Below the pieces are notes generated by a model, which saw only the letters and a program-made list of their open reading frames with translations, was not told the origin of the DNA and made no database searches. The position numbers were made by a program, and so were the translations under genes. Positions 1 to 62,199 of a DNA stretch of 62,199 nucleotides are shown piece by piece. Origin of the DNA: a virus (lineage: Duplodnaviria > Caudoviricetes); the IMG/VR virus record IMGVR_UViG_3300043449_001468, positions 1-62,199 of that record. The stretch is one strand, 5' to 3'. The first letter of the stretch is position 1. Every line of letters starts with the position of its first letter.

Positions 1-63
1 AGTCGCACCTATCAAATAAAGGACATAATCCAATGGGAACGATTCATTTCTGGTGTGCAATGA
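1..63 (+). CDS. uvsY: 3' end of UvsY recombination mediator (partial)
   Basis: Frame 1 reads SRTYQIKDIIQWERFISGVQ*, matching the UvsY C-terminal R.(F/Y)QIK..I.W..F..G pattern; lies directly upstream of uvsW as in T4-like phages. Confidence 0.75.
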   Translation, partial: SRTYQIKDIIQWERFISGVQ

Positions 64-81
64 TTCTGGGCTAACTGTAAT

Positions 82-1545
82 ATGTCCAACACACTATTAG
101 TCACCAAGAAAAACGAGGCACTCCTTCATATTGCCTGTGATGAGTCTACATCACAAGAGCTGTCGGACTATTTTGCCTTTTATGTACCGAACTATCAGTT
201 CACCCCTCTGTTCAAAAATAAAATGTGGGATGGGAAGATCCGGTTGTTCGACCGTCGATATGCGACATTGCCGGGGGGTCTGCTCAATCATCTCAAAAAA
301 TTTGCCACCGATCGCGGGTATACTCTTTCCATCGATGATGCAGTCCTATTGACCACCAGTTTCTCTATTGCGGAGGCAGAGGCCTTTGCCACAGCATTGC
401 GACTTCCCCATACCCCCTATGATTATCAAATCGAGGCATTTACCAGGGCGATTCGCAATCGACGGACCCTCATTGTGAGTCCTACGTCTTCCGGCAAATC
501 GTTGATCATCTACATGATTGTCAGATACTTACAGCAGAACCATCGTAAAGGTCTTATTATTGTTCCCACGACTTCATTGGTAGAACAACTATTTACTGAT
601 TTTATATCGTATGGCTGGGATGCAGATAAGTACGCCCATCGACTCTACGCAGGTAAGGAGAAACACACTAAACATTTTCTCACAATTTCCACATGGCAGA
701 CATTGCACCTACAATCCCCGGAGTATCTGTCGCAATTTGATTTTGTAATCGGGGATGAGGCACATTTAGCCAAGGGGAAATCGTTGTCTGCCATTCTCAC
801 CAATCTGATCAACGCAGATGTGCGAATAGGTACCACAGGGACACTCGACGGAACCACCACACATCGACTGGTCCTTGAGGGTCACTTTGGACCCGTGTAT
901 CAGGTGGCGACCACCAAAGAACTGATGGATGCTGGGCAAGTGTCCACGCTAGAGATCAAATGTCTTGTGTTGAAGTACCCTGAGGAGATGTGTAGGACTC
1001 TCAGGAAATCCGACTACAGAGAGGAATATGATACCGTCATTGCCTATGCTCCCAGAGGCAAATTCATTCGTAATCTTGCCCTTTCCCTGCATGGGAATAC
1101 TCTTATCTTATTCCAACTGGTCGACAGACATGGAAGGCCGATGTTCGAGGATCTGCGCGATTCTACCGACAAACATCAGGTATTCTTTGTGCATGGTAAA
1201 GTAGAAACTGAGGAGCGCGAGGAGGTTCGACGAATCACTGAGATCAGCGATAATGCCATCATCGTGGCCTCGTATGGCACCATGAGCACAGGCACCAATA
1301 TTAAGAAACTCCATAATGTCATCTTTGCCTCCCCCTCAAAATCCAAAATCCGCAATCTACAATCTATAGGAAGACAATTGCGATTAGCGGAAGGAAAGAA
1401 TGGAGCCACGCTGTTTGACATTGTGGACGATCTTCGCATCGGTAAACATGAGAATTACTTACTCAAGCACTTCATCGAACGGGTGAATATCTACAACGCC
1501 GAGAAATTTAGCATGAAGCACTATTACATTGACTTAAAGGGATAA
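82..1545 (+). CDS. uvsW: UvsW SF2 DNA helicase
   Basis: WDGKIRLF N-terminal motif, Walker A SPTSSGKS, DEAH box, TTGT and QSIGR..R; T4-like synteny. Confidence 0.95.
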   Translation: MSNTLLVTKKNEALLHIACDESTSQELSDYFAFYVPNYQFTPLFKNKMWDGKIRLFDRRYATLPGGLLNHLKKFATDRGYTLSIDDAVLLTTSFSIAEAEAFATALRLPHTPYDYQIEAFTRAIRNRRTLIVSPTSSGKSLIIYMIVRYLQQNHRKGLIIVPTTSLVEQLFTDFISYGWDADKYAHRLYAGKEKHTKHFLTISTWQTLHLQSPEYLSQFDFVIGDEAHLAKGKSLSAILTNLINADVRIGTTGTLDGTTTHRLVLEGHFGPVYQVATTKELMDAGQVSTLEIKCLVLKYPEEMCRTLRKSDYREEYDTVIAYAPRGKFIRNLALSLHGNTLILFQLVDRHGRPMFEDLRDSTDKHQVFFVHGKVETEEREEVRRITEISDNAIIVASYGTMSTGTNIKKLHNVIFASPSKSKIRNLQSIGRQLRLAEGKNGATLFDIVDDLRIGKHENYLLKHFIERVNIYNAEKFSMKHYYIDLKG

Positions 1546-1557
1546 GTCTGCTATACT
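1529..1557 (+). promoter_or_regulatory. sigma70-type early promoter (TTGACT-N17-TATACT, extended -10 TG)
   Basis: Near-consensus boxes with 17-nt spacing upstream of gp55. Confidence 0.7.
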
Positions 1558-1604
1558 AAATGGTTCTACAGACTTTCATCCTACAGGTTTATTCTAGGAG
1601 GATC

Positions 1605-2153
1605 ATGGCCCATACCCATTATGTCAATAACCAAGAACTTCTTGCGGCAATCATCGAGCATCGTAGAGCTGTCAAAGAGCACAAAAAGGAACAACTTGAC
1701 CCTCCCATGCTCAGTGACTATATCGGAACCTGTTTCTTGAAAATTGCCGAGCATCTTTCCAGAAAGCCTAATTTTGCCTCCTATACATTCAGAGAGGACA
1801 TGATTGCCGACGCTGTGGAGAATTGTATCCAGTATGTCCACAATTTCAATCCTTCTAAGTCAAAGAATCCTTTTTCCTACTTTACCCAGATCATTTATTT
1901 CGCATTTCTTCGTCGTATCAACAAGGAAAAGAAACAGCTCTATGCCAAGTACAAGGCCACCGAACAACTGGGATTACTGCAAAACAGCGAGGAGCACAAT
2001 CTAGAGGAGCTGGGCCTAGGTAACGGGAGACAGTTTCACGTCTACGAGAACATTTCGGATTTTATTCAGACCTTTGAAACTAGCCGCAAGAAACGACAAA
2101 AACCCTCCAAGCGAGCCCAGGGAGGGGTGCTCAAATTTGTGGGGGATCTATGA
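1605..2153 (+). CDS. gp55: gp55 late-transcription sigma factor
   Basis: HYVNN, YIG.CFLKIA..LS.KPNF..Y, DMIAD.VENC, NPFSYFTQIIYFAFLRRI.KEKKQ; start moved to ATG 1605 behind AGGAG. Confidence 0.95.
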   Translation: MAHTHYVNNQELLAAIIEHRRAVKEHKKEQLDPPMLSDYIGTCFLKIAEHLSRKPNFASYTFREDMIADAVENCIQYVHNFNPSKSKNPFSYFTQIIYFAFLRRINKEKKQLYAKYKATEQLGLLQNSEEHNLEELGLGNGRQFHVYENISDFIQTFETSRKKRQKPSKRAQGGVLKFVGDL

Positions 2154-3232
2154 AGCTGGCGATTATTAGTGACACTCACGCCGGGGCAAGATCCGATAAC
2201 CCCCACATCAACGACTATTTTTTTCGGTTTTGGGATAACATCTTCTTCCCCGCACTGAGAGCCCACAAGATCGACCGCGTGGTGCATCTGGGGGATGTGG
2301 TGGATCGTAGAAAATTTATCAATTTTGCGATCTGGAATAAATGGACCACATCATTTTTTGATCGTCTCAATGATGAATTCCATATGCCTATGGATATGCT
2401 CACGGGCAATCATGATGTGTACTACAGGAACACTAATGATGTCAATGCGCTTGATGAACTCCTAGGCAAATATGAGAATATCCGTATCTTTCGGGAAGTT
2501 ACGGACATGGACTATGATGGATTAACGGTCGCACTGATTCCCTGGATCAACAGCGGCAACTATGAGTCCTCTCTTGAGTACATTAAACATACCAAGGCTC
2601 CGGTCGTGTTCGGGCATCTGGAGATTTCAGGATTTGAAATGGATCCAGGAAACATCTGCCTCGGAGGACTTCATCGATCACTCTTTGAGCGATTCGACAT
2701 GGTACTCACAGGACATTTTCATCACAAATCAAGCGATGGCTGCATCTATTATCTGGGCAATCAATATGAGATGACTTGGGCAGATTATGGTGATGTTCGT
2801 GGGTTTCATATTTTTGATACCGATACACGGACGCTCACGTTCATTGAAAACCCCTATAAGATGTTTCATAAATTCACCTATGATGACCGTATCCAGACTT
2901 TCGAATTTTGGAAACAACAAGATTTCTCACACTATCAAAATAGCTATGTTAAGGTGGTGGTGGCCCACAAACAGAATCCATATCTGTTTGATACCGTGAT
3001 AGATTCCTTGCACAAAGCCACACCCGTCGATGTGACCATCGTAGAGGATTACACCGAGCAGGCGTTGGGCGGCAGCCACGACTCGGTAGACCAGGCCGAA
3101 GATACGATCACCATTGTGAGAAAGTGTGTGGATACCATGAAGCTTCCATCAGGCGTTGACAGTGACAAGTTGAAGGGTCTGTTGCAGGAATTGTACATCG
3201 AGGCCCTAAGTACCGAAACGGCGAGTCAATAA
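2150..3232 (+). CDS. gp47: gp47 recombination endonuclease subunit (Mre11/SbcD-like)
   Basis: Metallophosphoesterase motifs DTH, GD..D, GNHD, GH and GHFH. Confidence 0.95.
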   Translation: MKLAIISDTHAGARSDNPHINDYFFRFWDNIFFPALRAHKIDRVVHLGDVVDRRKFINFAIWNKWTTSFFDRLNDEFHMPMDMLTGNHDVYYRNTNDVNALDELLGKYENIRIFREVTDMDYDGLTVALIPWINSGNYESSLEYIKHTKAPVVFGHLEISGFEMDPGNICLGGLHRSLFERFDMVLTGHFHHKSSDGCIYYLGNQYEMTWADYGDVRGFHIFDTDTRTLTFIENPYKMFHKFTYDDRIQTFEFWKQQDFSHYQNSYVKVVVAHKQNPYLFDTVIDSLHKATPVDVTIVEDYTEQALGGSHDSVDQAEDTITIVRKCVDTMKLPSGVDSDKLKGLLQELYIEALSTETASQ

Positions 3233-3234
3233 CC

Positions 3235-4947
3235 ATGCTCATTTTCTCAACACTACGATACAAGAACTTTCTCTCATCCGGTAACTACTGGACCACCATT
3301 CAACTCAATAAGTCCCAGAATACACTGATAGTGGGAAAAAATGGTTCGGGAAAGTCGGCCGTCCTGGATGCGATTTGTTTTTCCCTCTACAACAAGCCGT
3401 TTCGTGACATTACCAAACCGGCGTTGGTGAATTCCATCAACCAAAAGGATGCTGTGGTTGAAATTGAATTCACCACGGAACATCATGCGTTCAAGGTCAT
3501 CCGTGGCATCAAACCTAATATTTTTGAGATCTATCGGGACGGAGAACTCATCAATCAAGCAGCCGATTCGCGTGACTATCAAGAATTTCTAGAGAAATTC
3601 ATTCTTAGACTCAACTACAAATCATTCATTCAGATTATTATCCTTGGCTCTGCCTCATTTACCCCATTCATGCAACTGTCTATGTCGGATCGTCGGTCGA
3701 TCATCGAAGATTTGCTAGACATCCAAATCTTCTCCCTTATGAATGCCTTGGTAAAAACGAAACAATCCGAATTGACGGCAAGGAAAAATGAGAACAAGGT
3801 CCTCATTGAAAATGCCCACGAGAAAATCTCTATGCAGAGTCGATATGCTAACGATGTGCAGCAAGACATCGCGCAACTGATGCAAGACAATATATCCGAA
3901 CAAGCGCAACACAACAAGGAGATTGAACGACTACATACGTTATGTGAGAAGACTGGGGCATCACTTGATTCGCTGAAAGCGAAGATTGTGGATAAACCAA
4001 AGATCGAGGCGACGATCAAGAAATTAACTCAACTTGAGACCCAAATCGAGCACAATCTCAACAAACATAGAAAAACCAAAACATTCTATGAGATAGAAGA
4101 GGTATGTCCCACCTGTGTTCAACCTATTCAAGCCGATTTTAAGGAGACGCAATTTACCCAGCTCACATCTAAAATAGAGGAATCAGAGTCGGGGCTCAAA
4201 CAAATCGAGGAGAAAATACGAGCCAATCAAACTAGACTAGCCGAGATTGCTGAGGTGGAGAAAGACATCACCAAGCATGAGCTGATGTACACCGAACTCA
4301 CCACGGCGAAGGCCCAGATTGGTAAATTCATACAAAAACTTAAGGACAAACTTCTACAGCTACAGGAAAAGAAACAGTCATCTGGGCGGGAAGAGGGGCG
4401 ACTTCTGGAACATAGGCAGGAGCTGGAAAAACTCGAAGCCACGAGGAAAGACACTCTGGAATCATTGGCATACTATGATGCTGCGGGCGTGTTGCTCAAA
4501 GACACAGGAATTAAGACAAAAATCATCCGTCAATATCTTCCCATCATTAATACGTTGGTCAATAAGTATCTTGCGTCAATGGATTTTTTTGTAAATTTCA
4601 ATCTCGACGAGACATTCAAAGAGACAATCAAATCCCGACATCGGGATGATTTCTCGTATGCCTCCTTCTCTGAAGGAGAAAAACAACGCATTGACATGGC
4701 TCTTATGCTCACCTGGAGATCGGTGGCCAAACTTAAAAATTCAGTGAACACCAATCTCTTGATCCTCGATGAAATATTCGATTCCTCTATGGACACCACC
4801 GGCGCCGAAGAGTTGACCAAGATTCTCCATAATCTTGATGGGGCAAACGTGTTTGTCATTTCCCATCGGGGGGACGTGCTACAAGATAAATTTCGTAGCG
4901 TACTCAAATTCGAAAAAATTCAGAATTTTAGTCACATCGCGACATAG
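3235..4947 (+). CDS. gp46: gp46 recombination ATPase subunit (Rad50/SbcC-like)
   Basis: GKNGSGKS Walker A, CPTC zinc hook within coiled coil, FSEGEK signature, LILDE Walker B, ISH. Confidence 0.95.
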   Translation: MLIFSTLRYKNFLSSGNYWTTIQLNKSQNTLIVGKNGSGKSAVLDAICFSLYNKPFRDITKPALVNSINQKDAVVEIEFTTEHHAFKVIRGIKPNIFEIYRDGELINQAADSRDYQEFLEKFILRLNYKSFIQIIILGSASFTPFMQLSMSDRRSIIEDLLDIQIFSLMNALVKTKQSELTARKNENKVLIENAHEKISMQSRYANDVQQDIAQLMQDNISEQAQHNKEIERLHTLCEKTGASLDSLKAKIVDKPKIEATIKKLTQLETQIEHNLNKHRKTKTFYEIEEVCPTCVQPIQADFKETQFTQLTSKIEESESGLKQIEEKIRANQTRLAEIAEVEKDITKHELMYTELTTAKAQIGKFIQKLKDKLLQLQEKKQSSGREEGRLLEHRQELEKLEATRKDTLESLAYYDAAGVLLKDTGIKTKIIRQYLPIINTLVNKYLASMDFFVNFNLDETFKETIKSRHRDDFSYASFSEGEKQRIDMALMLTWRSVAKLKNSVNTNLLILDEIFDSSMDTTGAEELTKILHNLDGANVFVISHRGDVLQDKFRSVLKFEKIQNFSHIAT

Positions 4948-4954
4948 GAGGTAC

Positions 4955-5680
4955 ATGATGACCAAGGACACACCTAATTTCACAGCAGCCCCAACCCCCC
5001 AAACGGATTCAGTGGGGACAGAGGTGTTTACCTATAACACCACCACACCTCCTCCTCTTGTCAAAAAACACTATGAATTACTACCACTGTATAATGAGCA
5101 TAATCCTATGCTCAAGCTGAGGCAACCTGAACTAGATTTTTCGTCTTTTCCGGCAAACATTGTTGAATTTGCCCGACAATTGGACTATACCATGAATCAC
5201 TATGGTGGGATGGGTCTCGCGGCACCTCAATGTGGATTCCCCTATAGAATGTTTGTGATGTCCGGTGGTGTGGTGTGTATCAACCCCAAGATTCTTCGCT
5301 CCGCCGACGAGACCATACGAGAAAAGGAGGGATGTCTGTCATACCCAGGACTATTCTTGCCCATTACTCGGCCACGTTCGGTCCACGTAGAATATTACAC
5401 GGTCAGTGGACAACGAGTGGAGGAGACATTCACAGGCGCCACGGCGCGAGTCTTCCAGCATGAGTGTGATCATCTCGACGGTAAAGTGTTCACCCGATAC
5501 GTGGGAACCCTCACGCTACAGATGGCCAAAAAGAAAAAGGAAAAGATGTTCAAAAAGATCAAACGTATCGTTGAGCATAAGGAAGCTCAGATTCGATACA
5601 CGGGGAGTGAACGCCGAAAAATTAACCCCGTAACTGGTCCTGAGGTAAGTAAATCTATCATCTCTCATAGGGAGAGCTAA
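4955..5680 (+). CDS. def: peptide deformylase
   Basis: GMGLAAPQ, EGCLS and QHECDHLDG motifs; start moved to ATG 4955 behind AGGAGG. Confidence 0.9.
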   Translation: MMTKDTPNFTAAPTPQTDSVGTEVFTYNTTTPPPLVKKHYELLPLYNEHNPMLKLRQPELDFSSFPANIVEFARQLDYTMNHYGGMGLAAPQCGFPYRMFVMSGGVVCINPKILRSADETIREKEGCLSYPGLFLPITRPRSVHVEYYTVSGQRVEETFTGATARVFQHECDHLDGKVFTRYVGTLTLQMAKKKKEKMFKKIKRIVEHKEAQIRYTGSERRKINPVTGPEVSKSIISHRES

Positions 5681-6850
5681 ATGCAGCCTTGGCAACATGG
5701 ATTTGAATTGAGCGACCTCAAACAGCTTGAGAGCTTCTATGCTCCCCATAATCAGTATGCCCTTTCGGTGTTTGGGAAATTTAAGAAAAACGATATCGCT
5801 GCCCATCTACATGAGCAGACCCTCAAGTTATTCAATGAAACGGGCAGTGGACCTGCGGCGGCCATGGTCGTGGAACAGTCTAAGGTGCCCAGTAAGATCA
5901 CCATGTTTGGAAAGACAGTCATTGGGCATAAGATGAAAGGAGATATCACAGTGTCTCGTTTAGTGGGTGATCCTGGGATACTGAAAGACTCCCTCCATAC
6001 ACTCACGGAAGATTGTTGGCTCATCACCTACGCCGGAAATTCCCCCATCCGTCAGCTGGCCGTACAATCCGGATTTGATTATGTTGGACATAAGATCACC
6101 TCATTTTCTGAAATCTACGCTGTCTATTTTCGCAATGGATATTCAAGTACGAAACCTAGAGAACACCCCACCGTGAATCCAGCAGAGTTGGTGTCTATGG
6201 CAAAAATCTGTGACGTAGACACCGAGGTAATAGAAGCAATCCTGAATAAACTCCAACTATTGGCCCCAACATTTACCAACCATTACAGCAACTACAACAC
6301 GATGAATGCATGGTCGGCTATTGCACTGCGCGGCTATCTGCCCGATCCAGGATTTATCACCAAACCCCAGGAGATGAGTGATAAGTGGATGAGGGAGCAA
6401 AAAGAACAAGATTTTTTTATGCAGGATACCAATCTATATGCACAGTTCCCTGAGGTACGAGAACTGCTCTCATTTTTGGATGGAGATATCCATAGGGTCC
6501 GCTTTATGCGGCTCGCCCCAGGAGGAGGGGAATTGCAGCGACACACAGATCAAGTTGACAGAGACGCTGGAAATTCTCTCGGTCAACTGGCACGCCTACA
6601 TTTTCCATTGAAGACCAACAGTAAGGTATTGTTCAGCACCTGGAATGCCCAGGACGAAAAAGAAGATTATCATTATGGATTTGGGGAATGCTGGGTGATC
6701 GATACTCGGAAACCACATATGGCAGTAAATGGGGGTACCGAAGAACGGATTCATCTCGTTGTGGATACCATCGTGACCCCCAAACTCGAAAGGATGATCT
6801 GCGACAGTATGCCACTTCGTATTGGAGATCTCCATGGTTCCAACATATGA
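5681..6850 (+). CDS. GNAT-like N-terminal domain fused to aspartyl/asparaginyl beta-hydroxylase-type Fe/2OG dioxygenase
   Basis: C-terminal RVRFMRL.PG..L.RHTD...RLHFPL.TN...W.IDT.KPH.A.N.G..RIHLVVD is typical of the Asp-beta-hydroxylase family; the N-terminal W.....N...R.L....GF..VG resembles GNAT motif B (weaker). Confidence 0.7.
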   Translation: MQPWQHGFELSDLKQLESFYAPHNQYALSVFGKFKKNDIAAHLHEQTLKLFNETGSGPAAAMVVEQSKVPSKITMFGKTVIGHKMKGDITVSRLVGDPGILKDSLHTLTEDCWLITYAGNSPIRQLAVQSGFDYVGHKITSFSEIYAVYFRNGYSSTKPREHPTVNPAELVSMAKICDVDTEVIEAILNKLQLLAPTFTNHYSNYNTMNAWSAIALRGYLPDPGFITKPQEMSDKWMREQKEQDFFMQDTNLYAQFPEVRELLSFLDGDIHRVRFMRLAPGGGELQRHTDQVDRDAGNSLGQLARLHFPLKTNSKVLFSTWNAQDEKEDYHYGFGECWVIDTRKPHMAVNGGTEERIHLVVDTIVTPKLERMICDSMPLRIGDLHGSNI

Positions 6851-7640
6851 TGAACTAATTCGAATATATAGAAATACACTTAGCCAAAGAGGATGGCAGG
6901 ATCCAAACCCCCCAATCCAGATTGTCGAGCATGAAGGATATCTTGTGGTGCGCGACGATCTACTTGGCTATGGCAGCAAGGCACGATTTGTGGATTATAT
7001 GGTGCAAACTATGCCAGAACGGGAGATTGTCTTCGGATCATGCCCGGCTACAGGATATGCCCAGATCAGCCTTCCTGTAGTTGCGAAGCGATATGGCAAA
7101 TCAGTACATCTGTTCATGGCGCAACGAGATCTTTCTAAATTGCACCCCTATCAACAGCTAGGCGCCAAACTAGGGTCGAGGTATCATTGGGTGCCGTCTG
7201 GAATGCTCAATGTCACCAAGGCAAGGGCACGAGAGTATGCCGCAGAAGATCCTGCCAATAGAATGCTACTTCCGATTGGTCTAGAGCATCCCAGTGTGAT
7301 CGCCTCGATTATTCAGGTAGCCCATACCCAGATTCCATTCATTCCAGATCATGTGTGGTCCGTAGGATCATCAGGATGCCTGAATAGAGGACTTCAGCTC
7401 GCATGGCCGAACGCCGAGGTGCATGTGGTCAGTGTTGGGCATACCATGGGCGAGCGAGAAATTGGTCGTGCTATATATCATCGTTCTCCATATAAATTTG
7501 ATCAAATGGTCAAGAAACATGAGGCTCCCCCATTCCCAAGTGCCCCGACCTACGATGCCAAAGTGTGGGCACCGATGTGCGCCTGGTATGAGACACATCA
7601 TCGCCCAGATAAAGTATTAGTTTGGAATGTGGCCGCATAG
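6834..7640 (+). CDS. PLP-dependent fold-type II enzyme (ACC deaminase/cysteine desulfhydrase-like)
   Basis: VVRDDLLGYGSKAR Schiff-base Lys motif, VGSSG phosphate-binding loop, PTYDAK, LVWNV end. Confidence 0.75.
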   Translation: MVPTYDELIRIYRNTLSQRGWQDPNPPIQIVEHEGYLVVRDDLLGYGSKARFVDYMVQTMPEREIVFGSCPATGYAQISLPVVAKRYGKSVHLFMAQRDLSKLHPYQQLGAKLGSRYHWVPSGMLNVTKARAREYAAEDPANRMLLPIGLEHPSVIASIIQVAHTQIPFIPDHVWSVGSSGCLNRGLQLAWPNAEVHVVSVGHTMGEREIGRAIYHRSPYKFDQMVKKHEAPPFPSAPTYDAKVWAPMCAWYETHHRPDKVLVWNVAA

Positions 7641-7642
7641 GA

Positions 7643-7671
7643 TTGACATTCAACCTCAACTGTGAGATAAT
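7643..7671 (+). promoter_or_regulatory. sigma70-type promoter (TTGACA-N17-GATAAT), probably giving a leaderless mRNA
   Basis: Boxes visible; ATG 7679 lies 7 nt after the -10 box with no SD. Confidence 0.65.
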
Positions 7672-7678
7672 GTAGATT

Positions 7679-9262
7679 ATGGACAAACAATGGTACTACG
7701 AGCGCAACACAGAATTAATGGCATCTCCTGTTAATCGCACCTTTGAAGAACTCCTATGGATGACACAAGACGAATTCCGTCAATGGGTCGTTGATCTTCG
7801 CAAGACCGTGGTGCAACTGTGGGACGAGAAGGGTCAACCTCCTCGTGTTGGTTACGACACCGCCGAGATCATCGAACAGTTTCAGAACATGGAACCCACG
7901 GTCGTTCAAGCATTCGAGCAACTTGACGAATATACTGGGACGAAGGATGTGATTCGATGTACCTCAAATTTAGGGAATGCGGTCAATCAATTTTTTCCTT
8001 CGATGATGGCCACCAGAATCAATTATACCAAGGATCCTAACGCAGGAAAATCTATCTATGATTATTTTGCAAGACCTGAACTCCTAGAGACATTTATCAA
8101 GTACGCCACGCGGCATTTTAAGCGCGACAGTTTCTATCATTTTTCCCGCACCCTAGGTGCATCCGACATCTCCAAATATGGGGTGTTGCCTGTTGCGGCA
8201 ACGGGGAAAGAGTGGATTCTTGAATTTGAATCTGGGCACTATCGCAGCAAAGGATGGGACTATTGGTTGGCTCCTCGTGAAGAGGATGCCACCTATACCG
8301 GCTACAACGAAGAACTCAAGGGGAAGCAATATCTTCGGGTATCCAAAGATGAGATTGAAACTCTCGGTGCCACGATTCCAGACAAATGCAAGACCAATGT
8401 GGATTGGTCCAAGGGAGAATCCTATACGATCCGTGTGTTTGAGCGAGGCAACCGAGTATTCCCCGCTGGACTCAAGGCATTTCGGGTCTCATTCAGCCAA
8501 TACGCGGTGAATTGGCCACCATTGGCCGCAAAATATATTTACGAACGCTATACCGAACCATGGAAAAAAGAATCTACCATCTACTGTTGGGACCCATCAA
8601 GTGGATGGGGAGGTCGTCTACTTGGCGCCATGTCTGTCAAGGATGATCGTCACATTACCTATCTGGGCAATGACCCCAATACCGATCATAACACCACCCC
8701 AGGAAGAACGAAATACCACGAGATCTACGATTTCTATCGAACCCATGTGCAGAAAGGTGGGCTGTTCGGCGCAGAACATACAGGCTTCAAATTCTGGCAA
8801 CTAGGCTCTGAGGTGATGCAGTTTGACCCAGACTTCCAACAGTACAAAGGGAAGTTGAGTCTGGTGTTTACCAGTCCACCGTATTTCAGTAAAGAGCGAT
8901 ATTCAGAAGATCCTGCCCAATCTTGTATCAAATTTGATACATATGAGGCGTGGCGAGACGGTTTCCTCACGGAAACACTCAGAACGGCCTATGGGTGGCT
9001 ACGACCCGGAGGAATCATAGCGTGGAACATTGCCAACGCTACATTTGGCGGAATTCGTCTACCCCTTGAAACGGACTCTTGCAGTATACTCAATTCATTG
9101 GGCATGAAACACATCGAAACCCTCAAGCTCGCGTTGGCTCAAATGCCCGGAGGAAACAGAATAGATTCAACATCAGGAATTCCGAAAACTGAACACTTTT
9201 GCAAAGTGAACAATCTCTGGCTGAAATATGAACCTATACTAATTTGGAGGAAGCCTCTTTGA
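7679..9262 (+). CDS. DNA amino-methyltransferase-fold protein (N4C/N6A type) with long N-terminal extension
   Basis: SAM-binding DPSSGWGG (8591) followed by catalytic TSPPYF (SPPY at 8873); KYEPI C-terminus. Confidence 0.8.
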   Translation: MDKQWYYERNTELMASPVNRTFEELLWMTQDEFRQWVVDLRKTVVQLWDEKGQPPRVGYDTAEIIEQFQNMEPTVVQAFEQLDEYTGTKDVIRCTSNLGNAVNQFFPSMMATRINYTKDPNAGKSIYDYFARPELLETFIKYATRHFKRDSFYHFSRTLGASDISKYGVLPVAATGKEWILEFESGHYRSKGWDYWLAPREEDATYTGYNEELKGKQYLRVSKDEIETLGATIPDKCKTNVDWSKGESYTIRVFERGNRVFPAGLKAFRVSFSQYAVNWPPLAAKYIYERYTEPWKKESTIYCWDPSSGWGGRLLGAMSVKDDRHITYLGNDPNTDHNTTPGRTKYHEIYDFYRTHVQKGGLFGAEHTGFKFWQLGSEVMQFDPDFQQYKGKLSLVFTSPPYFSKERYSEDPAQSCIKFDTYEAWRDGFLTETLRTAYGWLRPGGIIAWNIANATFGGIRLPLETDSCSILNSLGMKHIETLKLALAQMPGGNRIDSTSGIPKTEHFCKVNNLWLKYEPILIWRKPL

Positions 9263-9848
9263 GCACAGGACATTTCCATCCCTTGTGTGATTTTCTGAGC
9301 CCACGGGCGACAGACCACATATGGCCCACATTCAATCCATGAAGTTTGCAGAATCCATTCAAGTTTTTTATTTGTATGACATTCCCACTAGGAGTTACTA
9401 ACTCCCAATGTTTATCTTTTTTTCCCGATATTGACTTTCGAACTTTCTCGATATGTTCCTGGGTCTGGGCTCCTGTTTTTACTCCTTTATTCCAAGGAAT
9501 TCTTCGTTTGAACTTTGCGATGGTATCTGGGGAATGCCTGAATCCTATTTGACCTTCTCCTCCATACGACATATTATATCCCTTACCTGTAGAATAATGA
9601 CTCTGATATAATCGTATGAAATACCCCTCCATGATGTTCAATGTGAAATCTGGGTCGGATGATTCGTATTCTATCGACCACTCAAATTGATCAGCCCCAT
9701 ATTTCTTGATGGCCTGATGAAACACCACCCCTGTGGGTCGTCGTGAGGATTCCCATATATGCTGATATCTCCTATTTGGCCAAGCCGAATCGTATCCTAT
9801 GTAGATTTTCCCATTTACCTTATTCGTGGCTTTATAAATAACTGGCAT
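9234..9848 (-). mobile_element. free-standing GIY-YIG homing endonuclease with NUMOD3-like repeats
   Basis: VIYKATNKVNGKIYIG, GYNMSYGGEG, HSPDT, PWNKG; the only convincing minus-strand gene; overlaps the MTase 3' end. Confidence 0.9.
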
Positions 9849-9907
9849 GCTGGCGTCCTCCTGTGACGTTAGGGTGGGTGGGGTTGCTCAGACCCGCGAC
9901 TCACATC

Positions 9908-9915
9908 TATTTATA
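9908..9915 (-). promoter_or_regulatory. T4-type late promoter TATAAATA for the homing endonuclease
   Basis: Exact TATAAATA on the minus strand about 60 nt upstream of the HE start. Confidence 0.75.
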
Positions 9916-10009
9916 ATTTCCGATAACTCTAGGTTACGGAGTATCCGACCCTCATAGTCATGTGTATCAAATCAGATACATTCTTCATAATTATAATCCT
10001 CTAATCTTC

Positions 10010-10038
10010 TTGACCGTACCCACCGTGTATGTTAGACT
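10010..10038 (+). promoter_or_regulatory. early promoter TTGACC-N17-TAGACT (TG extended -10)
   Basis: Boxes visible; ATG follows 6 nt later (leaderless). Confidence 0.6.
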
Positions 10039-10044
10039 ACATAC

Positions 10045-10308
10045 ATGAAAAATATCTCCATTCCAATCCCCATCGGATCAGTGGTATCACACAAGAGTCA
10101 ATATGGTATGCAGCAGCAGTCCGGCATCGTCTTAGATGATGCCGGCATTCGCTATGGTCGACACTATGTGTGGGTTGGATGGGTGATTCCTGGGACAGAA
10201 AAATCCTATCGGGCCGCATTCTGGGAGTCTGTATTGATCAAAACCTCTGAGCCACTGAAAATATTTATTGAAAGAACAGCAAAATCAATGACTTATGTAT
10301 CAAAATAA
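10045..10308 (+). CDS. hypothetical protein
   Basis: 87-aa ORF directly behind an early promoter. Confidence 0.55.
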   Translation: MKNISIPIPIGSVVSHKSQYGMQQQSGIVLDDAGIRYGRHYVWVGWVIPGTEKSYRAAFWESVLIKTSEPLKIFIERTAKSMTYVSK

Positions 10309-10311
10309 TGC

Positions 10312-10340
10312 TTGACTTTTGCTGGATGAGTTGTTACCAT
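10312..10340 (+). promoter_or_regulatory. early promoter TTGACT-N17-TACCAT
   Basis: Boxes visible, preceded by TCAAAATA element and an IHF-consensus-like AATCAATGACTTA. Confidence 0.65.
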
Positions 10341-10386
10341 AACAACATGATGATTCATACCACATTGAGCACATAGGAGAATGTGA

Positions 10387-12645
10387 ATGTACACGGTAGA
10401 AACTAAGAGCATGTTGGCCAAACTCATGGCGTCTGAGAATATTCGAGTGGAACATAGAACTGCCAAGACGGCCTCGTTCAACACAGAGACTCGCACATTG
10501 ATCTGCCCAATCTGGAAAGATATGACTGGAGACATCTATGATCTTATGCTAGGGCATGAGATTTCCCATGCCCTGAACACTCCCCCCGAAGGATGGCATG
10601 ATTCTATTGTGTCTGCCGGTACGGGTGAGTCGGCAGCAAAGTCGGAACAGATGGCGTTCAAACACTTCTTGAATGTCGTGGAAGATGCCCGCATTGAAAA
10701 GCTCATTAAGCGTCAATATCCCGGCCTTCGACGCCCTATGATTATTGGATACAAGGAATTCCTGGCTCGCGATTTTTTTGGACTTTCGGCCATTTCAGAC
10801 TTCAACTCGCTCTATCTCATCGATAAGTTGAACCTGGCCGCTAAGTGCGGCACGTTGGTGAACATTCGATTCACTTCACAAGAACAACCGTACTACGATG
10901 CCCTGATGTCCACGGAAACATGGGAAGAGGTAGTCGCTCTCGCAAAGCGACTCTATGACTACAGTAAAACTGAGCAACAACAAGGCGAGAAGAAAAAGCA
11001 ACAATTGGCGGATCAACTTGTCGAGGACTTGGAAGAGGGCGAGCAAGAAGAGGACTTGGAAGAGGGCGAGCAAGAAGAGGACTTGGAAGAGGGCGAGCAA
11101 GAAGAGGACTTGGAAGAGGACGAGCAAGAAGACCCCTATCACCCCGAAGGTGAGGGAGACCTCGATATGGAGACTGGGGGTGCTAATGAGGGTGGAGAAG
11201 GGGAGGGGGACTTTATCCCCAAGGCAAAAACCGATGAGGCATTCCGAAACTCGGAGCATAAGCTTGTGGAACAGGCCGACCTTGTGACCCGTTACCTCAA
11301 TATTCCTACTCCTTCTCTTGAGCATATCGTAGTGCCCGCCGAGGTCGTCAATGCGACACTGACTCAGGCGTTCAGTTCGCACACCTCTGTTGGGAACGCT
11401 CTCTTGATGGAGTTTAAGAAGAAGAACGAGGATTATATTGCTCTGTTGGCCAAGGAATTTGAGATGAAAAAGGCCGCGGATTCCTATGCAAAATCTAAGA
11501 TTTCTGACTCTGGCGATATCGATATCAACAAACTAGCCAATTACCGACTAGAGGATAACATCTTCCGCAAGACGATCTTGGCACATAAAGGGAAATCTCA
11601 TGGACTAGTATTGTTACTCGACAAATCCTCATCTATGACCTCGCATATCAAAGGGAGCATCGAACAAATATTGGTGTTAGCGATGTTTTGTCGCAAAGTC
11701 AACATTCCGTTTGTGGCCTATGGGTTTACTTCTATATATCATAGTTACAATGTGGTCCAGGATTCTACGCAGCAATGGAGCAGAAATCCCGATGACCTCT
11801 CCATGAATGGGTGTCGCATGCGGGAGATCATCAATTCGAGAATGTCGGCCGATAAATTCAATCGGGCTCTTGCGAATCAATTGATACTCGCTGCCCATTA
11901 CGTTGGCGACCCACGAATATCCGCCTACTGGGGATCTATTCCAGAGGAGGAAAAATTACACTCCACACCACTACATCAGGCCTTGGTGGCGAGTCGAGAT
12001 CTTATTCGGCAATTCAAACGAACACATCGATTGAACATTGTCAATATGGTGATTGTGCATGATGGAGAGGCAGATTCAACATCTAAAGCAATTTCAAGCC
12101 ATGACACACGCTTCAATGTGCCCCCTATGACCTACATGTTCAATGAACGCTATGAGAGGGTAACGCTATTGGACACAAAAGAAAATCTGTCGATACCCGT
12201 GCCTCAGGAGTCCCGTGGGCTCACCATTGCCCTCATGAAGTGGGTGCAGTTGACTACTGGATGTGGGATCTTTGGGTTCTACATTACCGGAACTTCGGGG
12301 CGTAACGCGAATCGATGCATTATAGATCTTTACCAGAATAAGCATGGAGTCGCCTTGGGGAGTTCAAGTCGAATAAATGATAATAATGCTGATCGTATGC
12401 TCCTGATCGACAGTCTGAAGAAGAAATTGATCGAGGAGAAATTTCTGGAGTCATTCACCAGCGGATACACTCGGTTTTATTTCATTCCAGGAGCCAGAGA
12501 TTTGGAGATTCCCTCCTCAGGGATTCAGGACACGGGGGTCAAGTGGACTCCATCACGTTTGTTGACAGCATACAAAAAAGCTGGGCGCAAAAAGCACATT
12601 AGCCGTGTATTAGTAACACGATTCATTGACTTAATTGCAGTGTAG
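10387..12645 (+). CDS. HEXXH metallopeptidase-like / acidic linker / VWA (CobT-like) protein
   Basis: GHEISH, NVVEDARIE, acidic repeat linker, MIDAS LLDKSSSM ... STPL ... HDGE; upstream of CobS as in T4-like cyanophages. Confidence 0.85.
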   Translation: MYTVETKSMLAKLMASENIRVEHRTAKTASFNTETRTLICPIWKDMTGDIYDLMLGHEISHALNTPPEGWHDSIVSAGTGESAAKSEQMAFKHFLNVVEDARIEKLIKRQYPGLRRPMIIGYKEFLARDFFGLSAISDFNSLYLIDKLNLAAKCGTLVNIRFTSQEQPYYDALMSTETWEEVVALAKRLYDYSKTEQQQGEKKKQQLADQLVEDLEEGEQEEDLEEGEQEEDLEEGEQEEDLEEDEQEDPYHPEGEGDLDMETGGANEGGEGEGDFIPKAKTDEAFRNSEHKLVEQADLVTRYLNIPTPSLEHIVVPAEVVNATLTQAFSSHTSVGNALLMEFKKKNEDYIALLAKEFEMKKAADSYAKSKISDSGDIDINKLANYRLEDNIFRKTILAHKGKSHGLVLLLDKSSSMTSHIKGSIEQILVLAMFCRKVNIPFVAYGFTSIYHSYNVVQDSTQQWSRNPDDLSMNGCRMREIINSRMSADKFNRALANQLILAAHYVGDPRISAYWGSIPEEEKLHSTPLHQALVASRDLIRQFKRTHRLNIVNMVIVHDGEADSTSKAISSHDTRFNVPPMTYMFNERYERVTLLDTKENLSIPVPQESRGLTIALMKWVQLTTGCGIFGFYITGTSGRNANRCIIDLYQNKHGVALGSSSRINDNNADRMLLIDSLKKKLIEEKFLESFTSGYTRFYFIPGARDLEIPSSGIQDTGVKWTPSRLLTAYKKAGRKKHISRVLVTRFIDLIAV
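11023..11130 (+). repeat. 27-bp in-frame tandem repeat x4 (EDLEEGEQE)
   Basis: GAGGACTTGGAAGAGGGCGAGCAAGAA three identical copies plus a fourth with one substitution. Confidence 0.95.
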
Positions 12646-12698
12646 TCAGAATGTACAATTTTGTACACATTAAAATTCACTAATCTTGTGGATTTATG

Positions 12699-12727
12699 TT
12701 GACATTGAAAATGTGCTATGTTATGAT
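12699..12727 (+). promoter_or_regulatory. early promoter TTGACA-N17-TATGAT
   Basis: Near-consensus boxes with TG extension. Confidence 0.7.
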
Positions 12728-12768
12728 TACACCATGATGTGCAACACAGTACAAAGGAGAATTATAGT

Positions 12769-13989
12769 ATGAGTGCAAAGTCCACGAACAGAAAGACATT
12801 CCTATCAGCCGTGGTTGCAACGGGCAAGACCCAAGTAACCACGGCAGACCTCAAAAGGATCTGTGACTCCCTGGACATGAAGGTTCCCCAGTGGTTCACC
12901 AAAGACAGAAAGAATCGTGCTGGTAGGGGGGTATACGTTGTTCCTGGCGCCTCTGCCATCCCAACCAAGGTAGTTGCCCAATCGGATGAGACGGCCACGA
13001 CCGAGTTGACGGCTCGTAGTATTAATCATGGAGGCAGAACGACACCTAGGATCACCTCCTTGATCACAGACATTGAGGACCAGGGTATTGTTCCGGCGAA
13101 ATACAAGAACTATGTGCCATTCGGGAATTTTGAGGATCTCAAATCCATTATCATGTCTCGGCAGTTCTATCCTGTGTTTATCACAGGGCCCTCTGGTAAC
13201 GGAAAAAGTATGTCCGTTGAACAGATCTGTGCCATGCTGGGGCGAGAGTATGTCTGTGTCAGTATGACCCCGGAAACCGACGAAGGAGATCTTCTCGGCA
13301 ACTATATGCTACTGGATAATCAGATGATCTGGCGAGACGGGGCGGTCACTGTCGCAGCACGTAGGGGGGCAGTGCTCTGTATCGATGAAATTGACTATGG
13401 TGCCCAAAATCTTTCGTGCCTTCAGCGGGTCCTTGAGGGGAAACCCTTTCTACTCAAGAAAAAGGGGGAGATCGTCACTCCGGCACCTGGGTTCCAGATC
13501 ATCGCAACGGCCAACACCAAAGGTAAAGGTTCTGAGGATGGTCGCTATATGTTCACCAACGTCCTCAATGAAGCGTTTCTTGAGCGGTTCCCCATTACCT
13601 TTGAACAAGAGTGGGCACCTGCCGCAACGGAGAAACGTATTATCAAGAAGGAATTGGAATCGGCCGGAAGATCGGATGATGAGTTTGCCACACATCTTGT
13701 CACATGGGCCACCGTGGTGCGAAAAGCCTACGAAGAAGAGGGTATCTCAAGCGAAGTCATCTCCACTCGTAGATTGGTACATATTGCCCGGGCATATCCG
13801 ATTTTCAATGGGGACCGCATGAAAGCGATCACCTACTGTCTCAATCGTTTCGACGAAGATACCAAGAAGGCATTCATCGACCTGTATACCAAGGTGGACA
13901 GTTCTATTGTGGCACCGAACACCATGGAGGCTGCTGCCGGTACTAGCATCGAGAATGAGACTCCCGAACCTAGTGGTGCCTGCATCTAG
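12769..13989 (+). CDS. cobS: CobS-like MoxR-family AAA+ ATPase
   Basis: GPSGNGKS, ETDEGDLLG, IDEID, ATANTKGKGSEDGR, LNEAFLERF, ISTRRLVHI; start at ATG 12769 behind AAGGAG. Confidence 0.9.
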   Translation: MSAKSTNRKTFLSAVVATGKTQVTTADLKRICDSLDMKVPQWFTKDRKNRAGRGVYVVPGASAIPTKVVAQSDETATTELTARSINHGGRTTPRITSLITDIEDQGIVPAKYKNYVPFGNFEDLKSIIMSRQFYPVFITGPSGNGKSMSVEQICAMLGREYVCVSMTPETDEGDLLGNYMLLDNQMIWRDGAVTVAARRGAVLCIDEIDYGAQNLSCLQRVLEGKPFLLKKKGEIVTPAPGFQIIATANTKGKGSEDGRYMFTNVLNEAFLERFPITFEQEWAPAATEKRIIKKELESAGRSDDEFATHLVTWATVVRKAYEEEGISSEVISTRRLVHIARAYPIFNGDRMKAITYCLNRFDEDTKKAFIDLYTKVDSSIVAPNTMEAAAGTSIENETPEPSGACI

Positions 13990-14026
13990 GAATGTGGTAT
14001 GATAAAGACCGTCATCAAAATAACGC

Positions 14027-14055
14027 TTGACATGTACCTGGGAGTATGTTAATAT
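14027..14055 (+). promoter_or_regulatory. early promoter TTGACA-N17-TAATAT
   Basis: Boxes visible; same upstream ATCAAAATAAYGC as the 10312 promoter. Confidence 0.65.
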
Positions 14056-14143
14056 AATCGTGTTAATATGATTGTGCTATACGGCACGTTTGGAGGATGG
14101 TTGCGCTCCTAATTCTGCAACCGATCATTAGTGAGGTGTTTCG

Positions 14144-14428
14144 ATGAGTACAGTATCTAAGGTGTCGGCGAAGTCAAGGATTCTTGCGTTTTTGTCGAAG
14201 ACTTCAGGGTATAATACCTTGAGTGTGGCGCAGGCGCGGGCTCGATTTGGTATCACCAACGTGACCTCGGCTATTGCGAAGCTTCGCGCAGAGGGGTATG
14301 CGATTTATACCAACGTCAAGCGGCGAGGGGATGGCTCTAAGGTCGCCGTCTATCGCTTGGGTCGTCCGTCCACGTCCTTCGCCGAGACATGTCGCAAGAT
14401 GGGGGTTCAACCGAAGGGCGCGAACTGA
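14144..14428 (+). CDS. small basic winged-helix DNA-binding protein
   Basis: LSVAQARARFGI.NV.S.I..LR.EGYAIYTN...YRLG.P pattern; SD GAGGTG. Confidence 0.7.
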   Translation: MSTVSKVSAKSRILAFLSKTSGYNTLSVAQARARFGITNVTSAIAKLRAEGYAIYTNVKRRGDGSKVAVYRLGRPSTSFAETCRKMGVQPKGAN

Positions 14429-14455
14429 CCTAGTTCGTTTTCAGCCTTTCCACAC

Positions 14456-14494
14456 TGGGAGGCCTCTGCAATGGAGGCCTCCCACTTCTCGTTT
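14456..14494 (+). terminator. intrinsic terminator
   Basis: 11-bp stem TGGGAGGCCTC/GAGGCCTCCCA followed by a pyrimidine-rich tail. Confidence 0.7.
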
Positions 14495-14505
14495 CAGGAG
14501 AACAC

Positions 14506-14931
14506 ATGTTAAACACGATGTGCAGGTTCCCCAATGCAGACGATCTAGTAGTGCAAAGGGCAATGGAAGTACTTGTTGAACGTCACAAATTTTATTGTCA
14601 GTTAGACTTTCCTCTTGATCATGGTATTGCCGAAAATGCCACATTCGAATACATGATGGATCATGCCGCCAATTCCTTTCGGATTCTCATGCGGAATTAT
14701 ATGTTCAAAGGCTACAAGGAAGTTGAAACCTTCCATCATGTACCTCGAACTTGGTGGGACCATTTCAAAGAAGAGTATTTCCCGGCTTGGGCACTCAGGA
14801 AATGGCCCGTAAAGTATGCCAAACTCTGTCGGACGACCACCACTCTCTGCCCTCATGGAGTCGACCAGTGGCCTCATAGCAACCACATTCGGTTTCTCTA
14901 TTATGGAAGTGAAAAGGACGCCGCATGCTAA
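14506..14931 (+). CDS. hypothetical protein
   Basis: 141-aa ORF with SD AGGAG; PRTWWDHFK...W.LRKWPVKY motif. Confidence 0.65.
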   Translation: MLNTMCRFPNADDLVVQRAMEVLVERHKFYCQLDFPLDHGIAENATFEYMMDHAANSFRILMRNYMFKGYKEVETFHHVPRTWWDHFKEEYFPAWALRKWPVKYAKLCRTTTTLCPHGVDQWPHSNHIRFLYYGSEKDAAC

Positions 14932-15398
14932 GTAGAGGTGACGCAAACAATCGGCCTGTGGGGTATTGGGATCGTTGGTTCATCGGTCTCGCCAAATACA
15001 TTGCCACAGCGTCAAAGGATCCTTCTACTAAAGTTGGAGCCGTCATTACAGATCGTCAAAATAGAGTTATCTCTACAGGATACAACGGGTTCCCTCGTGG
15101 CGTCAAAGACTCCCCAGACCGACTCAATGATCGTGATACCAAATATTCTATGGTCGTTCATGGTGAGATCAACGCTCTTTTGTTTGCTACACAGCCTCTA
15201 GACGGCACCACACTTTATATCTGGCCATTTCTTTCATGTTCTCGGTGCACGTCTATGATCATCAACGCCGGAATTAAGCGAGTGGTTGCGCCTCTGAGCA
15301 CCAACCCTCGTTGGGCAGATTCTATTGCGCTCAGTGTTCGACTCTATCATGAGGCGGGTGTGTCTGCGGTACTGTTGGAATTACCCACAGAAAAATAG
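14925..15398 (+). CDS. cd: dCMP deaminase
   Basis: SKDPSTKVGAVI, GYNGFP, HGEINA, SCSRC zinc ligands. Confidence 0.92.
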   Translation: MLSRGDANNRPVGYWDRWFIGLAKYIATASKDPSTKVGAVITDRQNRVISTGYNGFPRGVKDSPDRLNDRDTKYSMVVHGEINALLFATQPLDGTTLYIWPFLSCSRCTSMIINAGIKRVVAPLSTNPRWADSIALSVRLYHEAGVSAVLLELPTEK

Positions 15399-15454
15399 GA
15401 CAACTACATAGTATTATATGGAGAGTGTGGATATTATACTCATGGAGGTTTTGA

Positions 15455-16249
15455 ATGGAGATTAAAATTGATATTGAGAAGTTGAGGAAGAATAGGGTCT
15501 TTGTCAGCACGCCAATGTATGGTGGACAGTGTACCGGAATGTACATGAAAAGTTCCTTGGATCTACAGACCACATTCCAACAATACGGAATTACGTCTCG
15601 GTTCTCTTTCATATTCAATGAGTCACTGATCACCAGGGCCAGAAATTATTTGGTGGACGAATTCTTGCGTACCGACTTCACCCATCTCCTTTTCCTGGAT
15701 GCCGATATTCACTACAATCCGCAAGACATTATTGCCATGTTGGCACTCGACAAGGACGTGATTGGGGCCCCCTATCCTAAAAAATCTCTTAATTGGAATA
15801 ATATCGCAGCGGCCGCGAGGAGTCATCCTACCCTAGATCCCAAGGAGCTTGAAAATGTCGTAGGTGACTATGTGTTCAATGTGGTCAAGGGTACCGAAAA
15901 GTTCCAGGTCTCAGAGCCCCTGGAAGTCATGGAGATTGGAACTGGGTATATGTTGGTGAAGCGTGAGGTGTTTGCCAAATTTGCAGAGGCCTACCCCCAG
16001 TTAAAATACCGACCCGATCATGTTGGTCAGAAAAACTTCGATGGATCACGCTACATCCATGCGTATTTTGATTGCTACATTGATCCTAAGTCGGAACGAT
16101 ATCTCAGCGAGGACTATGCCTTCTGTCAACGATATCGAGAAATTGGCGGTCACGTCTGGCTCTGTCCATGGGTACAAACGGCGCACATTGGCACCTATAG
16201 TTTCATCGGTAATATGGCTCGCATAGCAGATTTGACGGGTAAACTCTAG
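15455..16249 (+). CDS. GT-A fold glycosyltransferase-like protein
   Basis: TPMYGG, NESLITRARN, LFLDADI (DxD), GTGYML, YLSEDYAFC. Confidence 0.8.
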   Translation: MEIKIDIEKLRKNRVFVSTPMYGGQCTGMYMKSSLDLQTTFQQYGITSRFSFIFNESLITRARNYLVDEFLRTDFTHLLFLDADIHYNPQDIIAMLALDKDVIGAPYPKKSLNWNNIAAAARSHPTLDPKELENVVGDYVFNVVKGTEKFQVSEPLEVMEIGTGYMLVKREVFAKFAEAYPQLKYRPDHVGQKNFDGSRYIHAYFDCYIDPKSERYLSEDYAFCQRYREIGGHVWLCPWVQTAHIGTYSFIGNMARIADLTGKL

Positions 16250-16253
16250 GAGC

Positions 16254-16610
16254 ATGATGTCGAGTAAAAAACCTTCAGGTAACAGTAAACAGATTGAATC
16301 CTATGAACGGTGGTGGGGGAATACTAAAAATGTGCCTAAGCGCACCATCAAAGATACAGAAAAATGGTGGAGGAATGTGGGGAACGTCCTACATTCTGAA
16401 TTATATTCCACCGAACCTCCTACATGGGAAACGGTTACACTTACCCCCCATCAATTGCTATATTTACTCAACACGCACCGAGATGTGATTCGTAATATGG
16501 ACGAGCTTCAGCTTAAACATGAGGCCAATATAGAGCGAATGCAGGGGATCATGGCCGCATTCGATCACTGGTGTGCCAACAGCGACGAGCATACCTCTAA
16601 TAGAGCATAG
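16254..16610 (+). CDS. hypothetical protein
   Basis: 118-aa ORF tightly packed in the operon. Confidence 0.55.
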   Translation: MMSSKKPSGNSKQIESYERWWGNTKNVPKRTIKDTEKWWRNVGNVLHSELYSTEPPTWETVTLTPHQLLYLLNTHRDVIRNMDELQLKHEANIERMQGIMAAFDHWCANSDEHTSNRA

Positions 16611-16618
16611 GTGACTAT

Positions 16619-17242
16619 ATGATGATAGGATTAATAGGGCTGATTGGTTCTGGTAAAGGAACTGTGGGGGATATACTCAGGGATGAGCACGGATACCTAC
16701 AAGATTCCTTTGCGCGGCCACTCAAAGATGCCGTATCTGTCATTTTTGGTTGGGATCGACAGATGTTAGAGGGGGTTACCAAAGACTCACGCGAATGGAG
16801 AGAAGTCGCCGATCCATTCTGGTCGAACAAATTTGGTTATGCGTTCACTCCAAGACTCGCCCTTCAGCTCATGGGCACAGAAGCGGGTCGTGATGTCTTT
16901 CACGAGAGCATTTGGGTGACCTCATTGCTCCATCGACACCAAGGGAATGAGGATGTTGTGGTTACTGATGTGAGATTTAGGAACGAGATCGCCGCCATAC
17001 GAGATATGGGTGGCATGATCGTGAGGGTTCGACGAGGGCCCGATCCTGCATGGTTTCCTACAGCACAGTCTGCCATAGCAGGAGATCCTGAGTCTCTTCG
17101 TATCATGGCCGGCATGTCCATACACACCTCAGAATGGGACTGGGTAGGATCTACAATCGATCATACCATCTATAACGACGGCACATTGGCCGATTTGCGT
17201 CGAAATGTTCAGAGTCTAGCAGAGATGGTACGGCGCCCTTGA
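16619..17242 (+). CDS. gp1: deoxynucleoside monophosphate kinase (gp1-like)
   Basis: GLIGSGKGT, SFA.PLK, TPRLALQLMGTE.GR, VTDVRF.NE, H.SE. Confidence 0.9.
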   Translation: MMIGLIGLIGSGKGTVGDILRDEHGYLQDSFARPLKDAVSVIFGWDRQMLEGVTKDSREWREVADPFWSNKFGYAFTPRLALQLMGTEAGRDVFHESIWVTSLLHRHQGNEDVVVTDVRFRNEIAAIRDMGGMIVRVRRGPDPAWFPTAQSAIAGDPESLRIMAGMSIHTSEWDWVGSTIDHTIYNDGTLADLRRNVQSLAEMVRRP

Positions 17243-17267
17243 CTTTACCCTCATATTCGTGTATACT
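17239..17267 (+). promoter_or_regulatory. early promoter TTGACT-N17-TATACT
   Basis: Near-consensus boxes upstream of gp45. Confidence 0.7.
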
Positions 17268-17297
17268 CTCCATATTATTAATCTTGTGAGGTGAACT

Positions 17298-17981
17298 ATG
17301 CAGCTTTCAGAAAATACCCTGACTATCTTGAAGAACTTCGCGACGATCAATACCGGGCTGTTCTTCAGAAAGGGAAATGTGCTTCGCACGGTATCTCCCG
17401 GTAAAACCGTGTTGGCGGAGGCCACCATCGACGAAGACATCCCCTCTGATTTTGGGATACATGAACTCAATCAACTATTGTCGATCATCTCCCTACACAA
17501 GGAAACCCCTGAGCTTAACGTCACTGGAAACAACCTTGTCATTAAGGGACGTGACGGTCGCAGCAAGATTACCTATCGCTGCTGTGATGAATCGATGATC
17601 CGAGTCCCGCCGGAAGATAAGAAGATTACGCTACCGTCGGAAGATCTCTCATTTGTACTCACCGAATCAGACCTCAATTGGATCATGAAATCCTCTGCGG
17701 TACTGGGGGTGCCACATATCTCAGTGGTGGGTCGAAATGGAAAACTCTATATCGGTACGCTCGATATGAGCAACGATGCGGCGCATACCGATTCTTTAGA
17801 AATCGCCGACTACTCAGGAGAGCCTGTGGAATTCATTTTCAAGGTCGAGAACTGGAAGATGATTCCTGGTAGCTATCAGGTCACGATCTCCTCGGCTCCT
17901 CCCTCTAAAGGGGTGTCACTGTTCCAAAATCAGGCAAAAAAGCTGCGATACTGGATGGCACTGGAGTCTAAGAGCAATTAA
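17298..17981 (+). CDS. gp45: gp45 sliding clamp
   Basis: LS..TL.ILKNFATIN, LAEA.I, FGI..L..LL, KVEN.KMIPG.Y, Y.MALE. Confidence 0.95.
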   Translation: MQLSENTLTILKNFATINTGLFFRKGNVLRTVSPGKTVLAEATIDEDIPSDFGIHELNQLLSIISLHKETPELNVTGNNLVIKGRDGRSKITYRCCDESMIRVPPEDKKITLPSEDLSFVLTESDLNWIMKSSAVLGVPHISVVGRNGKLYIGTLDMSNDAAHTDSLEIADYSGEPVEFIFKVENWKMIPGSYQVTISSAPPSKGVSLFQNQAKKLRYWMALESKSN

Positions 17982-18006
17982 TTAGTCAGTTTCGTAGCAT
18001 GGACTA

Positions 18007-18079
18007 CACAAAACCCACAAATACCGGAATAGACCACTCTCTAGGAGCGGGGTTTATGAGGCGATTTGTGGGTTTTGTG
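18007..18079. repeat. perfect 16-bp inverted repeat with 41-nt spacer
   Basis: CACAAAACCCACAAAT (18007-18022) / ATTTGTGGGTTTTGTG (18064-18079). Confidence 0.9.
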
Positions 18080-18126
18080 GTCTTTTGCGAGAAACATGAG
18101 CTTCCCATCGTCTTTGCTCTAAAGAG

Positions 18127-18166
18127 CCGTTATACGAGCAATGTGACCGTTATACGAGCATTCTGA
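18127..18166. repeat. 20-bp tandem direct repeat x2
   Basis: CCGTTATACGAGCAATGTGA / CCGTTATACGAGCATTCTGA. Confidence 0.85.
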
Positions 18167-18220
18167 CCGCGGTTGTACACTAAATAGCAGCGTGATGACC
18201 CTTAAACTAGGAGCTATATT

Positions 18221-19165
18221 ATGGAAAAAAATCTGCGGCATTCCCTATGGACCGAGGCATATCGTCCTGCCAAGGTCTCGGACTGTATCTTACCTGAACG
18301 TCTCAAACATCCATTTGAAGAATATGTAAAGCAACAGATGATTCCTAATCTGTTACTCTGTGGAGGCGCAGGTGTGGGGAAAACCACCATCGCCAGAGCC
18401 TTGTGCCAGGAAATAGGATGTGACTACATCGTGATCAATGGATCGGACGAATCTGGTATTGATACCTTTCGCACCAAGATCAAAAATTACGCCTCTAGTC
18501 TGTCGCTGGAAGGTGGTCGCAAGGTCATCATTATCGATGAAGCGGATTATTTGAATCCCAATTCCACCCAACCTGCACTTCGAAACGCCATGGAGGAGTT
18601 TGCGGTAAACTGCTCCTTTATCTTTACCTGCAACTTCAAACAGAGGATCATCGAACCTCTGCATTCTCGATGTGCGGTGGTAGATTTCAGCCTCAAAAGC
18701 GGCGAGAAGCAGAAAATGGCCGCCGCATTCTTTGCTAGAGTGCAATTAATTCTCAAGAGCGAATCGGTACCCTATGATCAGACCGTCCTGGTGGAGTTTA
18801 TCAAGAAATTCTTCCCCGACTTCCGACGCATTCTCAATGAACTTCAGCGATATGCTCAATTTGGTAAGATCGACGCTGGGCTCCTTTCGTATCTGGGAGA
18901 TGTTGAGATCACTGAACTGGTGCGCTATCTTAAAGACAAGGACTTCGGGGAGATTCGAAAGTGGGTAGGTTCTCATGAAGTAGAACCGTCCGTATTGTAC
19001 CGTAAAATTTACGACGAAATGTATGAATTCCTAAAACCAGAGTCCATACCAGAGGTTGTGCTTTTACTTGCTGACTATCAATATAAACAGGCGTTTTGTG
19101 CTGACGGACAGATAAATGTCGTGGCATGTCTCACAGAGATAATGTTGAGTGCGAAGTTCTTATAA
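18221..19165 (+). CDS. gp44: gp44 clamp loader large subunit
   Basis: LW.E.YRP, GAGVGKTT, INGSDE, IIDEADY, PLHSRC, PDFRR..NELQ. Confidence 0.95.
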   Translation: MEKNLRHSLWTEAYRPAKVSDCILPERLKHPFEEYVKQQMIPNLLLCGGAGVGKTTIARALCQEIGCDYIVINGSDESGIDTFRTKIKNYASSLSLEGGRKVIIIDEADYLNPNSTQPALRNAMEEFAVNCSFIFTCNFKQRIIEPLHSRCAVVDFSLKSGEKQKMAAAFFARVQLILKSESVPYDQTVLVEFIKKFFPDFRRILNELQRYAQFGKIDAGLLSYLGDVEITELVRYLKDKDFGEIRKWVGSHEVEPSVLYRKIYDEMYEFLKPESIPEVVLLLADYQYKQAFCADGQINVVACLTEIMLSAKFL

Positions 19166-19203
19166 ATGCTTCCGTGGATAGAGAATCGCCGCAAAGGATC
19201 AAA

Positions 19204-19251
19204 ATGATGGCCTGCCTCACCGAATTAATGATGGGATGTGAATTTCTATGA
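19204..19251 (+). pseudogene. orphaned duplicate of the gp44 3' end (MMACLTELMMGCEFL*)
   Basis: Aligns with the current gp44 C-terminus VVACLTEIMLSAKFL*. Confidence 0.75.
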
Positions 19252-19868
19252 TACTCTTACAGCCTCGATGGATCTATGACATTGGATTTAAGAACAAGGG
19301 ATGGTTTGATTGGGATACGGCGGTCTCTGCATTCAATAAATATCCTGTAGGTCAATATGCATTTCTTTTGGCCCCCAACAAACCTGACGATACCTCGTGT
19401 CCTTGGGACCACGAAAGCACCGTGTATATTGGTATGGCAGGAGGAAACTGCTGTGAATTTCGGTTCGATGATAAGAGTGGGAAACGCAATGGTCGGGGAG
19501 GCCAAATCAAAACGTCCTTACTAGACCGATTGCTGGCCCACGGTACCTCTATGAACAAGATCACAGAGGAGATGGTGAGAAAGTTGGACCCCAACTATCA
19601 GGACTATTATTACGCACGACAAAAAAACCCCCACTATAAATTGTGGATACATTTATTTGCACCTAACGCCAATGAAAGCTCGGAGCTTACCTCAAAAATG
19701 CGACCAGATGTGTCATTGATAGAAGCGGAATCGATCTTTCTCTACAAGGCGAGATGGGGAAATGCCCCCATGATGAACCGAGCACATCGATGGGATCTGA
19801 CAACTCGCAAACCGGATTCCCTATCAGCAAAAATCATTGGCGCAATTGAGAAATCGAGGTTATTCTAA
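19248..19868 (+). CDS. divergent GIY-YIG-like nuclease between gp44 and gp62
   Basis: GQY...VYIGMAG, L.DRL..H, IEAE.I...P.MN pattern. Confidence 0.55.
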   Translation: MILLQPRWIYDIGFKNKGWFDWDTAVSAFNKYPVGQYAFLLAPNKPDDTSCPWDHESTVYIGMAGGNCCEFRFDDKSGKRNGRGGQIKTSLLDRLLAHGTSMNKITEEMVRKLDPNYQDYYYARQKNPHYKLWIHLFAPNANESSELTSKMRPDVSLIEAESIFLYKARWGNAPMMNRAHRWDLTTRKPDSLSAKIIGAIEKSRLF

Positions 19869-20266
19869 TGAGTCCATTTGATTTTGTGAGAGAGATTCAA
19901 AGTGGGAAACGTAATCTGATGGCCGATCCTCAGTCCGAAAAGGAGTACGTGCCATTTGTGGTCAATAAAGCCCTTTCCTATGACCTAGACTGCATCATGG
20001 CTGCCAATGAAATGAATCAGCGGCATCATCTTGACAAAAGTATGCAATATGGATACCTACTAAATACAATTCGTGCCCGAAAACGACCATTCCATAAATG
20101 GATCAAGATTGAGTCTAGTGACATTATCGATGCCATCAAATTGTTCTTCGAGTGTTCGACTCCTAAAGCTCATGAAATTCTTGGTATTCTCACTCCCGAT
20201 CAACTAGCTGCGGTGAAGGAGATCACCCAAGAGGGCGGCAGAGTTACCAGAGCAACGAAGACGTAA
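19868..20266 (+). CDS. gp62: gp62 clamp loader small subunit
   Basis: Y.PFVVNKALS...D.IM.ANEMN, QY.YLLN.IR.RKR...W.K, GG near the C-terminus. Confidence 0.92.
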   Translation: MSPFDFVREIQSGKRNLMADPQSEKEYVPFVVNKALSYDLDCIMAANEMNQRHHLDKSMQYGYLLNTIRARKRPFHKWIKIESSDIIDAIKLFFECSTPKAHEILGILTPDQLAAVKEITQEGGRVTRATKT

Positions 20267-20293
20267 CTATGAGATACAGAAAGGGAGCATACC

Positions 20294-20731
20294 ATGGTCG
20301 ATATCTTTAGAGGGGTAGGAGTCGAAATATCCCTCATCTCTCCTGACAATTTCCTCAAGGTATGCGAAACCCTTTCTCGTATCGGGGTGTCCTCACGCAA
20401 AGACAAGATATTGTATCAATCCTGCCATATACTTCATAAACGTGAATATTCTATCCTGGAAGGAGGCGGCAAATCCTACGTGTCACGCTATGCCATCCTA
20501 CACTTCAAGGAACTATTCATTCTAGACGGCAAACCTACCGATATATGTGAAAATGACTATGGTCGCAGAAACGTCATTGCTCGACTCCTGGAAGAATGGA
20601 AACTGGTCAAGGTACTGAATGCAGGATCACTTATGCCGTTGGCACCACTACACCAAATTAAGATTATTACCCATAAAGAGAAGCCGGAATGGCAGTTGAT
20701 ACCGAAGTATACCATTGGAAAGAAAACATAA
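20294..20731 (+). CDS. regA: RegA translational repressor
   Basis: PDNFLKV.ETLSRIGV.S, LYQSCHILHK, HFKELF.LDG, RRN.IA.LL..W, W.L.PKY.IG. Confidence 0.95.
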   Translation: MVDIFRGVGVEISLISPDNFLKVCETLSRIGVSSRKDKILYQSCHILHKREYSILEGGGKSYVSRYAILHFKELFILDGKPTDICENDYGRRNVIARLLEEWKLVKVLNAGSLMPLAPLHQIKIITHKEKPEWQLIPKYTIGKKT

Positions 20732-20897
20732 ATTTCTTGCCATATCGGCAACATTAAAATCCTCTAATGTGAAAATAAAGTTGTCTTTTTAGCCAAAATC
20801 CGGCTCCATGTGTACTATATAGTAATATACATATCCGGGACCAGAGTACCTATAGACTCATAAGTTCCTAAGTCCTAAAGATATCCAATCCAGTATC

Positions 20898-21022
20898 CAT
20901 CCCGGAGCGAAGCGGAGGGATGATCGAGCGAAGCGAGATGATCATTAAGGTATCTCCTGTATAACAATGACGTGGTATGGGCACCTCAAGTCTCATCATA
21001 CTATAATTAACGCGAAGCGCGT
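20898..21022. other. cluster of GCGAAGC mini-hairpins in a non-coding region; candidate origin or ssDNA signal
   Basis: GCGAAGC at 20907, 20928 and 21012; the first two extend via GA/GA steps into longer stems. Confidence 0.5.
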
Positions 21023-21039
21023 ATCGAAGACGATCTCCT

Positions 21040-21330
21040 ATGAATTATATAATGAAACCTGGTTGTGAATATTCCTCCTGGAACGAACACTCCACATGGA
21101 AATCCTTCTATCATGAGGAAGGACACTCCAATGGCAGCGGTCCATCCAAAACTTCACAAAAATTAGCATTATGGTATCCTGGAGTCATCACCGATTGGCC
21201 GTACCTTGCCTTATTAGGAATCACACTACAGGATATCATCGATCATTACCAATGTACCCAAGAGGAAGCCATGAAGGCGATGGAGTACATATTCCACTTT
21301 CAAGTGGATGTAGAAAGTAGGTTCAAATGA
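21040..21330 (+). CDS. hypothetical protein
   Basis: 96-aa ORF; ATGA overlap with the next gene. Confidence 0.5.
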   Translation: MNYIMKPGCEYSSWNEHSTWKSFYHEEGHSNGSGPSKTSQKLALWYPGVITDWPYLALLGITLQDIIDHYQCTQEEAMKAMEYIFHFQVDVESRFK

Positions 21331-21635
21331 TACCGACACAACAAGTACCAAGGTGCGTTGGGTGTTCTTGCATCACGACATCCTACCAATATTTGGAGGG
21401 TCATGGGCTGCTGTGTACCCAGTGCTTCCCCTATTACACGTCTATACGGAATACTGTGGCGTCACGCCCTTATAAAATTCCACGAACTAGACCTAAGCAT
21501 CGTCCCACTACTTCTACGCTGAGTTCACTTAATACGAACACAACTGACAACATATCAAGAACCACCACTACCCATCACGGCCCTCCCTACAGCGACTACT
21601 TCCTCGTGTATGGTTCCAGAGGAAATAAGGCATGA
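21327..21635 (+). CDS. hypothetical protein with CxxC..CxxC
   Basis: CVGC and CTQC; ATGA overlaps on both sides. Confidence 0.5.
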   Translation: MIPTQQVPRCVGCSCITTSYQYLEGHGLLCTQCFPYYTSIRNTVASRPYKIPRTRPKHRPTTSTLSSLNTNTTDNISRTTTTHHGPPYSDYFLVYGSRGNKA

Positions 21636-22204
21636 TCAAGCAGATTGAGAATTTCTTTGCGTATATACATAATCGATGGGTCGACCCATGTCATCGCGTG
21701 GAAATTCGGCATCCAGACTGCCCCAAAGGAAAATACTTTGAGCCTGACGTTACGTTACTCTATGTGAACTTTCAAATCCTTGTTGATTATGTGGAACTCG
21801 AATGCGGTTCTATTTGGCCCGCAGTGCATTTTGAGTCAAGATGGCAACGATGCCATCGTACAATTAAGGATCTGCCCGTTCTACATTGGTTTGTTCGTCC
21901 TGTCCGTAATGCTAGGAGAGGTCTCCATTATCTTCGTTGGGAGATGAAAATAAAAGACTGTCCTCAGCAGGCAGTATATGCACGAGAGATGTTTCGTCTC
22001 TATAAATGGTGGAAACATACCCGAACAAGACGCGAGGATCCCTATACTCGATTCACAGCTCTTGGCCATAATTGGGAAACCCCATTGACGGCCAAGGAGA
22101 GAAAGATTCTTCTTCGTTGTGAAAAACTCTCTTCCAGATACACTCAAGAAGATACCCGAAATCTCCATGCACTGATCGATATTCGCGGAGGACTTTGGTC
22201 ATGA
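21632..22204 (+). CDS. hypothetical protein (Trp-rich, conserved phage type)
   Basis: LLY.NF.ILVDYVE.E, GL.YL.W, LY.WW, LI.IR..LW* pattern. Confidence 0.7.
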   Translation: MIKQIENFFAYIHNRWVDPCHRVEIRHPDCPKGKYFEPDVTLLYVNFQILVDYVELECGSIWPAVHFESRWQRCHRTIKDLPVLHWFVRPVRNARRGLHYLRWEMKIKDCPQQAVYAREMFRLYKWWKHTRTRREDPYTRFTALGHNWETPLTAKERKILLRCEKLSSRYTQEDTRNLHALIDIRGGLWS

Positions 22205-22683
22205 CCCAATTATCTGAACACTTCAGCTTAGAGGAAATGATTCGATCTGATACGGCCCTGAGATTAGGTATTGACAATACGCCCAAACAAGAGTATACTG
22301 ATAACTTAATACGCCTCTGTCAGCATGTACTCGAACCAGTGCGGCTACACTTCGGTCCCGTTCATATTAATTCAGGGTATCGATCCCTGTCCTTGAATAT
22401 GAGTATTAATCCTATGACTTCGACTATTAATAAAGTCAGTCAACATTGCTATGGTCGCGCTGTGGATTTTGAAGTTCCTGGGGTGTCGAATGTGACCGTG
22501 GCCGAGTGGTGTCGCGACAATCTTCCTGAGTATGATCAGATCATCTTGGAATTCTACACACCAGGAATCCCCAATTCTGGATGGGTACACGTCTCATATT
22601 CAACAGAGTCACATAGGAAACAAGTGCTGACGGCCTCTAGAGTGGCAGGGAAGCTTCAGTATTCCATAGGTATTCATCCATAG
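22201..22683 (+). CDS. peptidase M15A-family endolysin
   Basis: LSEHFSL.E..RS.TA...IDN.P, INSGYRS, SQH..G.AVD, DQ.ILE, WVHVS. Confidence 0.88.
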   Translation: MTQLSEHFSLEEMIRSDTALRLGIDNTPKQEYTDNLIRLCQHVLEPVRLHFGPVHINSGYRSLSLNMSINPMTSTINKVSQHCYGRAVDFEVPGVSNVTVAEWCRDNLPEYDQIILEFYTPGIPNSGWVHVSYSTESHRKQVLTASRVAGKLQYSIGIHP

Positions 22684-22694
22684 GAGATCTCAGT

Positions 22695-23069
22695 ATGAAG
22701 ATGATCCATGATGTGTTCGATTTCATGAGAGACAGTGAACAGTTGGTTGCTGGGCAGTTTCCCTCACCTCATCTGGCCGCGCTATATGAGAAGCTGGTGT
22801 CAGAGGAGTACACAGAATTCATGGATGCCACGACCGATGAAAAGAAACTCGACGGGGCACTGGATTTGATTTGGGTACTCTTGGGGTATTGTATTGCTCG
22901 TAATTGGGATGCAGTCGGAGGATGGAAGGAAGTCACTCGTTCGAACATGTCAAAACTTCAAGTAGATTCAGAGACCGGAAAAATTAAGCGCCGTGACGAT
23001 GGAAAGATTATGAAACCTGAGGGTTGGATTGGCCCCGATCTAACCCCGTTTTTGCATGGGGAACAATAA
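22695..23069 (+). CDS. MazG-like / PRA-PH all-alpha NTP pyrophosphohydrolase
   Basis: LV.EE..EF, LDG.LDL.WV, EV.RSNMSK, RDDGK.MKP. Confidence 0.85.
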   Translation: MKMIHDVFDFMRDSEQLVAGQFPSPHLAALYEKLVSEEYTEFMDATTDEKKLDGALDLIWVLLGYCIARNWDAVGGWKEVTRSNMSKLQVDSETGKIKRRDDGKIMKPEGWIGPDLTPFLHGEQ

Positions 23070-23084
23070 CAAAGGAGGTTCTGT

Positions 23085-23423
23085 ATGGGTGAAGTGAAAT
23101 TGGTGTCGTTCAACAATGGTCTCCAGGTATTGGGCACGTATGAGAAGAAGGACGAAGAGGGGAAAGCTGTTCTTCTGTCAAAGCCTGTTCAGTTGGTCAT
23201 GGTACCGAAGAATGCGGAAACCAAGGACGGTCAGGTTGGTATGGCGTTCGCTCCATTTCTTCAATATGCGGAGGAATGGACAACAGGAGTCACCTTCTCG
23301 GTCGCCGACGTGTTGACGGTGACCACTCCAGTTCGTGATCTTCTTAATGCCTACAATTCGGCATTTGGTTCTGGTATCGTTCTACCTGGAGGGAGTCCGG
23401 ATGGTCTGAAACTGGTGCAGTAA
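23085..23423 (+). CDS. conserved T4-like hypothetical protein upstream of DNA polymerase
   Basis: F.P.L.Y ... Y.S.FGSGIV C-terminal pattern; synteny. Confidence 0.7.
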   Translation: MGEVKLVSFNNGLQVLGTYEKKDEEGKAVLLSKPVQLVMVPKNAETKDGQVGMAFAPFLQYAEEWTTGVTFSVADVLTVTTPVRDLLNAYNSAFGSGIVLPGGSPDGLKLVQ

Positions 23424-23541
23424 ATGTTGACTGGGGCCCTGTTAGGCTAGCGGGGTTCTAGAGGGGATGGGGGCCTTCGTGCCCCGCGATCCCCATCACT
23501 GGATCACTGTTACTTTATATTCGACGTGAGATGTGTATACT

Positions 23542-26151
23542 ATGAAATTCTATACCAACGTAGCCTGCTCAGGGAATTCCATCTATTATCGTGGAATCGA
23601 CAATGACCGACGGGTCAAGCTTCGGCTAGACTATTCGCCCACGCTATATGTTCCGTCTCGCGATCCTGCAACAACTTCCACATGGAAGGACCTCCATGGG
23701 AATCCTCTAGAACCTATGACCTTCCCCTCTATACGCGAGGCTCGCGACTTCCTCAAGACCTATGAGTCTGTGGAGGGATTCACGATACACGGCAATTCAA
23801 AATTTGAGTACGCCTATATCGCTGACCAACATCCAGAAGAGACGGTGGAGTGGTCAGCGGAGCATATTGTCGTTGCATTTATCGACATCGAAGTGGGATC
23901 TCAACATGGCATGCCCAGTGTAGAGACCTGCTTAAATCCTGTCACTGCCATTACGGTCAAATTATCGACATCTCCAACGTATCATGTGTTTGGGTGTGGA
24001 AACTACAAACCGCACCGAGAGGATATTCATTATACTAGATGTGAGGATGAATCGGAACTCCTTTCGAAGTTCATGGAATTCTGGACTGAGAGTGCCCCCG
24101 ATGTTGTATCAGGATGGAATATTAAAACATTCGACATTCCATACCTCGTAGGTAGAATGTGTGTCTTGCCTGACTTTGGTGAAGAGGAAGCTCGCTGGTT
24201 GTCTCCATGGGGGAAGGTGTCCCTGCGTGAAGAGAATTTTTATGGTAAAGCCCAACGAGTGTATCAATTACTGGGTTGTGCCACACTTGACTACCTCCAA
24301 TTGTTTCGCAAGTATGCCAAGAATTACAGTCAAGAATCCTATAAGTTAGATCATATTGCTCATGTTGAACTCGGAGAAAGAAAACTGGATTATTCCGACT
24401 ACGACTCACTACACAAACTCTATGTTGAAAATTATCAGTTGTTCATTGAGTATAACATCAAAGATGTAGAGTTGGTTGAGAAATTGAATGCCAAGGGTCG
24501 TTTGATCAACATGGCGCTCACGTTGGCGTATGATAACAAGACGAATTACGATGATGTGTTTAGTCAAATCCGCATGTGGGATGCCATCTGCTACAACCAT
24601 CTTCGACGCAAATGTATTGCCATTCCACCGAAGCTACATATAGAGAAAGAATCGGCCTATGAGGGTGCGTATGTCAAGGATCCACAGATTGGGCTCTTTG
24701 AGTGGATCGAGTCGGTAGACTTGGACAGTCTTTACCCGCATTTAATTATGCAATACAACCTATCCCCAGAGACATTGATTGACCCCAAAGATTACACCGA
24801 TGAGATGAGGAAGATTCTCTCTGATGGTGTCAATGTGGAATCACTGTTGGCACAGAGGATTGATTTGTCCAAGTTGAAGGGAGTCACCATTACTCCCAAC
24901 GGGCAGTTTTTTCGCACAGACAAACAGGGGTTTCTCGCAGAAATTATGGAGAGCATGTATAAGAGTCGGGTCGTCTTCAAGATAAAACAAATTGAGACGG
25001 AGAAGGAACGCGAATCATGTAAGGACCCTGTGTGGATAAAGGAATTGGATGATCGTATTTCACGTTATGAAAATCTTCAGTTGGCCAAGAAGGTAGGACT
25101 AAATTCTGCTTACGGGGCCATGGGAAATGAACACTTCCGGTATTTCGATGTTCGTATTGCCGAAGGAGTCACCCTCGCAGGCCAGTTGAGTATTCGTTGG
25201 GTGGAAGTACGAATTAACACCTATCTTAATAGTCTATTACATACCACAGGGGTGGATTATGTGCTGGCGAGTGATACAGATTCGTTGTACATTCACATGG
25301 GACCCTTGGTCAAGAAAGTGTTTGGAGACACCACCGACAAAAAGAAAATCATCGACTTCTTGGATAAGGTCCACAAAGAAAAGATCCATGGAGTCATTGT
25401 GTCGGCATACAAGGATCTTGCTGTCTATGTACATGCCTATGAACAGAAAATGAGGATGAAACGAGAGTCCTTGGCGGACAAAGGCATCTGGACAGCAAAA
25501 AAACGCTACATTCTGAATGTATGGGACAAAGAAGGTGTGCGCTATGAAAAACCGAAGCTCAAGATCCAAGGTCTAGAAGCCATCAAATCTTCGACCCCCT
25601 CTTCGTGTCGTGATAAAATTAAGGAAGCCATCCACATCATCATGACAGGGACACAAGATCAACTTATCGCACATATCGAGAAGTTCCGATCTACATTCAA
25701 ATCGCTCTCCATTGCAGATATTGCGTTTCCCCGTGGGGTCAACGGATTGGAGAAGTATAGAAATAAGGACGGCAAGACGAAAGTTCATCTGCCTGTGATT
25801 TGGGGTGATGTTGCCTACATGGGGAGCGAGATCTATGAATCTGGCACTCCCATTCACGTAAAGGGGGCGCTGATCTATAATTATTATCTGAAACGTATGG
25901 ATCTTGATAAAGAGTATGAGTTGATTCGCGAGGGTGATAAAATTAAGTTCATCTATCTGAAGGAGCCCAACAAGATGAACACTCCCGTAATCTCCTTTGT
26001 GGGGCGCATACCCAAGGAATTTTCATTAGAGTCTTTGGTAGACTACGACCTTCAGTTTAACAAAAGCTTTATCGAACCCCTGACCATTATCCTGGATGCC
26101 ATTCAATGGCAGGTTGAAAAAACCTCAACCTTGGAGGATTTTTTTGTATGA
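23542..26151 (+). CDS. gp43: gp43 family B DNA polymerase
   Basis: DIEV, GWN...FDIPY, DLDSLYP, K...NS.YG, DTDS, KKRY, C-terminal clamp-binding LEDFF. Confidence 0.97.
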   Translation: MKFYTNVACSGNSIYYRGIDNDRRVKLRLDYSPTLYVPSRDPATTSTWKDLHGNPLEPMTFPSIREARDFLKTYESVEGFTIHGNSKFEYAYIADQHPEETVEWSAEHIVVAFIDIEVGSQHGMPSVETCLNPVTAITVKLSTSPTYHVFGCGNYKPHREDIHYTRCEDESELLSKFMEFWTESAPDVVSGWNIKTFDIPYLVGRMCVLPDFGEEEARWLSPWGKVSLREENFYGKAQRVYQLLGCATLDYLQLFRKYAKNYSQESYKLDHIAHVELGERKLDYSDYDSLHKLYVENYQLFIEYNIKDVELVEKLNAKGRLINMALTLAYDNKTNYDDVFSQIRMWDAICYNHLRRKCIAIPPKLHIEKESAYEGAYVKDPQIGLFEWIESVDLDSLYPHLIMQYNLSPETLIDPKDYTDEMRKILSDGVNVESLLAQRIDLSKLKGVTITPNGQFFRTDKQGFLAEIMESMYKSRVVFKIKQIETEKERESCKDPVWIKELDDRISRYENLQLAKKVGLNSAYGAMGNEHFRYFDVRIAEGVTLAGQLSIRWVEVRINTYLNSLLHTTGVDYVLASDTDSLYIHMGPLVKKVFGDTTDKKKIIDFLDKVHKEKIHGVIVSAYKDLAVYVHAYEQKMRMKRESLADKGIWTAKKRYILNVWDKEGVRYEKPKLKIQGLEAIKSSTPSSCRDKIKEAIHIIMTGTQDQLIAHIEKFRSTFKSLSIADIAFPRGVNGLEKYRNKDGKTKVHLPVIWGDVAYMGSEIYESGTPIHVKGALIYNYYLKRMDLDKEYELIREGDKIKFIYLKEPNKMNTPVISFVGRIPKEFSLESLVDYDLQFNKSFIEPLTIILDAIQWQVEKTSTLEDFFV

Positions 26152-26163
26152 TCGGAGGTAACC

Positions 26164-26370
26164 ATGAAAGAGGATTTCCACTCCATACCAATAAGTCCAC
26201 CCAAAGACTTTGGTCTGCTGCATTGTACCAGATGCAATGAGGAATTCCACTCAAGTAAGCTGATTTGTGGACATCGCACCAATGATACCCATTTACATTG
26301 GTTCTGCCCTACGAGTTCTTGCTATGGTCACATGGATAACGGTATCTATGCCGTAGAAGTTTCTGATTGA
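26164..26370 (+). CDS. small Cys-rich hypothetical protein
   Basis: CTRC ... CP..SC; SD GGAGG. Confidence 0.55.
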   Translation: MKEDFHSIPISPPKDFGLLHCTRCNEEFHSSKLICGHRTNDTHLHWFCPTSSCYGHMDNGIYAVEVSD

Positions 26371-26395
26371 CTACATGATGTGTTCATGTTATACT
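26367..26395 (+). promoter_or_regulatory. early promoter TTGACT-N17-TATACT
   Basis: Near-consensus boxes with TG extension. Confidence 0.7.
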
Positions 26396-26409
26396 AGAAA
26401 GGATCAACT

Positions 26410-26760
26410 ATGAGATTAACTGCTGAACAGATTGCCAAAACGGCGCATGAAGTGAATCGTGCCTATTGTCATGCCTTAGGAGACTACTCCCATCTTCCAT
26501 GGAGATTGGTGCCAGAAAATATTAAACAGTCTGCTATCAATGGAGTGGAATTTCATCTGACCAACCCCGATGCAACCCCCGAACAGTTGCATGCCAATTG
26601 GATGAAATTCAAAACAGAGGATGGATGGACATATGGTGAGATCAAGGATTCAGAAAAGAAAGAACATCCTTGCATGCTTCCATACGGAAGACTGCCCTTG
26701 GAACAGAGAGCCAAGGATTTTATGTTCGCCGCAGTGGTAGACACCCTTAAAACATTCTAA
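26410..26760 (+). CDS. RyR (ryanodine receptor repeat) domain protein
   Basis: H..W...K..DGW.YG..KD...K.HPC.LPY..LP..QR.KD signature. Confidence 0.85.
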   Translation: MRLTAEQIAKTAHEVNRAYCHALGDYSHLPWRLVPENIKQSAINGVEFHLTNPDATPEQLHANWMKFKTEDGWTYGEIKDSEKKEHPCMLPYGRLPLEQRAKDFMFAAVVDTLKTF

Positions 26761-26768
26761 GAGGTATT

Positions 26769-27794
26769 ATGTCGTTGATGGACAGACTGAAAAAAACGTC
26801 GAGTATTGAAATCGCCAACATCCTAGATGAATCTGAGGTATTTGGCGAACGTCAGATGATTCCGACCGAAGTGCCTATTATTAATATTGCACTGTCGGGA
26901 AATCTCAGAGGGGGTCTTACCTCAGGAGTCACAGAGATCGCAGGTCCTTCAAAACATTTCAAAACGGGTATTGCATTATTACTGATGCGAGCATTTCTGA
27001 ATCATCACAAAGATGGTGTAGTGTTGATGTATGATGCAGAATTCGGCACCCCAGGATCCTACTTCACTACGTTCGGTATTGATATGAAGAGGGTTTTCCA
27101 TACTCCCATCACTGATGTTGAACAACTCAAACACGACATTATGCTCCAGCTCACCGAATTGAAGCGGGGTGAGCACGTCATGATTGTGATCGACTCTATC
27201 GGTCAACTGGCATCAAAGAAGGAAGTGGATGATGCCATAGAAGGAAAATCTGTCGCCGATTTTTCACGGGCAAAGGCAATAAAGGGACTTTTTCGTATGG
27301 TCACCCCCCACCTAAGGATTAAAGATATTCCTTTGATTGTGGTGAATCATACATATAAGACGATGGAGATATACAGCAAGGATGTCACCGGAGGTGGCAC
27401 AGGTATGACATACGCCGCCGATACCATTTGGATTGTTGGTCGACAACAGGAGAAAGTGGAGGGAGCCGTTGCAGGTTTCAACTTTGTTCTTAACGTAGAA
27501 AAATCCAGGTTTGTTAAGGAGAAAACGAAACTCCCTATTATGGTGAAGTTTGATGTGGGAATTGAGCCATATTCCGGGTTATTGGAAAATGCCATAGAGG
27601 CTGGTTTCATTGAGAAGCCTAGCCCCGGCTGGTATATCAAGAAAGGTGAGAAAGTTAAGGTTCGCGAGGCAGACACAAAAACGGCTGAATTTTGGGCCGA
27701 CATTCTCGCCAACGAAGAATTCAATACTTTCATTCGCAAAAAGTATGAAATTTCATATGGGGACATCCTGGAAAAGAGTTCGGAGGCGGAATAA
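26769..27794 (+). CDS. uvsX: UvsX RecA-like recombinase
   Basis: NIALSG, GPSKHFKT, YD.EFG, IDSIG.LASKKE, VNHTY, GGG.G, KSRFVKEK. Confidence 0.95.
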   Translation: MSLMDRLKKTSSIEIANILDESEVFGERQMIPTEVPIINIALSGNLRGGLTSGVTEIAGPSKHFKTGIALLLMRAFLNHHKDGVVLMYDAEFGTPGSYFTTFGIDMKRVFHTPITDVEQLKHDIMLQLTELKRGEHVMIVIDSIGQLASKKEVDDAIEGKSVADFSRAKAIKGLFRMVTPHLRIKDIPLIVVNHTYKTMEIYSKDVTGGGTGMTYAADTIWIVGRQQEKVEGAVAGFNFVLNVEKSRFVKEKTKLPIMVKFDVGIEPYSGLLENAIEAGFIEKPSPGWYIKKGEKVKVREADTKTAEFWADILANEEFNTFIRKKYEISYGDILEKSSEAE

Positions 27795-28201
27795 TGATCC
27801 TTGATGGAATCTTCGAGTTGTGGGGCTTGATCGTCTCGTGGTTTCATCGGGCATTCCATCGGGATACTCCACGTCCATTATTGAAAGAGGGAGTAGACTA
27901 TACGTTCATCGAAATTCAATTGGACGAGCCGGTGGATGCGATAAAGATTACTAAAGGTCCCTTTGCCGATGTGGTCTACTATTATGGAGGAGTCAAAATA
28001 ATCCCCGAATCGAATGTGAATCGACTGGCCTACCAATATACCATATGGGATTCGGCTGGACATCCCAAGCAAGAATTGATATCTTCCTCTGAATTCCAGA
28101 CGTATATTGGGGACATCTTGGTGTCGATCATCACAGACGAACAGAATAAAGGAGTGTATGCAGCGCCTAGAATCGACGATCCTCAAGAATTTGATTCATA
28201 A
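27794..28201 (+). CDS. gp40-like head vertex assembly chaperone (putative)
   Basis: Position between uvsX and gp41; GP...VVYYYG.V and IGDIL motifs. Confidence 0.55.
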   Translation: MILDGIFELWGLIVSWFHRAFHRDTPRPLLKEGVDYTFIEIQLDEPVDAIKITKGPFADVVYYYGGVKIIPESNVNRLAYQYTIWDSAGHPKQELISSSEFQTYIGDILVSIITDEQNKGVYAAPRIDDPQEFDS

Positions 28202-29558
28202 TGATGAGTATATGCGGAAAGTGCTACCTTTTCTTAGGGTTGAGTATTTCAAGGAACCTGCGGAGAAGAGTTTGTATTCGGAGATTGTTCGGTTCATCGA
28301 TGTCTACAAAAATCCTCCGACTCATGAAGCTCTGATCATTACCCTAACCGAATCAAGTGAATTGAAGGAAGAGAGGGTGCGTGAGGCAGTTGACTTATTG
28401 AACCAGATCTATAAGGATCGCAATGAGCCCACGGATATTCCATGGCTTATTGATCAAACAGAGAAGTTTTGTCAAGAATCGGCACTCTACAATGCCGTCC
28501 TTGAATCTGTACAGATCATGGACGATAAGAGCGGGAAGACTCAAAAGGGAGAGATCCCTGAGTTATTGACCAAAGCGTTGGCAGTTTCGTTTGATGCCCA
28601 TGTTGGGCATGATTACATGGCACAGGCAGAGTCTCGATATGAATTTTACCATCACAAAGAAAAGAAAATCCCTTTTGATCTTGAATTTTTGAACAAGATT
28701 ACCAGAGGAGGATTTTCTGTCAAGACGTTGAACATTTTCTTGGGTGGCACAGGAGTGGGGAAAACTCTTGTCATGGGGCACCTTGCTGCTGCGGCCATGT
28801 CACAGGGATACAATGTCTTGTATATTACGCTGGAAATGGCCGAGGAACGGATTGCCGAGCGTATCGACGCCAATCTACTTAATGTTGATATTAATACTTT
28901 GGAATCACTGTCTAAACCTGAATATGACCGGAAAGTTGCAGCACTGAGAGCTAAGACTCACGGCAAACTCATTATTAAAGAATATCCTACTGCATCTGCA
29001 TCTACCCTACATTTTCGTGCGCTCTTGAATGAATTACAACTCAAAAAAAGCTTTCGCCCCGATATTATTTTTATTGATTATCTAAACATTTGTGCGTCTT
29101 CCCGTATTCGTCCGGGGGGAAATGTCAACAGCTACACCTATATTAAAGCCATTGCAGAAGAACTCCGAGGGCTTGCGGTGGAGGCAGAAGTTCCTATCGT
29201 GAGTGCGACTCAGACCACTCGGGCAGGATTCGATAACTCCGATTTGGAGATTACAGATACATCGGAAAGTTTCGGACTTCCCGCGACTGCCGATTTCATG
29301 GCAGCGATTATCACCACAGAGGAATTGGAGCAACTCAATCAATTTATGGTTAAGCAACTCAAGAACCGCTATCAGGATAAGAGTACCAATAAGCGGTTTG
29401 TGGTAGGAGTTGATAAAAAACACATGCGACTCTATGATGTGGCCGCTTCGGCCCAATCTAATATCTCCGACTCTGGACAAACATCAGAGGATATCCCCCG
29501 TAAGCCGTTCGAGAGAACGGAACGAGCTAAACGCGATTTTACAAAATTCAAAGTCTAG
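28158..29558 (+). CDS. gp41: gp41 replicative helicase
   Basis: VGHDY, GGTGVGKT, LEMAEE.I.ERID, IKEYPT, IDYLNI, AEELRG, SATQT.R, SESFGLPATAD, K.RY; start at ATG 28158. Confidence 0.96.
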   Translation: MQRLESTILKNLIHNDEYMRKVLPFLRVEYFKEPAEKSLYSEIVRFIDVYKNPPTHEALIITLTESSELKEERVREAVDLLNQIYKDRNEPTDIPWLIDQTEKFCQESALYNAVLESVQIMDDKSGKTQKGEIPELLTKALAVSFDAHVGHDYMAQAESRYEFYHHKEKKIPFDLEFLNKITRGGFSVKTLNIFLGGTGVGKTLVMGHLAAAAMSQGYNVLYITLEMAEERIAERIDANLLNVDINTLESLSKPEYDRKVAALRAKTHGKLIIKEYPTASASTLHFRALLNELQLKKSFRPDIIFIDYLNICASSRIRPGGNVNSYTYIKAIAEELRGLAVEAEVPIVSATQTTRAGFDNSDLEITDTSESFGLPATADFMAAIITTEELEQLNQFMVKQLKNRYQDKSTNKRFVVGVDKKHMRLYDVAASAQSNISDSGQTSEDIPRKPFERTERAKRDFTKFKV

Positions 29559-29566
29559 GAGCTCCT

Positions 29567-30169
29567 ATGATTTTATCACCCAGCTTCGGTGCTTCCGCGG
29601 CGATCAGTGGGTTGCCATATGTGTCTGTGTTTGATGATGCAATTGCTCCTAGTGTTTGCCGCCAACTGATTCAGAAGTTCGAGGAGAATGTCGGGGGTGT
29701 GCAAGTGGAAACGACTTTCCCCGGAGTACGCCATTTCATGGAAGTGGATGTTTCACGACATTGGAACACTGAACATGAAATTCTAGTCAATTATGTACAG
29801 GAAGCATGGAAAGTCTACATGCAGACCCATTCAATTCAATTTGACATTCAGTGGCCGAAGCAATTTGGATACGAAAATTTTCGGATGAAACAATATCTTC
29901 CGAATGGAAGGGACGAATTTTCTCTACACACCGATGTGGGAAGCTATGCCTCGGCCCGTAGGTTTCTGTCGTTCTTGTGGTACCTTAATACAGTAGAGGA
30001 AGGAGGATCCACTCAATTTGGGTTCTCTCAAGGCAAGCCTCAGGTGACAATCCCTGCTGTGCGCGGGCGATTGTTGGTATTTCCTCCTCTGTGGACGCAT
30101 CCTCACTGGGGAAATAAACCTATTGGTGGTCCCAAGTATATAATTTCGGGTTACCTACACCTTTTGTGA
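29567..30169 (+). CDS. 2OG-Fe(II) oxygenase (prolyl-hydroxylase-like)
   Basis: HTD, WYLN.V.EGG.T, FPP.WTHPH, KYI. Confidence 0.88.
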   Translation: MILSPSFGASAAISGLPYVSVFDDAIAPSVCRQLIQKFEENVGGVQVETTFPGVRHFMEVDVSRHWNTEHEILVNYVQEAWKVYMQTHSIQFDIQWPKQFGYENFRMKQYLPNGRDEFSLHTDVGSYASARRFLSFLWYLNTVEEGGSTQFGFSQGKPQVTIPAVRGRLLVFPPLWTHPHWGNKPIGGPKYIISGYLHLL

Positions 30170-30819
30170 TGAAACTCATCCATATCTATAGATTGGTACA
30201 AGAGTTGCGCCCAGCTACTACACCTACCACCATGAGGGCGTTCCTTGCGCCTCTACGACACGCTTTCCGTCCATATCCATGGATCAAATTCGAATCCAAC
30301 TCCCTGCCCATAGAGTCCCTGTGGAAGAGTTTTCCCGCTACCGATGTGGAGTCTTTGTGTGTGTCTGGACGATTTGACCATGATTACTCCGATCGTCCTA
30401 TATGCTTCGTTACTGTAAGTAATTATTCTTCCCATCCCACAGGGAAATTCTATATTCATGGATCAGCATTCGAGAGACTAAAGTTTGATATTTTCACCAC
30501 GATTGCCCATGAACGCATACATTTGTTGCAATCAAGGAAGTCTCATGGCTGCCCTCGACTCTATAGGGTGCGGGGACCACTGCATCCGACAGTGAGGCGT
30601 GAGCACGAGTACTATGGATCTAATATTGAAATTGATGCCTATGGGCTTACCTCGGCACTTGAGGAGATGTACGGGAATACTAGCGTCACCCATGATCGGT
30701 ACAGATCGCTGTTTTCTTCCACAGACGGTCGATACAAGAGGTTTCTCAAAAAACAATGGGAATATAGACAGACCCTTCCATCCTTAGATGATATAAATAG
30801 ACTCTATAGGAAGGGGTAA
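30166..30819 (+). CDS. hypothetical protein with HEXXH motif
   Basis: AHERIH..Q ... EIDAY. Confidence 0.6.
   Translation: MMKLIHIYRLVQELRPATTPTTMRAFLAPLRHAFRPYPWIKFESNSLPIESLWKSFPATDVESLCVSGRFDHDYSDRPICFVTVSNYSSHPTGKFYIHGSAFERLKFDIFTTIAHERIHLLQSRKSHGCPRLYRVRGPLHPTVRREHEYYGSNIEIDAYGLTSALEEMYGNTSVTHDRYRSLFSSTDGRYKRFLKKQWEYRQTLPSLDDINRLYRKG
30792..30799 (+). promoter_or_regulatory. T4-type late promoter TATAAATA
   Basis: Exact match about 22 nt upstream of the 30822 start. Confidence 0.75.
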
Positions 30820-30821
30820 GT

Positions 30822-32048
30822 ATGGCGGAACAGACAGCAATACAAGAAACTGCACAGGCTCTTTTTTGTGCCATGGCAGACTTCATCGGCTCGGCAAAGT
30901 CTGATGTGGTGTTTGATCTGAAAAAATACCCAACATATCCCATATTCAAAGATAATTGGGATAGTACCTATAAGTCGGCATCTATCGATACCGTATACAA
31001 GACGAAAGTGGACGCTCCCACTGTGAGACTCGGTGAGATCGAAGGACTATTTCAGAAAGACCTTGATTGGTATAGATCTTCGGTACAGATTGCAAAAAAA
31101 CTTATTCATGAAATAGACAAAATTAGTAATAAATTCGTTCGAATTAAGTCTCCAAATTGGTCTGACCTGTTCTATGCTCGCGGCGACAAAGATGTAATGG
31201 ATAATATCGGGGCGTTGTTTAAGATCGCCAACGACACACAGAAAAAACTTCGAATGCTCAAGGACTCTCGTGCCCAGCTTCCATTTGGGAATATCAATAA
31301 GTGGTGTCCAGCTGATATCTATTTCTCTTCTCCTACCGCCAAACAAGAAATTAGACAGATGCTACAAGCCCGCAGGAATACATCAATGGAGTTTTCTGAT
31401 TTGAATAAGTTCATAGATAAACTGATCACCTCCGGGGAGTTGTTGCCCCTTTCACTCAAAAAACAACCAAAAGATGTGACGATTAAGTTGGTGAATTTCC
31501 AACCATCCCATGAAGAAAAAGAATTGTCAAAATATAAATTCGTGCGTACCAACGAATGGAAACCCTATACTCGCACCTCACCTCAGACTCGCGACTTCCA
31601 AATATTTTTTGATCCCACGAACCCAGGTCGACACATAAAAATGCGACATGACGCATCAGGAGCCATTCTAAAAGTTGAAGTGCAGGTACTTAATGTTAAG
31701 TCCAGAGAAGGGTCGATAGGATCGCCTGACATATTCGCCGAATTGATGATGTTGTCCGACCCAAAATCCCAAGGACATCGGGCTTTTCTGAAAGCGTACT
31801 TTGACGGTAACGCAATCTTCAAAAAATACGCAAACGAAAAAAGTCTCGTTCAGCTCAAAACACGCGACAGAAAGGCGTTTGATGACGCCCGAGGTGCACT
31901 AAGCGCATTGCATGTGACCAATGCATTCGTGCCTGTTCTACAGGACTGGTTCAGAGATACGAAGCGGGCCGACAGATTTGTGCGACTGCTGTTTGCATAT
32001 GTCACCTCTCGATCTTCCACGTCGAGCAAATTTGTTATCGCCAAATAA
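30822..32048 (+). CDS. hypothetical protein, possible PD-(D/E)xK nuclease fold
   Basis: QE..Q near the N-terminus, NKW.PADIY and LLPLSLKK motifs. Confidence 0.55.
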   Translation: MAEQTAIQETAQALFCAMADFIGSAKSDVVFDLKKYPTYPIFKDNWDSTYKSASIDTVYKTKVDAPTVRLGEIEGLFQKDLDWYRSSVQIAKKLIHEIDKISNKFVRIKSPNWSDLFYARGDKDVMDNIGALFKIANDTQKKLRMLKDSRAQLPFGNINKWCPADIYFSSPTAKQEIRQMLQARRNTSMEFSDLNKFIDKLITSGELLPLSLKKQPKDVTIKLVNFQPSHEEKELSKYKFVRTNEWKPYTRTSPQTRDFQIFFDPTNPGRHIKMRHDASGAILKVEVQVLNVKSREGSIGSPDIFAELMMLSDPKSQGHRAFLKAYFDGNAIFKKYANEKSLVQLKTRDRKAFDDARGALSALHVTNAFVPVLQDWFRDTKRADRFVRLLFAYVTSRSSTSSKFVIAK

Positions 32049-32062
32049 ACCGAAGGACACTG

Positions 32063-33286
32063 ATGCAACATTTCAAACAATACATCATCGAATCGACTGA
32101 CAAAAATTTACACTTGGTGCACCTTGAGGACCAGGTTTTGGATCGGGGAGTGGACGGTGCCCGTGAGGCCATCAATTTTCTGCGTTCTTTGCGGGACATG
32201 CTCTCCGGTCATGTCGAGAAGCCGATTAATGTGACTACCAAATGGGATGGGGCTCCAGCTGTGTTTTGTGGTATCAATCCTGAGAATGGGAAATTCTTTG
32301 TGGGCACCAAAGGAGTCTTTGCGAAGACTGCCAAGTTGAACTATACAGAGAAGGACATTGATGTGAATCATCCCGGAGAGGGACTGAACCACAAGTTAAA
32401 AATGTGTCTGTGGTACTTGCCTAAATTAGGTATTAGGAGTATCCTTCAGGGTGACTTGATGTTCACACGAGGGGATGTTCACTCCCAGACCATAGATGGG
32501 GAAAAGTATATCGCGTTCACGCCCAATACCATTACCTATGCGATACCACTCCATCAGACCGCGCTTGCAGATCGTATCTTGAAGGCACAGCTGGGTATTG
32601 TGTTTCACACGGAGTATCATGGTACCGCTATGGCCTCGTTGAAGGCCTCCTACAATGTTGATCTCGGTCATTTGACTCATACCAAGGATGTATGGTTCCG
32701 AGATGCGAGTTTTGTGGACACGTCTGGTATTGCAACATTTACCGTGGCAGAGATGGAGCAAATCAACGCCCTACTCAGCCGAGCAGGAAATTTATTCAGG
32801 GCGATCAATGGGAAAATCTTGAATCAAATTGCACTTAATAGTACCTATCGCACTTGGATCAAGACATTTAATAACACGAAGGTGCGGGCGGGTACCGCAA
32901 TAGACAATACCACAACACATACCAATGAGTTTATTCGATGGTTGGATGTCAAACTATCAGCGGCAATCGCCGAGGCGAAACAACCGGACACCAAACGAAA
33001 ACGTACACAAGAAAAGACCATCACATTGGGTTTTTTCCGCGCCCATGCGGCAGAACTACGCGCCATTTTTGACTTGCAAAATGCGTTGGTATATGCTAAA
33101 CTCATGATTGTGCATAAGTTGGGACAAGTACAAGGCACCCACACATTCCTGAAAACACCCGATGGATATGTAGCGACCAGCCCCGAAGGCTTTGTGGCGG
33201 TGGATCATATCGGCAATGCAGTCAAATTGGTTGACAGACTCACTTTCTCAAAGGCCAATTTTAATGCGGCAAAGGATTGGAACTAG
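32063..33286 (+). CDS. conserved T4-like protein (DUF6267-type) with nucleic-acid-ligase motifs
   Basis: KNLHL.HLED, TTKWDGAPA (KxDG), QGDLMF, PEGFVA, AVKLVDR..FS.ANF; N-terminus MQHFKQYIIE. Confidence 0.75.
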   Translation: MQHFKQYIIESTDKNLHLVHLEDQVLDRGVDGAREAINFLRSLRDMLSGHVEKPINVTTKWDGAPAVFCGINPENGKFFVGTKGVFAKTAKLNYTEKDIDVNHPGEGLNHKLKMCLWYLPKLGIRSILQGDLMFTRGDVHSQTIDGEKYIAFTPNTITYAIPLHQTALADRILKAQLGIVFHTEYHGTAMASLKASYNVDLGHLTHTKDVWFRDASFVDTSGIATFTVAEMEQINALLSRAGNLFRAINGKILNQIALNSTYRTWIKTFNNTKVRAGTAIDNTTTHTNEFIRWLDVKLSAAIAEAKQPDTKRKRTQEKTITLGFFRAHAAELRAIFDLQNALVYAKLMIVHKLGQVQGTHTFLKTPDGYVATSPEGFVAVDHIGNAVKLVDRLTFSKANFNAAKDWN

Positions 33287-33288
33287 CT

Positions 33289-33585
33289 ATGCTTGGGAAA
33301 TATGTGAAACCATTGCACGAAGAATACGGCGCAGGAGAAGATGGATCGGAAGAAGCCTCAGTCAAGTACCAGAAAGATACCCCAGGGCAGGAAAAAGCTC
33401 ATATGCCTCTGAGAAAGAGGAAGACGTTCAAGTTACATCATGAACTTCCTGAGCAATATGGCATGGCAGGCGAGACATTACCTGAACCGTCCTTGGGAGA
33501 AAATGATCCCTCTCATTCTAAGACACTACATACTATCAAGAGATTGCTCAGAGGGAAATACAAGAAAGGTCGATCTTTTATCTAA
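33289..33585 (+). CDS. hypothetical protein
   Basis: LHEEYGAGE.G ... Y.KDTPGQ and LHE motifs. Confidence 0.6.
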   Translation: MLGKYVKPLHEEYGAGEDGSEEASVKYQKDTPGQEKAHMPLRKRKTFKLHHELPEQYGMAGETLPEPSLGENDPSHSKTLHTIKRLLRGKYKKGRSFI

Positions 33586-33608
33586 TCACCTATAGCATGA
33601 GGTATATT

Positions 33609-34490
33609 ATGTTCCAGCGAGACTTGGTCATCGGTGCAATCACAGGCTACACATGGAAAGACATTAAATATTGGGTCAACTCCCTAGATCGATCTGGCTT
33701 TAATGGCATTAAAGCCGTCGTTGCCTATAATGTGGATTATGCCACTTGCGATGAGCTGACCAAGCGAGGATACAAAGTCCTTACCTTCCAAAAAGACGAT
33801 GCCAACGGAAGAGTTACTTATCCTAATCCAAATTTTAATATTGTAGTGGATCGGTTCTTGCATTACTATCAAATGCTTGATACTCAGGAGAACCGTAACG
33901 GTATTCGATATGTGATTGCCACAGATGTCAAGGATGTGATCTTCCAACGAAACCCCTCAGAGTATCTGGACGTTCCAGCGATACGCTGCATCGACCTGGT
34001 CATGTCCTCCGAGGGCATCCAATATAAAAACGAGGCCTGGGGTGCCAATAATCTTCGCGAATCGTTTGGCCCGTTGATGTATCACAAGCATGCTGACAAC
34101 ACGATTGTCAACTGTGGGGTCCTTGCTGGCAAGTTTGATGTGTTCCTAGGTCTCTGTAAGACCATTTATCTTCTGTGTGCCCACAATAGACAGTTCATAC
34201 CTGGAGGTGGTGGGCCTGATCAAGCGGCACTCAACTTACTCTTGAACACTCCAGTCTATGATCACATCACCAGCATTACCACGCACGAGGACCCTTGGGC
34301 TGCCCAGCTCGGCACTACGCTCGATCCTACTAAAATAAACACCTATAAACCTTTACTCACTGAACGCCAACCTATTTGGGATTGGACGGAGAACCTGATG
34401 ATCACCCCTAAGGGTAAACCGTATACCTGTGTGCATCAGTGGGACCGTGTTCCTGAAGTACGAGCCGCCGTGGAAAGGATATACGGATAA
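33609..34490 (+). CDS. GT-A-like glycosyltransferase
   Basis: YVIATDVKDVIFQRNP, NCGV.AG, DQAALN, HQWDR. Confidence 0.75.
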   Translation: MFQRDLVIGAITGYTWKDIKYWVNSLDRSGFNGIKAVVAYNVDYATCDELTKRGYKVLTFQKDDANGRVTYPNPNFNIVVDRFLHYYQMLDTQENRNGIRYVIATDVKDVIFQRNPSEYLDVPAIRCIDLVMSSEGIQYKNEAWGANNLRESFGPLMYHKHADNTIVNCGVLAGKFDVFLGLCKTIYLLCAHNRQFIPGGGGPDQAALNLLLNTPVYDHITSITTHEDPWAAQLGTTLDPTKINTYKPLLTERQPIWDWTENLMITPKGKPYTCVHQWDRVPEVRAAVERIYG

Positions 34491-35500
34491 TGTCAGATGA
34501 TGAAACCTTAGAGTCTCCTGTATTACGCACCTTACCCACACATGCCAAGCGCATTTTGTATGTAGTCCATAGGTATGGGTATCCCGGTGGATCCGAGCAA
34601 TATACCAAAGATATGGCGGAAGAAACCCGTGCCAGGGGGCATGTGGTGGCGGTATTTGCAGGAGAGCACCAAGGAAACTTCAACGGCGTGAGGGTCTCCT
34701 CGGAGACCAAGATCCTACAGGAGCCATGGGATTTAATTGTGGTGCACGGTGGTGATGTGGCAGTCCAAGATTTTGTATTACAGCATGCCGCTAAACTGGG
34801 AGGACCTGTTCTGTATCTGCTCATTCTTCCCTCACACTCTCTCAATTGCGTGAGAGCACTACGGAACGTCCGATATATTGGATGCTCCACGTTGGCAGAT
34901 TGGAGACACGTAGAATCTTATGGGGTAAGAGACCGTTCGGTTCGTGTGCGCCACGGCATTGTCCCATCCACCTCTAAAGGGACTTCTGGGTTTCGCGAGA
35001 AATTTAATATCACAACCCCGTATATGTTTCTCTCCTCAGGAGGATACTGGCCCAATAAAGCCTTTGCTGAATTGGTAGATGCCTTCGAGAGTCTTGGTCG
35101 TACCGATGCCACGTTGGTACTCACTGGCTATGATAATCGACATGGACTGATGCCCAAGGAATCAACATATGTCAAACCGTTCCTGTTCCCCAATCGCGAG
35201 GATAGTCTTGCAGCACTCCATGCCGCAGACCTCTATATCTTGAATAGCTACACTGAGGGGTTTGGACTGGTGCTGCTGGAATCGATGCTTAATTTAACTC
35301 CTTGGTGTGCCAGAGAGATTGCGGGGGGCGAGGTCATGCGAGAGTATGGGTTTACCTATACCTCACCCGGAGAATTAAAGCTCCATCTACAATCATTCCG
35401 AGGAGTCTCCAATAGTCACCTAGAAGATGCGTATAAGTATGTCATGTCAACCCATCTGATTCGACACACCGTGGATGATATCTTGAAGGTGTTAGGATGA
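34490..35500 (+). CDS. GT4-family (GT-B) glycosyltransferase
   Basis: GGSE, NK, ADLYILNS..EGFGLVLLESM. Confidence 0.88.
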   Translation: MSDDETLESPVLRTLPTHAKRILYVVHRYGYPGGSEQYTKDMAEETRARGHVVAVFAGEHQGNFNGVRVSSETKILQEPWDLIVVHGGDVAVQDFVLQHAAKLGGPVLYLLILPSHSLNCVRALRNVRYIGCSTLADWRHVESYGVRDRSVRVRHGIVPSTSKGTSGFREKFNITTPYMFLSSGGYWPNKAFAELVDAFESLGRTDATLVLTGYDNRHGLMPKESTYVKPFLFPNREDSLAALHAADLYILNSYTEGFGLVLLESMLNLTPWCAREIAGGEVMREYGFTYTSPGELKLHLQSFRGVSNSHLEDAYKYVMSTHLIRHTVDDILKVLG

Positions 35501-35955
35501 ATATTACATTTGGGATTTGTACTACCTATGAGGATATTCCTCGTCTGAATGAGGTGATTTCCTCTATCAAAACGTTGAATGCCCCGAATGCAGAGATCAT
35601 CGTGGTCGGATCTTATCAGCACGATTGGCGAGGGGTAGATTCTTCCGTGCAGCACATTCTTACCGATGGAGGAACCCCAGTCAAGACGAACCTTCTGGCG
35701 AAGTTTGCACGTTACGACACCCTTTGGATAACTTCCTGTCCAGATCTATTCGATCCTGTCTGGTATTCACATTGGACATTGTTTCACGAAAGTTGTGGTT
35801 GGGATGTGATAACATATCCTCGGCATCTTTGTGTTAAACGAGATTTTCTAAGGGCCACTCCGTTCAATGAGGATGTGACCCCCAGTGATAGTGAAGATCT
35901 GGATTGGTGTACTCACATTCGTGATACCGCACGAATTTTCCATCATTTTGCATGA
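35497..35955 (+). CDS. short, degenerate GT2-like paralog
   Basis: N-terminus ITFGI...RL.E...SI..L.....EI.V.G matches the next gene; lacks the HDY motif and has internal deletions. Confidence 0.55.
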   Translation: MNITFGICTTYEDIPRLNEVISSIKTLNAPNAEIIVVGSYQHDWRGVDSSVQHILTDGGTPVKTNLLAKFARYDTLWITSCPDLFDPVWYSHWTLFHESCGWDVITYPRHLCVKRDFLRATPFNEDVTPSDSEDLDWCTHIRDTARIFHHFA

Positions 35956-35974
35956 TTGTGACGAAGGACATACT

Positions 35975-36658
35975 ATGACATTCACGTTTGGTATTATTTC
36001 CGATTACAGAGCACCTGAACGCCTTCAGGAGATGTATACGTCCATCCGTGCTCTTGGTATACCCCCCACTGCATATGAGATCCTGGTGATTGGCAACGCC
36101 ATATTACCTGACGAACAGGATGTGAGGCATATTCCGTTTGATGAGACGCAGAAACCGATGTGGGTTACTCGCAAGAAGAATATTTTGGATCAAGAAGCCC
36201 GATTTGAAAATCTTGTGGTGGCACATGATTACTATGTGTTCCATCCTGCATGGTATTCCAACTATCTGATGTTCGGGAATGATTGGGAAGTGTGTTCTAA
36301 TGCCCAGCATCTGATGGATGGGTCACGACATTTCTCCGATTGGGTCACTTGGGACTCCCCGTTCTATCCACGATATACCTCGCTGCCCTACGACGATTGG
36401 AGTCACACTAAGTATATGTACCAGTCGGGAGGATATATGGTAGTCAAAAAGGGTGTGTTGTCCAAATTCCCTATGAATGAAACTAAGGGGTGGGGGACTG
36501 CCGAAGATGTCGAGTGGAGTCTTATAATACGGTCCCGCCTAGTGTGGAAATGTAATGGTCGCAGTGTGGTTCGACACAATAAGGCGCATCGTGATCTGGG
36601 ACGACAAGGGTTTCCTTTCAAACAACTCATACACAATAGGACTGAATATGCCCAATAA
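35975..36658 (+). CDS. GT2-like glycosyltransferase
   Basis: FTFGI, W.TRKKN, HDY, AEDVEWS. Confidence 0.75.
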   Translation: MTFTFGIISDYRAPERLQEMYTSIRALGIPPTAYEILVIGNAILPDEQDVRHIPFDETQKPMWVTRKKNILDQEARFENLVVAHDYYVFHPAWYSNYLMFGNDWEVCSNAQHLMDGSRHFSDWVTWDSPFYPRYTSLPYDDWSHTKYMYQSGGYMVVKKGVLSKFPMNETKGWGTAEDVEWSLIIRSRLVWKCNGRSVVRHNKAHRDLGRQGFPFKQLIHNRTEYAQ

Positions 36659-38012
36659 ATTAGTGATATGGGACTTAGATGGTGTGCTATTGAATAGCCG
36701 CGAGATTCATTTTAAGGCATTGAATCTCGCACTTCCTCTAGAATATCAAATTAGTTGGGAGGAGCATCTTTCCAAGTATGATGGACTGCCAACCACAAAG
36801 AAACTGCGACTACTTACGGATGAAAAAGGATTGCCAGCAGATATGTATGATGACATATGGGCAGCCAAGCAATACCATACCATAGAATTATATAAAAATA
36901 TTCGCCCAGATCGTGCCTTGCTGGATATGATGTTACATTTGAAAGAGAATAATATCCGCATTGCTGTGGCGTCGAATAGTATTCGCAACACGATGGTCAT
37001 GGCACTTTCGCGATTGGGCATCATCGAACAGATTGACTACATGGTCTCTAATGAGGATGTGAAGCACCCGAAACCTTTTCCGGAGATGTATTGGCAGGCG
37101 ATGACCGCGATGAAAACATTGCCCGCACATACGGTGATTATTGAGGATTCCCATATTGGACGGGAGGCCGCATTGTCCTCTTGCGCCCACTTGATTCCAG
37201 TGCGAGATTCTACGGATCTGAACGATGATCTAATTCTAGGTATCATTAATCATTTGAATGGCGTGTCTCGTGTGCCGATTCCATGGCGCAACAAGAAAAT
37301 GAATGTTGTGATCCCTATGGCAGGACATGGTTCGAGGTTTGCTCAGGCTGGATATACGTTCCCCAAGCCTTTGATTGACGTGAACGGAAAGCCGATGATT
37401 CAGGTTGTAGTAGAAAATCTCAATATCGATGCCCACTATATATTCATAGTTCAAAAGGAGCATTATACCAAATATCAACTACAATACATGCTCAATATGA
37501 TTTCTCCTGGGTGCGACATTATTCAGGTGGAAGGAGTGACCGAGGGAGCGGCATGTACGGTACTGTTAGCCAAGGCCTTGATCGACACGGGAGATCCGCT
37601 GCTAATAGCGAACTCCGATCAATCCGTGGAATGGAATTCTAACGAATGTCTATATGCGTTTACGGCCGATGGGATTGATGGGGGTATTCTTACGTTTAAG
37701 TGTGTTCATCCTCAATACTCCTATGCAAAGTTAGACGCCGAGGGGTTTGTCTCTGAGGTGGCAGAAAAGAAAGTGATTTCAGATATTGCCACGGTGGGGG
37801 TGTATTATTGGAAACGAGGGTCTGACTTTGTGAAGTATGCCGAACAGATGATAGCTAAGAATATTCGTACCAACAATGAGTTTTATGTGTGCCCTGTGTA
37901 CAATGAAATGATTCTAGATGGGAAAAGGATACGAATCAAGAATATCCAAAAGATGTGGGGTTTGGGAACTCCCGAAGACTTGACTTACTATCTCAGGGAG
38001 CACCATCGATGA
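36648..38012 (+). CDS. HAD phosphatase fused to sugar nucleotidyltransferase
   Basis: DLDGVL, KP.PE.Y, EDS..G (HAD); IPMAG.GSRF...GY..PKPLI, NSDQ, EKK, GLGTPEDL (NTP transferase). Confidence 0.9.
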   Translation: MPNKLVIWDLDGVLLNSREIHFKALNLALPLEYQISWEEHLSKYDGLPTTKKLRLLTDEKGLPADMYDDIWAAKQYHTIELYKNIRPDRALLDMMLHLKENNIRIAVASNSIRNTMVMALSRLGIIEQIDYMVSNEDVKHPKPFPEMYWQAMTAMKTLPAHTVIIEDSHIGREAALSSCAHLIPVRDSTDLNDDLILGIINHLNGVSRVPIPWRNKKMNVVIPMAGHGSRFAQAGYTFPKPLIDVNGKPMIQVVVENLNIDAHYIFIVQKEHYTKYQLQYMLNMISPGCDIIQVEGVTEGAACTVLLAKALIDTGDPLLIANSDQSVEWNSNECLYAFTADGIDGGILTFKCVHPQYSYAKLDAEGFVSEVAEKKVISDIATVGVYYWKRGSDFVKYAEQMIAKNIRTNNEFYVCPVYNEMILDGKRIRIKNIQKMWGLGTPEDLTYYLREHHR

Positions 38013-38326
38013 GGCATTCGAGACTGGAGGACTACACCAGAGGATGGTTCATTGGCGACTTTGAACCCGCATTACTACGCACCAAAGACTTTGAGGTCTC
38101 TGTCTTTGTGCGAAAGAAAGGGACTCCTCCAGATCCGCATTATCATCATGTCGCCGAGGAATATAATGTATTAATCTCCGGCAGACTGAGCATCAATGGG
38201 TATGAGTTGGTATCGGGTGATGTATTTGTCATCGAACGAGATGAAGTGACCTCATGTGTGTATCATGAGGATTGTACTATTGTGGCCGTGAAAGTTCCAT
38301 CATGTATAGGAGATAAGTATGTTTAA
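38009..38326 (+). CDS. cupin-fold protein
   Basis: GWFIGDFEP, HYH....EY, GD.F, VK.PS...DKY. Confidence 0.75.
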   Translation: MRHSRLEDYTRGWFIGDFEPALLRTKDFEVSVFVRKKGTPPDPHYHHVAEEYNVLISGRLSINGYELVSGDVFVIERDEVTSCVYHEDCTIVAVKVPSCIGDKYV

Positions 38327-39539
38327 TATTTTTAGAGCATCTGAAGATTCCATCCATGAGTCGGATAATTTAGATCCAGAAAAGTACCTCATGGTTCACT
38401 ATGATCTTGAGAGTACGGTGAGTGTTGAGAAAGCGGCATTTGATCTTGCGATTGGACAAAGTGTGGGTAACCCCAACATCCGCAATCGATGGGAAACCGA
38501 TGAGTTGTTTGAGAAGTATTCTTGTAGGGTGGATACTCCTAGAGGATTTCTACGGGATAAGACACGCGCCGAGGTGACGATTGCGTTTCCTGTGATCAAT
38601 ACGGATTGGGATGGGGATGGCATCGCACATTTACTATGCCAGGTGCTCGGCGGGCAAGCTGATATCGGACATATCATCCGCTGTAGGATCAATGGCTTCA
38701 CATTTCCCCGCTCTGTGACTAGTCGATTCTCCCCGCCTCGGTTTGGCATGAGCGGGCTTCGTGCGTTCACGGGGCAAGCTGATAAGCCATTGTTCGGCGG
38801 AATCATTAAACCTAAGACTGGGCTGCCCCCCGATCAATTGCTCGATATGGTCAGGGAGTTGGTAGATGGGGGGGTGGATTTCATTAAGGAGGACGAGATT
38901 CTTTCCAATCCCGCTTTCTGTTCATTGGAGAATCGAGTCCCGCTTATTGCCAGATACATACAATCATGTGGTCGCAACGTGATTTATTGTTTCTCTATCA
39001 ATGGGGACCCACACACAATTGAACAACGAGCGATATATCTGGCCAATGAGGGGGCCAATGGGGTGCATATAAATTTTTGGAGTGGATTGGGAGCCTATCA
39101 TACCATTCGCCGACTGAACCTCCCCCTATTTCTACACTTCCAAAAGAGCGGCGATAAGGTTATTACACATAAAGGAAATGCCTTTGGTATGTCGTGGTTT
39201 GCCATGTGCCAGCTTGCCGCACTCTCCGGAGTGGACTCCATTCATGCCGGAATGTTTGGAGGTTATATGAACAGTGATACGATAGAGTTGAAGTCGGTCA
39301 TGGATCTCCTTGGGAATAGTAATGTGGTGCCCGCCTTATCCTGTGGGATGCATCCTGGGCTTGTGGAACATGTCACCAAGAATGTTGGGGTCGATTATAT
39401 GGCTAATGTCGGCGGTGCGTTGCATGGGCATCCAGGAGGCACTCTTGCCGGATGTAAGGCCATGCGACAGGCCATCGACCACAGCCACGGACTAGAATAT
39501 GAACAGGCGATTCAAACCTGGGGGTTGACCCATGAATGA
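38319..39539 (+). CDS. RuBisCO-like protein (form IV)
   Basis: A..QS.G, GGIIKPKTGL, GGVDFIKEDE, GVDSIHAG, PALSCG.HP, GGALHGHPGG..AG..A.RQA. Confidence 0.9.
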   Translation: MFNIFRASEDSIHESDNLDPEKYLMVHYDLESTVSVEKAAFDLAIGQSVGNPNIRNRWETDELFEKYSCRVDTPRGFLRDKTRAEVTIAFPVINTDWDGDGIAHLLCQVLGGQADIGHIIRCRINGFTFPRSVTSRFSPPRFGMSGLRAFTGQADKPLFGGIIKPKTGLPPDQLLDMVRELVDGGVDFIKEDEILSNPAFCSLENRVPLIARYIQSCGRNVIYCFSINGDPHTIEQRAIYLANEGANGVHINFWSGLGAYHTIRRLNLPLFLHFQKSGDKVITHKGNAFGMSWFAMCQLAALSGVDSIHAGMFGGYMNSDTIELKSVMDLLGNSNVVPALSCGMHPGLVEHVTKNVGVDYMANVGGALHGHPGGTLAGCKAMRQAIDHSHGLEYEQAIQTWGLTHE

Positions 39540-40323
39540 TCTATCGGTATGGATTCTAACATTCAATAGACCCTATGCGCTAAACCGACTCATTACTGAA
39601 TTGGGGCGACAAGGTATTCGTTCTAACGTACTATCAAATTATTCATCTGTACAATATACCAAAGAATCTATGTCGTATGTGGACAAGACGGTGATCAATA
39701 CGCTCAACACCGACGAGTCCAACGCATGGTGTGGGCGCAGCTGGAATAGTATCATGCTGAAGGCATTCTCTGTCTCGCCTAATCTCATCATGATTCAAGA
39801 TGACACGTTTGTGCGACCGCATTTCTCCGCATGGTTCGAGTCCAATAGGAAGAAGTATGATTTTATTTGGGGGCCAGCAGGGGATCAATTCTTCTATCTA
39901 ACCTTGAATGTGTTGCGTACTACTGGGTGGTTCGATGAGCGATTCACTTCCGGATATTGTGGCGATGCTGATTTTTTGAAGCGGGTATGTGCGTCATATC
40001 CTCTCAGTAAAATTAGCGTTGAGGAGTCCCACGACTGGGGATTCCGCCATAACCCAATCGGGACCTCTGAGGTCATCATCACCGATTTGGGTAGCAAGCA
40101 GATCGACCCCAATTATGAAAATGCCCACTGGTACATGGAACGGCTCAAGACCAAGGAAATTAACCGCAATTTGGAATATTCTCAGGGATACTTTCTTCGG
40201 AAATGGGGGCACGTTTTGAATAACAATCAGCCTGTGATAAATTCAAATGTGCGATTAATAGAGGAGATTGATTGGTATCCATGGGCCACCAAGAAATATG
40301 AGGTCACCGCATATGATCTATAA
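39532..40323 (+). CDS. GT2-like glycosyltransferase
   Basis: ILTFNR, WN, IQDD, GWFDERF..G...DADF. Confidence 0.75.
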   Translation: MNDLSVWILTFNRPYALNRLITELGRQGIRSNVLSNYSSVQYTKESMSYVDKTVINTLNTDESNAWCGRSWNSIMLKAFSVSPNLIMIQDDTFVRPHFSAWFESNRKKYDFIWGPAGDQFFYLTLNVLRTTGWFDERFTSGYCGDADFLKRVCASYPLSKISVEESHDWGFRHNPIGTSEVIITDLGSKQIDPNYENAHWYMERLKTKEINRNLEYSQGYFLRKWGHVLNNNQPVINSNVRLIEEIDWYPWATKKYEVTAYDL

Positions 40324-40964
40324 TCTGTTCCAAAATAATATACAATTCGAATGGAACACCAAGCGATTGAATAAATTGGTGTCGCTTCTTGGTCCTAGAT
40401 GGTTTGCAGGTAAAAAAATCCTAGAAGTGGGGGCTGGCCATGGCAGCACAGGGAAGTCCTTGTTGTGGCTGGGGGCTCATGTTGTGTTTACGGATGCGCG
40501 GAGTGTTCATGTAAACCACCTCAAATCCTGCGGACTGGATGCCCATATAATGGATCAGGATTCTGAGTGGACCATCCAAGGTCCATTTGATTTGATTATC
40601 CACTGGGGGGGTGTCGTACCATCTTAGAAATTGGCAGCAAGATCTGAGGTGTGCGTTCAATCGATCCTCCTTGGTATGTTTTGAAACTGAGGTTGCGGAC
40701 TCACCTTCCGCGGACTTTGAGTCTACGCTCACCGAAATTGATCACTATGATCAGGCGTTTAATCGAGTGGGAACCTTGCTGTCTCCAGCCAGGATAGAAT
40801 CCTTCCTCGCCGAGCATAATATGACGGCGACTAGGTATGATACCCCCGATATAGACACCGGAGGGACCGCCAAATGGTATTCGTGGAAACCAGGATCCAC
40901 AACACCTGACGATGTTCGGTGCCGGCGCCTGCGGCGCTTTTGGATGATTAGGAGAAAACTATGA
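40313..40964 (+). pseudogene. class I SAM methyltransferase split by one extra G in a G7 tract
   Basis: ILEVGAGHG ... DLIIHWG in frame 40313-40627 continues as VSYHL..W..DL in the 40611-40964 frame. Confidence 0.8.
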
Positions 40965-41491
40965 AGATAATCGTTGAAATTGGGGCACATACAGGCATGG
41001 AGACCCTCAAGTTTTTGGCAGATCCTGATGCCCAGGTCTATGCGTTTGAGCCGGAACAGCATCTATTTGCTCAACTCTATCAGCGATACGGATCGTACCC
41101 ACGACTCACGGTGCTCCCTTTCGCGGTGGACATCGGGGACAATCAAGGACCACTCTTCCACTACGGCGATGGCAAGAGTACATTAGATCCTCCCATGTTC
41201 GGAGGCCCTCAGGCTGCATTTACGATGACGTGGACCATTAGACTCGACACCTTTATGCGACTCTATGACATCGAGAAGATTGATTATCTTCGTATCGATG
41301 CTCCATGGCGAGAGGAAATGTGCCTTGAAAGTCTTGGGGATCGTGTAAAAGACGTTGAGCGTGGGCGCATTCGGAGATATGACCCCAAGGGACCTGTCCC
41401 TGCGTGGCTCTATGATCATGGGTTTTCTATGCAACTAGATAGTTTAGTGGATCGCATAACTGAGCCGGACATTAGGTTTTGGCGTCAATAG
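40961..41491 (+). CDS. FkbM-family methyltransferase
   Basis: VEIGAHTG, VYAFEP, TIRLDTF, IDYLRID. Confidence 0.8.
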   Translation: MKIIVEIGAHTGMETLKFLADPDAQVYAFEPEQHLFAQLYQRYGSYPRLTVLPFAVDIGDNQGPLFHYGDGKSTLDPPMFGGPQAAFTMTWTIRLDTFMRLYDIEKIDYLRIDAPWREEMCLESLGDRVKDVERGRIRRYDPKGPVPAWLYDHGFSMQLDSLVDRITEPDIRFWRQ

Positions 41492-41523
41492 GTATAGATG
41501 GGTGATACATATAGGAGAAACCT

Positions 41524-41994
41524 ATGATTCTCATCTCCCATAGAGGAAATATCGAAGGGGCTGATACATGGTTAGAAAACACCCCCAACTATATCGACAA
41601 TGCTATTGCGCTTGGGTATCAGGTGGAAGTGGATGTATGGGGAGAGGACGGTGTATTGTGGTTGGGGCATGATCGCCCCATGTACAAAATCACTCCTGAG
41701 TGGTTGGACCAACGCGGCGATGTGTTGTGGTTACACTGCAAGAATGTCCACGCTCTGAGTATTCTCATGCAGGACTTTCCATGGATTCGCTACTTTCTCC
41801 ATAACAAAGATCCATATGCGATGGTGAATTTGGGGTATATTTGGTGCTATCCTTCTGCCCCACCTCCAGTATCCAAGGGTATTATTGTGCTTCCTGAGAC
41901 ATGGCTCTCCAAGGAGGAGACCTCTTCATATGTTTCCTCTCATCACGCTGAGGGAATTTGCTCAGATTATATCGCAAGATACCAGAACATATAA
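41524..41994 (+). CDS. glycerophosphodiester phosphodiesterase-like protein
   Basis: ISHRGN, ENTP, VEVDVW, LGHD, LHCKN, GICSDY. Confidence 0.8.
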   Translation: MILISHRGNIEGADTWLENTPNYIDNAIALGYQVEVDVWGEDGVLWLGHDRPMYKITPEWLDQRGDVLWLHCKNVHALSILMQDFPWIRYFLHNKDPYAMVNLGYIWCYPSAPPPVSKGIIVLPETWLSKEETSSYVSSHHAEGICSDYIARYQNI

Positions 41995-41997
41995 ATA
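41990..41997 (+). promoter_or_regulatory. T4-type late promoter TATAAATA
   Basis: Exact match upstream of the 42034 ORF. Confidence 0.75.
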
Positions 41998-42033
41998 GAT
42001 AACTAGACATCATACTCCTGTAGAGGGACTTTC

Positions 42034-44442
42034 ATGATACCACTGCATCTACCCAAACATGGGCTCAATCTCGACAGATCTTCGCTGCCCCAGGTCTCCT
42101 CAAAAGACGTTCCTGACTATCTCTCGTGGCTCAGAACGCACAAACACATCTCCTCCAATCGCACCGAAATGCCTGTCAACTCTTTGTTTTCATCCCAAGG
42201 TAACTTCAATGCCACAAAGATTCGGGCCCTGATGACCCATAAGCGGGAGGAACTCAGGAAACCCATTATTGTGTCGGGGGACCATTATGTGGTGGATGGG
42301 CATCATAGATGGATAGCATTGTGTAATCTTGATCCCACTGATACGATTCCTGTGGTTCTGGTGCATGCCAAGATCCTAGATCTCCTTGCGGCCACCAAGG
42401 AGTACCCCAAGTCATTTACCAAGACTGTCGTGGAATCGTTCAGCACAATCACGGAAGCCGCCGAGAAGCATGCCGTTCTTGCGTTTGGAAGACTCAATCC
42501 TCCCACCTCAGGGCACGCCAAATTGGTAGATAAAGTCCATGATGTGGCAGAACGCCATGGTGCGCGCCATGAAGTAGTAATGTCGCATACGCAGGACTCC
42601 AAGAAAAACCCTCTGTCTGGGGCGCAAAAACTCAAGCATGCCAAACGATTCTTTCCAGATACCAATCTATCGGTGTCCACAGCACAGGCGCCATCAATTT
42701 TCCATCATGCCGCCAAACTCTATAAGGCCGGGCATCAACATCTACATGTGGTCGCAGGAGCTGATAGACTCAAAGAATTTGGCACCGAACTTCATAAATA
42801 TAACGGTCACTTTGACAAAGACGGACATGGCTACAAGTTCAAATCAATTACCATGCATTCTGCTGGGGCGAGAGACCCAGAATCAGAGGGGGTCGAGGGC
42901 ATGTCTGCTGGCAAGTTGCGACATCTTGCTTCTATCGGAAACTTCAAAGAATTCAAAAAAGGGGTTCCTGCCCATGTATCTCAGACTCATGCCAAGGAAC
43001 TCTATCAGGATGTTCGCAAAGGAATGGGACATATGAACGAGCAAGTGGATCTGTTGAGTGAAGGAGTACATGATTCGTCAATATTCAAAGCCATATTCGT
43101 GACGGGGGCCCCAGGTTCAGGTAAAGACTTTGTGCTCAAGAAGTCACTCAATGGACATGGGCTTACTGAGATTAATTCGGATCATGCGCTCGAATTTCTC
43201 ATGGACAAGAACAAGCTGGACAAGAAAATGCCAGAATCTGAGCAAGAGAAGCGCGGGGTGATTCGCGATAAAGCCAAATCACTCACTGAACTTCGGCAAC
43301 GTCTTGCTTTGTCTGGGCGCAACGGATTAATCGTTAATTCCACAGGCGCAAAACTTGAGCAGATCAAAAAAATAAAAGACAAGCTCGAAGAACTTGGCTA
43401 CGATACCAAGATGGTATTTGTAGACGTATCGGATAATGTTAGTCGGAACCGCAATGTCGAACGCGGCCAACGTGGCGGTCGCATGATTCCTGAGAAGATC
43501 AGGGCCGAGAAATGGCGCCAGGCGCAAGACTCTCGTGTTCAGTTTTCCAAGGTGTTTGGTGCTGAACATTATCACGAATTTAACAACGAAGAAGATTTAC
43601 GACACAACGCAGATCCTGAGGTTGCGGGTCAAAAACACAAAGAACTTGATGCACTCTTCAAGACGGTGCGTAAATTTACACAGCAACCTCCAAAATCTGA
43701 GGTGGCGCACGAATGGATTCATACCAATTTGGGTAAGCTGGCCAAGCAACCCATCGGCAACAAGATACAGCAGACGAAGGCCTCACAAACGCCCCCCGCC
43801 TCAGATTCCCAAGCGGCAGAGGAAGCTAGAAAACTAGGGCTCCAATACTACGGATATGGTCGATATGGTAAGAACGGGCATGTGACCCATTTTTCACTTC
43901 ATGGTAGATTAGTCGAAAAGAAAAAAGCATTAATTCCCCCAAAACCCCAAACCCCCAATGTGCCTAAGAAGCTCAACGAAGCATTTGAGGAACTATTCAA
44001 CAAGGAGAACGATGATGTCAATCTACGACTGGAGCATTACCTGGAAAATTCTGTGCTGGTGGGAAGACCTGAAGTTCCACACTCGCCGCGTACTTTCGCG
44101 GAAACCAGAGAAGTGTTGCGAGAACGATTCGCTGTGTCAGGGGGACGATACGGAGACCATCATGACATTCGAGGAGCCTCCCAAGAGGAAGGTCTCCAAG
44201 AAGAAGTCTCCAGTCAAAAAGACCGCGAAGAAAGTAAAAAAGTCAGCTTCCAAGGATTTAGGCGACAACTGGTAACACTCACTGAAGGTGAACCTGTCTT
44301 GGGAGGCGGCGAAGAGGACCAGGGCTCTGTGCTTTCGTCTAATTCAAGCAAAGAGGCCATCGGAGGAGGATTGACCTCCGATAAACCCGTGACTACGCCA
44401 CGCCGCAAGAAATTGTTTTCAGATCTCAAGCGGGGGAAATAA
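42034..44442 (+). CDS. multidomain protein: ParB/Srx-like + HIGH-type nucleotidyltransferase + P-loop (Pnk/zeta-like) kinase
   Basis: VVDGHHRW; FGRLNPPTSGH ... VAGADR ... MSAGKLR; GAPGSGKD (43105) ... RN.ERG; domains separated by Glu-containing linkers. Confidence 0.85.
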   Translation: MIPLHLPKHGLNLDRSSLPQVSSKDVPDYLSWLRTHKHISSNRTEMPVNSLFSSQGNFNATKIRALMTHKREELRKPIIVSGDHYVVDGHHRWIALCNLDPTDTIPVVLVHAKILDLLAATKEYPKSFTKTVVESFSTITEAAEKHAVLAFGRLNPPTSGHAKLVDKVHDVAERHGARHEVVMSHTQDSKKNPLSGAQKLKHAKRFFPDTNLSVSTAQAPSIFHHAAKLYKAGHQHLHVVAGADRLKEFGTELHKYNGHFDKDGHGYKFKSITMHSAGARDPESEGVEGMSAGKLRHLASIGNFKEFKKGVPAHVSQTHAKELYQDVRKGMGHMNEQVDLLSEGVHDSSIFKAIFVTGAPGSGKDFVLKKSLNGHGLTEINSDHALEFLMDKNKLDKKMPESEQEKRGVIRDKAKSLTELRQRLALSGRNGLIVNSTGAKLEQIKKIKDKLEELGYDTKMVFVDVSDNVSRNRNVERGQRGGRMIPEKIRAEKWRQAQDSRVQFSKVFGAEHYHEFNNEEDLRHNADPEVAGQKHKELDALFKTVRKFTQQPPKSEVAHEWIHTNLGKLAKQPIGNKIQQTKASQTPPASDSQAAEEARKLGLQYYGYGRYGKNGHVTHFSLHGRLVEKKKALIPPKPQTPNVPKKLNEAFEELFNKENDDVNLRLEHYLENSVLVGRPEVPHSPRTFAETREVLRERFAVSGGRYGDHHDIRGASQEEGLQEEVSSQKDREESKKVSFQGFRRQLVTLTEGEPVLGGGEEDQGSVLSSNSSKEAIGGGLTSDKPVTTPRRKKLFSDLKRGK
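44012..44275 (+). CDS. candidate nested out-of-frame gene (87 aa, Lys-rich tail)
   Basis: AAGGAG SD just upstream of ATG 44012; KKKSPVKKTAKKVKKS tail; lies entirely inside the 42034 ORF. Confidence 0.45.
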   Translation: MMSIYDWSITWKILCWWEDLKFHTRRVLSRKPEKCCENDSLCQGDDTETIMTFEEPPKRKVSKKKSPVKKTAKKVKKSASKDLGDNW

Positions 44443-44443
44443 T

Positions 44444-46729
44444 ATGAGTGGCGAACCGAAATTTATACGTGCCACAAAAACTTCGCATCACTATCAAGGG
44501 CAGATCAACGGAAAACCGTATGTGGTGCCCCACTCATATGGAGAAAAAGGTATACCGATACGGCATGCCATTATTACAGCAAGGGCCTTTGTAGCGCACC
44601 ACAACCCAGATCTGACTCCGGAAGAACTTGCGCGGGTCCATTCGCATATTAACGGTATACACGGAGGCCAAGAGATGTACGAATCATATGCAACTAGGCC
44701 AGACGTTGGCCGCGGGCACTCACAGCACGAGGTGTATGTGCATAAGAATCACGCTATACGGCGTTTAGAAGGATTATATCACATTTATCCCCCTGGATCT
44801 CCCCATGAATCTATCGATGCAGGAGTCTCGCTGCAACATGCGAAGTCGATCATCGACAAGCTACCGAAGACGGTTAAGGAAGAAGAGGACCCTATGATCA
44901 CAGAAAAGAAGTTGACTGCCCCTGAGGTCACAAAGAAGGAAGAGATTGTTCGTGGCATGAAGAAAAACCTCCAGGGATTTAAGGAACGCTATGGGAAACG
45001 GGCGAAAGAGGTGATGCATGCTACGGCAGCTAAAAAGGCTAAAGAGCTGGCAGAGGGCCATAAGTATGATAATGCCATGAGTGGTCGATTACCGGCCCAT
45101 CTTACATATGATCCAAAATCTGAGGATATTCAGGTGGGAGACAAGGTTCATCTGGGATTTGGACACAGAGGTGGAGCCGGATATACTGGCACAGTGCATA
45201 AGATCGAAGGAAATCAAGTACATGTGAAAACAGGAGATGCCCGAATCGTTGTGGGACCCCGCAAGCATGTGACACTAGATGAAGAAGTCTCTTACCACAA
45301 TGAATCCTCCAAGTTCATGAGCACCTATCGACGCAACGAGTCCCAAAATCGTCATACGGCGAATATTCTACATCTAGCCACGCATTTTGGTAGCAAGGCA
45401 GACCAAGAGCAAGCAAAGTTTTTTCATGCTGAACTCAAGAAACATGGACACCAACCCCATCACGAAGAGGCCTATGCGCTCCACCAGAAATTGTGGCCCA
45501 AGGCCGTCAAGGCGCATGAGTTGACAGAGGAGCTAAAGTTCAAAAGAGCAGGAAGTGCATATGAAGCCATGGAAAAAAAGGTGAGAAAAAATGACAAGAA
45601 TTTTGTTCCGAGTTTTGAGCACTGGAAAAAGTTAGCTCCTCATTCTGCTCTTTTGAAGAAGAGTGTCACAAAGAAATCTACCCCCAATAAGACCAACGAA
45701 CTCTCCGAAGAGGTCGAGCAATTAGATGAAGTCATGACCCCGGAGCATCTTCACTACATTTTCAGTAAGGCTGAACATCCAAAGGACGCGAAAAAGGCGG
45801 AGAACAAGGGTGCCGTGAAGAGCAAATTTGATTACAAGAAGTTCTCTAAGGATCGACAAAAGAACCCACATAAATTTATTGCCGGATTAAAAGAAGAAGC
45901 GGAACAGCTCGATGAACTCAAGAAACATGGGCATCAACCCCATCACGAAGCCGCCTATAAGTTGCATGAAAAACTCTGGTCATCCGCTGTGGCCGCTCAT
46001 AACCATGTGAAGGAACCGGGGGAAGCGATGCCCCCTCCTCGCCGTGGTGAGAATTTCAGCGAAGCCAAGATGAGCCAAATCGAGAAATACCCCTTTGCAT
46101 TTTCTAAGGGCGCCCGTAAAGACTTTGCCCTCGAAAAGAAAAAAGCCAAGAAGTTGTGGCCAAAGGCGCAGAAGGAGCATGAATTGACAGAGAGTACCCA
46201 GTTAGATAAATCTTCGGAGTCATTGTTCGTTCATCACAAACGACACTTCGACAAGTATGACAAGGAACTCGATGATGTGGACCCCAAGTATCGTGCTGAA
46301 GTACGACGAATGAGAGCCCATCATGAAAATGAAATGAATCATCATTATTCACAGATGACACCTAAGCAGAAATCGAAACATGGACCTCATTTCAGACCCA
46401 TGCAGGAAGAGGTGGAGCAGTTGGATGAACTCAAAAAGTCCACACTCAAAAGCTACATCAAAAAAGCGGCACATGAGATTCCACAACACGAACGTAACGC
46501 ACAACGGATGATGACGTATGCTCAATTGGCCCGAAGTCGCCAGGCAGCGAAACGCTACGATCAGGTTGCCGACAAGGCATTCTCTAAAGTTGAGAAGCGC
46601 GAGCGGGGTATTAAACAGGCCGCGGATAAATTAGAAGAATCTCAGCCTAATGGCACATTCGAGACAGTCAAATCAGTCATTGCTGAGGCTATAGCAAAAA
46701 AGAAGTATAGAACAGAAGGATCCAAGTAG
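44444..46729 (+). CDS. modular His/Lys-rich putative internal-head polyprotein
   Basis: Short modules separated by EEVEQLDE, EEAEQLDE, LTEE and ITE linkers; internal duplications. Confidence 0.7.
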   Translation: MSGEPKFIRATKTSHHYQGQINGKPYVVPHSYGEKGIPIRHAIITARAFVAHHNPDLTPEELARVHSHINGIHGGQEMYESYATRPDVGRGHSQHEVYVHKNHAIRRLEGLYHIYPPGSPHESIDAGVSLQHAKSIIDKLPKTVKEEEDPMITEKKLTAPEVTKKEEIVRGMKKNLQGFKERYGKRAKEVMHATAAKKAKELAEGHKYDNAMSGRLPAHLTYDPKSEDIQVGDKVHLGFGHRGGAGYTGTVHKIEGNQVHVKTGDARIVVGPRKHVTLDEEVSYHNESSKFMSTYRRNESQNRHTANILHLATHFGSKADQEQAKFFHAELKKHGHQPHHEEAYALHQKLWPKAVKAHELTEELKFKRAGSAYEAMEKKVRKNDKNFVPSFEHWKKLAPHSALLKKSVTKKSTPNKTNELSEEVEQLDEVMTPEHLHYIFSKAEHPKDAKKAENKGAVKSKFDYKKFSKDRQKNPHKFIAGLKEEAEQLDELKKHGHQPHHEAAYKLHEKLWSSAVAAHNHVKEPGEAMPPPRRGENFSEAKMSQIEKYPFAFSKGARKDFALEKKKAKKLWPKAQKEHELTESTQLDKSSESLFVHHKRHFDKYDKELDDVDPKYRAEVRRMRAHHENEMNHHYSQMTPKQKSKHGPHFRPMQEEVEQLDELKKSTLKSYIKKAAHEIPQHERNAQRMMTYAQLARSRQAAKRYDQVADKAFSKVEKRERGIKQAADKLEESQPNGTFETVKSVIAEAIAKKKYRTEGSK

Positions 46730-46747
46730 TTTATTGGGAGATATACT

Positions 46748-46963
46748 ATGGTGTTACTATTTCCTCTCATCGCGCTCTTGGTGTTTGGTGGTGTCGGGAT
46801 TGATAAGTATCTACATACCCAAAAGGGAGACCAATGGTGCCTTTTTGGTGGAACAAACGTCGAGTCACGTATCACGGTATTTTGCATAGGAGAAAAGGAA
46901 TCACACAATGAAGAAATTCAAGTCCCTCTCAAGGACAGTCCCATCGAAGATTCCCCTCAATGA
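46748..46963 (+). CDS. small membrane-anchored hypothetical protein
   Basis: N-terminal hydrophobic helix; SD GGGAG. Confidence 0.5.
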   Translation: MVLLFPLIALLVFGGVGIDKYLHTQKGDQWCLFGGTNVESRITVFCIGEKESHNEEIQVPLKDSPIEDSPQ

Positions 46964-49460
46964 ATCGACGTGGAGCGCCTATCGTGCTCGTGCTATCAAC
47001 GAAGCTCTCGACGATGCACCGTTGGACGTAAAGACGCTTGGTGTCGAACAGATTGCCAAGAAACATGGAAAGTCTGTGGAATATATCGAGAATCAACTCA
47101 AGAGGGGAATAGAAGTTGAGAAAGAACATACGTCCCACCCCGATAAAGCGCGGGAGATTGCCCTCGATCACCTTGGGGAGATTCCCGATTACTATAGCAA
47201 ACTCAAGACACATGTGGAGCCGGATGCCAAGAAGTTAGATGAAGCCTCCTCTTCCGGTAAACACATGCAGGACCATCCCTCATATGGAAATAAGGGGATA
47301 ATTTCTCCTGCATGGCCTAAAGGAACAAAGGTGCACATTCCTCATAATGGAAAAATGGTACATGGTAAAATAGTTCGGTATGATAAAGGAGAGAAACACG
47401 GATCTCCGTTTTATGTGGTGGACCACGGAGCTCCTGAATCTAAGAAAGTCCCTTTGCACCAGATACGTCTTGCTGAATCGATGGAACCGGATCCCGGGCA
47501 TGAGCTGAATTTTAGTGATCACACTGAACATGGGTTTCATGGATATAGTGCAGCCAAAGCACAGCGCGATGCCTACGCCAAGCATTTACAATCATTGGGG
47601 CACAAAGTTCGGAAACATAGTACATCGAATCAACTTCTACATGGTAGGTATGGTAACGTATACAAGGTGAGCTATAATCCAAAACACATTAATGAATCCG
47701 AGATAGCATTCGACGAAAGTGGCCATGAGGGATACAAAGCCAAACTGGAAGAGGGGCATGATCCTTACACTGATTCAACGGGAGAACTGTTCCATCAGCT
47801 ACGCCATAAGAAACTTAAAAAACAGCCTGATGTTCATCAACGATTAGGTGTCCTATTACAATGGCATAAAACGGGTACCATTAAGACCTACGAACTTCAT
47901 CGCCACCTACAAGATTTGTATGGAAAAGACGATCTCCACGAAGAATATGCTCCAGGGCGAGGTCATGAGGGCATGTCCTTGCAACAAGCTGTGGCACACG
48001 CCAAGGAACATGGGCATAGGGTGGCCTATGGAACATCTTCTCGAAAATGGCATTCTATTGGTCCTGCCGATAGAGATTTTGCGTCTCCCTTTTCATATGA
48101 CCCACATGATACCAAAGCAATTAAAAATGCCGCAAAATTTTGGGACCCCAAGACATTAGGCGAATCCTGGCGTCCGGCGTTAGGTCACACATTTCATTCA
48201 AAAACGAATGATGAATTGCGTAAACTTGTCGAGTTACACACCTCTAAGGCTAACGCCATAAAGATCCATGATCCTAATTCATATGAAGCCTCACGGCATA
48301 TGATGTATGCCGATATTGCAAAGAAAATACATGATTGGCGTCAAACAAGAAAAGAGCGACTGGAGGAATCTGAGATTGCGTTCGATGAGAGTGGTCATGA
48401 GGGATACAAAGTCGGAGACTTGGTGGTACCTAAGATAGGACCTCATAAAGGGCAGGTGCATACGGTCATTCATGTTCATCCGACAGGGCATCTCAATATC
48501 AAACCTAATGTGCATGCCTCGCGCAACAAGTATCATTTGGGTGCCGCAAAGGCTGACCCCAAGGACGTGGAGCCACATCGTGATAAGAAGATCCATGAAT
48601 CGTCTGGTATCACAGAGGCCAAAGTACCTATGCCATTAAAGGGGCATCCATATCATCACAAAACGGACGCGGAGTTGAGGTACATTGCAAAAGATGCGAG
48701 GGAAGCCGAAGAAGCTATGGCTGGTCATGACCAGAAGGCAATGCACAAGTATGCCGATCAAAAATGTGATGCATCTACGGTATTGGGGTACCGTCAACGG
48801 GGAGGAACGAGAATTCCCCACCCACTATCTGAATCCTATCAAGTGGGGGATCATGTAATACCTAAGATGGGCCCACACAAAGGACAAACTCACAAGGTCA
48901 TACATGTGTATACTAGCGGTCATGTGAATATTACTCCTACTAAACCTGGAAAGAATCGCTATGCTTTGGGTGCGGCAAAGGCTCATCCAGATGATATTGA
49001 GCGATCCCCAATGAAAGAAGCCAAAGAGAATTCATATTTTTCCAAGCGCCGACACGAAAAAGAAGCAGAATTACGAACTCCCAAACCGCAACGTAAAGTC
49101 AAGACGAATAGCTATTTCCTTGATCGTGCAAAACGGAAAAAACAGGGACTCGATGAAACACGGAGCATAGGCGGGGTGAATCGCACGACGATACAGGAAG
49201 TGTACCAGGCTGCAAAAGATAAACTTAAAGACGCAGATTTTAAGGACGATAAGGCTCTTAGGTCTCGCGGGGACCAGGATCCACAACAAGCTCCCGTGGA
49301 TGCCACGAAACCAGAAAAGACATCTAATGCGCCACCGGCGCCAAAAAACAGCAGAAAGATTCAAGTAAAGGGCCCTGGATCCGAAGATGCCTTTCAGAAA
49401 GATCCTATTGTCACCCCATTGACCACAATGCCGAATCAGAGCCCAGGGATGAAGTCCTAG
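46908..49460 (+). CDS. modular His/Lys-rich putative internal-head polyprotein (DUF5661-like and KOW/SH3-like modules)
   Basis: GIEVEKEH...AREIALDHL.E.PDYY.KL module; duplicated Y.VGD.V.PK.GPHKGQ modules; repeated (L/I)xE-S/A linkers. Confidence 0.7.
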   Translation: MKKFKSLSRTVPSKIPLNESTWSAYRARAINEALDDAPLDVKTLGVEQIAKKHGKSVEYIENQLKRGIEVEKEHTSHPDKAREIALDHLGEIPDYYSKLKTHVEPDAKKLDEASSSGKHMQDHPSYGNKGIISPAWPKGTKVHIPHNGKMVHGKIVRYDKGEKHGSPFYVVDHGAPESKKVPLHQIRLAESMEPDPGHELNFSDHTEHGFHGYSAAKAQRDAYAKHLQSLGHKVRKHSTSNQLLHGRYGNVYKVSYNPKHINESEIAFDESGHEGYKAKLEEGHDPYTDSTGELFHQLRHKKLKKQPDVHQRLGVLLQWHKTGTIKTYELHRHLQDLYGKDDLHEEYAPGRGHEGMSLQQAVAHAKEHGHRVAYGTSSRKWHSIGPADRDFASPFSYDPHDTKAIKNAAKFWDPKTLGESWRPALGHTFHSKTNDELRKLVELHTSKANAIKIHDPNSYEASRHMMYADIAKKIHDWRQTRKERLEESEIAFDESGHEGYKVGDLVVPKIGPHKGQVHTVIHVHPTGHLNIKPNVHASRNKYHLGAAKADPKDVEPHRDKKIHESSGITEAKVPMPLKGHPYHHKTDAELRYIAKDAREAEEAMAGHDQKAMHKYADQKCDASTVLGYRQRGGTRIPHPLSESYQVGDHVIPKMGPHKGQTHKVIHVYTSGHVNITPTKPGKNRYALGAAKAHPDDIERSPMKEAKENSYFSKRRHEKEAELRTPKPQRKVKTNSYFLDRAKRKKQGLDETRSIGGVNRTTIQEVYQAAKDKLKDADFKDDKALRSRGDQDPQQAPVDATKPEKTSNAPPAPKNSRKIQVKGPGSEDAFQKDPIVTPLTTMPNQSPGMKS

Positions 49461-49472
49461 GGTCTGGAAAGA

Positions 49473-49480
49473 TATAAATA
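49473..49480 (+). promoter_or_regulatory. T4-type late promoter TATAAATA
   Basis: Exact match 4 nt before ATG 49485. Confidence 0.75.
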
Positions 49481-49484
49481 GGGT

Positions 49485-50000
49485 ATGATCAGAGATTCAC
49501 GAGCAATCATCTATAGCGACTCCGATGGGGTTATCGCAGACTTTCTGGCCGGCGCCGCTAAGGTATTAGGGCATGCATGGGATAGCCATCATGCGGATCA
49601 TCCTAGCAAGGACGAGCGGGGGCGTATTCTGAACCGTCACGAGACGTTTTGGGAAACGCTTCCTCCTATGCCCGACTGGCAGGTCTATTGGAATTTTATC
49701 AAAAAATATGATCCCATGATCTTAACTGCGGTTCCTTCATGGGATCACAACTTTGCTGAAGTGGAGGCAGGAAAGCGCGAATGGTATCGAAGACACATTC
49801 CTTCGCTTCCATCAAACAGAATTCTGGTGGTACATCGCCAAGATAAACAACGCTATGCGATGCATGGGCAAGTTCGGAACATACTGATAGACGATCACGC
49901 CAAGAATTGTCAGGAGTTTGAGGCAGCAGGAGGGATAGCGATCCTTCATCACAATGCAAAGTCAACTATTATCCTACTCAAATCATTAGGATATCACTAA
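49485..50000 (+). CDS. 5'(3')-deoxyribonucleotidase-like HAD phosphatase
   Basis: DSDGVIADF, FW..L..MPD, ILTA, K..W, ILIDD...N...F...GG..I.H. Confidence 0.85.
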   Translation: MIRDSRAIIYSDSDGVIADFLAGAAKVLGHAWDSHHADHPSKDERGRILNRHETFWETLPPMPDWQVYWNFIKKYDPMILTAVPSWDHNFAEVEAGKREWYRRHIPSLPSNRILVVHRQDKQRYAMHGQVRNILIDDHAKNCQEFEAAGGIAILHHNAKSTIILLKSLGYH

Positions 50001-50018
50001 CAAAAGGGAGATACTACT

Positions 50019-50822
50019 ATGTCACTTTGGTCAGCAACCGATGCCAATACTGGCGCACCAAAATTTGCCCCTCTCGCTGGTCATGGAATTTCTGCCAACG
50101 GAGATGTGTTATTTGACAATGTGACCGTGGGGGTATTTAAGTCTAATGTCGCGGTTGGAATCTTTGGGGTAGATGCCTCAGAAGCGGCCAACACGAGTAT
50201 GGAAGGTCACCGCGGATATCATGCCGGCTGGGTCACTCGCATGCAGGGTACAGGTCCTGTGCAGAGCATCGCGATTGTTTCTGGAGGTAAAGGATATACT
50301 GATGGGTATTTGACCATCACGGGCGGTGGCACCGGAAACAATGCCGCCAATGCCTCATTTACGGTTCGGGCCAATGGCTCTGTGGACGGCATTACAGTTG
50401 GTACTCCTGGCGCGGGGTATTCCAACGGCTATCTGACCATCACAGGGGGTGGCACTGGTAACGTGGCCGCCAATGCGTCTTATACCGTCAACGCCGCTGG
50501 CAATATTGTCAGTGTGGTCATTCATTCAGGTGGATCAAACTATGATTCTGTGCCTACAGTGGTTGCACTGGGTGCCAACACTGAAACTGCGGTGCTTACG
50601 GCTACCTGTAACACTGGCGTGATTACCGCGATTACCTTGGGAACCCCAGGATCGAATTATGTCACGACCCCAGCGGCCGCTGCACTGGGTGCCAATAATG
50701 CAACAGCAACATTTGCCGTTACGATGGGCGGTCGCGCCAATCGTGTTGCCTATGAAACAATTGCCGCACTGGGAAGCATCGCTGCCGATGCTGGAGCCGA
50801 TGACGCGGTGTTTGGCGTCTAA
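50019..50822 (+). CDS. Gly/Thr/Ala-rich virion structural protein with internal repeats
   Basis: MSLW start, HAGWV, duplicated GY..GYLTITGGGTGN.AANAS.TV, GGRA.RV.YET. Confidence 0.7.
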   Translation: MSLWSATDANTGAPKFAPLAGHGISANGDVLFDNVTVGVFKSNVAVGIFGVDASEAANTSMEGHRGYHAGWVTRMQGTGPVQSIAIVSGGKGYTDGYLTITGGGTGNNAANASFTVRANGSVDGITVGTPGAGYSNGYLTITGGGTGNVAANASYTVNAAGNIVSVVIHSGGSNYDSVPTVVALGANTETAVLTATCNTGVITAITLGTPGSNYVTTPAAAALGANNATATFAVTMGGRANRVAYETIAALGSIAADAGADDAVFGV

Positions 50823-51232
50823 TGCAACCGTTTAAGCAATACATGCAAGAATGCCTAGATGGCGGGGAATCACTCCCTGCCATCATGGGCACATCATATG
50901 CAGCAGATCTTCATGATGCGATCATGCGAGAAAGTATTAATTTCGCGATGCTTGATATCGTAGATACGACCGAGCATCCTGAGGTTGCCTATGAACGGAT
51001 CCGTGAAATTCTCACTGATGTTGGATATGAATTACCTCCAGCCTCTAGTCTGTCTGAGATCTTTGGACAAGAATCTGGAGAAGAGGTATTTGCTCTTGGA
51101 ATGAATACCCCGAACGCCCCCATGATATATCTATACTTTGCGTATAGTATCGACGAATCGGGGGGAGTTGAGATCTTAGCGGAACTGCTCACAGAGGATG
51201 AATTGGAAGAGTTAATCTCGAATGAGGACTAA
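50822..51232 (+). CDS. acidic hypothetical protein
   Basis: N-terminus MQPFKQYMQE resembles a capsid-targeting sequence. Confidence 0.6.
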   Translation: MQPFKQYMQECLDGGESLPAIMGTSYAADLHDAIMRESINFAMLDIVDTTEHPEVAYERIREILTDVGYELPPASSLSEIFGQESGEEVFALGMNTPNAPMIYLYFAYSIDESGGVEILAELLTEDELEELISNED

Positions 51233-51660
51233 TGTTTGATAATCTACACCGTGATAATGTTCTTTTGTTTGCCATAAAATCATATGACAAACCCAATTGT
51301 GTACTCAGTGAATTGGATGAGGATATTAAACATTTTAGTTATGTAAAAAGATTGTTTCGCCGATACCTCATACAGGGAGAACTAAAGGAACGACTCATAC
51401 TCAATCATCTGATGATACTCTATAATTTATTTGGGCCAGCGGCGACTCGGCTGCTCTTTTATCATAGCAAACCAGACGAATATGCGGCACTCAAGACTTT
51501 TTTGTTGTTTTTGAATTATCTACCTGATCGAATTGACGGGATACGAGGCACCACTATAGTATCATCAGATATACCGATTGACCCTGGCATCGTTCGCGCA
51601 CTACGAAAGTTAATGTCCAATGGAAGCCTTGCTCAAACTGTTGACCAAATTGAACCCTAA
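51232..51660 (+). CDS. conserved T4-like hypothetical protein
   Basis: N.LLFAIK.YD.P.C, Y.KRL.RRY, L.ERLILNH...LYN.FG, LKTFL.FLN. Confidence 0.8.
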   Translation: MFDNLHRDNVLLFAIKSYDKPNCVLSELDEDIKHFSYVKRLFRRYLIQGELKERLILNHLMILYNLFGPAATRLLFYHSKPDEYAALKTFLLFLNYLPDRIDGIRGTTIVSSDIPIDPGIVRALRKLMSNGSLAQTVDQIEP

Positions 51661-51928
51661 GGCACACAATTCGTTTGCCTATAAAGTAATGGAATGGATT
51701 GTCATGATTACGATGATCTATGGTGTCTATGCGTCAGGTTCGGCAAGTCTCAATGCCGCAAAGTCAAACCGAGACGAACAACTTAGGGGATATGCGGTAC
51801 AGATGGGTATTAATCATGCCGAGATTTATGCCCTGAAAGAAGATGCTGAACAACTTCGTGCATGGAATAGAGCCCTCTCGGCGCGAATTAACCGACTTGA
51901 AGATATTGCACTGCGAAAGGTCAAATAA
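51620..51928 (+). CDS. membrane/coiled-coil hypothetical protein
   Basis: One hydrophobic helix followed by a coiled coil. Confidence 0.5.
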   Translation: MEALLKLLTKLNPKAHNSFAYKVMEWIVMITMIYGVYASGSASLNAAKSNRDEQLRGYAVQMGINHAEIYALKEDAEQLRAWNRALSARINRLEDIALRKVK

Positions 51929-52506
51929 TGCACCTCATCATTGAATCTGTAGCACCGCGTTTGGATGAGTATCTGCATACATTTTGCACGTTTGTGTGTG
52001 ATAAACTTGGTATCCTCACATGCCCCCCACTTTCTTTTGTGGAGAAAACTGGACACTCTTCGTTTGGCTCATATCATCCATCGAAAGGTACGGTCATCGT
52101 GGCCACCGGAGGTCGTCATGTGGCTGATATTCTGAGGACCTTGGCCCATGAACTGGTGCACGATGCACAGATCACTCAGAATTCTCCTCTAGATCTCGAA
52201 GGACTAGAATATGAGGCTAACGCAATTTCGGGTATGTTATTGCGGGATTGGAATCGAGCACATCCTGAGTTATATGGAGCCACGGAACCTGGTGTTGGGT
52301 CCGATGAAGAAGGAGAATCGCAAGGAGTCACATTCCCTGACACCACGAGACCTAGCGGGCCCATTGAATTTGTAGAAGAGATGACGGCTGGAGCGGGAGA
52401 TGTCGCTGGTATTGGGATTGGGCCTCAGGGAGAACCTCCTGTACGAAAATCTAGAATGCTGCGACGGGTGCCCAAGACCTTGAAGCAATTTGTAGGGAGG
52501 ACATGA
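51928..52506 (+). CDS. HEXXH metallopeptidase-like protein
   Basis: RH.ADILRTLAHELVH..Q ... E.EANA. Confidence 0.75.
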   Translation: MHLIIESVAPRLDEYLHTFCTFVCDKLGILTCPPLSFVEKTGHSSFGSYHPSKGTVIVATGGRHVADILRTLAHELVHDAQITQNSPLDLEGLEYEANAISGMLLRDWNRAHPELYGATEPGVGSDEEGESQGVTFPDTTRPSGPIEFVEEMTAGAGDVAGIGIGPQGEPPVRKSRMLRRVPKTLKQFVGRT

Positions 52507-52507
52507 T

Positions 52508-52582
52508 ATGAGTGGACCTGGAGATTTTTTCAAAGCGGCTGGTGGTATTCTGGCTCAGATTGCTCCAACTATTTCCCATTGA
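52508..52582 (+). pseudogene. orphaned original 5' end of the holin-like gene
   Basis: MSGPGDFFKAAGGILAQIAPTISH* aligns with the N-terminus (AKSILSAVAPTM) of 53298..53834. Confidence 0.7.
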
Positions 52583-52596
52583 GATAGGAATTTAAT

Positions 52597-53301
52597 GTGT
52601 TTACTATCTATACGATAACGAACGTGTTGAATGGAGAATTCTATATTGGATTTACCACCAAGAGCCCACATACTAGGTTCACTCAACATTGCGAGCCTGG
52701 TAATAAGAAGAATAACCATTTCCACAATGCCATCCATAAATATGGAAAACAAAATTTTACAGTAACTGTACTCGAAATGGGAGAAAATAGAGAGTATGGC
52801 AAAAATGTTGCCGAGAAATTATATATTAAATGGTTGAAGCCGCAGTACAATAAGACAGAAGGTGGGGATGGAGTTCTCGGACAAGCAGGAACAAAGAATC
52901 CATTTTATGGAAAAAGACACACAGAAGAGACACGGAAATTACTAAGTCAGAAATGTAAAGGCAGAAAACACACACCAGAGGAACGGGCAAAACAAAGCCT
53001 TGCTCAAATTGGAAAACCTCGCAAAAAGTCAAAGCCCCCTTGGAACAAAGGCATAAAAACTGGGCCCATTTCAGATGAGCACAGAGCTAAATTGAAGGGA
53101 AGGATTGTGTGGAATAAAGGAATTAAAACTGGTATGTTGCATTCCGAAGAATGGAAACAATACATGTCGGCAAAAATGACAGGTCGAGCGCAACGCCGAA
53201 CACAAACAAGATGCCCGCATTGCCAAAAAGTCGGGTCTACATCTAACATGAAGCGGTATCATTTCGACAAGTGTAAAAAGCCACTGGAGACGCACATATG
53301 A
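52597..53301 (+). mobile_element. GIY-YIG homing endonuclease with NUMOD3 repeats
   Basis: IYTITN.LNG.FYIG, YNKTEGGDG, NPFYGKRHTEET, PWNKG x2, CPHC..M.RYHFDKC. Confidence 0.9.
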
Positions 53302-53834
53302 ATATGTCAGATATCACCAATACCGCCAAGAGTATACTATCTGCCGTTGCTCCAACGATGGCATCAGCATTTTTAGGTCCAATGGGTGGTATCGCTACAC
53401 AAAAGCTCATTAGTGCCCTTGGGCTTGCTCCTGACTCGACACATGAACAAACCATGCAAGCTCTTGCTGGAGCAACTCCAGATCAATTACTGGAAATTAA
53501 AAAAGCCGAGCAAGAGTTTATTGTGGACATGAAGCGATTGGATGTGGATATCCTGCGACTGGAAGCTGAAGATAAGGACTCAGCCAGGCGTCGAGAGGTG
53601 GAAACACAAGATTGGACGCCACGAGTCATTGCCGCATTAATCCTTGGCCTTTATGTTACAGTGCAATGGTATATCCTTGGAAATGTCATCGAGGCAAGTA
53701 TGAGAGAAATTGTCCTCAGATCCATGGGGACCCTAGACGCGGCCGTAGGGTTGGTGTTGGGTTATTATTTTGGTTCGTCCATTGGTTCACATGCCAAAGA
53801 TAAAACCATAGAAAGCATGCAAGGGAAATCCTAA
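53298..53834 (+). CDS. holin-like membrane protein
   Basis: APT.A..L.GP.GG, D.DSARRRE, two TM helices, YYFGSS.GS..KD. Confidence 0.65.
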   Translation: MNMSDITNTAKSILSAVAPTMASAFLGPMGGIATQKLISALGLAPDSTHEQTMQALAGATPDQLLEIKKAEQEFIVDMKRLDVDILRLEAEDKDSARRREVETQDWTPRVIAALILGLYVTVQWYILGNVIEASMREIVLRSMGTLDAAVGLVLGYYFGSSIGSHAKDKTIESMQGKS

Positions 53835-54274
53835 TGGCACCAGAGATGGATGTTCTACCAGAGTGCCAAAAAGGATTCACCGACATTAGGCTTGCCGTCG
53901 GGCTGATGGAACGAGATATTCTCACGCACGGAAAGGTTCTCGATAAACTAACCGAAGCTGTCGAGAAGATTCAGGAGATGAATGCCTCATTGGTACGCAT
54001 GATTGACCTCCAAGAACTCAAGCATGATGGGCATGTGAAATTTGAGGATACCACAACGGAAGAGTTAAAGGAAATCTCAACTCGTATCGATGTGGTACAC
54101 AAGGCGGTCTTTGAAGTGGCCTCTGGTGTTCCCACTCAACCAAATGAGGATGTCAATGCAACCCTCAAAGAACTTAATAAATGGCGATGGATCCTTGTGG
54201 GTATGGTATTCATACTGGGATGGTTAATTGCCCATATCAAATGGTCTGTGCTGGCCCAATTGTTCGGAGGATAA
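53834..54274 (+). CDS. coiled-coil protein with C-terminal TM helix
   Basis: L.KWRWILVG plus hydrophobic tail; upstream of primase. Confidence 0.6.
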   Translation: MAPEMDVLPECQKGFTDIRLAVGLMERDILTHGKVLDKLTEAVEKIQEMNASLVRMIDLQELKHDGHVKFEDTTTEELKEISTRIDVVHKAVFEVASGVPTQPNEDVNATLKELNKWRWILVGMVFILGWLIAHIKWSVLAQLFGG

Positions 54275-54383
54275 ACATGTCTAATCTTATCCTTCGTCGA
54301 TTATACCCCGAACCCTTCATTGTAAACTGTGGCTGGTAATAGTCGATACTAACTACCTGCAACACTTTTATAGATTGGGAAAT

Positions 54384-54743
54384 ATGAAAACACTTATAGA
54401 GTTTATCGGCGAATCCAAACAATCCAAACATCCTATATTTGCGGGATTAAAACTTCCCAGTGGCCGTGAATCCAGTTATGACCACGTAAAAGGCGAATAT
54501 CGCTGGGTCAAGCATGGAGGATATGCAGATGCGCCGATAAAAAGTCTTTCTGATTCTATAGACAAGCAACGATGGAAAAAGCTTGATCCCACCGACCACT
54601 CCTCTCCAGATGGAAACGTGATGGGGCTCGGAACTCATTATCGTAATGGTGAACATGTGCTATCCATGCATTCCCTGTATGGTAGCACAAAACATAACAA
54701 CTACCATACTATTTCACTTGTCCACAAGCCCGTTAAGAAATAA
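54384..54743 (+). CDS. putative internal head protein (IP-like)
   Basis: N-terminus MKTLIEFIGE resembles the T4 IP capsid-targeting sequence MKTYQEFIAE; basic and His-rich body. Confidence 0.6.
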   Translation: MKTLIEFIGESKQSKHPIFAGLKLPSGRESSYDHVKGEYRWVKHGGYADAPIKSLSDSIDKQRWKKLDPTDHSSPDGNVMGLGTHYRNGEHVLSMHSLYGSTKHNNYHTISLVHKPVKK

Positions 54744-54746
54744 GTC

Positions 54747-54775
54747 TTGCATTCTCCTTTGTTTTGATATATACT
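54747..54775 (+). promoter_or_regulatory. early promoter TTGCAT-N17-TATACT
   Basis: Boxes visible upstream of primase. Confidence 0.55.
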
Positions 54776-54784
54776 AGATACACT

Positions 54785-55846
54785 ATGTCTCTTCATGTAG
54801 ATTTGAAATATGCCAGTTTACTTGCCTGCCATCTGGAAAAATTCACCCGCAAGGGAGATTATCTCTTCAATTTCAGGTGCCCTCTTTGTGGGGACTCTCA
54901 AACCAAAAAAACAAAGTGTCGTGGCTACATATATCGAGCACGTCAGCGCCTGAAATTCAAATGCCACAATTGCCTTGAAAATCAATGGCTCGGCGCGATT
55001 ATTAAACAGGTCGCGCCAACCCTCTATAAGGAATATATACTTGAGACGTTCTTGGGCACGCCATCTGTCCTAGCACCTCCACAAAGTCGAAGTATTGTGC
55101 AAGGCCCCGATACGGGCATGAGATTTGGCCTCGTTGAGCCTCAAATCTATCAGCATGCAGAAAAGATTTCTGATCTGCCAGAAGCGCACTATTGCCGTCA
55201 GTATGTAAAGTCGCGTCAAATACCCGTTCAGTTCTGGAATAAACTATACTTTACGGCACACTATAAAGATTTTTTGGATGAGGTGTTTCCCGAACATGGG
55301 AAACCAGTCAAAGACGATGCGCGACTGGTGATCCCATACTACTCACCATATGGGGAAGTTGTTGCGGTTACAGGGCGTGCCCTGGAAAATGGCAATAACA
55401 AAATTCGATATGTCACGGTGCGAGCACCCCAAGATACCCATAAGCTGATCTATGGGCTGGATCGTGTCGATCAAGGTAAGCGGGTATTGGTGGTCGAAGG
55501 TCCATTGGATTCATTGTTTCTCGACAACGCGGTGGCATCCGGGGACGCCAATCTGATCGCCGTGGAAGCCTCATTGTCGGCCGCTCAAGTGACCCTCATC
55601 TACGATAACGAAAAACGCAATGCGGATATCGTGCGCCAGATGGAACGTGCCATCAATATGGGTCATTCGGTGGTCATCTGGCCTGACTGGCTGAAAGAAA
55701 AAGATATCAATGCAATGATCCTGGCTGGAAATTCGCAAGCGGTCATACACAGTATTATACATAGTCATACATATTCAGGATTGAGAGCGTTGGTGCATCT
55801 TAACAATTGGAAGAAAACTCCAAGCAGAAAGGAAATGTTGGTATGA
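54785..55846 (+). CDS. gp61: gp61 DNA primase
   Basis: NFRCP.CGDS...RG, CHNC, RLVIP, VEGP.DSLF, DNE.RN, KDIN.M. Confidence 0.95.
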   Translation: MSLHVDLKYASLLACHLEKFTRKGDYLFNFRCPLCGDSQTKKTKCRGYIYRARQRLKFKCHNCLENQWLGAIIKQVAPTLYKEYILETFLGTPSVLAPPQSRSIVQGPDTGMRFGLVEPQIYQHAEKISDLPEAHYCRQYVKSRQIPVQFWNKLYFTAHYKDFLDEVFPEHGKPVKDDARLVIPYYSPYGEVVAVTGRALENGNNKIRYVTVRAPQDTHKLIYGLDRVDQGKRVLVVEGPLDSLFLDNAVASGDANLIAVEASLSAAQVTLIYDNEKRNADIVRQMERAINMGHSVVIWPDWLKEKDINAMILAGNSQAVIHSIIHSHTYSGLRALVHLNNWKKTPSRKEMLV

Positions 55847-56538
55847 ATGTTGGTATGAATGATGCGGTTAAATTATTGGACCATGGGCATGTGCGATTGG
55901 TGGATCATATGGGCTCTGACCTCTCGATTGTTCGATCTGCCCGGGTGAGTTATAACGCCGAATGGCGCTCAGGTGAAGATGAAGGTAAAGATTCCAAGTT
56001 GATCAATTATCTGATCAAGAATCGACACACCACACCTTTTGAATCGGTAACATTTACCTTTGAGGTGAAGGCGCCTATCATGGTCTTTCGCCAATGGCAC
56101 CGCCACAGAACGTGGGCATATAATGAGGTCTCCGCACGATACACAGAGTTGCCTGAGGAATACTATATCCCTGCCCTAGAGGTAATCACTTTACAGTCGG
56201 CGAGCAATAAACAAATGCGAACTGATGAATTGCATCCCCAGGGAGAACTGATTCGCAAGATCATGCGAGAATCAAACGAGCGATCCTTTGCGGCCTATAA
56301 ACAATTATTGGGTATTGGGTGCCCCAGAGAACTGGCGCGTTCGGTATTGCCCGTGGCTACATACTCACATATGTTTGCCACCACAAATTTACACAACATG
56401 CTGCATTTCCTGGGTCTCAGATGCCATACCCATGCTCAACATGAAATCCGAGTCTATGCAGTCGCCATGTTAGAACTCATTCGCCCAATTGTCCCTGTGA
56501 CGATTGCGGCATGGGAAGAACATTACAACAAGAAGTAA
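55843..56538 (+). CDS. thyX: flavin-dependent thymidylate synthase
   Basis: ARVSY, H.TPFE, RQW.RHR....NE.SARY, E.AR.VLP, AQ.EIR. Confidence 0.95.
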   Translation: MNVGMNDAVKLLDHGHVRLVDHMGSDLSIVRSARVSYNAEWRSGEDEGKDSKLINYLIKNRHTTPFESVTFTFEVKAPIMVFRQWHRHRTWAYNEVSARYTELPEEYYIPALEVITLQSASNKQMRTDELHPQGELIRKIMRESNERSFAAYKQLLGIGCPRELARSVLPVATYSHMFATTNLHNMLHFLGLRCHTHAQHEIRVYAVAMLELIRPIVPVTIAAWEEHYNKK

Positions 56539-56547
56539 GGAACATTC

Positions 56548-58329
56548 ATGGATACACCACTCTACGAACCAACAGGATTTTCACTCAAGATTTTCAAGGA
56601 TCGCTATGCCTTCACTCCGGAAGAATCGTGGGCCGAAGCCTGCGAACGTGTGGCGCGCCAGATGTCGGTCGCCGAGACGCCAGAAAAACAAAGGACTTAT
56701 GTGGAAAAGTTTTATACGATCCTATCGTCGAATTTATTTGTGCCCGGTGGTAGAATTTGGTACAACTCAGGGCGACCGAACCCACAGCTCCTCAACTGCT
56801 TTGTGCTAAACCCCAACAAAGATAGCAAGGAAGGATGGGGAGAGTCGGCAAGAAACATGATCATCACGTCCATGACGGGCGGTGGATGTGGAGATGATTT
56901 TTCCGATGTGCGGCCCAAAGGTGCCAGCATTGCAGGTCAACGAGGTGCCGCTCCAGGGGCCGTAGAGTTGATGCGACTGATTGATAATTGTGCTGGTCCT
57001 ATCAGGAATGGGGGCCAACGCCGAGTCGCACTCATGTTTTCTCTGGACCTGGATCATCCTGACATTGAAGAATTCCTGAGTGCCAAATTGACCAAAGGAG
57101 AGTTGACCCATGCGAATGTGTCGGTACGCTCCAAGCATACCAAAGCCTTCATCAAAGCCGTCAAAGAGGATGGGGATTGGGAACTGCATTGGAAGGGTCA
57201 ATACAAGAAGACAATCAAGGCCCGGACTTTGTGGGATACCATCGTCAGGAATGCCTACAATTCTGCGGAGCCTGGGTTCCTCAATTGGGAATTGGTCGAA
57301 CATGAATCGAATATTTATTATATCGAGCCATTGTGTACCACGAATCCATGCGGCGAAATTGCCCTGGAACCGTTCGGCAACTGCTGTCTAGGGCATATCG
57401 TATTGTCGAGGTTTGTCGAAGATGGTGCGATTAACTATGCAAAACTAGGCGATACAATCAGATTGGGGGTTCGATTCTTGGACAATGTGCTCTCCGTGAA
57501 TCACTATCCCCTTCCAGAGATGAAGATCAAGGCCAACAATCTTCGGCGCGTTGGTTTGGGTACCACGGCACTCGCCGATACCCTTGCTCTCTTGGGATAT
57601 CGTTATGGTTCTGAAGAAGGTAATAAAGTTGTGGATAAACTCTATCGATTTATCTCCAAAGCGGCCTATGAGGCCTCGATTCTCTTGGCCGTAGAAAAAG
57701 GTCCATTTCCTCTTTGTGATCCCGCGAAGCACGTTGAATCCGGATTCATCTCTCGCATGCCCAGTAAGACCAAGAGTCTGATACTCGAACATGGTATCCG
57801 TAACTGCATGCTCTTGACCCAAGCGCCTACTGGTACTGTGAGCATACTTAGTGAGAATTGCAGTGCGGGCATAGAACCATTATTTTCGCCTGCCTATGAG
57901 CGCAGATATTGGGAAGGAGAGACACGCAAAACGGAATTGGTTTTTCATCCCCTCTTTGAGCGATTCATGCGGGAAGGGAAAACGGTCGATCATTTTGTGG
58001 GCTCTCGTGATCTATCGGTGCGGGATCATCTTGAGCTCCAAAAGATTGTACAGAAGCATGTGGATAACGCCGTTTCGAAAACCATCAACATTCCCCATGA
58101 CTATCCCATCGAGGACATGGAGAAAGCGTGGCTCGAATACCTACCCTATCTCAAGGGCACCACGTTCTATCGGGAATCAACTCGTGGATTTATTAATGCC
58201 GCGGGAGATGTGGAACTACCACCACTGTCGGCGATTCCTTTGAAAGATGCCAAACGTCGATTCAAAGAAACTCACACCACAGGCACCGAAGGTACCATGG
58301 AATGTCCATCAGGTGTGTGTCAGATCTAG
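56548..58329 (+). CDS. nrdJ: class II (AdoCbl-dependent) ribonucleotide reductase
   Basis: PGGR, NCFV, EPG, TNPCGEI, R.VGLG, APTGT.S, SKTIN, KG.T.YR, C-terminal CPSGVC; no small-subunit gene follows. Confidence 0.85.
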   Translation: MDTPLYEPTGFSLKIFKDRYAFTPEESWAEACERVARQMSVAETPEKQRTYVEKFYTILSSNLFVPGGRIWYNSGRPNPQLLNCFVLNPNKDSKEGWGESARNMIITSMTGGGCGDDFSDVRPKGASIAGQRGAAPGAVELMRLIDNCAGPIRNGGQRRVALMFSLDLDHPDIEEFLSAKLTKGELTHANVSVRSKHTKAFIKAVKEDGDWELHWKGQYKKTIKARTLWDTIVRNAYNSAEPGFLNWELVEHESNIYYIEPLCTTNPCGEIALEPFGNCCLGHIVLSRFVEDGAINYAKLGDTIRLGVRFLDNVLSVNHYPLPEMKIKANNLRRVGLGTTALADTLALLGYRYGSEEGNKVVDKLYRFISKAAYEASILLAVEKGPFPLCDPAKHVESGFISRMPSKTKSLILEHGIRNCMLLTQAPTGTVSILSENCSAGIEPLFSPAYERRYWEGETRKTELVFHPLFERFMREGKTVDHFVGSRDLSVRDHLELQKIVQKHVDNAVSKTINIPHDYPIEDMEKAWLEYLPYLKGTTFYRESTRGFINAAGDVELPPLSAIPLKDAKRRFKETHTTGTEGTMECPSGVCQI

Positions 58330-58341
58330 AGGAGGCACATA

Positions 58342-58725
58342 ATGAAAACGATTTTAGTGACAGTCATGATCCTGATGCTCTCAGGATGTTCTCTCTTCTT
58401 CATTCCTGTTTTTGATTCCAAGGAGTACGATACGCTTATTGAGATTGCCGCCAGCAGCTCTAGAGGCACCTGCACAACAGAAGAGACCGCGCATTTGGCA
58501 CGGCTGACAAATTATTTGCGATATTACACCGAATATCTTCCTCATAATGACCGCATTCATCTGGGGGTCATGGAACTCCAGCACACCGTCGATTCACTCC
58601 ATGCACAGACACTTAGGGAGTCCCTGGATCTTCCGATCACACCCACCTATTGTGCGTTGCGCCTTCGGGTCATCCATCGCATGGCGACGACCTTGGCCTT
58701 CGCCGCAGGGAGTAAAGCCTCATGA
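58342..58725 (+). CDS. putative lipoprotein
   Basis: Signal peptide with lipobox LSGC. Confidence 0.65.
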   Translation: MKTILVTVMILMLSGCSLFFIPVFDSKEYDTLIEIAASSSRGTCTTEETAHLARLTNYLRYYTEYLPHNDRIHLGVMELQHTVDSLHAQTLRESLDLPITPTYCALRLRVIHRMATTLAFAAGSKAS

Positions 58726-58967
58726 GTATTGCCACCCTGTTGACCTCACATGATACCAGCGCACAGGATCTCGGGTATCTACTTTCGGATATCGAAACGG
58801 CACTCAAGAGCAAGGCGTTGACGCAACAAGAATATGTGATCCTGATGGGTGATGTGGAGAGACTCCGCTTAATCGTAAAGTCCTCTAATAATCTCCAGCT
58901 TGATCAGGCGGCCCATGAGGCTATCGTGGGGGTGATTTCGCTGGCCAGTCTACTCAAGGTTCTCTGA
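58722..58967 (+). CDS. hypothetical protein
   Basis: Overlapping start and stop codons with neighbours. Confidence 0.55.
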   Translation: MSIATLLTSHDTSAQDLGYLLSDIETALKSKALTQQEYVILMGDVERLRLIVKSSNNLQLDQAAHEAIVGVISLASLLKVL

Positions 58968-59386
58968 TGGGGATTGTCTATAAATCTGGCTATAAGTATC
59001 AACTCTGCGCTCCCTATGAATATCAATTGCCGACGTATTTTCCTCCAGTGGCAGAGGAAATCGATACAGACTTTATATTCCTGGGCCAGGACAACCTGTT
59101 GATACTTGAAAAGGGTTATGCATGTGATGGTCCTTCGGGCCCCACCATTGATACAAAAAATTTCATGCGAGGCGCCTTTATTCACGACTGTCTCTATCAA
59201 CTCTGCCGAGAAGGATACCTTGAGAAGAACATCTATCGTCCTATTGCCGATCGTATTCTCTATGATGTGATTCGAGAAGATGGCATGTCGTGGCTCCGTG
59301 CGACATATATATACTATGGAGTCCGTTGGTGTGCTGTGCTCTTTGCTCGTAAAGGTACCGAAAAACCTCCACAGACTGCCCCCTAG
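58967..59386 (+). CDS. DUF1353-like protein
   Basis: GY..DG.S, A..HD.LYQ, AD......GM..LRA...Y.GVR. Confidence 0.75.
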   Translation: MGIVYKSGYKYQLCAPYEYQLPTYFPPVAEEIDTDFIFLGQDNLLILEKGYACDGPSGPTIDTKNFMRGAFIHDCLYQLCREGYLEKNIYRPIADRILYDVIREDGMSWLRATYIYYGVRWCAVLFARKGTEKPPQTAP

Positions 59387-59396
59387 GAGAGTGTCT

Positions 59397-59591
59397 ATGT
59401 TAGTTGCCTATTTTATCCTCATCATGATCTCTTCACAAGAGTGGCCCATGATGGCTGGGCCGTATACATATGAAGAGTGTTTGAGTGTCAAAGAGTTTTT
59501 GATTCGTCGAGACTATGATGTGAGTGGATGTGAACTGCTCCCACTACCCCAGGTCGATGCCGTGTCACTTGAAATTCCCTCGTTACCCTAA
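59397..59591 (+). CDS. small hypothetical protein
   Basis: SD AGGAG; hydrophobic N-terminus, GPY..EEC. Confidence 0.5.
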   Translation: MLVAYFILIMISSQEWPMMAGPYTYEECLSVKEFLIRRDYDVSGCELLPLPQVDAVSLEIPSLP

Positions 59592-59602
59592 TAAGGAGTC
59601 CT

Positions 59603-59788
59603 ATGATTTACAAGTATGTCTGTAGTTCGTGTGGGCATAGTGCCACGATCTCCTGTCACAGCTCCGATTCAACAATACTGTTTTGTCCATTTTGTGCCGA
59701 ATCGATTGATGAAGGAGACTCCGCTGTAGAACTCGATTATCGAGACGAATTTGAGGCAGACGTGCAGGACTCTGAGTATGACTACTGA
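59603..59788 (+). CDS. zinc-ribbon protein with acidic tail
   Basis: CSSC ... CPFC; SD AAGGAG. Confidence 0.65.
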   Translation: MIYKYVCSSCGHSATISCHSSDSTILFCPFCAESIDEGDSAVELDYRDEFEADVQDSEYDY

Positions 59789-60194
59789 ATGGACCTATCG
59801 AGGGGAACCATTCACAGATCCAGGTGCCCATTGGGGATTTGTCTATCGCATTACCTGTCTGACCAATGGTAAGCAATACATTGGAAGGAAAATATTCTCA
59901 ACGTCCAAGTCTCGCCAAGTCAAGAAGAAGCGCAAGAAGTACCGCGTCGAATCTGACTGGAAAACCTATTGGAGTAGTTCACAGGATGTTCAAGACGAGG
60001 TGGCACGACTGGGAGAAGCGCAGTTTACTCGTGAGATCCTGAGACTCTGTGATTCCAAGTCCTCTCTGGCCTACTGGGAAACCTATTACATTTTCCACTA
60101 TCATGCCCTCATTCATCCCAATTGGTATAATCAGTGGGTGTCCTGCCGAATCCGTCGATCCAATCTCAGAGCTACCGATATAGAAAACACTTGA
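59778..60194 (+). CDS. DenA/endonuclease II-like short GIY-YIG nuclease
   Basis: GFVY.IT...NGK.YIGRK, ESDWK.YW.SS, F.REIL.LC, WYN. Confidence 0.85.
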   Translation: MTTEWTYRGEPFTDPGAHWGFVYRITCLTNGKQYIGRKIFSTSKSRQVKKKRKKYRVESDWKTYWSSSQDVQDEVARLGEAQFTREILRLCDSKSSLAYWETYYIFHYHALIHPNWYNQWVSCRIRRSNLRATDIENT

Positions 60195-60220
60195 CATGAT
60201 AGCATCTATCGTGTTATAGT
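60191..60220 (+). promoter_or_regulatory. early promoter TTGACA-N18-TATAGT
   Basis: Boxes visible, followed by SD AAGGAGG. Confidence 0.65.
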
Positions 60221-60244
60221 GATGTATAATTACAAGGAGGTACT

Positions 60245-60475
60245 GTGATGCTTGATATTCTGTTCTGGGCGCTCTGTCTCATTGCGTTGGTGGTTGCGCT
60301 CTGTGTGGCATTGTTAGCGGGGATTGCCTGCTGGGTCCTGTTGCTGTATGTCATGGTCTTCTTGTTTGCCTTTGTGGTCACGGGTGTGGTAGCGGTCGTC
60401 GCCGGATTCGTATGGTGCTATGAAGCCAGTGTGAAGTTATATACCCGTGTGAAAAACACATTCAGGAGATCATAA
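60245..60475 (+). CDS. small, very hydrophobic membrane protein
   Basis: About 55 contiguous hydrophobic residues; strong SD. Confidence 0.6.
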   Translation: MMLDILFWALCLIALVVALCVALLAGIACWVLLLYVMVFLFAFVVTGVVAVVAGFVWCYEASVKLYTRVKNTFRRS

Positions 60476-60476
60476 T

Positions 60477-60599
60477 ATGCTCTATCCCATGAAATTCATC
60501 TTTGCCATCCTGATAGGGATTCCAAGTCTGTTGGACTATCTCTATGCACGGGGAAACTTGACGTGTGCGTTGTGGCCCAACACCGTGGGATGTCAATAG
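60477..60599 (+). CDS. 40-aa hydrophobic peptide
   Basis: SD AGGAG, ORF MLYPMKFIFAILIGIPSLL...CQ* (below the ORF-track cutoff). Confidence 0.4.
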   Translation: MLYPMKFIFAILIGIPSLLDYLYARGNLTCALWPNTVGCQ

Positions 60600-60742
60600 T
60601 AAGTGGCACAGGGTTCTGAAGAAGCCCTCGTGATATCAAATACTTCGATGTCAAAATACTTCTTGACATGGTGATGGTGATGTCGATGTGTTAGAGTGGA
60701 GACACCAGCTACACTCTTATACTATGAAAGGTGCTATCTACT

Positions 60743-61546
60743 ATGATTAGAGGGAGTATCCCACACAAAACGTTTTGTTTCCCCGTAGGTGAAATGCAAG
60801 TCGATCTCGATTTGTCTTATACGTTGCAACTCAGCGAGGCAAATGTACTGTTTACCTTTGAGAAAAACGAGGATATCATCGAATTATTGCTCTATTGTGA
60901 TGCGGTGACTCGCACCGGCATCCCTCTAGGCACACTCACGATGCCTTATGTGCCCTTTGGTCGACAGGATCGAGTGCGACAGGGTCAAGCGTTTTCTCTT
61001 GCGGTGTTTGCCACGCTGATCAATGCACTAGGTTTCCGTCAGGTCGTTATCAACGATCCACATTCCGATGTGACGCCCGCCCTGATTCATAATTGTCGAG
61101 TGATCGAACAATGGGAACCGATCTCTGAATTGATCCACACGAACGTGAGGGCTCCTTTTTGGTTGGTGAGTCCTGATGCCGGGGCACTCAAGAAAACCCA
61201 TAAACTGGCACAGATGATGTTGACGGTCTTTCCGATGCAACACATCCTTGCGCCTTGCCTAGGGGTCGTGGAGGCCAGCAAACAGCGAAATATGATGAAT
61301 GGTGACATTACGGGTACCGTGGTACATATAGATGCATGCGACCCCCAGGCAACCTATTGTATCGTGGATGATATCTGCGATGGTGGCCGCACGTTTATTG
61401 AGTTGGCGAGAGCCTTGCGAGTCAAGGGGGCCAAGACCATTCATCTCTATGTGACCCATGGTTTTTTCACCAAAGGTACACAAGTCTTTGCCGGTATCAT
61501 TGATCGGGTCTATGCCGTGCATGACCACTCAGCACGTTTTGTCTAA
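60743..61546 (+). CDS. ribose-phosphate pyrophosphokinase-like protein (Adps-like)
   Basis: FP.GE, MPYVP..RQDR, DPHS, VSPDAGA.KK, IVDDICDGG.TF, LYVTHG.F.KG. Confidence 0.88.
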   Translation: MIRGSIPHKTFCFPVGEMQVDLDLSYTLQLSEANVLFTFEKNEDIIELLLYCDAVTRTGIPLGTLTMPYVPFGRQDRVRQGQAFSLAVFATLINALGFRQVVINDPHSDVTPALIHNCRVIEQWEPISELIHTNVRAPFWLVSPDAGALKKTHKLAQMMLTVFPMQHILAPCLGVVEASKQRNMMNGDITGTVVHIDACDPQATYCIVDDICDGGRTFIELARALRVKGAKTIHLYVTHGFFTKGTQVFAGIIDRVYAVHDHSARFV

Positions 61547-61561
61547 CAAGGAGTCTATAGC

Positions 61562-62199
61562 ATGAACCTTCCTGCGATTCATATGTCGGATATGTACAAG
61601 GTCGATCATCGAAGACAATACCCTGCGGGTACCCAGAGTGTCTATTCGAACATGACGGCCCGCGGCTCACGGATTCCTGAGATTGACAGGGTCGTGGTGT
61701 TCGGACTCCAGTATTTTGTGCATGAATACTTGATGAGGCGCTTTAATCAAGACTTTTTCTGGCAACCCAAAGACGAAGTGATTGCCCAATACAAACGGCG
61801 ACTGGATGCCGCACTCGGCCCGAATGCCGTGTCGATGAAGCATATGGAGGCGCTCCACACGCTGGGCTATCTTCCCGTTCATATCAAAGCGTTGCCAGAG
61901 GGATCCCGATGCCCTTTGCGTGTGCCGTTTGTGACGATCACCGAGACGAAGGAAGAGTTTTTTTGGCTGACCAATTTCCTTGAAACCATTCTGTCCAATG
62001 TCGTATGGCATCCTATTACGTCCGCCACGATTGCGTATCACTATCGGGAGCTCCTGGATGCCGCGGCCGCCACGTCTTCGGATATTCCAGAGTTTGTCTC
62101 GTGGCAAGGGCATGACTTTAGTATGCGCGGCCATTCCAGCTTTGAGTCGAGTTGTGTGAGTGGCATGGCCCATCTCCTCAGTTTCACGGGTACCGATAC
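61562..62199 (+). CDS. nicotinamide phosphoribosyltransferase-like protein (Namat-like), 3' truncated by window end
   Basis: Hand translation: D.YK.DH..QYP.GT..VYSN.T.R, FGLQYF, LGYLP..IKALPEG, WLTN.LET, TSAT.A, HDFS.RG, HL.SF.GTD. Confidence 0.9.
   Translation, partial: MNLPAIHMSDMYKVDHRRQYPAGTQSVYSNMTARGSRIPEIDRVVVFGLQYFVHEYLMRRFNQDFFWQPKDEVIAQYKRRLDAALGPNAVSMKHMEALHTLGYLPVHIKALPEGSRCPLRVPFVTITETKEEFFWLTNFLETILSNVVWHPITSATIAYHYRELLDAAAATSSDIPEFVSWQGHDFSMRGHSSFESSCVSGMAHLLSFTGTD

Follow-up and report, generated by a model that had tools for sequence, protein, structure and literature searches.

In caprazamycin and muraymycin biosynthesis, as outlined in PMC9814697, an amine of a nucleoside receives a SAM-derived 3-amino-3-carboxypropyl (acp) chain. 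Two alternative tailoring steps follow: β-hydroxylation of the chain by Cpz10, an Asp/Asn-hydroxylase-like Fe/2OG enzyme, or its decarboxylation by the PLP-dependent Mur23. The transfer is made by a PLP enzyme (Mur24 or Cpz13), and the scheme given in PMC10491745 includes no methyltransferase (MTase)-fold protein for it. In the same outline, the microcin C pathway pairs an MTase-fold enzyme, MccD, which transfers acp to a nucleotide derivative, with a PLP enzyme, MccE, whose PLP domain acts next, and in the wybutosine pathway the Rossmann-fold Tyw2 uses SAM as the acp donor to modify a base (PMC10491745). In phage thymidine hypermodification, as summarised in PMC8989533, an amino-acid-like adduct installed on phage DNA after replication undergoes modular tailoring, including by PLP enzymes. 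Such cassettes comprise a source of 5-hmdU (dUMP hydroxymethylase or TET/JBP), a 5-hmdU kinase and an amino-acid:DNA transferase, with PLP, radical-SAM and acetyl tailoring. The substrate is a free nucleoside and not DNA in caprazamycin and muraymycin; the acceptor is a phosphoramidate oxygen in microcin C, where the PLP domain is a decarboxylase and there is no hydroxylase; and in wybutosine synthesis, which modifies tRNA without a PLP enzyme, the chain is attached to a carbon. MccE also carries a GNAT domain, and the acp chain of wybutosine is hydroxylated by TYW5, a 2OG/Fe hydroxylase. In phage Mu, Mom places a group other than methyl on the exocyclic N6 of DNA adenine (N6-carbamoylmethyl-adenine). 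Mom is a GNAT-fold protein needing iron and is not known to use SAM, PLP or 2OG components.

We analysed a stretch of 62,199 nucleotides of phage DNA (hereafter the window). It covers about 37% of a genome, and absences from such a fragment weigh little. Three adjacent genes on the + strand, ORF1, ORF2 and ORF3, occupy positions 5681-9262, as the first-pass annotation had claimed. They most likely form a module that chemically modifies the bases of phage DNA in an undescribed way, and we tentatively favour the reading that all three act together to hypermodify a base of the phage's own DNA. Our literature searches found no description of a methylase-PLP-hydroxylase module, and our homologue searches found no cultured phage with close homologues of these genes.

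ORF1 (5681..6850, + strand; 389 aa) comprises an N-domain and an Asp/Arg-hydroxylase-type Fe(II)/2OG dioxygenase domain, and is a predicted amino-acid-type Fe/2OG hydroxylase. The Pfam family Asp_Arg_Hydrox (PF05118) spans residues 190-363 (E 1.7e-12, 47.9 bits, cut-off 22.6). The AF2 model (pLDDT 92) has the double-stranded β-helix fold, with Foldseek matches including 4p7w, 7v4f and AspH. The HxD motif is H288/D290 (nt 6524-6562) and further invariant histidines are H307, H346 and H358; the iron-ligand set H288, D290, H346 and H358 is invariant in all 23 aligned sequences of the family. The proposed Asp-beta-hydroxylase-type assignment is thus borne out by the Pfam match, the fold and the conserved HxD...H. 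The top Foldseek matches in the PDB were L-proline cis-4-hydroxylase, Cpz10 and AspH. Matches to the free-amino-acid hydroxylase and to Cpz10 had E values of about 6e-10 and target TM scores of 0.70-0.75, and profile comparison with the nearest solved relatives, including Cpz10, gave E 4.5e-7. The dioxygenase domain shows detectable homology to Cpz10; L-proline cis-4-hydroxylase is nevertheless the better Foldseek match, and the Cpz10 parallel is one among several possible.

The N-domain of ORF1 (about residues 1-185) has conserved WQ..G/KKN motifs. It had been described as GNAT-like, and this stands in part: seven of ten ESM-Atlas structure rows were GNAT clusters, but with TM scores of 0.41-0.47, i.e., below 0.5, and residues 1-190 had no Pfam match even at E≤10. 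The loop that binds the pyrophosphate of acyl-CoA in GNATs has the form Q/RxxGxG/A. No conserved CoA-binding loop was found in the 23-sequence alignment of the family, which leaves the suggested acylating role unsupported.

ORF2 (6822..7640, + strand; 272 aa) starts with TTG, with an alternative ATG at 6834, and its first 29 nt overlap the end of ORF1. It appears to be a PLP-dependent protein of fold-type II, highly divergent but with the putative catalytic lysine retained. ORF2 itself had no Pfam match, and it matched phrog_7093, annotated as "threonine dehydratase", at 2e-34. A profile-profile comparison (hhalign) linked its family over the full length to a sister family, A2 (88.8% probability, E 2.5e-6), one member of which matches Pfam PALP (PF00291) with 48.9 bits (cut-off 35). 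Two ORF2 homologues also exceed this cut-off, in the phages R6L (40.6 bits) and Mae-JY30 (46.3 bits). The putative Schiff-base lysine, K53, lies within VVRDDLLGYGSKARF (nt 6945-6989) and, among the best 150 family representatives, was retained in all 139 covering that column. The phosphate loop is GSSG at 182-185, with G185 in 143 and S/T184 in 141 of 145 representatives, and the family also has the motif PPFPSAPxYDAKxW. These observations agree with the fold-type II assignment of the first-pass annotation. The profile of the ORF2 family had no PDB match, so no homology to Mur23, Mur24 or MccE was detected, and the predicted fold-type II sets ORF2 apart from the PLP enzymes of the caprazamycin and muraymycin pathways. 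The best PDB sequence matches of the sister family were ACC deaminase and cysteine synthases. Decarboxylation is atypical of fold-type II PLP enzymes, and on this general ground the decarboxylase role that had been suggested for ORF2 is unsupported.

ORF3 (7679..9262, + strand; 527 aa) is preceded by a 38-nt gap (7641-7678) that holds a near-consensus sigma-70-type promoter-like site (7643..7671, + strand; TTGACA-17-GATAAT, with TG upstream). This site is a candidate by consensus match alone (11 of 12 positions), and sites of its type were not enriched across the whole region (7 found, 10.3 expected). The protein consists of an N-extension followed by a class I SAM-binding amino-MTase domain, in which motif I precedes motif IV. 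Motif I is DPSSGWGG (residues 305-312, within CWDPSSGWGGRLLGAM, nt 8585-8632), and is followed by D332, E378 and then FTSPPYFSKERYSEDPAQS (nt 8861-8926), SPPY being residues 399-402. All 19 aligned ORF3-family sequences and all 41 further loci keep D305, G309, D332, E378 and S399-P-P-Y402 without exception, and G311 is nearly invariant (at least 90% in the 19-sequence alignment; 39 of the 41 loci, with Ala in the other two). The Rossmann SAM fold, the motif I glycines, the acidic motifs II/III and the (S/D/N)PPY motif are shared with N6_N4_Mtase and Eco57I-type enzymes. ORF3 differs from these in scoring below the Pfam cut-off (24.5 bits against PF01555, cut-off 26.7), in its N-extension and in family-specific invariants past SPPY (ExY...QS); a precomputed PF01555 match is carried by most of the 120 listed relatives. 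Structure comparison gave a class I MTase fold, with nearest viral models annotated as N4-cytosine DNA MTases and PDB matches that include the tRNA m2G enzymes Trm11 and TrmN. MccD (5FCD) was not among the 40 chains listed from the top 50 ranks, and our comparisons detected no homology of MccD or MccE to ORF3 or ORF2. The SPPY-type amino-MTase proposed in the first-pass annotation is therefore confirmed by motifs and fold, and its N-extension, put there at roughly 300 aa, is real and covers about 280 aa (residues about 1-280), with no match to anything known. Judged by its motifs, ORF3 looks in all respects like a standard m4C/m6A methyltransferase, and we see no sequence feature indicating that it would present the Cγ of SAM rather than the methyl.

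A survey of gene neighbourhoods, which had been proposed as a check, found that the three families do co-occur across many uncultured phages. An ORF3-family protein was encoded at 24 of 32 loci seeded with ORF1 (tblastn, E≤1e-5). With profile HMMs, of which the MTase one also picks up a second, classical MTase, an MTase match lay within 6 kb at 25 of the 32 loci, 20 of them with a PLP homologue. The pairing of the ORF1 family with the MTase occurs in two T4-like syntenic contexts (gp46/PDF...CobT and gp44...gp43), and the adjacency was also seen in unrelated siphovirus-type phages; many of the surveyed loci are from closely related phages, and the counts are therefore not independent events. 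Several fusions were found, with the PLP domain joined to or set within this MTase family in phages that are unrelated. The gp1 of Erythrobacter phage R6L has the order ParB, MTase motif I, PALP domain, motif IV, and in Mae-JY30 the PLP gene is directly downstream of the MTase gene. Four proteins (P0122, P0123, P0124, assigned by nr to Nitrosomonas nitrosa, and P0126) combine MTase, hydroxylase and PLP domains in a single chain, and P0125 and P0128 are MTase-PLP fusions. Among the best 150 PLP-family representatives, 33 have at least 350 aa, of which 17 contain an ORF3-type MTase and one a hydroxylase. Because the neighbourhood is conserved in two contexts and the genes are fused, the sequence data strongly support a functional link between the three genes, i.e., that they would form one base-modification cassette, as had been claimed, rather than chance neighbours. 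Such linkage to PLP and hydroxylase domains in many genomes also distinguishes the ORF3 family from classical MTases.

The partners are optional around an MTase core. At the 41 long-MTase loci that had sufficient flanking sequence, both partners were present in 12 cases, the PLP gene alone in 10, the hydroxylase alone in 4 and neither in 15, although these class counts are approximate, the last class having been examined within about 4.5-7 kb; one of its members (G011) has a PLP homologue elsewhere on the same contig. Complete genomes encode the MTase alone (G009), the MTase with the PLP protein (G008) or all three (G012), and an 80%-complete contig (L005) has MTase and hydroxylase without PLP. 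The MTase invariants are identical across all four classes. Optional PLP and hydroxylase genes around an invariant MTase fit one core transfer followed by optional tailoring; occurrence of the ORF3 family alone, in G009 and at 15 of the 41 loci, would also be expected of a plain methylase.

We infer that the target of the module is DNA because of the ParB fusion, the resemblance to Eco57I and N6_N4 DNA MTases, the viral N4-cytosine fold matches and the context in mycobacteriophage LilMcDreamy. There, an ORF1 homologue adjoins ParB, a TGT/DpdA-like gene and the amino-acid:DNA transferase ADDT, and lies near the terminase, which recalls phage thymidine hypermodification. The core of the present module differs in being an amino-MTase fold, suited to an exocyclic amine and not to thymine C5. 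The window, with about 37% of the genome, had no match to the ADDT family or to ThyA-family hydroxymethylases. Nor was there an ADDT match in G006 or G008, two relatives with complete genomes, or in G007, which is 70% complete; the same search recovered the ADDT of LilMcDreamy as a positive control. The absence of an amino-acid:DNA transferase from the window, noted before, is thus upheld, and the ThyX said to be encoded by the phage was located at 55894-56499.

The chemistry that we favour, still tentatively, is that ORF3 takes an amino-acid-like group from SAM and attaches it to the exocyclic amine of cytosine or adenine in phage DNA, and that ORF1 and ORF2 tailor this group. ORF3 would be the core, its SPPY pocket holding the exocyclic amine (N4 of cytosine or N6 of adenine) once the base has flipped out, and would transfer the acp part of SAM instead of the methyl, giving an N-(3-amino-3-carboxypropyl) base. 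ORF1 would then hydroxylate a side-chain carbon of the adduct, most likely the β-carbon, and ORF2 would grip the α-amino group through PLP and remodel that end, e.g., by β-elimination after hydroxylation, or by decarboxylation. The product would presumably protect phage DNA from host restriction. The evidence for this scheme of acp transfer and tailoring is circumstantial: a PLP enzyme needs a primary-amine, amino-acid-like substrate, and ORF1 resembles Cpz10, the β-hydroxylase of such a chain. Tyw2 and the pair MccD/MccE offer precedents for a Rossmann-fold acp transferase and for an MTase-fold enzyme partnered by a PLP enzyme.

ORF3 might instead be an ordinary N4-C or N6-A methyltransferase, the DNA carrying only m4C or m6A and the PLP and hydroxylase proteins having regulatory, sensing or donor-processing roles. 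The full set of canonical motifs, the closest fold matches and the loci with ORF3 alone all favour this, yet a methyl group offers a PLP enzyme no substrate. The strict conservation of the PLP lysine and of the phosphate loop also speaks against it, as does the recurrent joining of the PLP domain to the MTase by fusion or insertion, including in triple fusions with the hydroxylase. We regard it as rather unlikely. That the PLP domain itself drives the transfer, with the MTase fold positioning the base and/or SAM, we consider unlikely. It could do so by γ-replacement of the Mur24 type, acting on SAM bound in the MTase fold, or by β-replacement of the TrpB/cysteine-synthase type, for which ORF1 would supply a β-hydroxy amino acid that yields an aminoacrylate attacked by the flipped base amine. 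The R6L-type insertion of the PLP domain between motifs I and IV, by the cofactor pocket, the PDB matches of the sister family, the resemblance of ORF1 to free-amino-acid hydroxylases and the precedent of PLP-dependent acp transfer from SAM by Mur24 (outlined in PMC10491745) would suit such a mechanism. It leaves the hydroxylase without a role where MTase and hydroxylase occur without PLP (4 of the 41 loci and the L005 contig), and the MTase invariants are the same with or without PLP. Mur24, moreover, has a different PLP fold.

A target other than DNA, such as a tRNA or rRNA base, a protein side chain or a polyamine-like small molecule, seems quite unlikely. Both acp and hydroxylated acp occur on tRNA and rRNA bases, Tyw2 shows that acp can be transferred to RNA (PMC10491745), and the fold matches include Trm11 and TrmN. 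Moreover, ORF1 adjoins a peptide deformylase gene in the window, and at L039/L040 an ORF1 homologue follows a saccharopine-dehydrogenase-family gene that may be of polyamine type. Against these stand the ParB fusions, the similarity to DNA MTases in sequence and fold, the DNA-modification and terminase genes beside the LilMcDreamy homologue, and the absence of the deformylase from the second syntenic context. Related phages with the same gene order supplied many of the loci, and 2OG oxygenases are numerous in T4-like aquatic phages, so that the three genes could in principle be unrelated auxiliaries kept together by T4-like synteny alone; single-polypeptide fusions in several arrangements contradict this, as does adjacency in two syntenic contexts and in unrelated siphovirus-type phages, making it extremely improbable.

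Under the favoured acp transfer by ORF3, it is possible, if rather doubtful, that the module represents the first DNA hypermodification built from SAM's amino-acid moiety on an exocyclic amine of cytosine or adenine: an N4- or N6-(3-amino-3-carboxypropyl) base made by a permuted SPPY "methyltransferase" and then tailored into combinatorial adducts. If so, the acp base would be diversified by a β-hydroxylase resembling Cpz10 and by fold-type II PLP enzymes of a new clade, and hundreds of uncultured T4-like and other phages may carry it plain, hydroxylated, PLP-processed or with both changes.

The three genes lie where the first-pass annotation had placed them, all on the + strand: ORF1 (5681-6850), encoding an Fe/2OG hydroxylase with an N-terminal domain, ORF2 (6822-7640), encoding a PLP protein, and ORF3 (7679-9262), encoding a methyltransferase (MTase). 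The window comes from an uncultured virus and covers, in its 62 kb, an estimated ~37% of a genome. It encodes a T4-like gene set (gp55 late sigma factor, gp47/gp46, gp45, gp44, gp43, UvsX and a DNA helicase that is gp41-like as judged by position), together with a peptide deformylase (PDF), a CobT-like 'peptidase', CobS, a dCMP deaminase, a dNMP kinase and the ThyX reported in the same annotation. Its DNA polymerase shares no more than 48% identity with cyanomyovirus polymerases, and a megablast search of the phage collection with the cassette as query gave no match. Among the sequencing runs listed for the window, two were DNA runs, both as contigs, and none was an RNA run; the sole run that contains the whole window is labelled freshwater metagenome and may be its source.

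A near-consensus sigma-70-type promoter-like site lies in the short gap before ORF3 (7643-7671, + strand; TTGACA, 17-nt spacer, GATAAT, with an upstream TG), and ORF3 may be transcribed from its own early promoter, apart from ORF1 and ORF2. Convergent with ORF3, and overlapping its final 29 nt, is a GIY-YIG homing-endonuclease-like ORF (9234-9848, - strand, 204 aa; phrog_314, 4.8e-25), which is missing from most related loci and therefore resembles a mobile insertion beside the cassette. The CobT-like 'peptidase' (phrog_459; 10387-12645, + strand) contains about four copies of a tandem acidic repeat, EDLEEGEQE, around residues 210-250; its relatives align only to the flanks of this region.

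The strongest evidence for the linkage of the three genes comes from fusions. Seven longer relatives of ORF2 were returned, namely four triple, two MTase-PLP and one hydroxylase-PLP fusions. The proteins P0122, P0123, P0124 and P0126 have, in a single chain, the order MTase, N-domain plus hydroxylase, and PLP; the nr name of P0124 gives Nitrosomonas nitrosa as its source. The PLP domain is inserted into the MTase in gp1 of Erythrobacter phage R6L, with the order ParB, MTase motif I, PALP domain, FSCPPY motif IV and the rest. Microcystis phage Mae-JY30 encodes its ORF3-family MTase directly upstream of the ORF2 homologue. Among the best 150 of the 1364 ORF2-family representatives, 33 have at least 350 aa; 17 of these contain an ORF3-type MTase, in three arrangements, one contains the hydroxylase, and 15 have no recognised domain beside PLP. 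Pfam scans of 20 long representatives agree with these assignments. Alignment to genome contigs gave no match for the triple fusion and three MAG contigs only for the PLP protein. In four PLP-family proteins (P0133, P0156, P0171, P0228), the place of the MTase is taken by an N-terminal region that resembles Pfam YunG weakly, below the threshold.

We also studied gene neighbourhoods, using separate IMG/VR searches seeded with each protein. The ORF1 seed returned 32 loci (locus counts here and below take in close relatives and are not independent events). An ORF3 relative was found by tblastn in 24 of them, and four of the remaining eight are truncated near the gene of the hydroxylase. With profile HMMs, 25 of the 32 had an MTase match within 6 kb, 20 of these with a PLP homologue too; the MTase profile also catches a second, classical MTase, and the tblastn count is therefore the cleaner figure. 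The pairing occurs in two settings, from gp46/PDF to CobT, as in the window, and from the gp44 clamp loader to the DNA polymerase, which argues against merely inherited synteny. Hence, the co-occurrence in other phages raised by the first-pass annotation is borne out by the ORF1-seeded loci, the two settings and the fusions.

The module occurs widely: an ORF3-family MTase is encoded in at least 576 IMG/VR stretches, 783 protein clusters match the ORF1-type hydroxylase, and an exhaustive profile search for the ORF2 family gave 1364 cluster representatives. We kept the best 80 of the at least 576 MTase loci, left out 35 for their short flanks, and surveyed the 41 with at least 4.5 kb upstream and at least 1.5 kb downstream. 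The MTase was accompanied by both hydroxylase and PLP genes in 12 loci, by PLP only in 10, by the hydroxylase only in 4, and by neither in 15. Searches of whole records confirm that this modularity is real: among complete genomes, G009 encodes the MTase alone, G008 the MTase and the PLP protein, and G012 all three, and an 80%-complete relative encodes the MTase and the hydroxylase without the PLP protein. In the record G011, the MTase locus seems 'alone', but a PLP gene lies elsewhere on the contig.

Some of the related loci carry additional genes. In L022 (9112-11493), NAD-dependent epimerase/dehydratase and PAPS-reductase-family genes lie within the hydroxylase-PLP-MTase cassette, and a PAPS reductase gene is also found near the R6L fusion gene. 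In L016-L021 and L023 (e.g., L016 7387-13343), a JmjC-type cupin precedes the hydroxylase, and the genes after the MTase encode a small class I methyltransferase and a further 2OG-Fe(II) oxygenase; these extra genes could provide additional tailoring steps. A 'group 2' cassette (L028 831-7041, and others) comprises an ORF3-like MTase (~334 aa), sometimes a 2OG oxygenase, the hydroxylase, a PALP protein and then a second, classical N6_N4 DNA methylase (3e-22), with a hexapeptide-repeat acyltransferase some genes downstream. In L039 (2986-5303) and L040, which have the same gene order, the ORF1 homologue comes right after a saccharopine-dehydrogenase-family gene (Sacchrp_dh_C, 1.5e-19), the ORF2 homologue is 6.5 kb downstream, and the ORF3-type MTase is absent from the locus. 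Among the members of the saccharopine-dehydrogenase family are the carboxy(nor)spermidine dehydrogenases, enzymes that attach a 3-amino-3-carboxypropyl (acp) group to an amine.

ORF1 had been described as an Asp-beta-hydroxylase-type Fe/2OG dioxygenase with a GNAT-like N-domain. The dioxygenase part of this description stands: residues 190-363 match Pfam Asp_Arg_Hydrox above the cut-off, and all 23 sequences of an alignment share the HxD pair H288/D290 and the downstream H307, H346 and H358. AlphaFold gives a high-confidence model (pLDDT 92). Its best solved structural match in the PDB is L-proline cis-4-hydroxylase (E 2e-12), a better match than the caprazamycin enzyme Cpz10 (7v4f/7v4o; E ~6e-10, target TM 0.70-0.75), and human AspH is also among the best; a sequence-profile search gave the same first two. 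The GNAT-like label is a weak, fold-level statement, because the N-terminal 185 residues lack a Pfam match even at E<=10, reach a TM of 0.41-0.47 with GNAT models, and show no conserved CoA loop in the family alignment.

ORF2 itself has no Pfam match, and matches phrog_7093 'threonine dehydratase'. A PDB profile search with its family gave a single chance match (E 0.43), and homology therefore had to be reached via a sister family. In a second phage group, a different 285-aa protein that matches Pfam PALP takes ORF2's place beside the hydroxylase; the PDB matches of its profile are ACC deaminase and cysteine synthases. The hhalign comparison of the two families extends over the full length (probability 88.8%, E 2.5e-6) and aligns their lysines with each other. 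Among the best 150 of the 1364 representatives, K53 is kept in each of the 139 that span this position, and the Ser/Gly phosphate loop and the family-specific RDD, R55, PP..S, YDAK and WN are near-invariant. Such conservation is the pattern expected of an active PLP enzyme, not of a decayed domain. The lysine and the phosphate loop, together with the PALP match of the sister family, support the earlier assignment of ORF2 to the fold-type II PLP proteins, as a very divergent member.

ORF3 contains motif I (DPSSGWGG), acidic residues D332 and E378, and FTSPPYF; no substitution occurs at these residues in the 19 aligned relatives, except at the near-invariant G311, the second glycine of motif I. 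Motif I precedes motif IV, an order permuted relative to the Pfam N6_N4_Mtase model, whose match to ORF3 is below the cut-off. The PDB matches of the predicted model (pLDDT 78) are class I methyltransferases, and its best matches among viral models are proteins annotated as N4-cytosine DNA methyltransferases. Motifs and fold agree with the initial view of ORF3 as an SPPY-type amino-MTase with a long N-extension. For this extension (about the first 280 residues), a Pfam scan at E<=10 was empty, as it was for the ORF1 N-domain and two short-form N-regions, and an ESM-Atlas search gave only unnamed viral clusters (scores <=0.85) without a structure model. A complex prediction of ORF3 and ORF2 with SAM and PLP returned no answer (score 0.00), and counts neither for nor against.

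The SAM-binding residues and the SPPY pocket indicate that ORF3 would bind SAM and an exocyclic amine. The ParB fusions, the similarity to Eco57I and N6_N4 DNA MTases, the viral fold matches and the context in Mycobacterium phage LilMcDreamy point to DNA as the target. LilMcDreamy gp4 is the sole cultured-phage homologue of ORF1, and is encoded near ParB, a TGT/DpdA-like gene, an amino-acid:DNA transferase (ADDT) and the terminase. Genes 1-4 of this phage (L003 1-3759) encode a ParB-like protein, a queuine-tRNA-ribosyltransferase-like (DpdA-type) protein, an ADDT-family protein annotated merely as hypothetical, and the ORF1-like hydroxylase; two routes of DNA modification may meet at the genome end of LilMcDreamy. 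The MTase invariants are identical whether the MTase is alone or with either or both partners, which suggests that it probably performs one chemistry throughout, with the partners acting afterwards.

ORF3 could be a plain methylase, which would likewise be expected to occur alone, and its sequence shows no feature by which it would present Cγ rather than the methyl group. A methyl group would serve neither partner: a conserved PLP active site requires a primary-amine substrate, normally an α-amino acid, and an amino-acid-type hydroxylase needs a side chain. To our knowledge, a SAM-binding Rossmann enzyme can supply one amino-acid-like group, the acp part of SAM, and no other. For these reasons, and given the precedents, we propose an acp route. 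Tyw2 is a Rossmann-fold acp transferase (PMC10491745), MccD and the PLP domain of MccE provide an acp precedent in microcin C (PMC10491745), and in the Mur24/Cpz13, Cpz10 and Mur23 trio an acp chain attached to the amine of a nucleoside undergoes one of two steps, β-hydroxylation or PLP-dependent decarboxylation (PMC10491745, PMC9814697). In the window, ORF3 would transfer acp to N4 of cytosine or N6 of adenine, ORF1 would hydroxylate it, and ORF2 would remodel the amino-acid end in a PLP-dependent step. We infer all these chemical steps, and put their order forward tentatively, as possible rather than probable. SPPY is traditionally linked with N4-cytosine enzymes, and we would therefore guess first at cytosine as the base.

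The usual reactions of fold-type II PLP enzymes are β-elimination and β-replacement rather than decarboxylation. ORF2 may therefore catalyse one of several reactions, and we consider a PLP-driven transfer a serious rival to transfer by ORF3. Hydroxylation of an N-methyl group followed by PLP Mannich addition was rejected, since MTase-PLP pairs and fusions often occur where the hydroxylase is absent.

No description of the MTase-PLP-hydroxylase trio was found in the literature (the supplementary tables of PMC13229309 and PMC8989533 might list the families), nor of a DNA amino-methyltransferase with a fused PLP domain, nor of acp in phage DNA. The available text of the thymidine-hypermodification paper (PMC8989533) and of the T-dioxygenase paper does not mention the ORF1-ORF3 families. 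The source names listed for relatives are all 'hypothetical protein', except one non-descriptive MGnify tag. We class the module as a variant of the known phage DNA hypermodification cassettes, with a fair chance that its chemistry is of a class so far unseen in DNA. The sites of phage DNA hypermodification known to us are C5 of pyrimidines, C7 of deazaguanine and N6 of adenine (Mu).

With the single-chain MTase-hydroxylase-PLP fusions (e.g., P0124, P0126), expression and nucleoside mass spectrometry could start from one gene. If the proposal is true, an MTase-fold enzyme that puts a functionalised amino-acid handle on defined DNA sites would also be of use for labelling, and the modification would be a possible reason for odd sequencing or cloning behaviour of such DNA. 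A SAM/PLP/2OG module acting on an exocyclic amine would then represent a new chemical class, and give abundant phages a new way to evade restriction and CRISPR.

Follow-up and report, generated by a model that had tools for sequence, protein, structure and literature searches.

We propose, with a probability of about 0.6, that a form IV RuBisCO-like protein (RLP) encoded by a T4-like phage acts as the hallmark enzyme of a mobile and conserved gene cassette, which would make a nucleotide-activated non-standard sugar or sugar/polyol phosphate for glycan decoration. The phage contig was analysed at its full length of 62,199 nt (hereafter, the window), and the RLP gene lies there in an island of biosynthetic genes. 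The conserved unit is not the entire island; it is a four-part cassette of a sugar-phosphate nucleotidyltransferase (NTase), a cupin, the RLP and a minimal GDPD-like phosphodiesterase (mini-GDPD). The proposal is based on observations of which genes are present, how consistently they adjoin one another and which of their products are fused, and on the RLPs forming a clade of their own with a distinctive active site.

The island (33597–41994, all genes on the + strand) is an 8.4 kb insertion between a DUF6267 gene (32063..33286, +; PF19782 at 4e-111) on the left and, on the right, a gene combining a cytidylyltransferase-like part with a P-loop kinase of zeta/AAA_33-like type (42034..44442, +; phrog_3041 cytidyltransferase at 1.6e-61, Zeta_toxin and AAA_33 domains). 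As the preliminary description had it, the genes are real, lie on the same strand and are tightly packed, with overlaps or gaps of ≤39 nt. Its statement that the two bordering genes are usually neighbours was borne out in the two other phages checked, Melnitz and S-WAM2, where they are direct or near neighbours (2/2). Within the island neither promoter-like sites (23 versus 22.0 in shuffled sequence) nor terminator-like sites (12 versus 9.3) were in excess.

The RLP (38319..39539, +; 406 aa) matched PF00016 at 2e-39, with 136 bits against a cut-off of 30.1; the RLP 3nwr was its best PDB match (6e-45), and every NCBIfam model scored under its cut-off. All of the motifs named earlier were seen in the translation: IKPK at residues 163–166, KEDE at residue 190 (base 38886) and HFQKS at residues 273–277, with Y316 at the position of the RuBisCO loop-6 lysine, which is absent. 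In a tree built with FastTree only and with a provisional root, the NTase-linked RLPs of viruses and cells formed one clade (84 rows, SH-like support 99), apart from the representatives of MtnW (P0243), OiaX-like proteins (P0202) and form III (P0149). The clade retains K175, K177, K201, D203, E204, S379, G381 and G403 and has the fixed substitutions Q60, N65, P66, G123, Q294, Y334 and C380. Active-site residues, tree placement and scores against the MtnW models (139 and 108 bits, with cut-offs of 409 and 514) together support the view that this RLP is neither a carboxylase nor a methionine-salvage enolase.

Several canonical RuBisCO residues are gone, and one could suppose that the RLP has no catalytic activity, serving as a scaffold or regulator, and that its linkage to other genes reflects co-mobility of the island and not a common chemistry. 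We consider this extremely improbable, since 83–84 of the 84 rows have the Mg/carbamate ligands and the P1 phosphate loop unchanged, the replacements Q294, Y334 and C380 are themselves invariant, as in a working active-site pattern, and fusion to NTase and cupin (see below) argues for common chemistry. The positions equivalent to R295, H298 and H327 do vary by subclade (HKDH, FKDH, HSAQ and HRIH); thus, substrates may differ within the clade.

The survey of viral sequences found 231 loci, of which 80 were kept, representing 36 RLP clusters at 85% identity. In 79 of these 80 loci the NTase gene adjoins the RLP gene and has the same orientation; in the sole exception (L063) the RLP begins 759 nt from the start of the sequence. 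Cellular carriers, with 39 loci, were SAR11, DPANN archaea, Verrucomicrobia, Elusimicrobia, Azospirillum, Legionellaceae, Francisellaceae, Turneriella and Bacteroidota, although the assignment may be wrong for some of the ‘viral’ contigs and for some of the small ‘cellular’ ones. The adjacency was observed in 36 of the cellular loci, and in the other three a short contig ends at the RLP or no more than ∼660 nt from it. Proteins with fused RLP+NTase (P0123), RLP+NTase+cupin (P0270 and P0271) and, as a partial sequence, mini-GDPD+RLP (P0170) were seen as well; these are metagenomic gene calls, among which there could be read-through artefacts. The linkage of RLP and NTase is therefore conserved and, as the RLP is not a methionine-salvage enolase, neither finding contradicts the preliminary description. 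Adjacency and fusion show coupling, not pathway direction; the cassette could also consume a nucleotide-linked compound.

Glycan and nucleotide-sugar genes surround the RLP in phages and in cells, in agreement with the glycan-biosynthesis setting suggested before. The 142 cellular neighbour genes include those for GDP-mannose dehydratase/epimerase (9), GT2 (8), GDPD (6), several methyltransferases, WavE and DegT, and viral neighbours encode epimerases, glycosyltransferases, methyltransferases, UDP-galactopyranose mutase and a DHQ-synthase-like enzyme. As to the claimed linkage of the RLP to both NTase and glycosyltransferase genes, the NTase part was upheld; the window's own glycosyltransferase and methyltransferase genes are common to only ∼9–15 of the 80 viral loci and thus form a variable shell outside the conserved unit.

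Five genes of this shell had been described as glycosyltransferase-like, and one of them passes a Pfam cut-off, the GT4 gene at 34490..35500 (+; 336 aa; Glycos_transf_1 at 3.8e-10, 40 bits against 26.4; phrog_2170 at 9e-13), which is present in 12/80 viral loci; the other four have weaker assignments. The 297-aa product of 33597..34490 (+) has a weak match to phrog_1579 glycosyltransferase (9.4e-6) and none to Pfam or PDB profiles; its placement in viral clusters of the Atlas, of which one has PF03407 on 10% of its members, provides a lead only, and tblastn matches to the gene occur in 15/80 viral loci. The 152-aa product of 35497..35955 (+) is a shortened paralogue of the following gene (ORF 35885–36658; BLASTP, 27% identity, 5e-14), in a family that is single copy in relatives. 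The alignment of relatives of that ORF begins at residue 27–31, and its product, taken from M31 (35975..36658, +; ∼227 aa), is GT-A (GT2-like), the family profile matching PDB glycosyltransferase 8bz4 at 7e-7. Similarly placed by profile and Atlas comparisons only is the 263-aa GT2-like protein of 39532..40323 (+), the start of which overlaps the RLP stop; a family member matched Glyco_tranf_2_2 at 4.8e-5, an Atlas GT2 cluster gave a TM of 0.79, and the gene was found in 15/80 viral loci. The two methyltransferase genes reported earlier are indeed two, but they span three ORFs: 40268–40627 and 40611–40964 are one broken SAM-dependent methyltransferase gene (40268..40964, +; Methyltransf_23 at 2.5e-5), with a frameshift near 40608, as a 220-aa relative, itself matching Methyltransf_23 at 6e-9, aligns in frame +3 and then in frame +1, with the junction at its residue 107. 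The second encodes a 176-aa FkbM-type methyltransferase (40961..41491, +; Methyltransf_21 at 5.5e-6, 27 bits against a cut-off of 22.7; phrog_8156).

T4-like phages glucosylate DNA, and the activated sugar might serve hypermodification of the DNA of this T4-like phage, shielding the genome from host nucleases; the island is situated among genes of replication and nucleotide metabolism (PolB, DnaB-like helicase, RNR, 2OG oxygenase and the cytidylyltransferase-kinase). Such a role appears very unlikely, given that SAR11, Verrucomicrobia, Turneriella, Legionella and Azospirillum carry the cassette in their chromosomes beside LPS- or capsule-type genes, that FkbM- and CmcI-type O-methyltransferases and WavE point to polysaccharides, and that no DNA glycosyltransferase families were detected. 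As cellular homologues are found in surface-polysaccharide loci, a host envelope glycan would most likely be the target during infection.

The NTase of the window is fused to a HAD domain of beta-phosphoglucomutase (beta-PGM)-like type (36648..38012, +; the ORF opens at 36555, and M32 at 36648 is the likely true start). Both halves of this fusion, as proposed earlier, were verified by Pfam (HAD_2 at 5e-27, NTP_transferase at 8e-11), by motifs (DxDG, and a PMAGHGSRF loop of the GxGSR type) and by best PDB matches (beta-PGM for the HAD half, 4evw for the NTase half); against TIGR02009 the HAD half scored 83 bits, under the cut-off. Among the 80 viral loci the HAD half was seen in the closest relatives (L003–L013 and L016) and in two further loci. 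The small metal-binding monocupin (38009..38326, +; phrog_24762 at 2.5e-28), whose ORF opens at 37955 with a conserved start at M19, was likewise substantiated by its HxH-x4-E-x6-G metal motif, with H62, H64, E69 and G76 invariant in 51 sequences, and by the fold of an AF2 model (pLDDT 89) that matches small monocupins. Foldseek matches of this model include KdgF, the archaeal phosphomannose isomerase 7zvm and sugar-phosphate isomerase cupins. By tblastn, the cupin is present in 63/80 viral loci.

Methionine salvage in Bacillus includes three successive enzymes: the RLP MtnW/YkrW, which is the 2,3-diketo-5-methylthiopentyl-1-phosphate (DK-MTP-1-P) enolase, the HAD phosphatase MtnX and the cupin dioxygenase MtnD. 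The RLP, HAD and cupin folds co-occur in the window, form III and IV enzymes elsewhere function in nucleotide or methionine salvage, and IF-2B-RuBisCO fusions turned up in the fusion search. One could therefore see in the island a salvage or catabolic module recycling nucleoside-derived sugar during infection, with the NTase as a mere neighbour. The likeness to the MtnW system consists in an RLP that would enolise a keto-sugar phosphate without CO2, alongside a HAD protein and a cupin; however, the window RLP belongs to another clade, its constant partner is an NTase and not a phosphatase or dioxygenase, and the HAD domain is beta-PGM-like. Salvage seems quite unlikely in view of the MtnW scores given above and of the position of the true MtnW representative on the opposite side of the tree. 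Moreover, the HAD domain is fused to the NTase in the closest relatives only, the cupin matched no acireductone dioxygenase family in profile and structure searches, no MtnA-, MtnB- or MtnK-like families were present among the 19 ORFs scanned around the RLP, and the only universal partner is the NTase, which also occurs in one polypeptide with the RLP.

The last gene of the island encodes the mini-GDPD, a minimal metal phosphodiesterase (41524..41994, +; 156 aa) with nothing above threshold in Pfam. Its earlier description as GDPD-like was confirmed by invariant catalytic residues and predicted fold: 50 sequences all share H6, R7, E18, N19, E35, D37 and H49, the profile matched GDPD 7e0v at 1e-4, and the AF2 model (pLDDT 93) had GDPDs as best PDB/Foldseek matches (TM ∼0.56). 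With GDPD (PF03009) it has in common the start of the TIM-barrel fold and the catalytic residues HRG, EN, ExD and HD, in ∼150 residues versus ∼240.

A GDPD-like hydrolase within a biosynthetic route counts against our preferred pathway. Found in 62/80 viral loci (tblastn) and 23/39 cellular loci (21 by HMM and two more by tblastn), the GDPD-type enzyme ranks third in constancy among the partners, as would be expected if the product were a soluble or lipid-linked phosphodiester and not a glycan sugar. With CDP-ribitol and CDP-glycerol chemistry as the model, a polyol or keto-sugar phosphate made by the RLP would be converted by the NTase to a CDP derivative and then transferred or trimmed by LicD- or GDPD-like enzymes, giving a teichoic-like substituent, a head group or a solute. 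DPANN loci often contain little besides RLP, NTase and GDPD, a LicD-family phosphotransferase gene lies 0.5–2.2 kb from the RLP-NTase pair in 4/4 Legionellaceae loci, and the family profile of the window's 263-aa glycosyltransferase is weakly similar (0.0057) to TarP (6h1j), a teichoic-acid glycosyltransferase. Still, LicD is limited to that one lineage and was not found by tblastn in the 80 viral loci, most loci are rich in glycosyltransferases and NDP-sugar modifying enzymes, and the closest solved relatives of the NTase are NDP-sugar pyrophosphorylases; we regard a phosphodiester product as possible but rather unlikely.

Phage RLPs as such have been known since 2019, when RLPs were described on myovirus-type phage contigs from many environments; they diverged strongly from other RLPs, lacked carboxylase residues, grouped with few cellular sequences and, as ‘form IV-like’ proteins, were left without an assigned function (Jaffe et al. 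2019, Mol Biol Evol 36:435; PMC6389311). We liken them to the NTase-linked clade by description only, not by sequence. The words ‘glycosyl’, ‘nucleotidyl’ and ‘polysaccharide’ are absent from the main text of that paper, and its genome maps in supplementary figure S1 may show neighbours; as far as that main text goes, it describes neither the NTase/cupin/GDPD cassette nor the fusions, nor the loci of SAR11, DPANN and Legionella. We found no paper that describes an RLP-NTase link.

By score, the nearest curated and solved relatives are OiaX (NF042437; 5e-47, 161 bits against a cut-off of 700) and 3nwr, RLPs acting on sugar-acid phosphates. OiaX/OiaT, reportedly placed in D-apiose catabolism by Carter et al. 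in 2018, and 3nwr have a catabolic context, whereas the window RLP is in a glycan island; H294, R295 and K334 of 3nwr are replaced by Q, K and Y in the phage clade. Islands of cyanomyoviruses (S-CAM9, S-PRM1, B3/B23, S-8S55, DSL-LC03 and S-SM2) contain the same HAD-NTase fusion (59–65% identical) in a glycosyltransferase-rich setting, as well as the same mini-GDPD (35–44% identical). In isolated cyanophages this pair occurs without any RLP, so the NTase module can do without it. No RLP was detected by tblastn in 50,697 deposited phage records and no cupin homologue in three cyanophage loci (S-CAM9, S-SM2 and B3); S-SM2 has different enzymes of sugar phosphates instead, a class II aldolase and an SIS isomerase.

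Returning to the glycan-decoration pathway, we infer its reaction type, order of steps, substrate, product and target from sequence as follows. The carbamyl-lysine/Mg2+ site of the RLP would enolise a phosphorylated keto-sugar from central metabolism and shift or invert a centre (isomerisation or epimerisation) without carboxylation, with the cupin as a partner ketol-isomerase or epimerase. In this phage the HAD domain may then reposition or trim the phosphate, before the fused NTase would link the resulting compound to an NMP. The activated product would be used and decorated by the island's variable glycosyltransferases and O-methyltransferases, and the mini-GDPD would act on a phosphodiester in the same pathway. 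As HAD domain and cupin are dispensable in many loci, this order cannot be universal. The biosynthetic role with nucleotide activation suggested in the preliminary description gains from the conserved NTase link and the glycan gene setting, while nothing in the analysis points to its ‘branched’ sugar. Given that a sugar-phosphate NTase gene adjoins the RLP gene here and that some relatives have the two fused, the RLP of this phage probably makes an unusual surface-sugar building block, not fixed carbon.

The window RLP, a form IV RuBisCO-like protein (38319-39539 (+), 406 aa), matches the RuBisCO large-subunit superfamily model PF00016 at 2e-39 (136.1 bits, gathering cut-off 30.1), and 99 RuBisCO or RLP sequences in PDB match it at E≤0.001. 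The motifs reported for it in the preliminary description proved exact: IKPK at residues 163-166, KEDE from K190 (base 38886) and HFQKS at 273-277; the loop-6 lysine is indeed absent, with Y316 in its place. As the carboxylase/RuBP residue set we take, in spinach numbering, E60, T65, W66, N123, K175, K177, K201, D203, E204, H294, R295, H298, H327, K334, S379, G380, G381, G403 and G404. Alignment to 2cwx and the clade alignment revealed the substitutions E60Q, T65N, W66P, N123G, H294Q, R295K, H298D, K334Y and G380C. A carboxylating RuBisCO (forms I-III) was rejected, the catalytic residue set being incomplete and the rubisco_III model scoring 173 bits versus a cut-off of 497. The Mg/carbamate core is kept and substrate-binding residues are replaced, as in form IV RLPs generally.

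This residue pattern is shared by the clade of NTase-linked RLPs (84 rows of the tree described below; NTase, sugar-phosphate nucleotidyltransferase). The Mg/carbamate core (window K164, K166, K190, D192 and E193) is invariant in 83-84 of the 84 rows; in spinach numbering the invariant positions are K175, K177, K201, D203, E204, S379, G381 and G403 (core residues in 83-84/84). Replacements are fixed as well: Q60 in 84/84, Q294 and Y334 in 83/83, C380 in 82/83, and N65, P66 and G123 in 83/84. The kept core together with the fixed replacements is the pattern predicted for a working active site, one that would enolise a phosphorylated carbonyl compound on Mg2+ without carboxylation; that the RLP is non-catalytic we hold to be extremely unlikely. 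Positions equivalent to H292, R295, H298 and H327 vary by subclade (HKDH in the window, FKDH, HSAQ, HRIH), which suggests that subclades may differ in the distal portion of their substrate. Comparison of cupin presence with RLP residues 273, 276, 279 and 309 gave no clean correlation, only subclade signatures.

The partner enzymes were characterized in the same way. The HAD-NTase fusion occupies ORF 36555-38012, with a likely start at M32 (36648). Its NTase half matches PF00483 (42.4 bits versus 21.2) and PDB entry 4evw (1e-17), and carries the GxGSR loop as AGHGSRF at ORF residues 255-261. The HAD half belongs to subfamily IA (beta-PGM/CbbY-like), as seen from HAD_2 (95.5 bits), the DxDG motif in WDLDGV and matches to beta-PGM structures (4e-14); a bona fide beta-PGM was rejected, since the equivalog bPGM model gave 74.5 versus 189.4. 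For the 123-aa ORF at 37955-38326 (+) Pfam Cupin_2 gave no better than 0.045. Still, H62, H64, E69 and G76 of cupin motif 1 (G-x5-H-x-H-x3,4-E-x6-G) are invariant in 51 homologues, and the AF2 model (pLDDT 89), a beta-barrel, has Foldseek probability 1.00 to monocupins and resembles KdgF, archaeal phosphomannose isomerase and sugar-phosphate-isomerase cupins; the ORF encodes a metal cupin. The 156-aa GDPD-like gene (mini-GDPD, 41524-41994 (+)) has no Pfam match at E≤0.01. Residues H6, R7, E18, N19, E35, D37 and H49 (HRG, EN, ExD, HD) are invariant in 50 homologues and correspond to GDPD residues in alignment to 7e0v; among PDB folds the AF2 model (pLDDT 93) is closest to GDPDs (TM about 0.56). 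The protein falls short of full PF03009 membership, with 156 aa versus ~240 residues for the complete (beta/alpha)8 barrel and a target-normalised TM of 0.34-0.43, and we classify it as a putative minimal GDPD.

To place these genes in a wider context we used a pattern scan of IMG/VR, which yielded 231 viral stretches with RLP relatives; 80 loci (53-76% identity; 36 clusters at 85% RLP identity) were kept and examined by tblastn with 20 window proteins. We observed the NTase half in 79 of the 80 loci, the cupin in 63 and the mini-GDPD in 62, while each glycosyltransferase (GT) and methyltransferase gene of the window was found in 9-15 loci and DUF6267 in six. In the sole NTase miss (L063) 759 nt of sequence precede the RLP start. 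The HAD half was matched in the closest relatives (L003-L013, L016) and two more loci; in L002 the match covers the NTase half only. The genes lie on one strand in the order NTase-cupin-RLP, then 0-5 other genes, then mini-GDPD, or, in a subgroup without cupin, mini-GDPD-NTase-RLP. The flanks are variable and encode NAD-dependent epimerases, methyltransferases of several kinds, UDP-galactopyranose mutase, GDP-mannose dehydratase, DegT aminotransferase, GT2, GT25, WavE, GT17, a DHQ-synthase-like enzyme, an APH-like kinase, SDRs and radical-SAM enzymes. Therefore, the conserved unit is a four-part cassette (NTase, cupin, RLP, mini-GDPD) within a variable nucleotide-sugar/glycan shell, and the window island is one version of it. 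The commonest accessory ORF family (e.g. L080:5218-5970) occurs in 32 of 81 loci, often in 2-3 copies per locus and with 40 distinct sequences in total, and matches DUF7796 alone (7.8e-10).

All genes of the island named in the preliminary description exist on the + strand at 33597-41994, overlapping or spaced by ≤39 nt, although not all are what they were thought to be. Among the five GT-like genes one passes Pfam (GT4), two are GT-A-like by profile or Atlas alone, one is weakly supported and one is a truncated paralogue. The latter, at 35497-35955, stands in tandem with its paralogue at 35885-36658 (27% identity; GT-A-like family) and was shortened via internal deletions; relatives have a single copy of the family. 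A profile of the 297-aa protein family had no match in PDB. Both methyltransferases are present, but 40268-40964 is one SAM-dependent methyltransferase gene disrupted by a frameshift near 40608; relatives have a single ORF of 215-248 aa. The frameshift is either an assembly error or a mark of a pseudogene.

The island was said to separate two genes that are normally neighbours, DUF6267 (32063-33286) and a cytidylyltransferase-kinase gene (42034-44442). This was borne out in both phages compared (2/2): the homologues adjoin in S-WAM2 and are ~400 bp apart in Melnitz, versus 8.7 kb in the window, where the island forms an insertion between them. The right-hand gene encodes an 802-aa protein with cytidylyltransferase-like and zeta-toxin/AAA_33-type P-loop kinase domains and a weak ParB-like N-terminus; shorter homologues come after DUF6267 in Melnitz and S-WAM2. 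Just upstream of DUF6267, a 408-aa ORF (30822-32048) with a weak, below cut-off LAGLIDADG_3 match (E 0.0047) may be a homing-endonuclease-like gene.

The record that makes up the whole window has an IMG/VR completeness estimate of 37%. Its family B DNA polymerase is 48% identical to cyanomyovirus polymerases, further T4-type replication genes encode a DnaB-like helicase, an SbcC-like nuclease and ribonucleotide reductase, and the DUF6267 protein is closest to that of Methylophilales phage Melnitz (44% identity). The window is therefore from a real, uncultured T4-like phage. The window has no tRNA genes and no Rfam matches, and counts of consensus promoters and terminators are not above those in shuffled sequence.

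A scan of cellular genomes, one per prokaryotic species, yielded 39 loci (34-59% identity). The carriers include SAR11 single cells and a complete Pelagibacter chromosome, Woese-, Nano-, Pace- and Micrarchaeota, Verrucomicrobia, Elusimicrobia, Azospirillum oleiclasticum, three Legionella species, a Tatlockia MAG, a Francisellaceae MAG, Turneriella, Sphingobacteriales and Balneola. NTase adjoins RLP in 36 of the 39 loci, and the three misses are short contigs with the RLP at or ≤~660 nt from the end. A GDPD-type neighbour was seen in 21 loci by HMM and two more by tblastn (full-length in the DPANN loci), a cupin in seven by HMM and two more by tblastn. The 142 ORFs neighbouring cellular RLPs include nine of GDP-mannose-dehydratase/epimerase type, eight GT2 and six Pfam GDPD, as well as methyltransferases, WavE and DegT. 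The Azospirillum locus runs mini-GDPD, RLP, cupin, NTase, with CysD, CysNC and a GT41 after these.

Several cellular loci have peculiarities of their own. The complete Pelagibacter chromosome (L087, 752-9176) has a HAD-NTase fusion 50% identical to that of the window and, 5 kb off, a further NTase that immediately precedes the RLP; tblastn splits the mini-GDPD of this chromosome into two pieces, so that gene may be frameshifted. In a SAR11 single cell (L102) NTase-like genes flank the RLP on both sides (mini-GDPD, NTase, RLP, NTase by tblastn), and the other SAR11 single-cell loci of this set (L097, L099-L105) match it in ORF sizes and order. The RLPs of L085, L090 and other short contigs (Crocinitomicaceae, Methanobacteriota MAG bins) are nested among viral sequences in the tree; such contigs are probably phage fragments binned with cells.

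All four Legionellaceae loci have a LicD-family gene at 0.5-2.2 kb from the RLP-NTase pair. None was seen elsewhere, and a search with the Legionella protein found no LicD in the viral loci, in three cyanophage loci or in the window. This gene, along with the GDPD partner, would suit a variant pathway with a CDP-linked sugar or polyol phosphate as the activated species, which would be passed on as a phospho-unit; we judge this variant unlikely.

A fusion search over 1.8 billion cluster representatives, continued among longer proteins, produced the strongest computational sign available that these enzymes would share a pathway. One protein (P0123, 667 aa) is RLP+NTase; two from the longer-protein search (P0270, 813 aa; P0271, 817 aa) are RLP+NTase+cupin; a partial one (P0170) is mini-GDPD+RLP. 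Thus, NTase, cupin and mini-GDPD are each covalently joined to RLP somewhere. Errors may affect some of the metagenomic assignments and some of the fusion calls. Across viral loci, cellular loci and fusion proteins, the RLP-NTase linkage on which the preliminary description depended is conserved. In another representative (P0164) a clade RLP is preceded by ~330 residues without family match, and the protein ends abruptly at residue 487.

The RLP tree (FastTree; 173 rows: 37 viral, 30 cellular, 106 representatives) was built without rows >500 or <340 aa and after removal of near-duplicates at ≥85%. All viral and cellular NTase-linked RLPs, with 17 representatives, form one clade of 84 rows with SH-like support of 99. 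NCBIfam labels were placed on ten rows, nine outside the clade and one (P0134) at its base. Outside the clade are a true MtnW (P0243; 606 bits versus cut-off 409, NF007095), an OiaX-like protein (P0202; 524 versus 700) and a form III RuBisCO (P0149). The opposite side of the tree holds 89 rows, among them P0243, across a branch with support of 99. The window RLP is under the cut-off of every curated NCBIfam model: we rejected MtnW/YkrW DK-MTP-1-P enolase (NF007095, 139 versus 409; TIGR03332, 107.6 versus 513.6), also by the separation from P0243 in the tree, and OiaX 3-oxo-isoapionate-4-phosphate decarboxylase (NF042437, 160.6 versus 700; P0202 outside the clade). A methionine-salvage-like module, suggested by the presence of the RLP, HAD and cupin trio, is therefore quite improbable: it fails these membership tests and leaves the universal, fused NTase unexplained. 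Among proteins of other architecture, P0183 (583 aa, too long for the tree) joins a TIR domain to an RLP and could be of a defence type. P0156 and P0166 join IF-2B (ribose-1,5-bisphosphate-isomerase-type) to a RuBisCO that matches the N- and C-terminal domain models in full; Jaffe et al. 2019 (PMC6389311) mention this fusion type for the AMP pathway.

Searches against 50,697 deposited phage records gave no match for window 33000-43000 (megablast) or for the RLP (tblastn); no isolated phage in that set has the RLP, although records close to the window may be missing from it. Nevertheless, cyanomyoviruses S-CAM9, S-PRM1, B3/B23, S-8S55 and DSL-LC03 have the same HAD-NTase (59-65% identical) beside the same mini-GDPD in GT islands that, unlike that of the window, are without RLP by tblastn. 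In S-SM2 a tandem NTase and mini-GDPD occur with transketolase, class II aldolase, SIS isomerases and a sugar kinase. Such RLP-free pairs suggest that NTase+GDPD is a platform supplied by differing sugar-phosphate enzymes, with RLP, with or without cupin, as one feeder. Annotations of the NTase vary: the S-SM2 gene (L083, 7001-8569), annotated 'dN-sugar pyrophosphorylase', has two tandem NTase-like halves, which probably explain the 495-position PHROG 3980, and the S-SKS1 homologue is annotated as DHBP synthase.

Phage RLPs as such are already known. Jaffe et al. 2019 (PMC6389311) found phage contigs, some of Myoviridae, to encode ~80 non-redundant form IV-like RLPs, with 'possible functionality unclear'; the main text makes no mention of nucleotidyl-, glycosyl- or polysaccharide-related neighbours. 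The features given in that description (myovirus-type contigs, divergence from named clades, an own clade with few cellular sequences) all fit, and we infer, from this match by description, that the NTase-linked clade may be the phage form IV-like clade of that study. Yooseph et al. 2007 reported new groups of marine RuBisCO homologues in GOS data; we conjecture that the clade may cover part of these unplaced homologues. The full-text literature searched, without most subscription papers, had nothing relevant on an RLP-NTase or RLP-glycan link. The obligate coupling to a sugar-phosphate NTase appears to be new, as do the cupin and the mini-GDPD as partners, the fusion proteins and the distribution across SAR11, DPANN and Legionella glycan loci.

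The interpretation in the preliminary description is partly supported: the RLP is tied to a sugar-phosphate NTase and, by motif, NCBIfam and tree tests, is neither carboxylase nor MtnW. In our best reading, with a probability of roughly 0.6, the RLP would isomerise or epimerise a keto-sugar phosphate through enolisation, its product would be adjusted by the cupin and, in the window phage, the HAD domain, the NTase would activate the adjusted product, and the island's transferases and methyltransferases would use it. We infer the order of steps, the substrate, the product and the target; the reaction type is proposed because the RuBisCO-family core is retained, and the established core chemistry of the family is its basis. 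DNA hypermodification as the alternative outcome we consider very unlikely. The product is probably a new cell-surface monosaccharide or phospho-substituent.

A broader proposal, which we make tentatively, is that NTase-linked RLPs catalyse the committed step of a widely mobile pathway, so far unrecognised, from a central keto-sugar phosphate to a new nucleotide-activated sugar or sugar phosphate. The clade extends over >200 viral contigs, SAR11, DPANN archaea, Verrucomicrobia, Legionella and Azospirillum. How a single fold gains new chemistry is classically illustrated by RuBisCO-like proteins, and to our knowledge all functions assigned to them to date are in salvage or catabolism; a clade tied to the synthesis of nucleotide sugars would have a role of a new kind. 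If the proposal is true, a RuBisCO-family enzyme would for the first time have an anabolic role in glycan building, and phage RLPs left without function in 2019 would gain one. Given the coupling to NTase, that function is directly testable, with a small cassette, natural triple-fusion proteins and cultured carriers. T4-like phages would then rewrite the surface glycans of abundant hosts, e.g. SAR11, and in the most abundant bacteria of the ocean the phage cassette would matter for receptor masking and the dynamics of host range.
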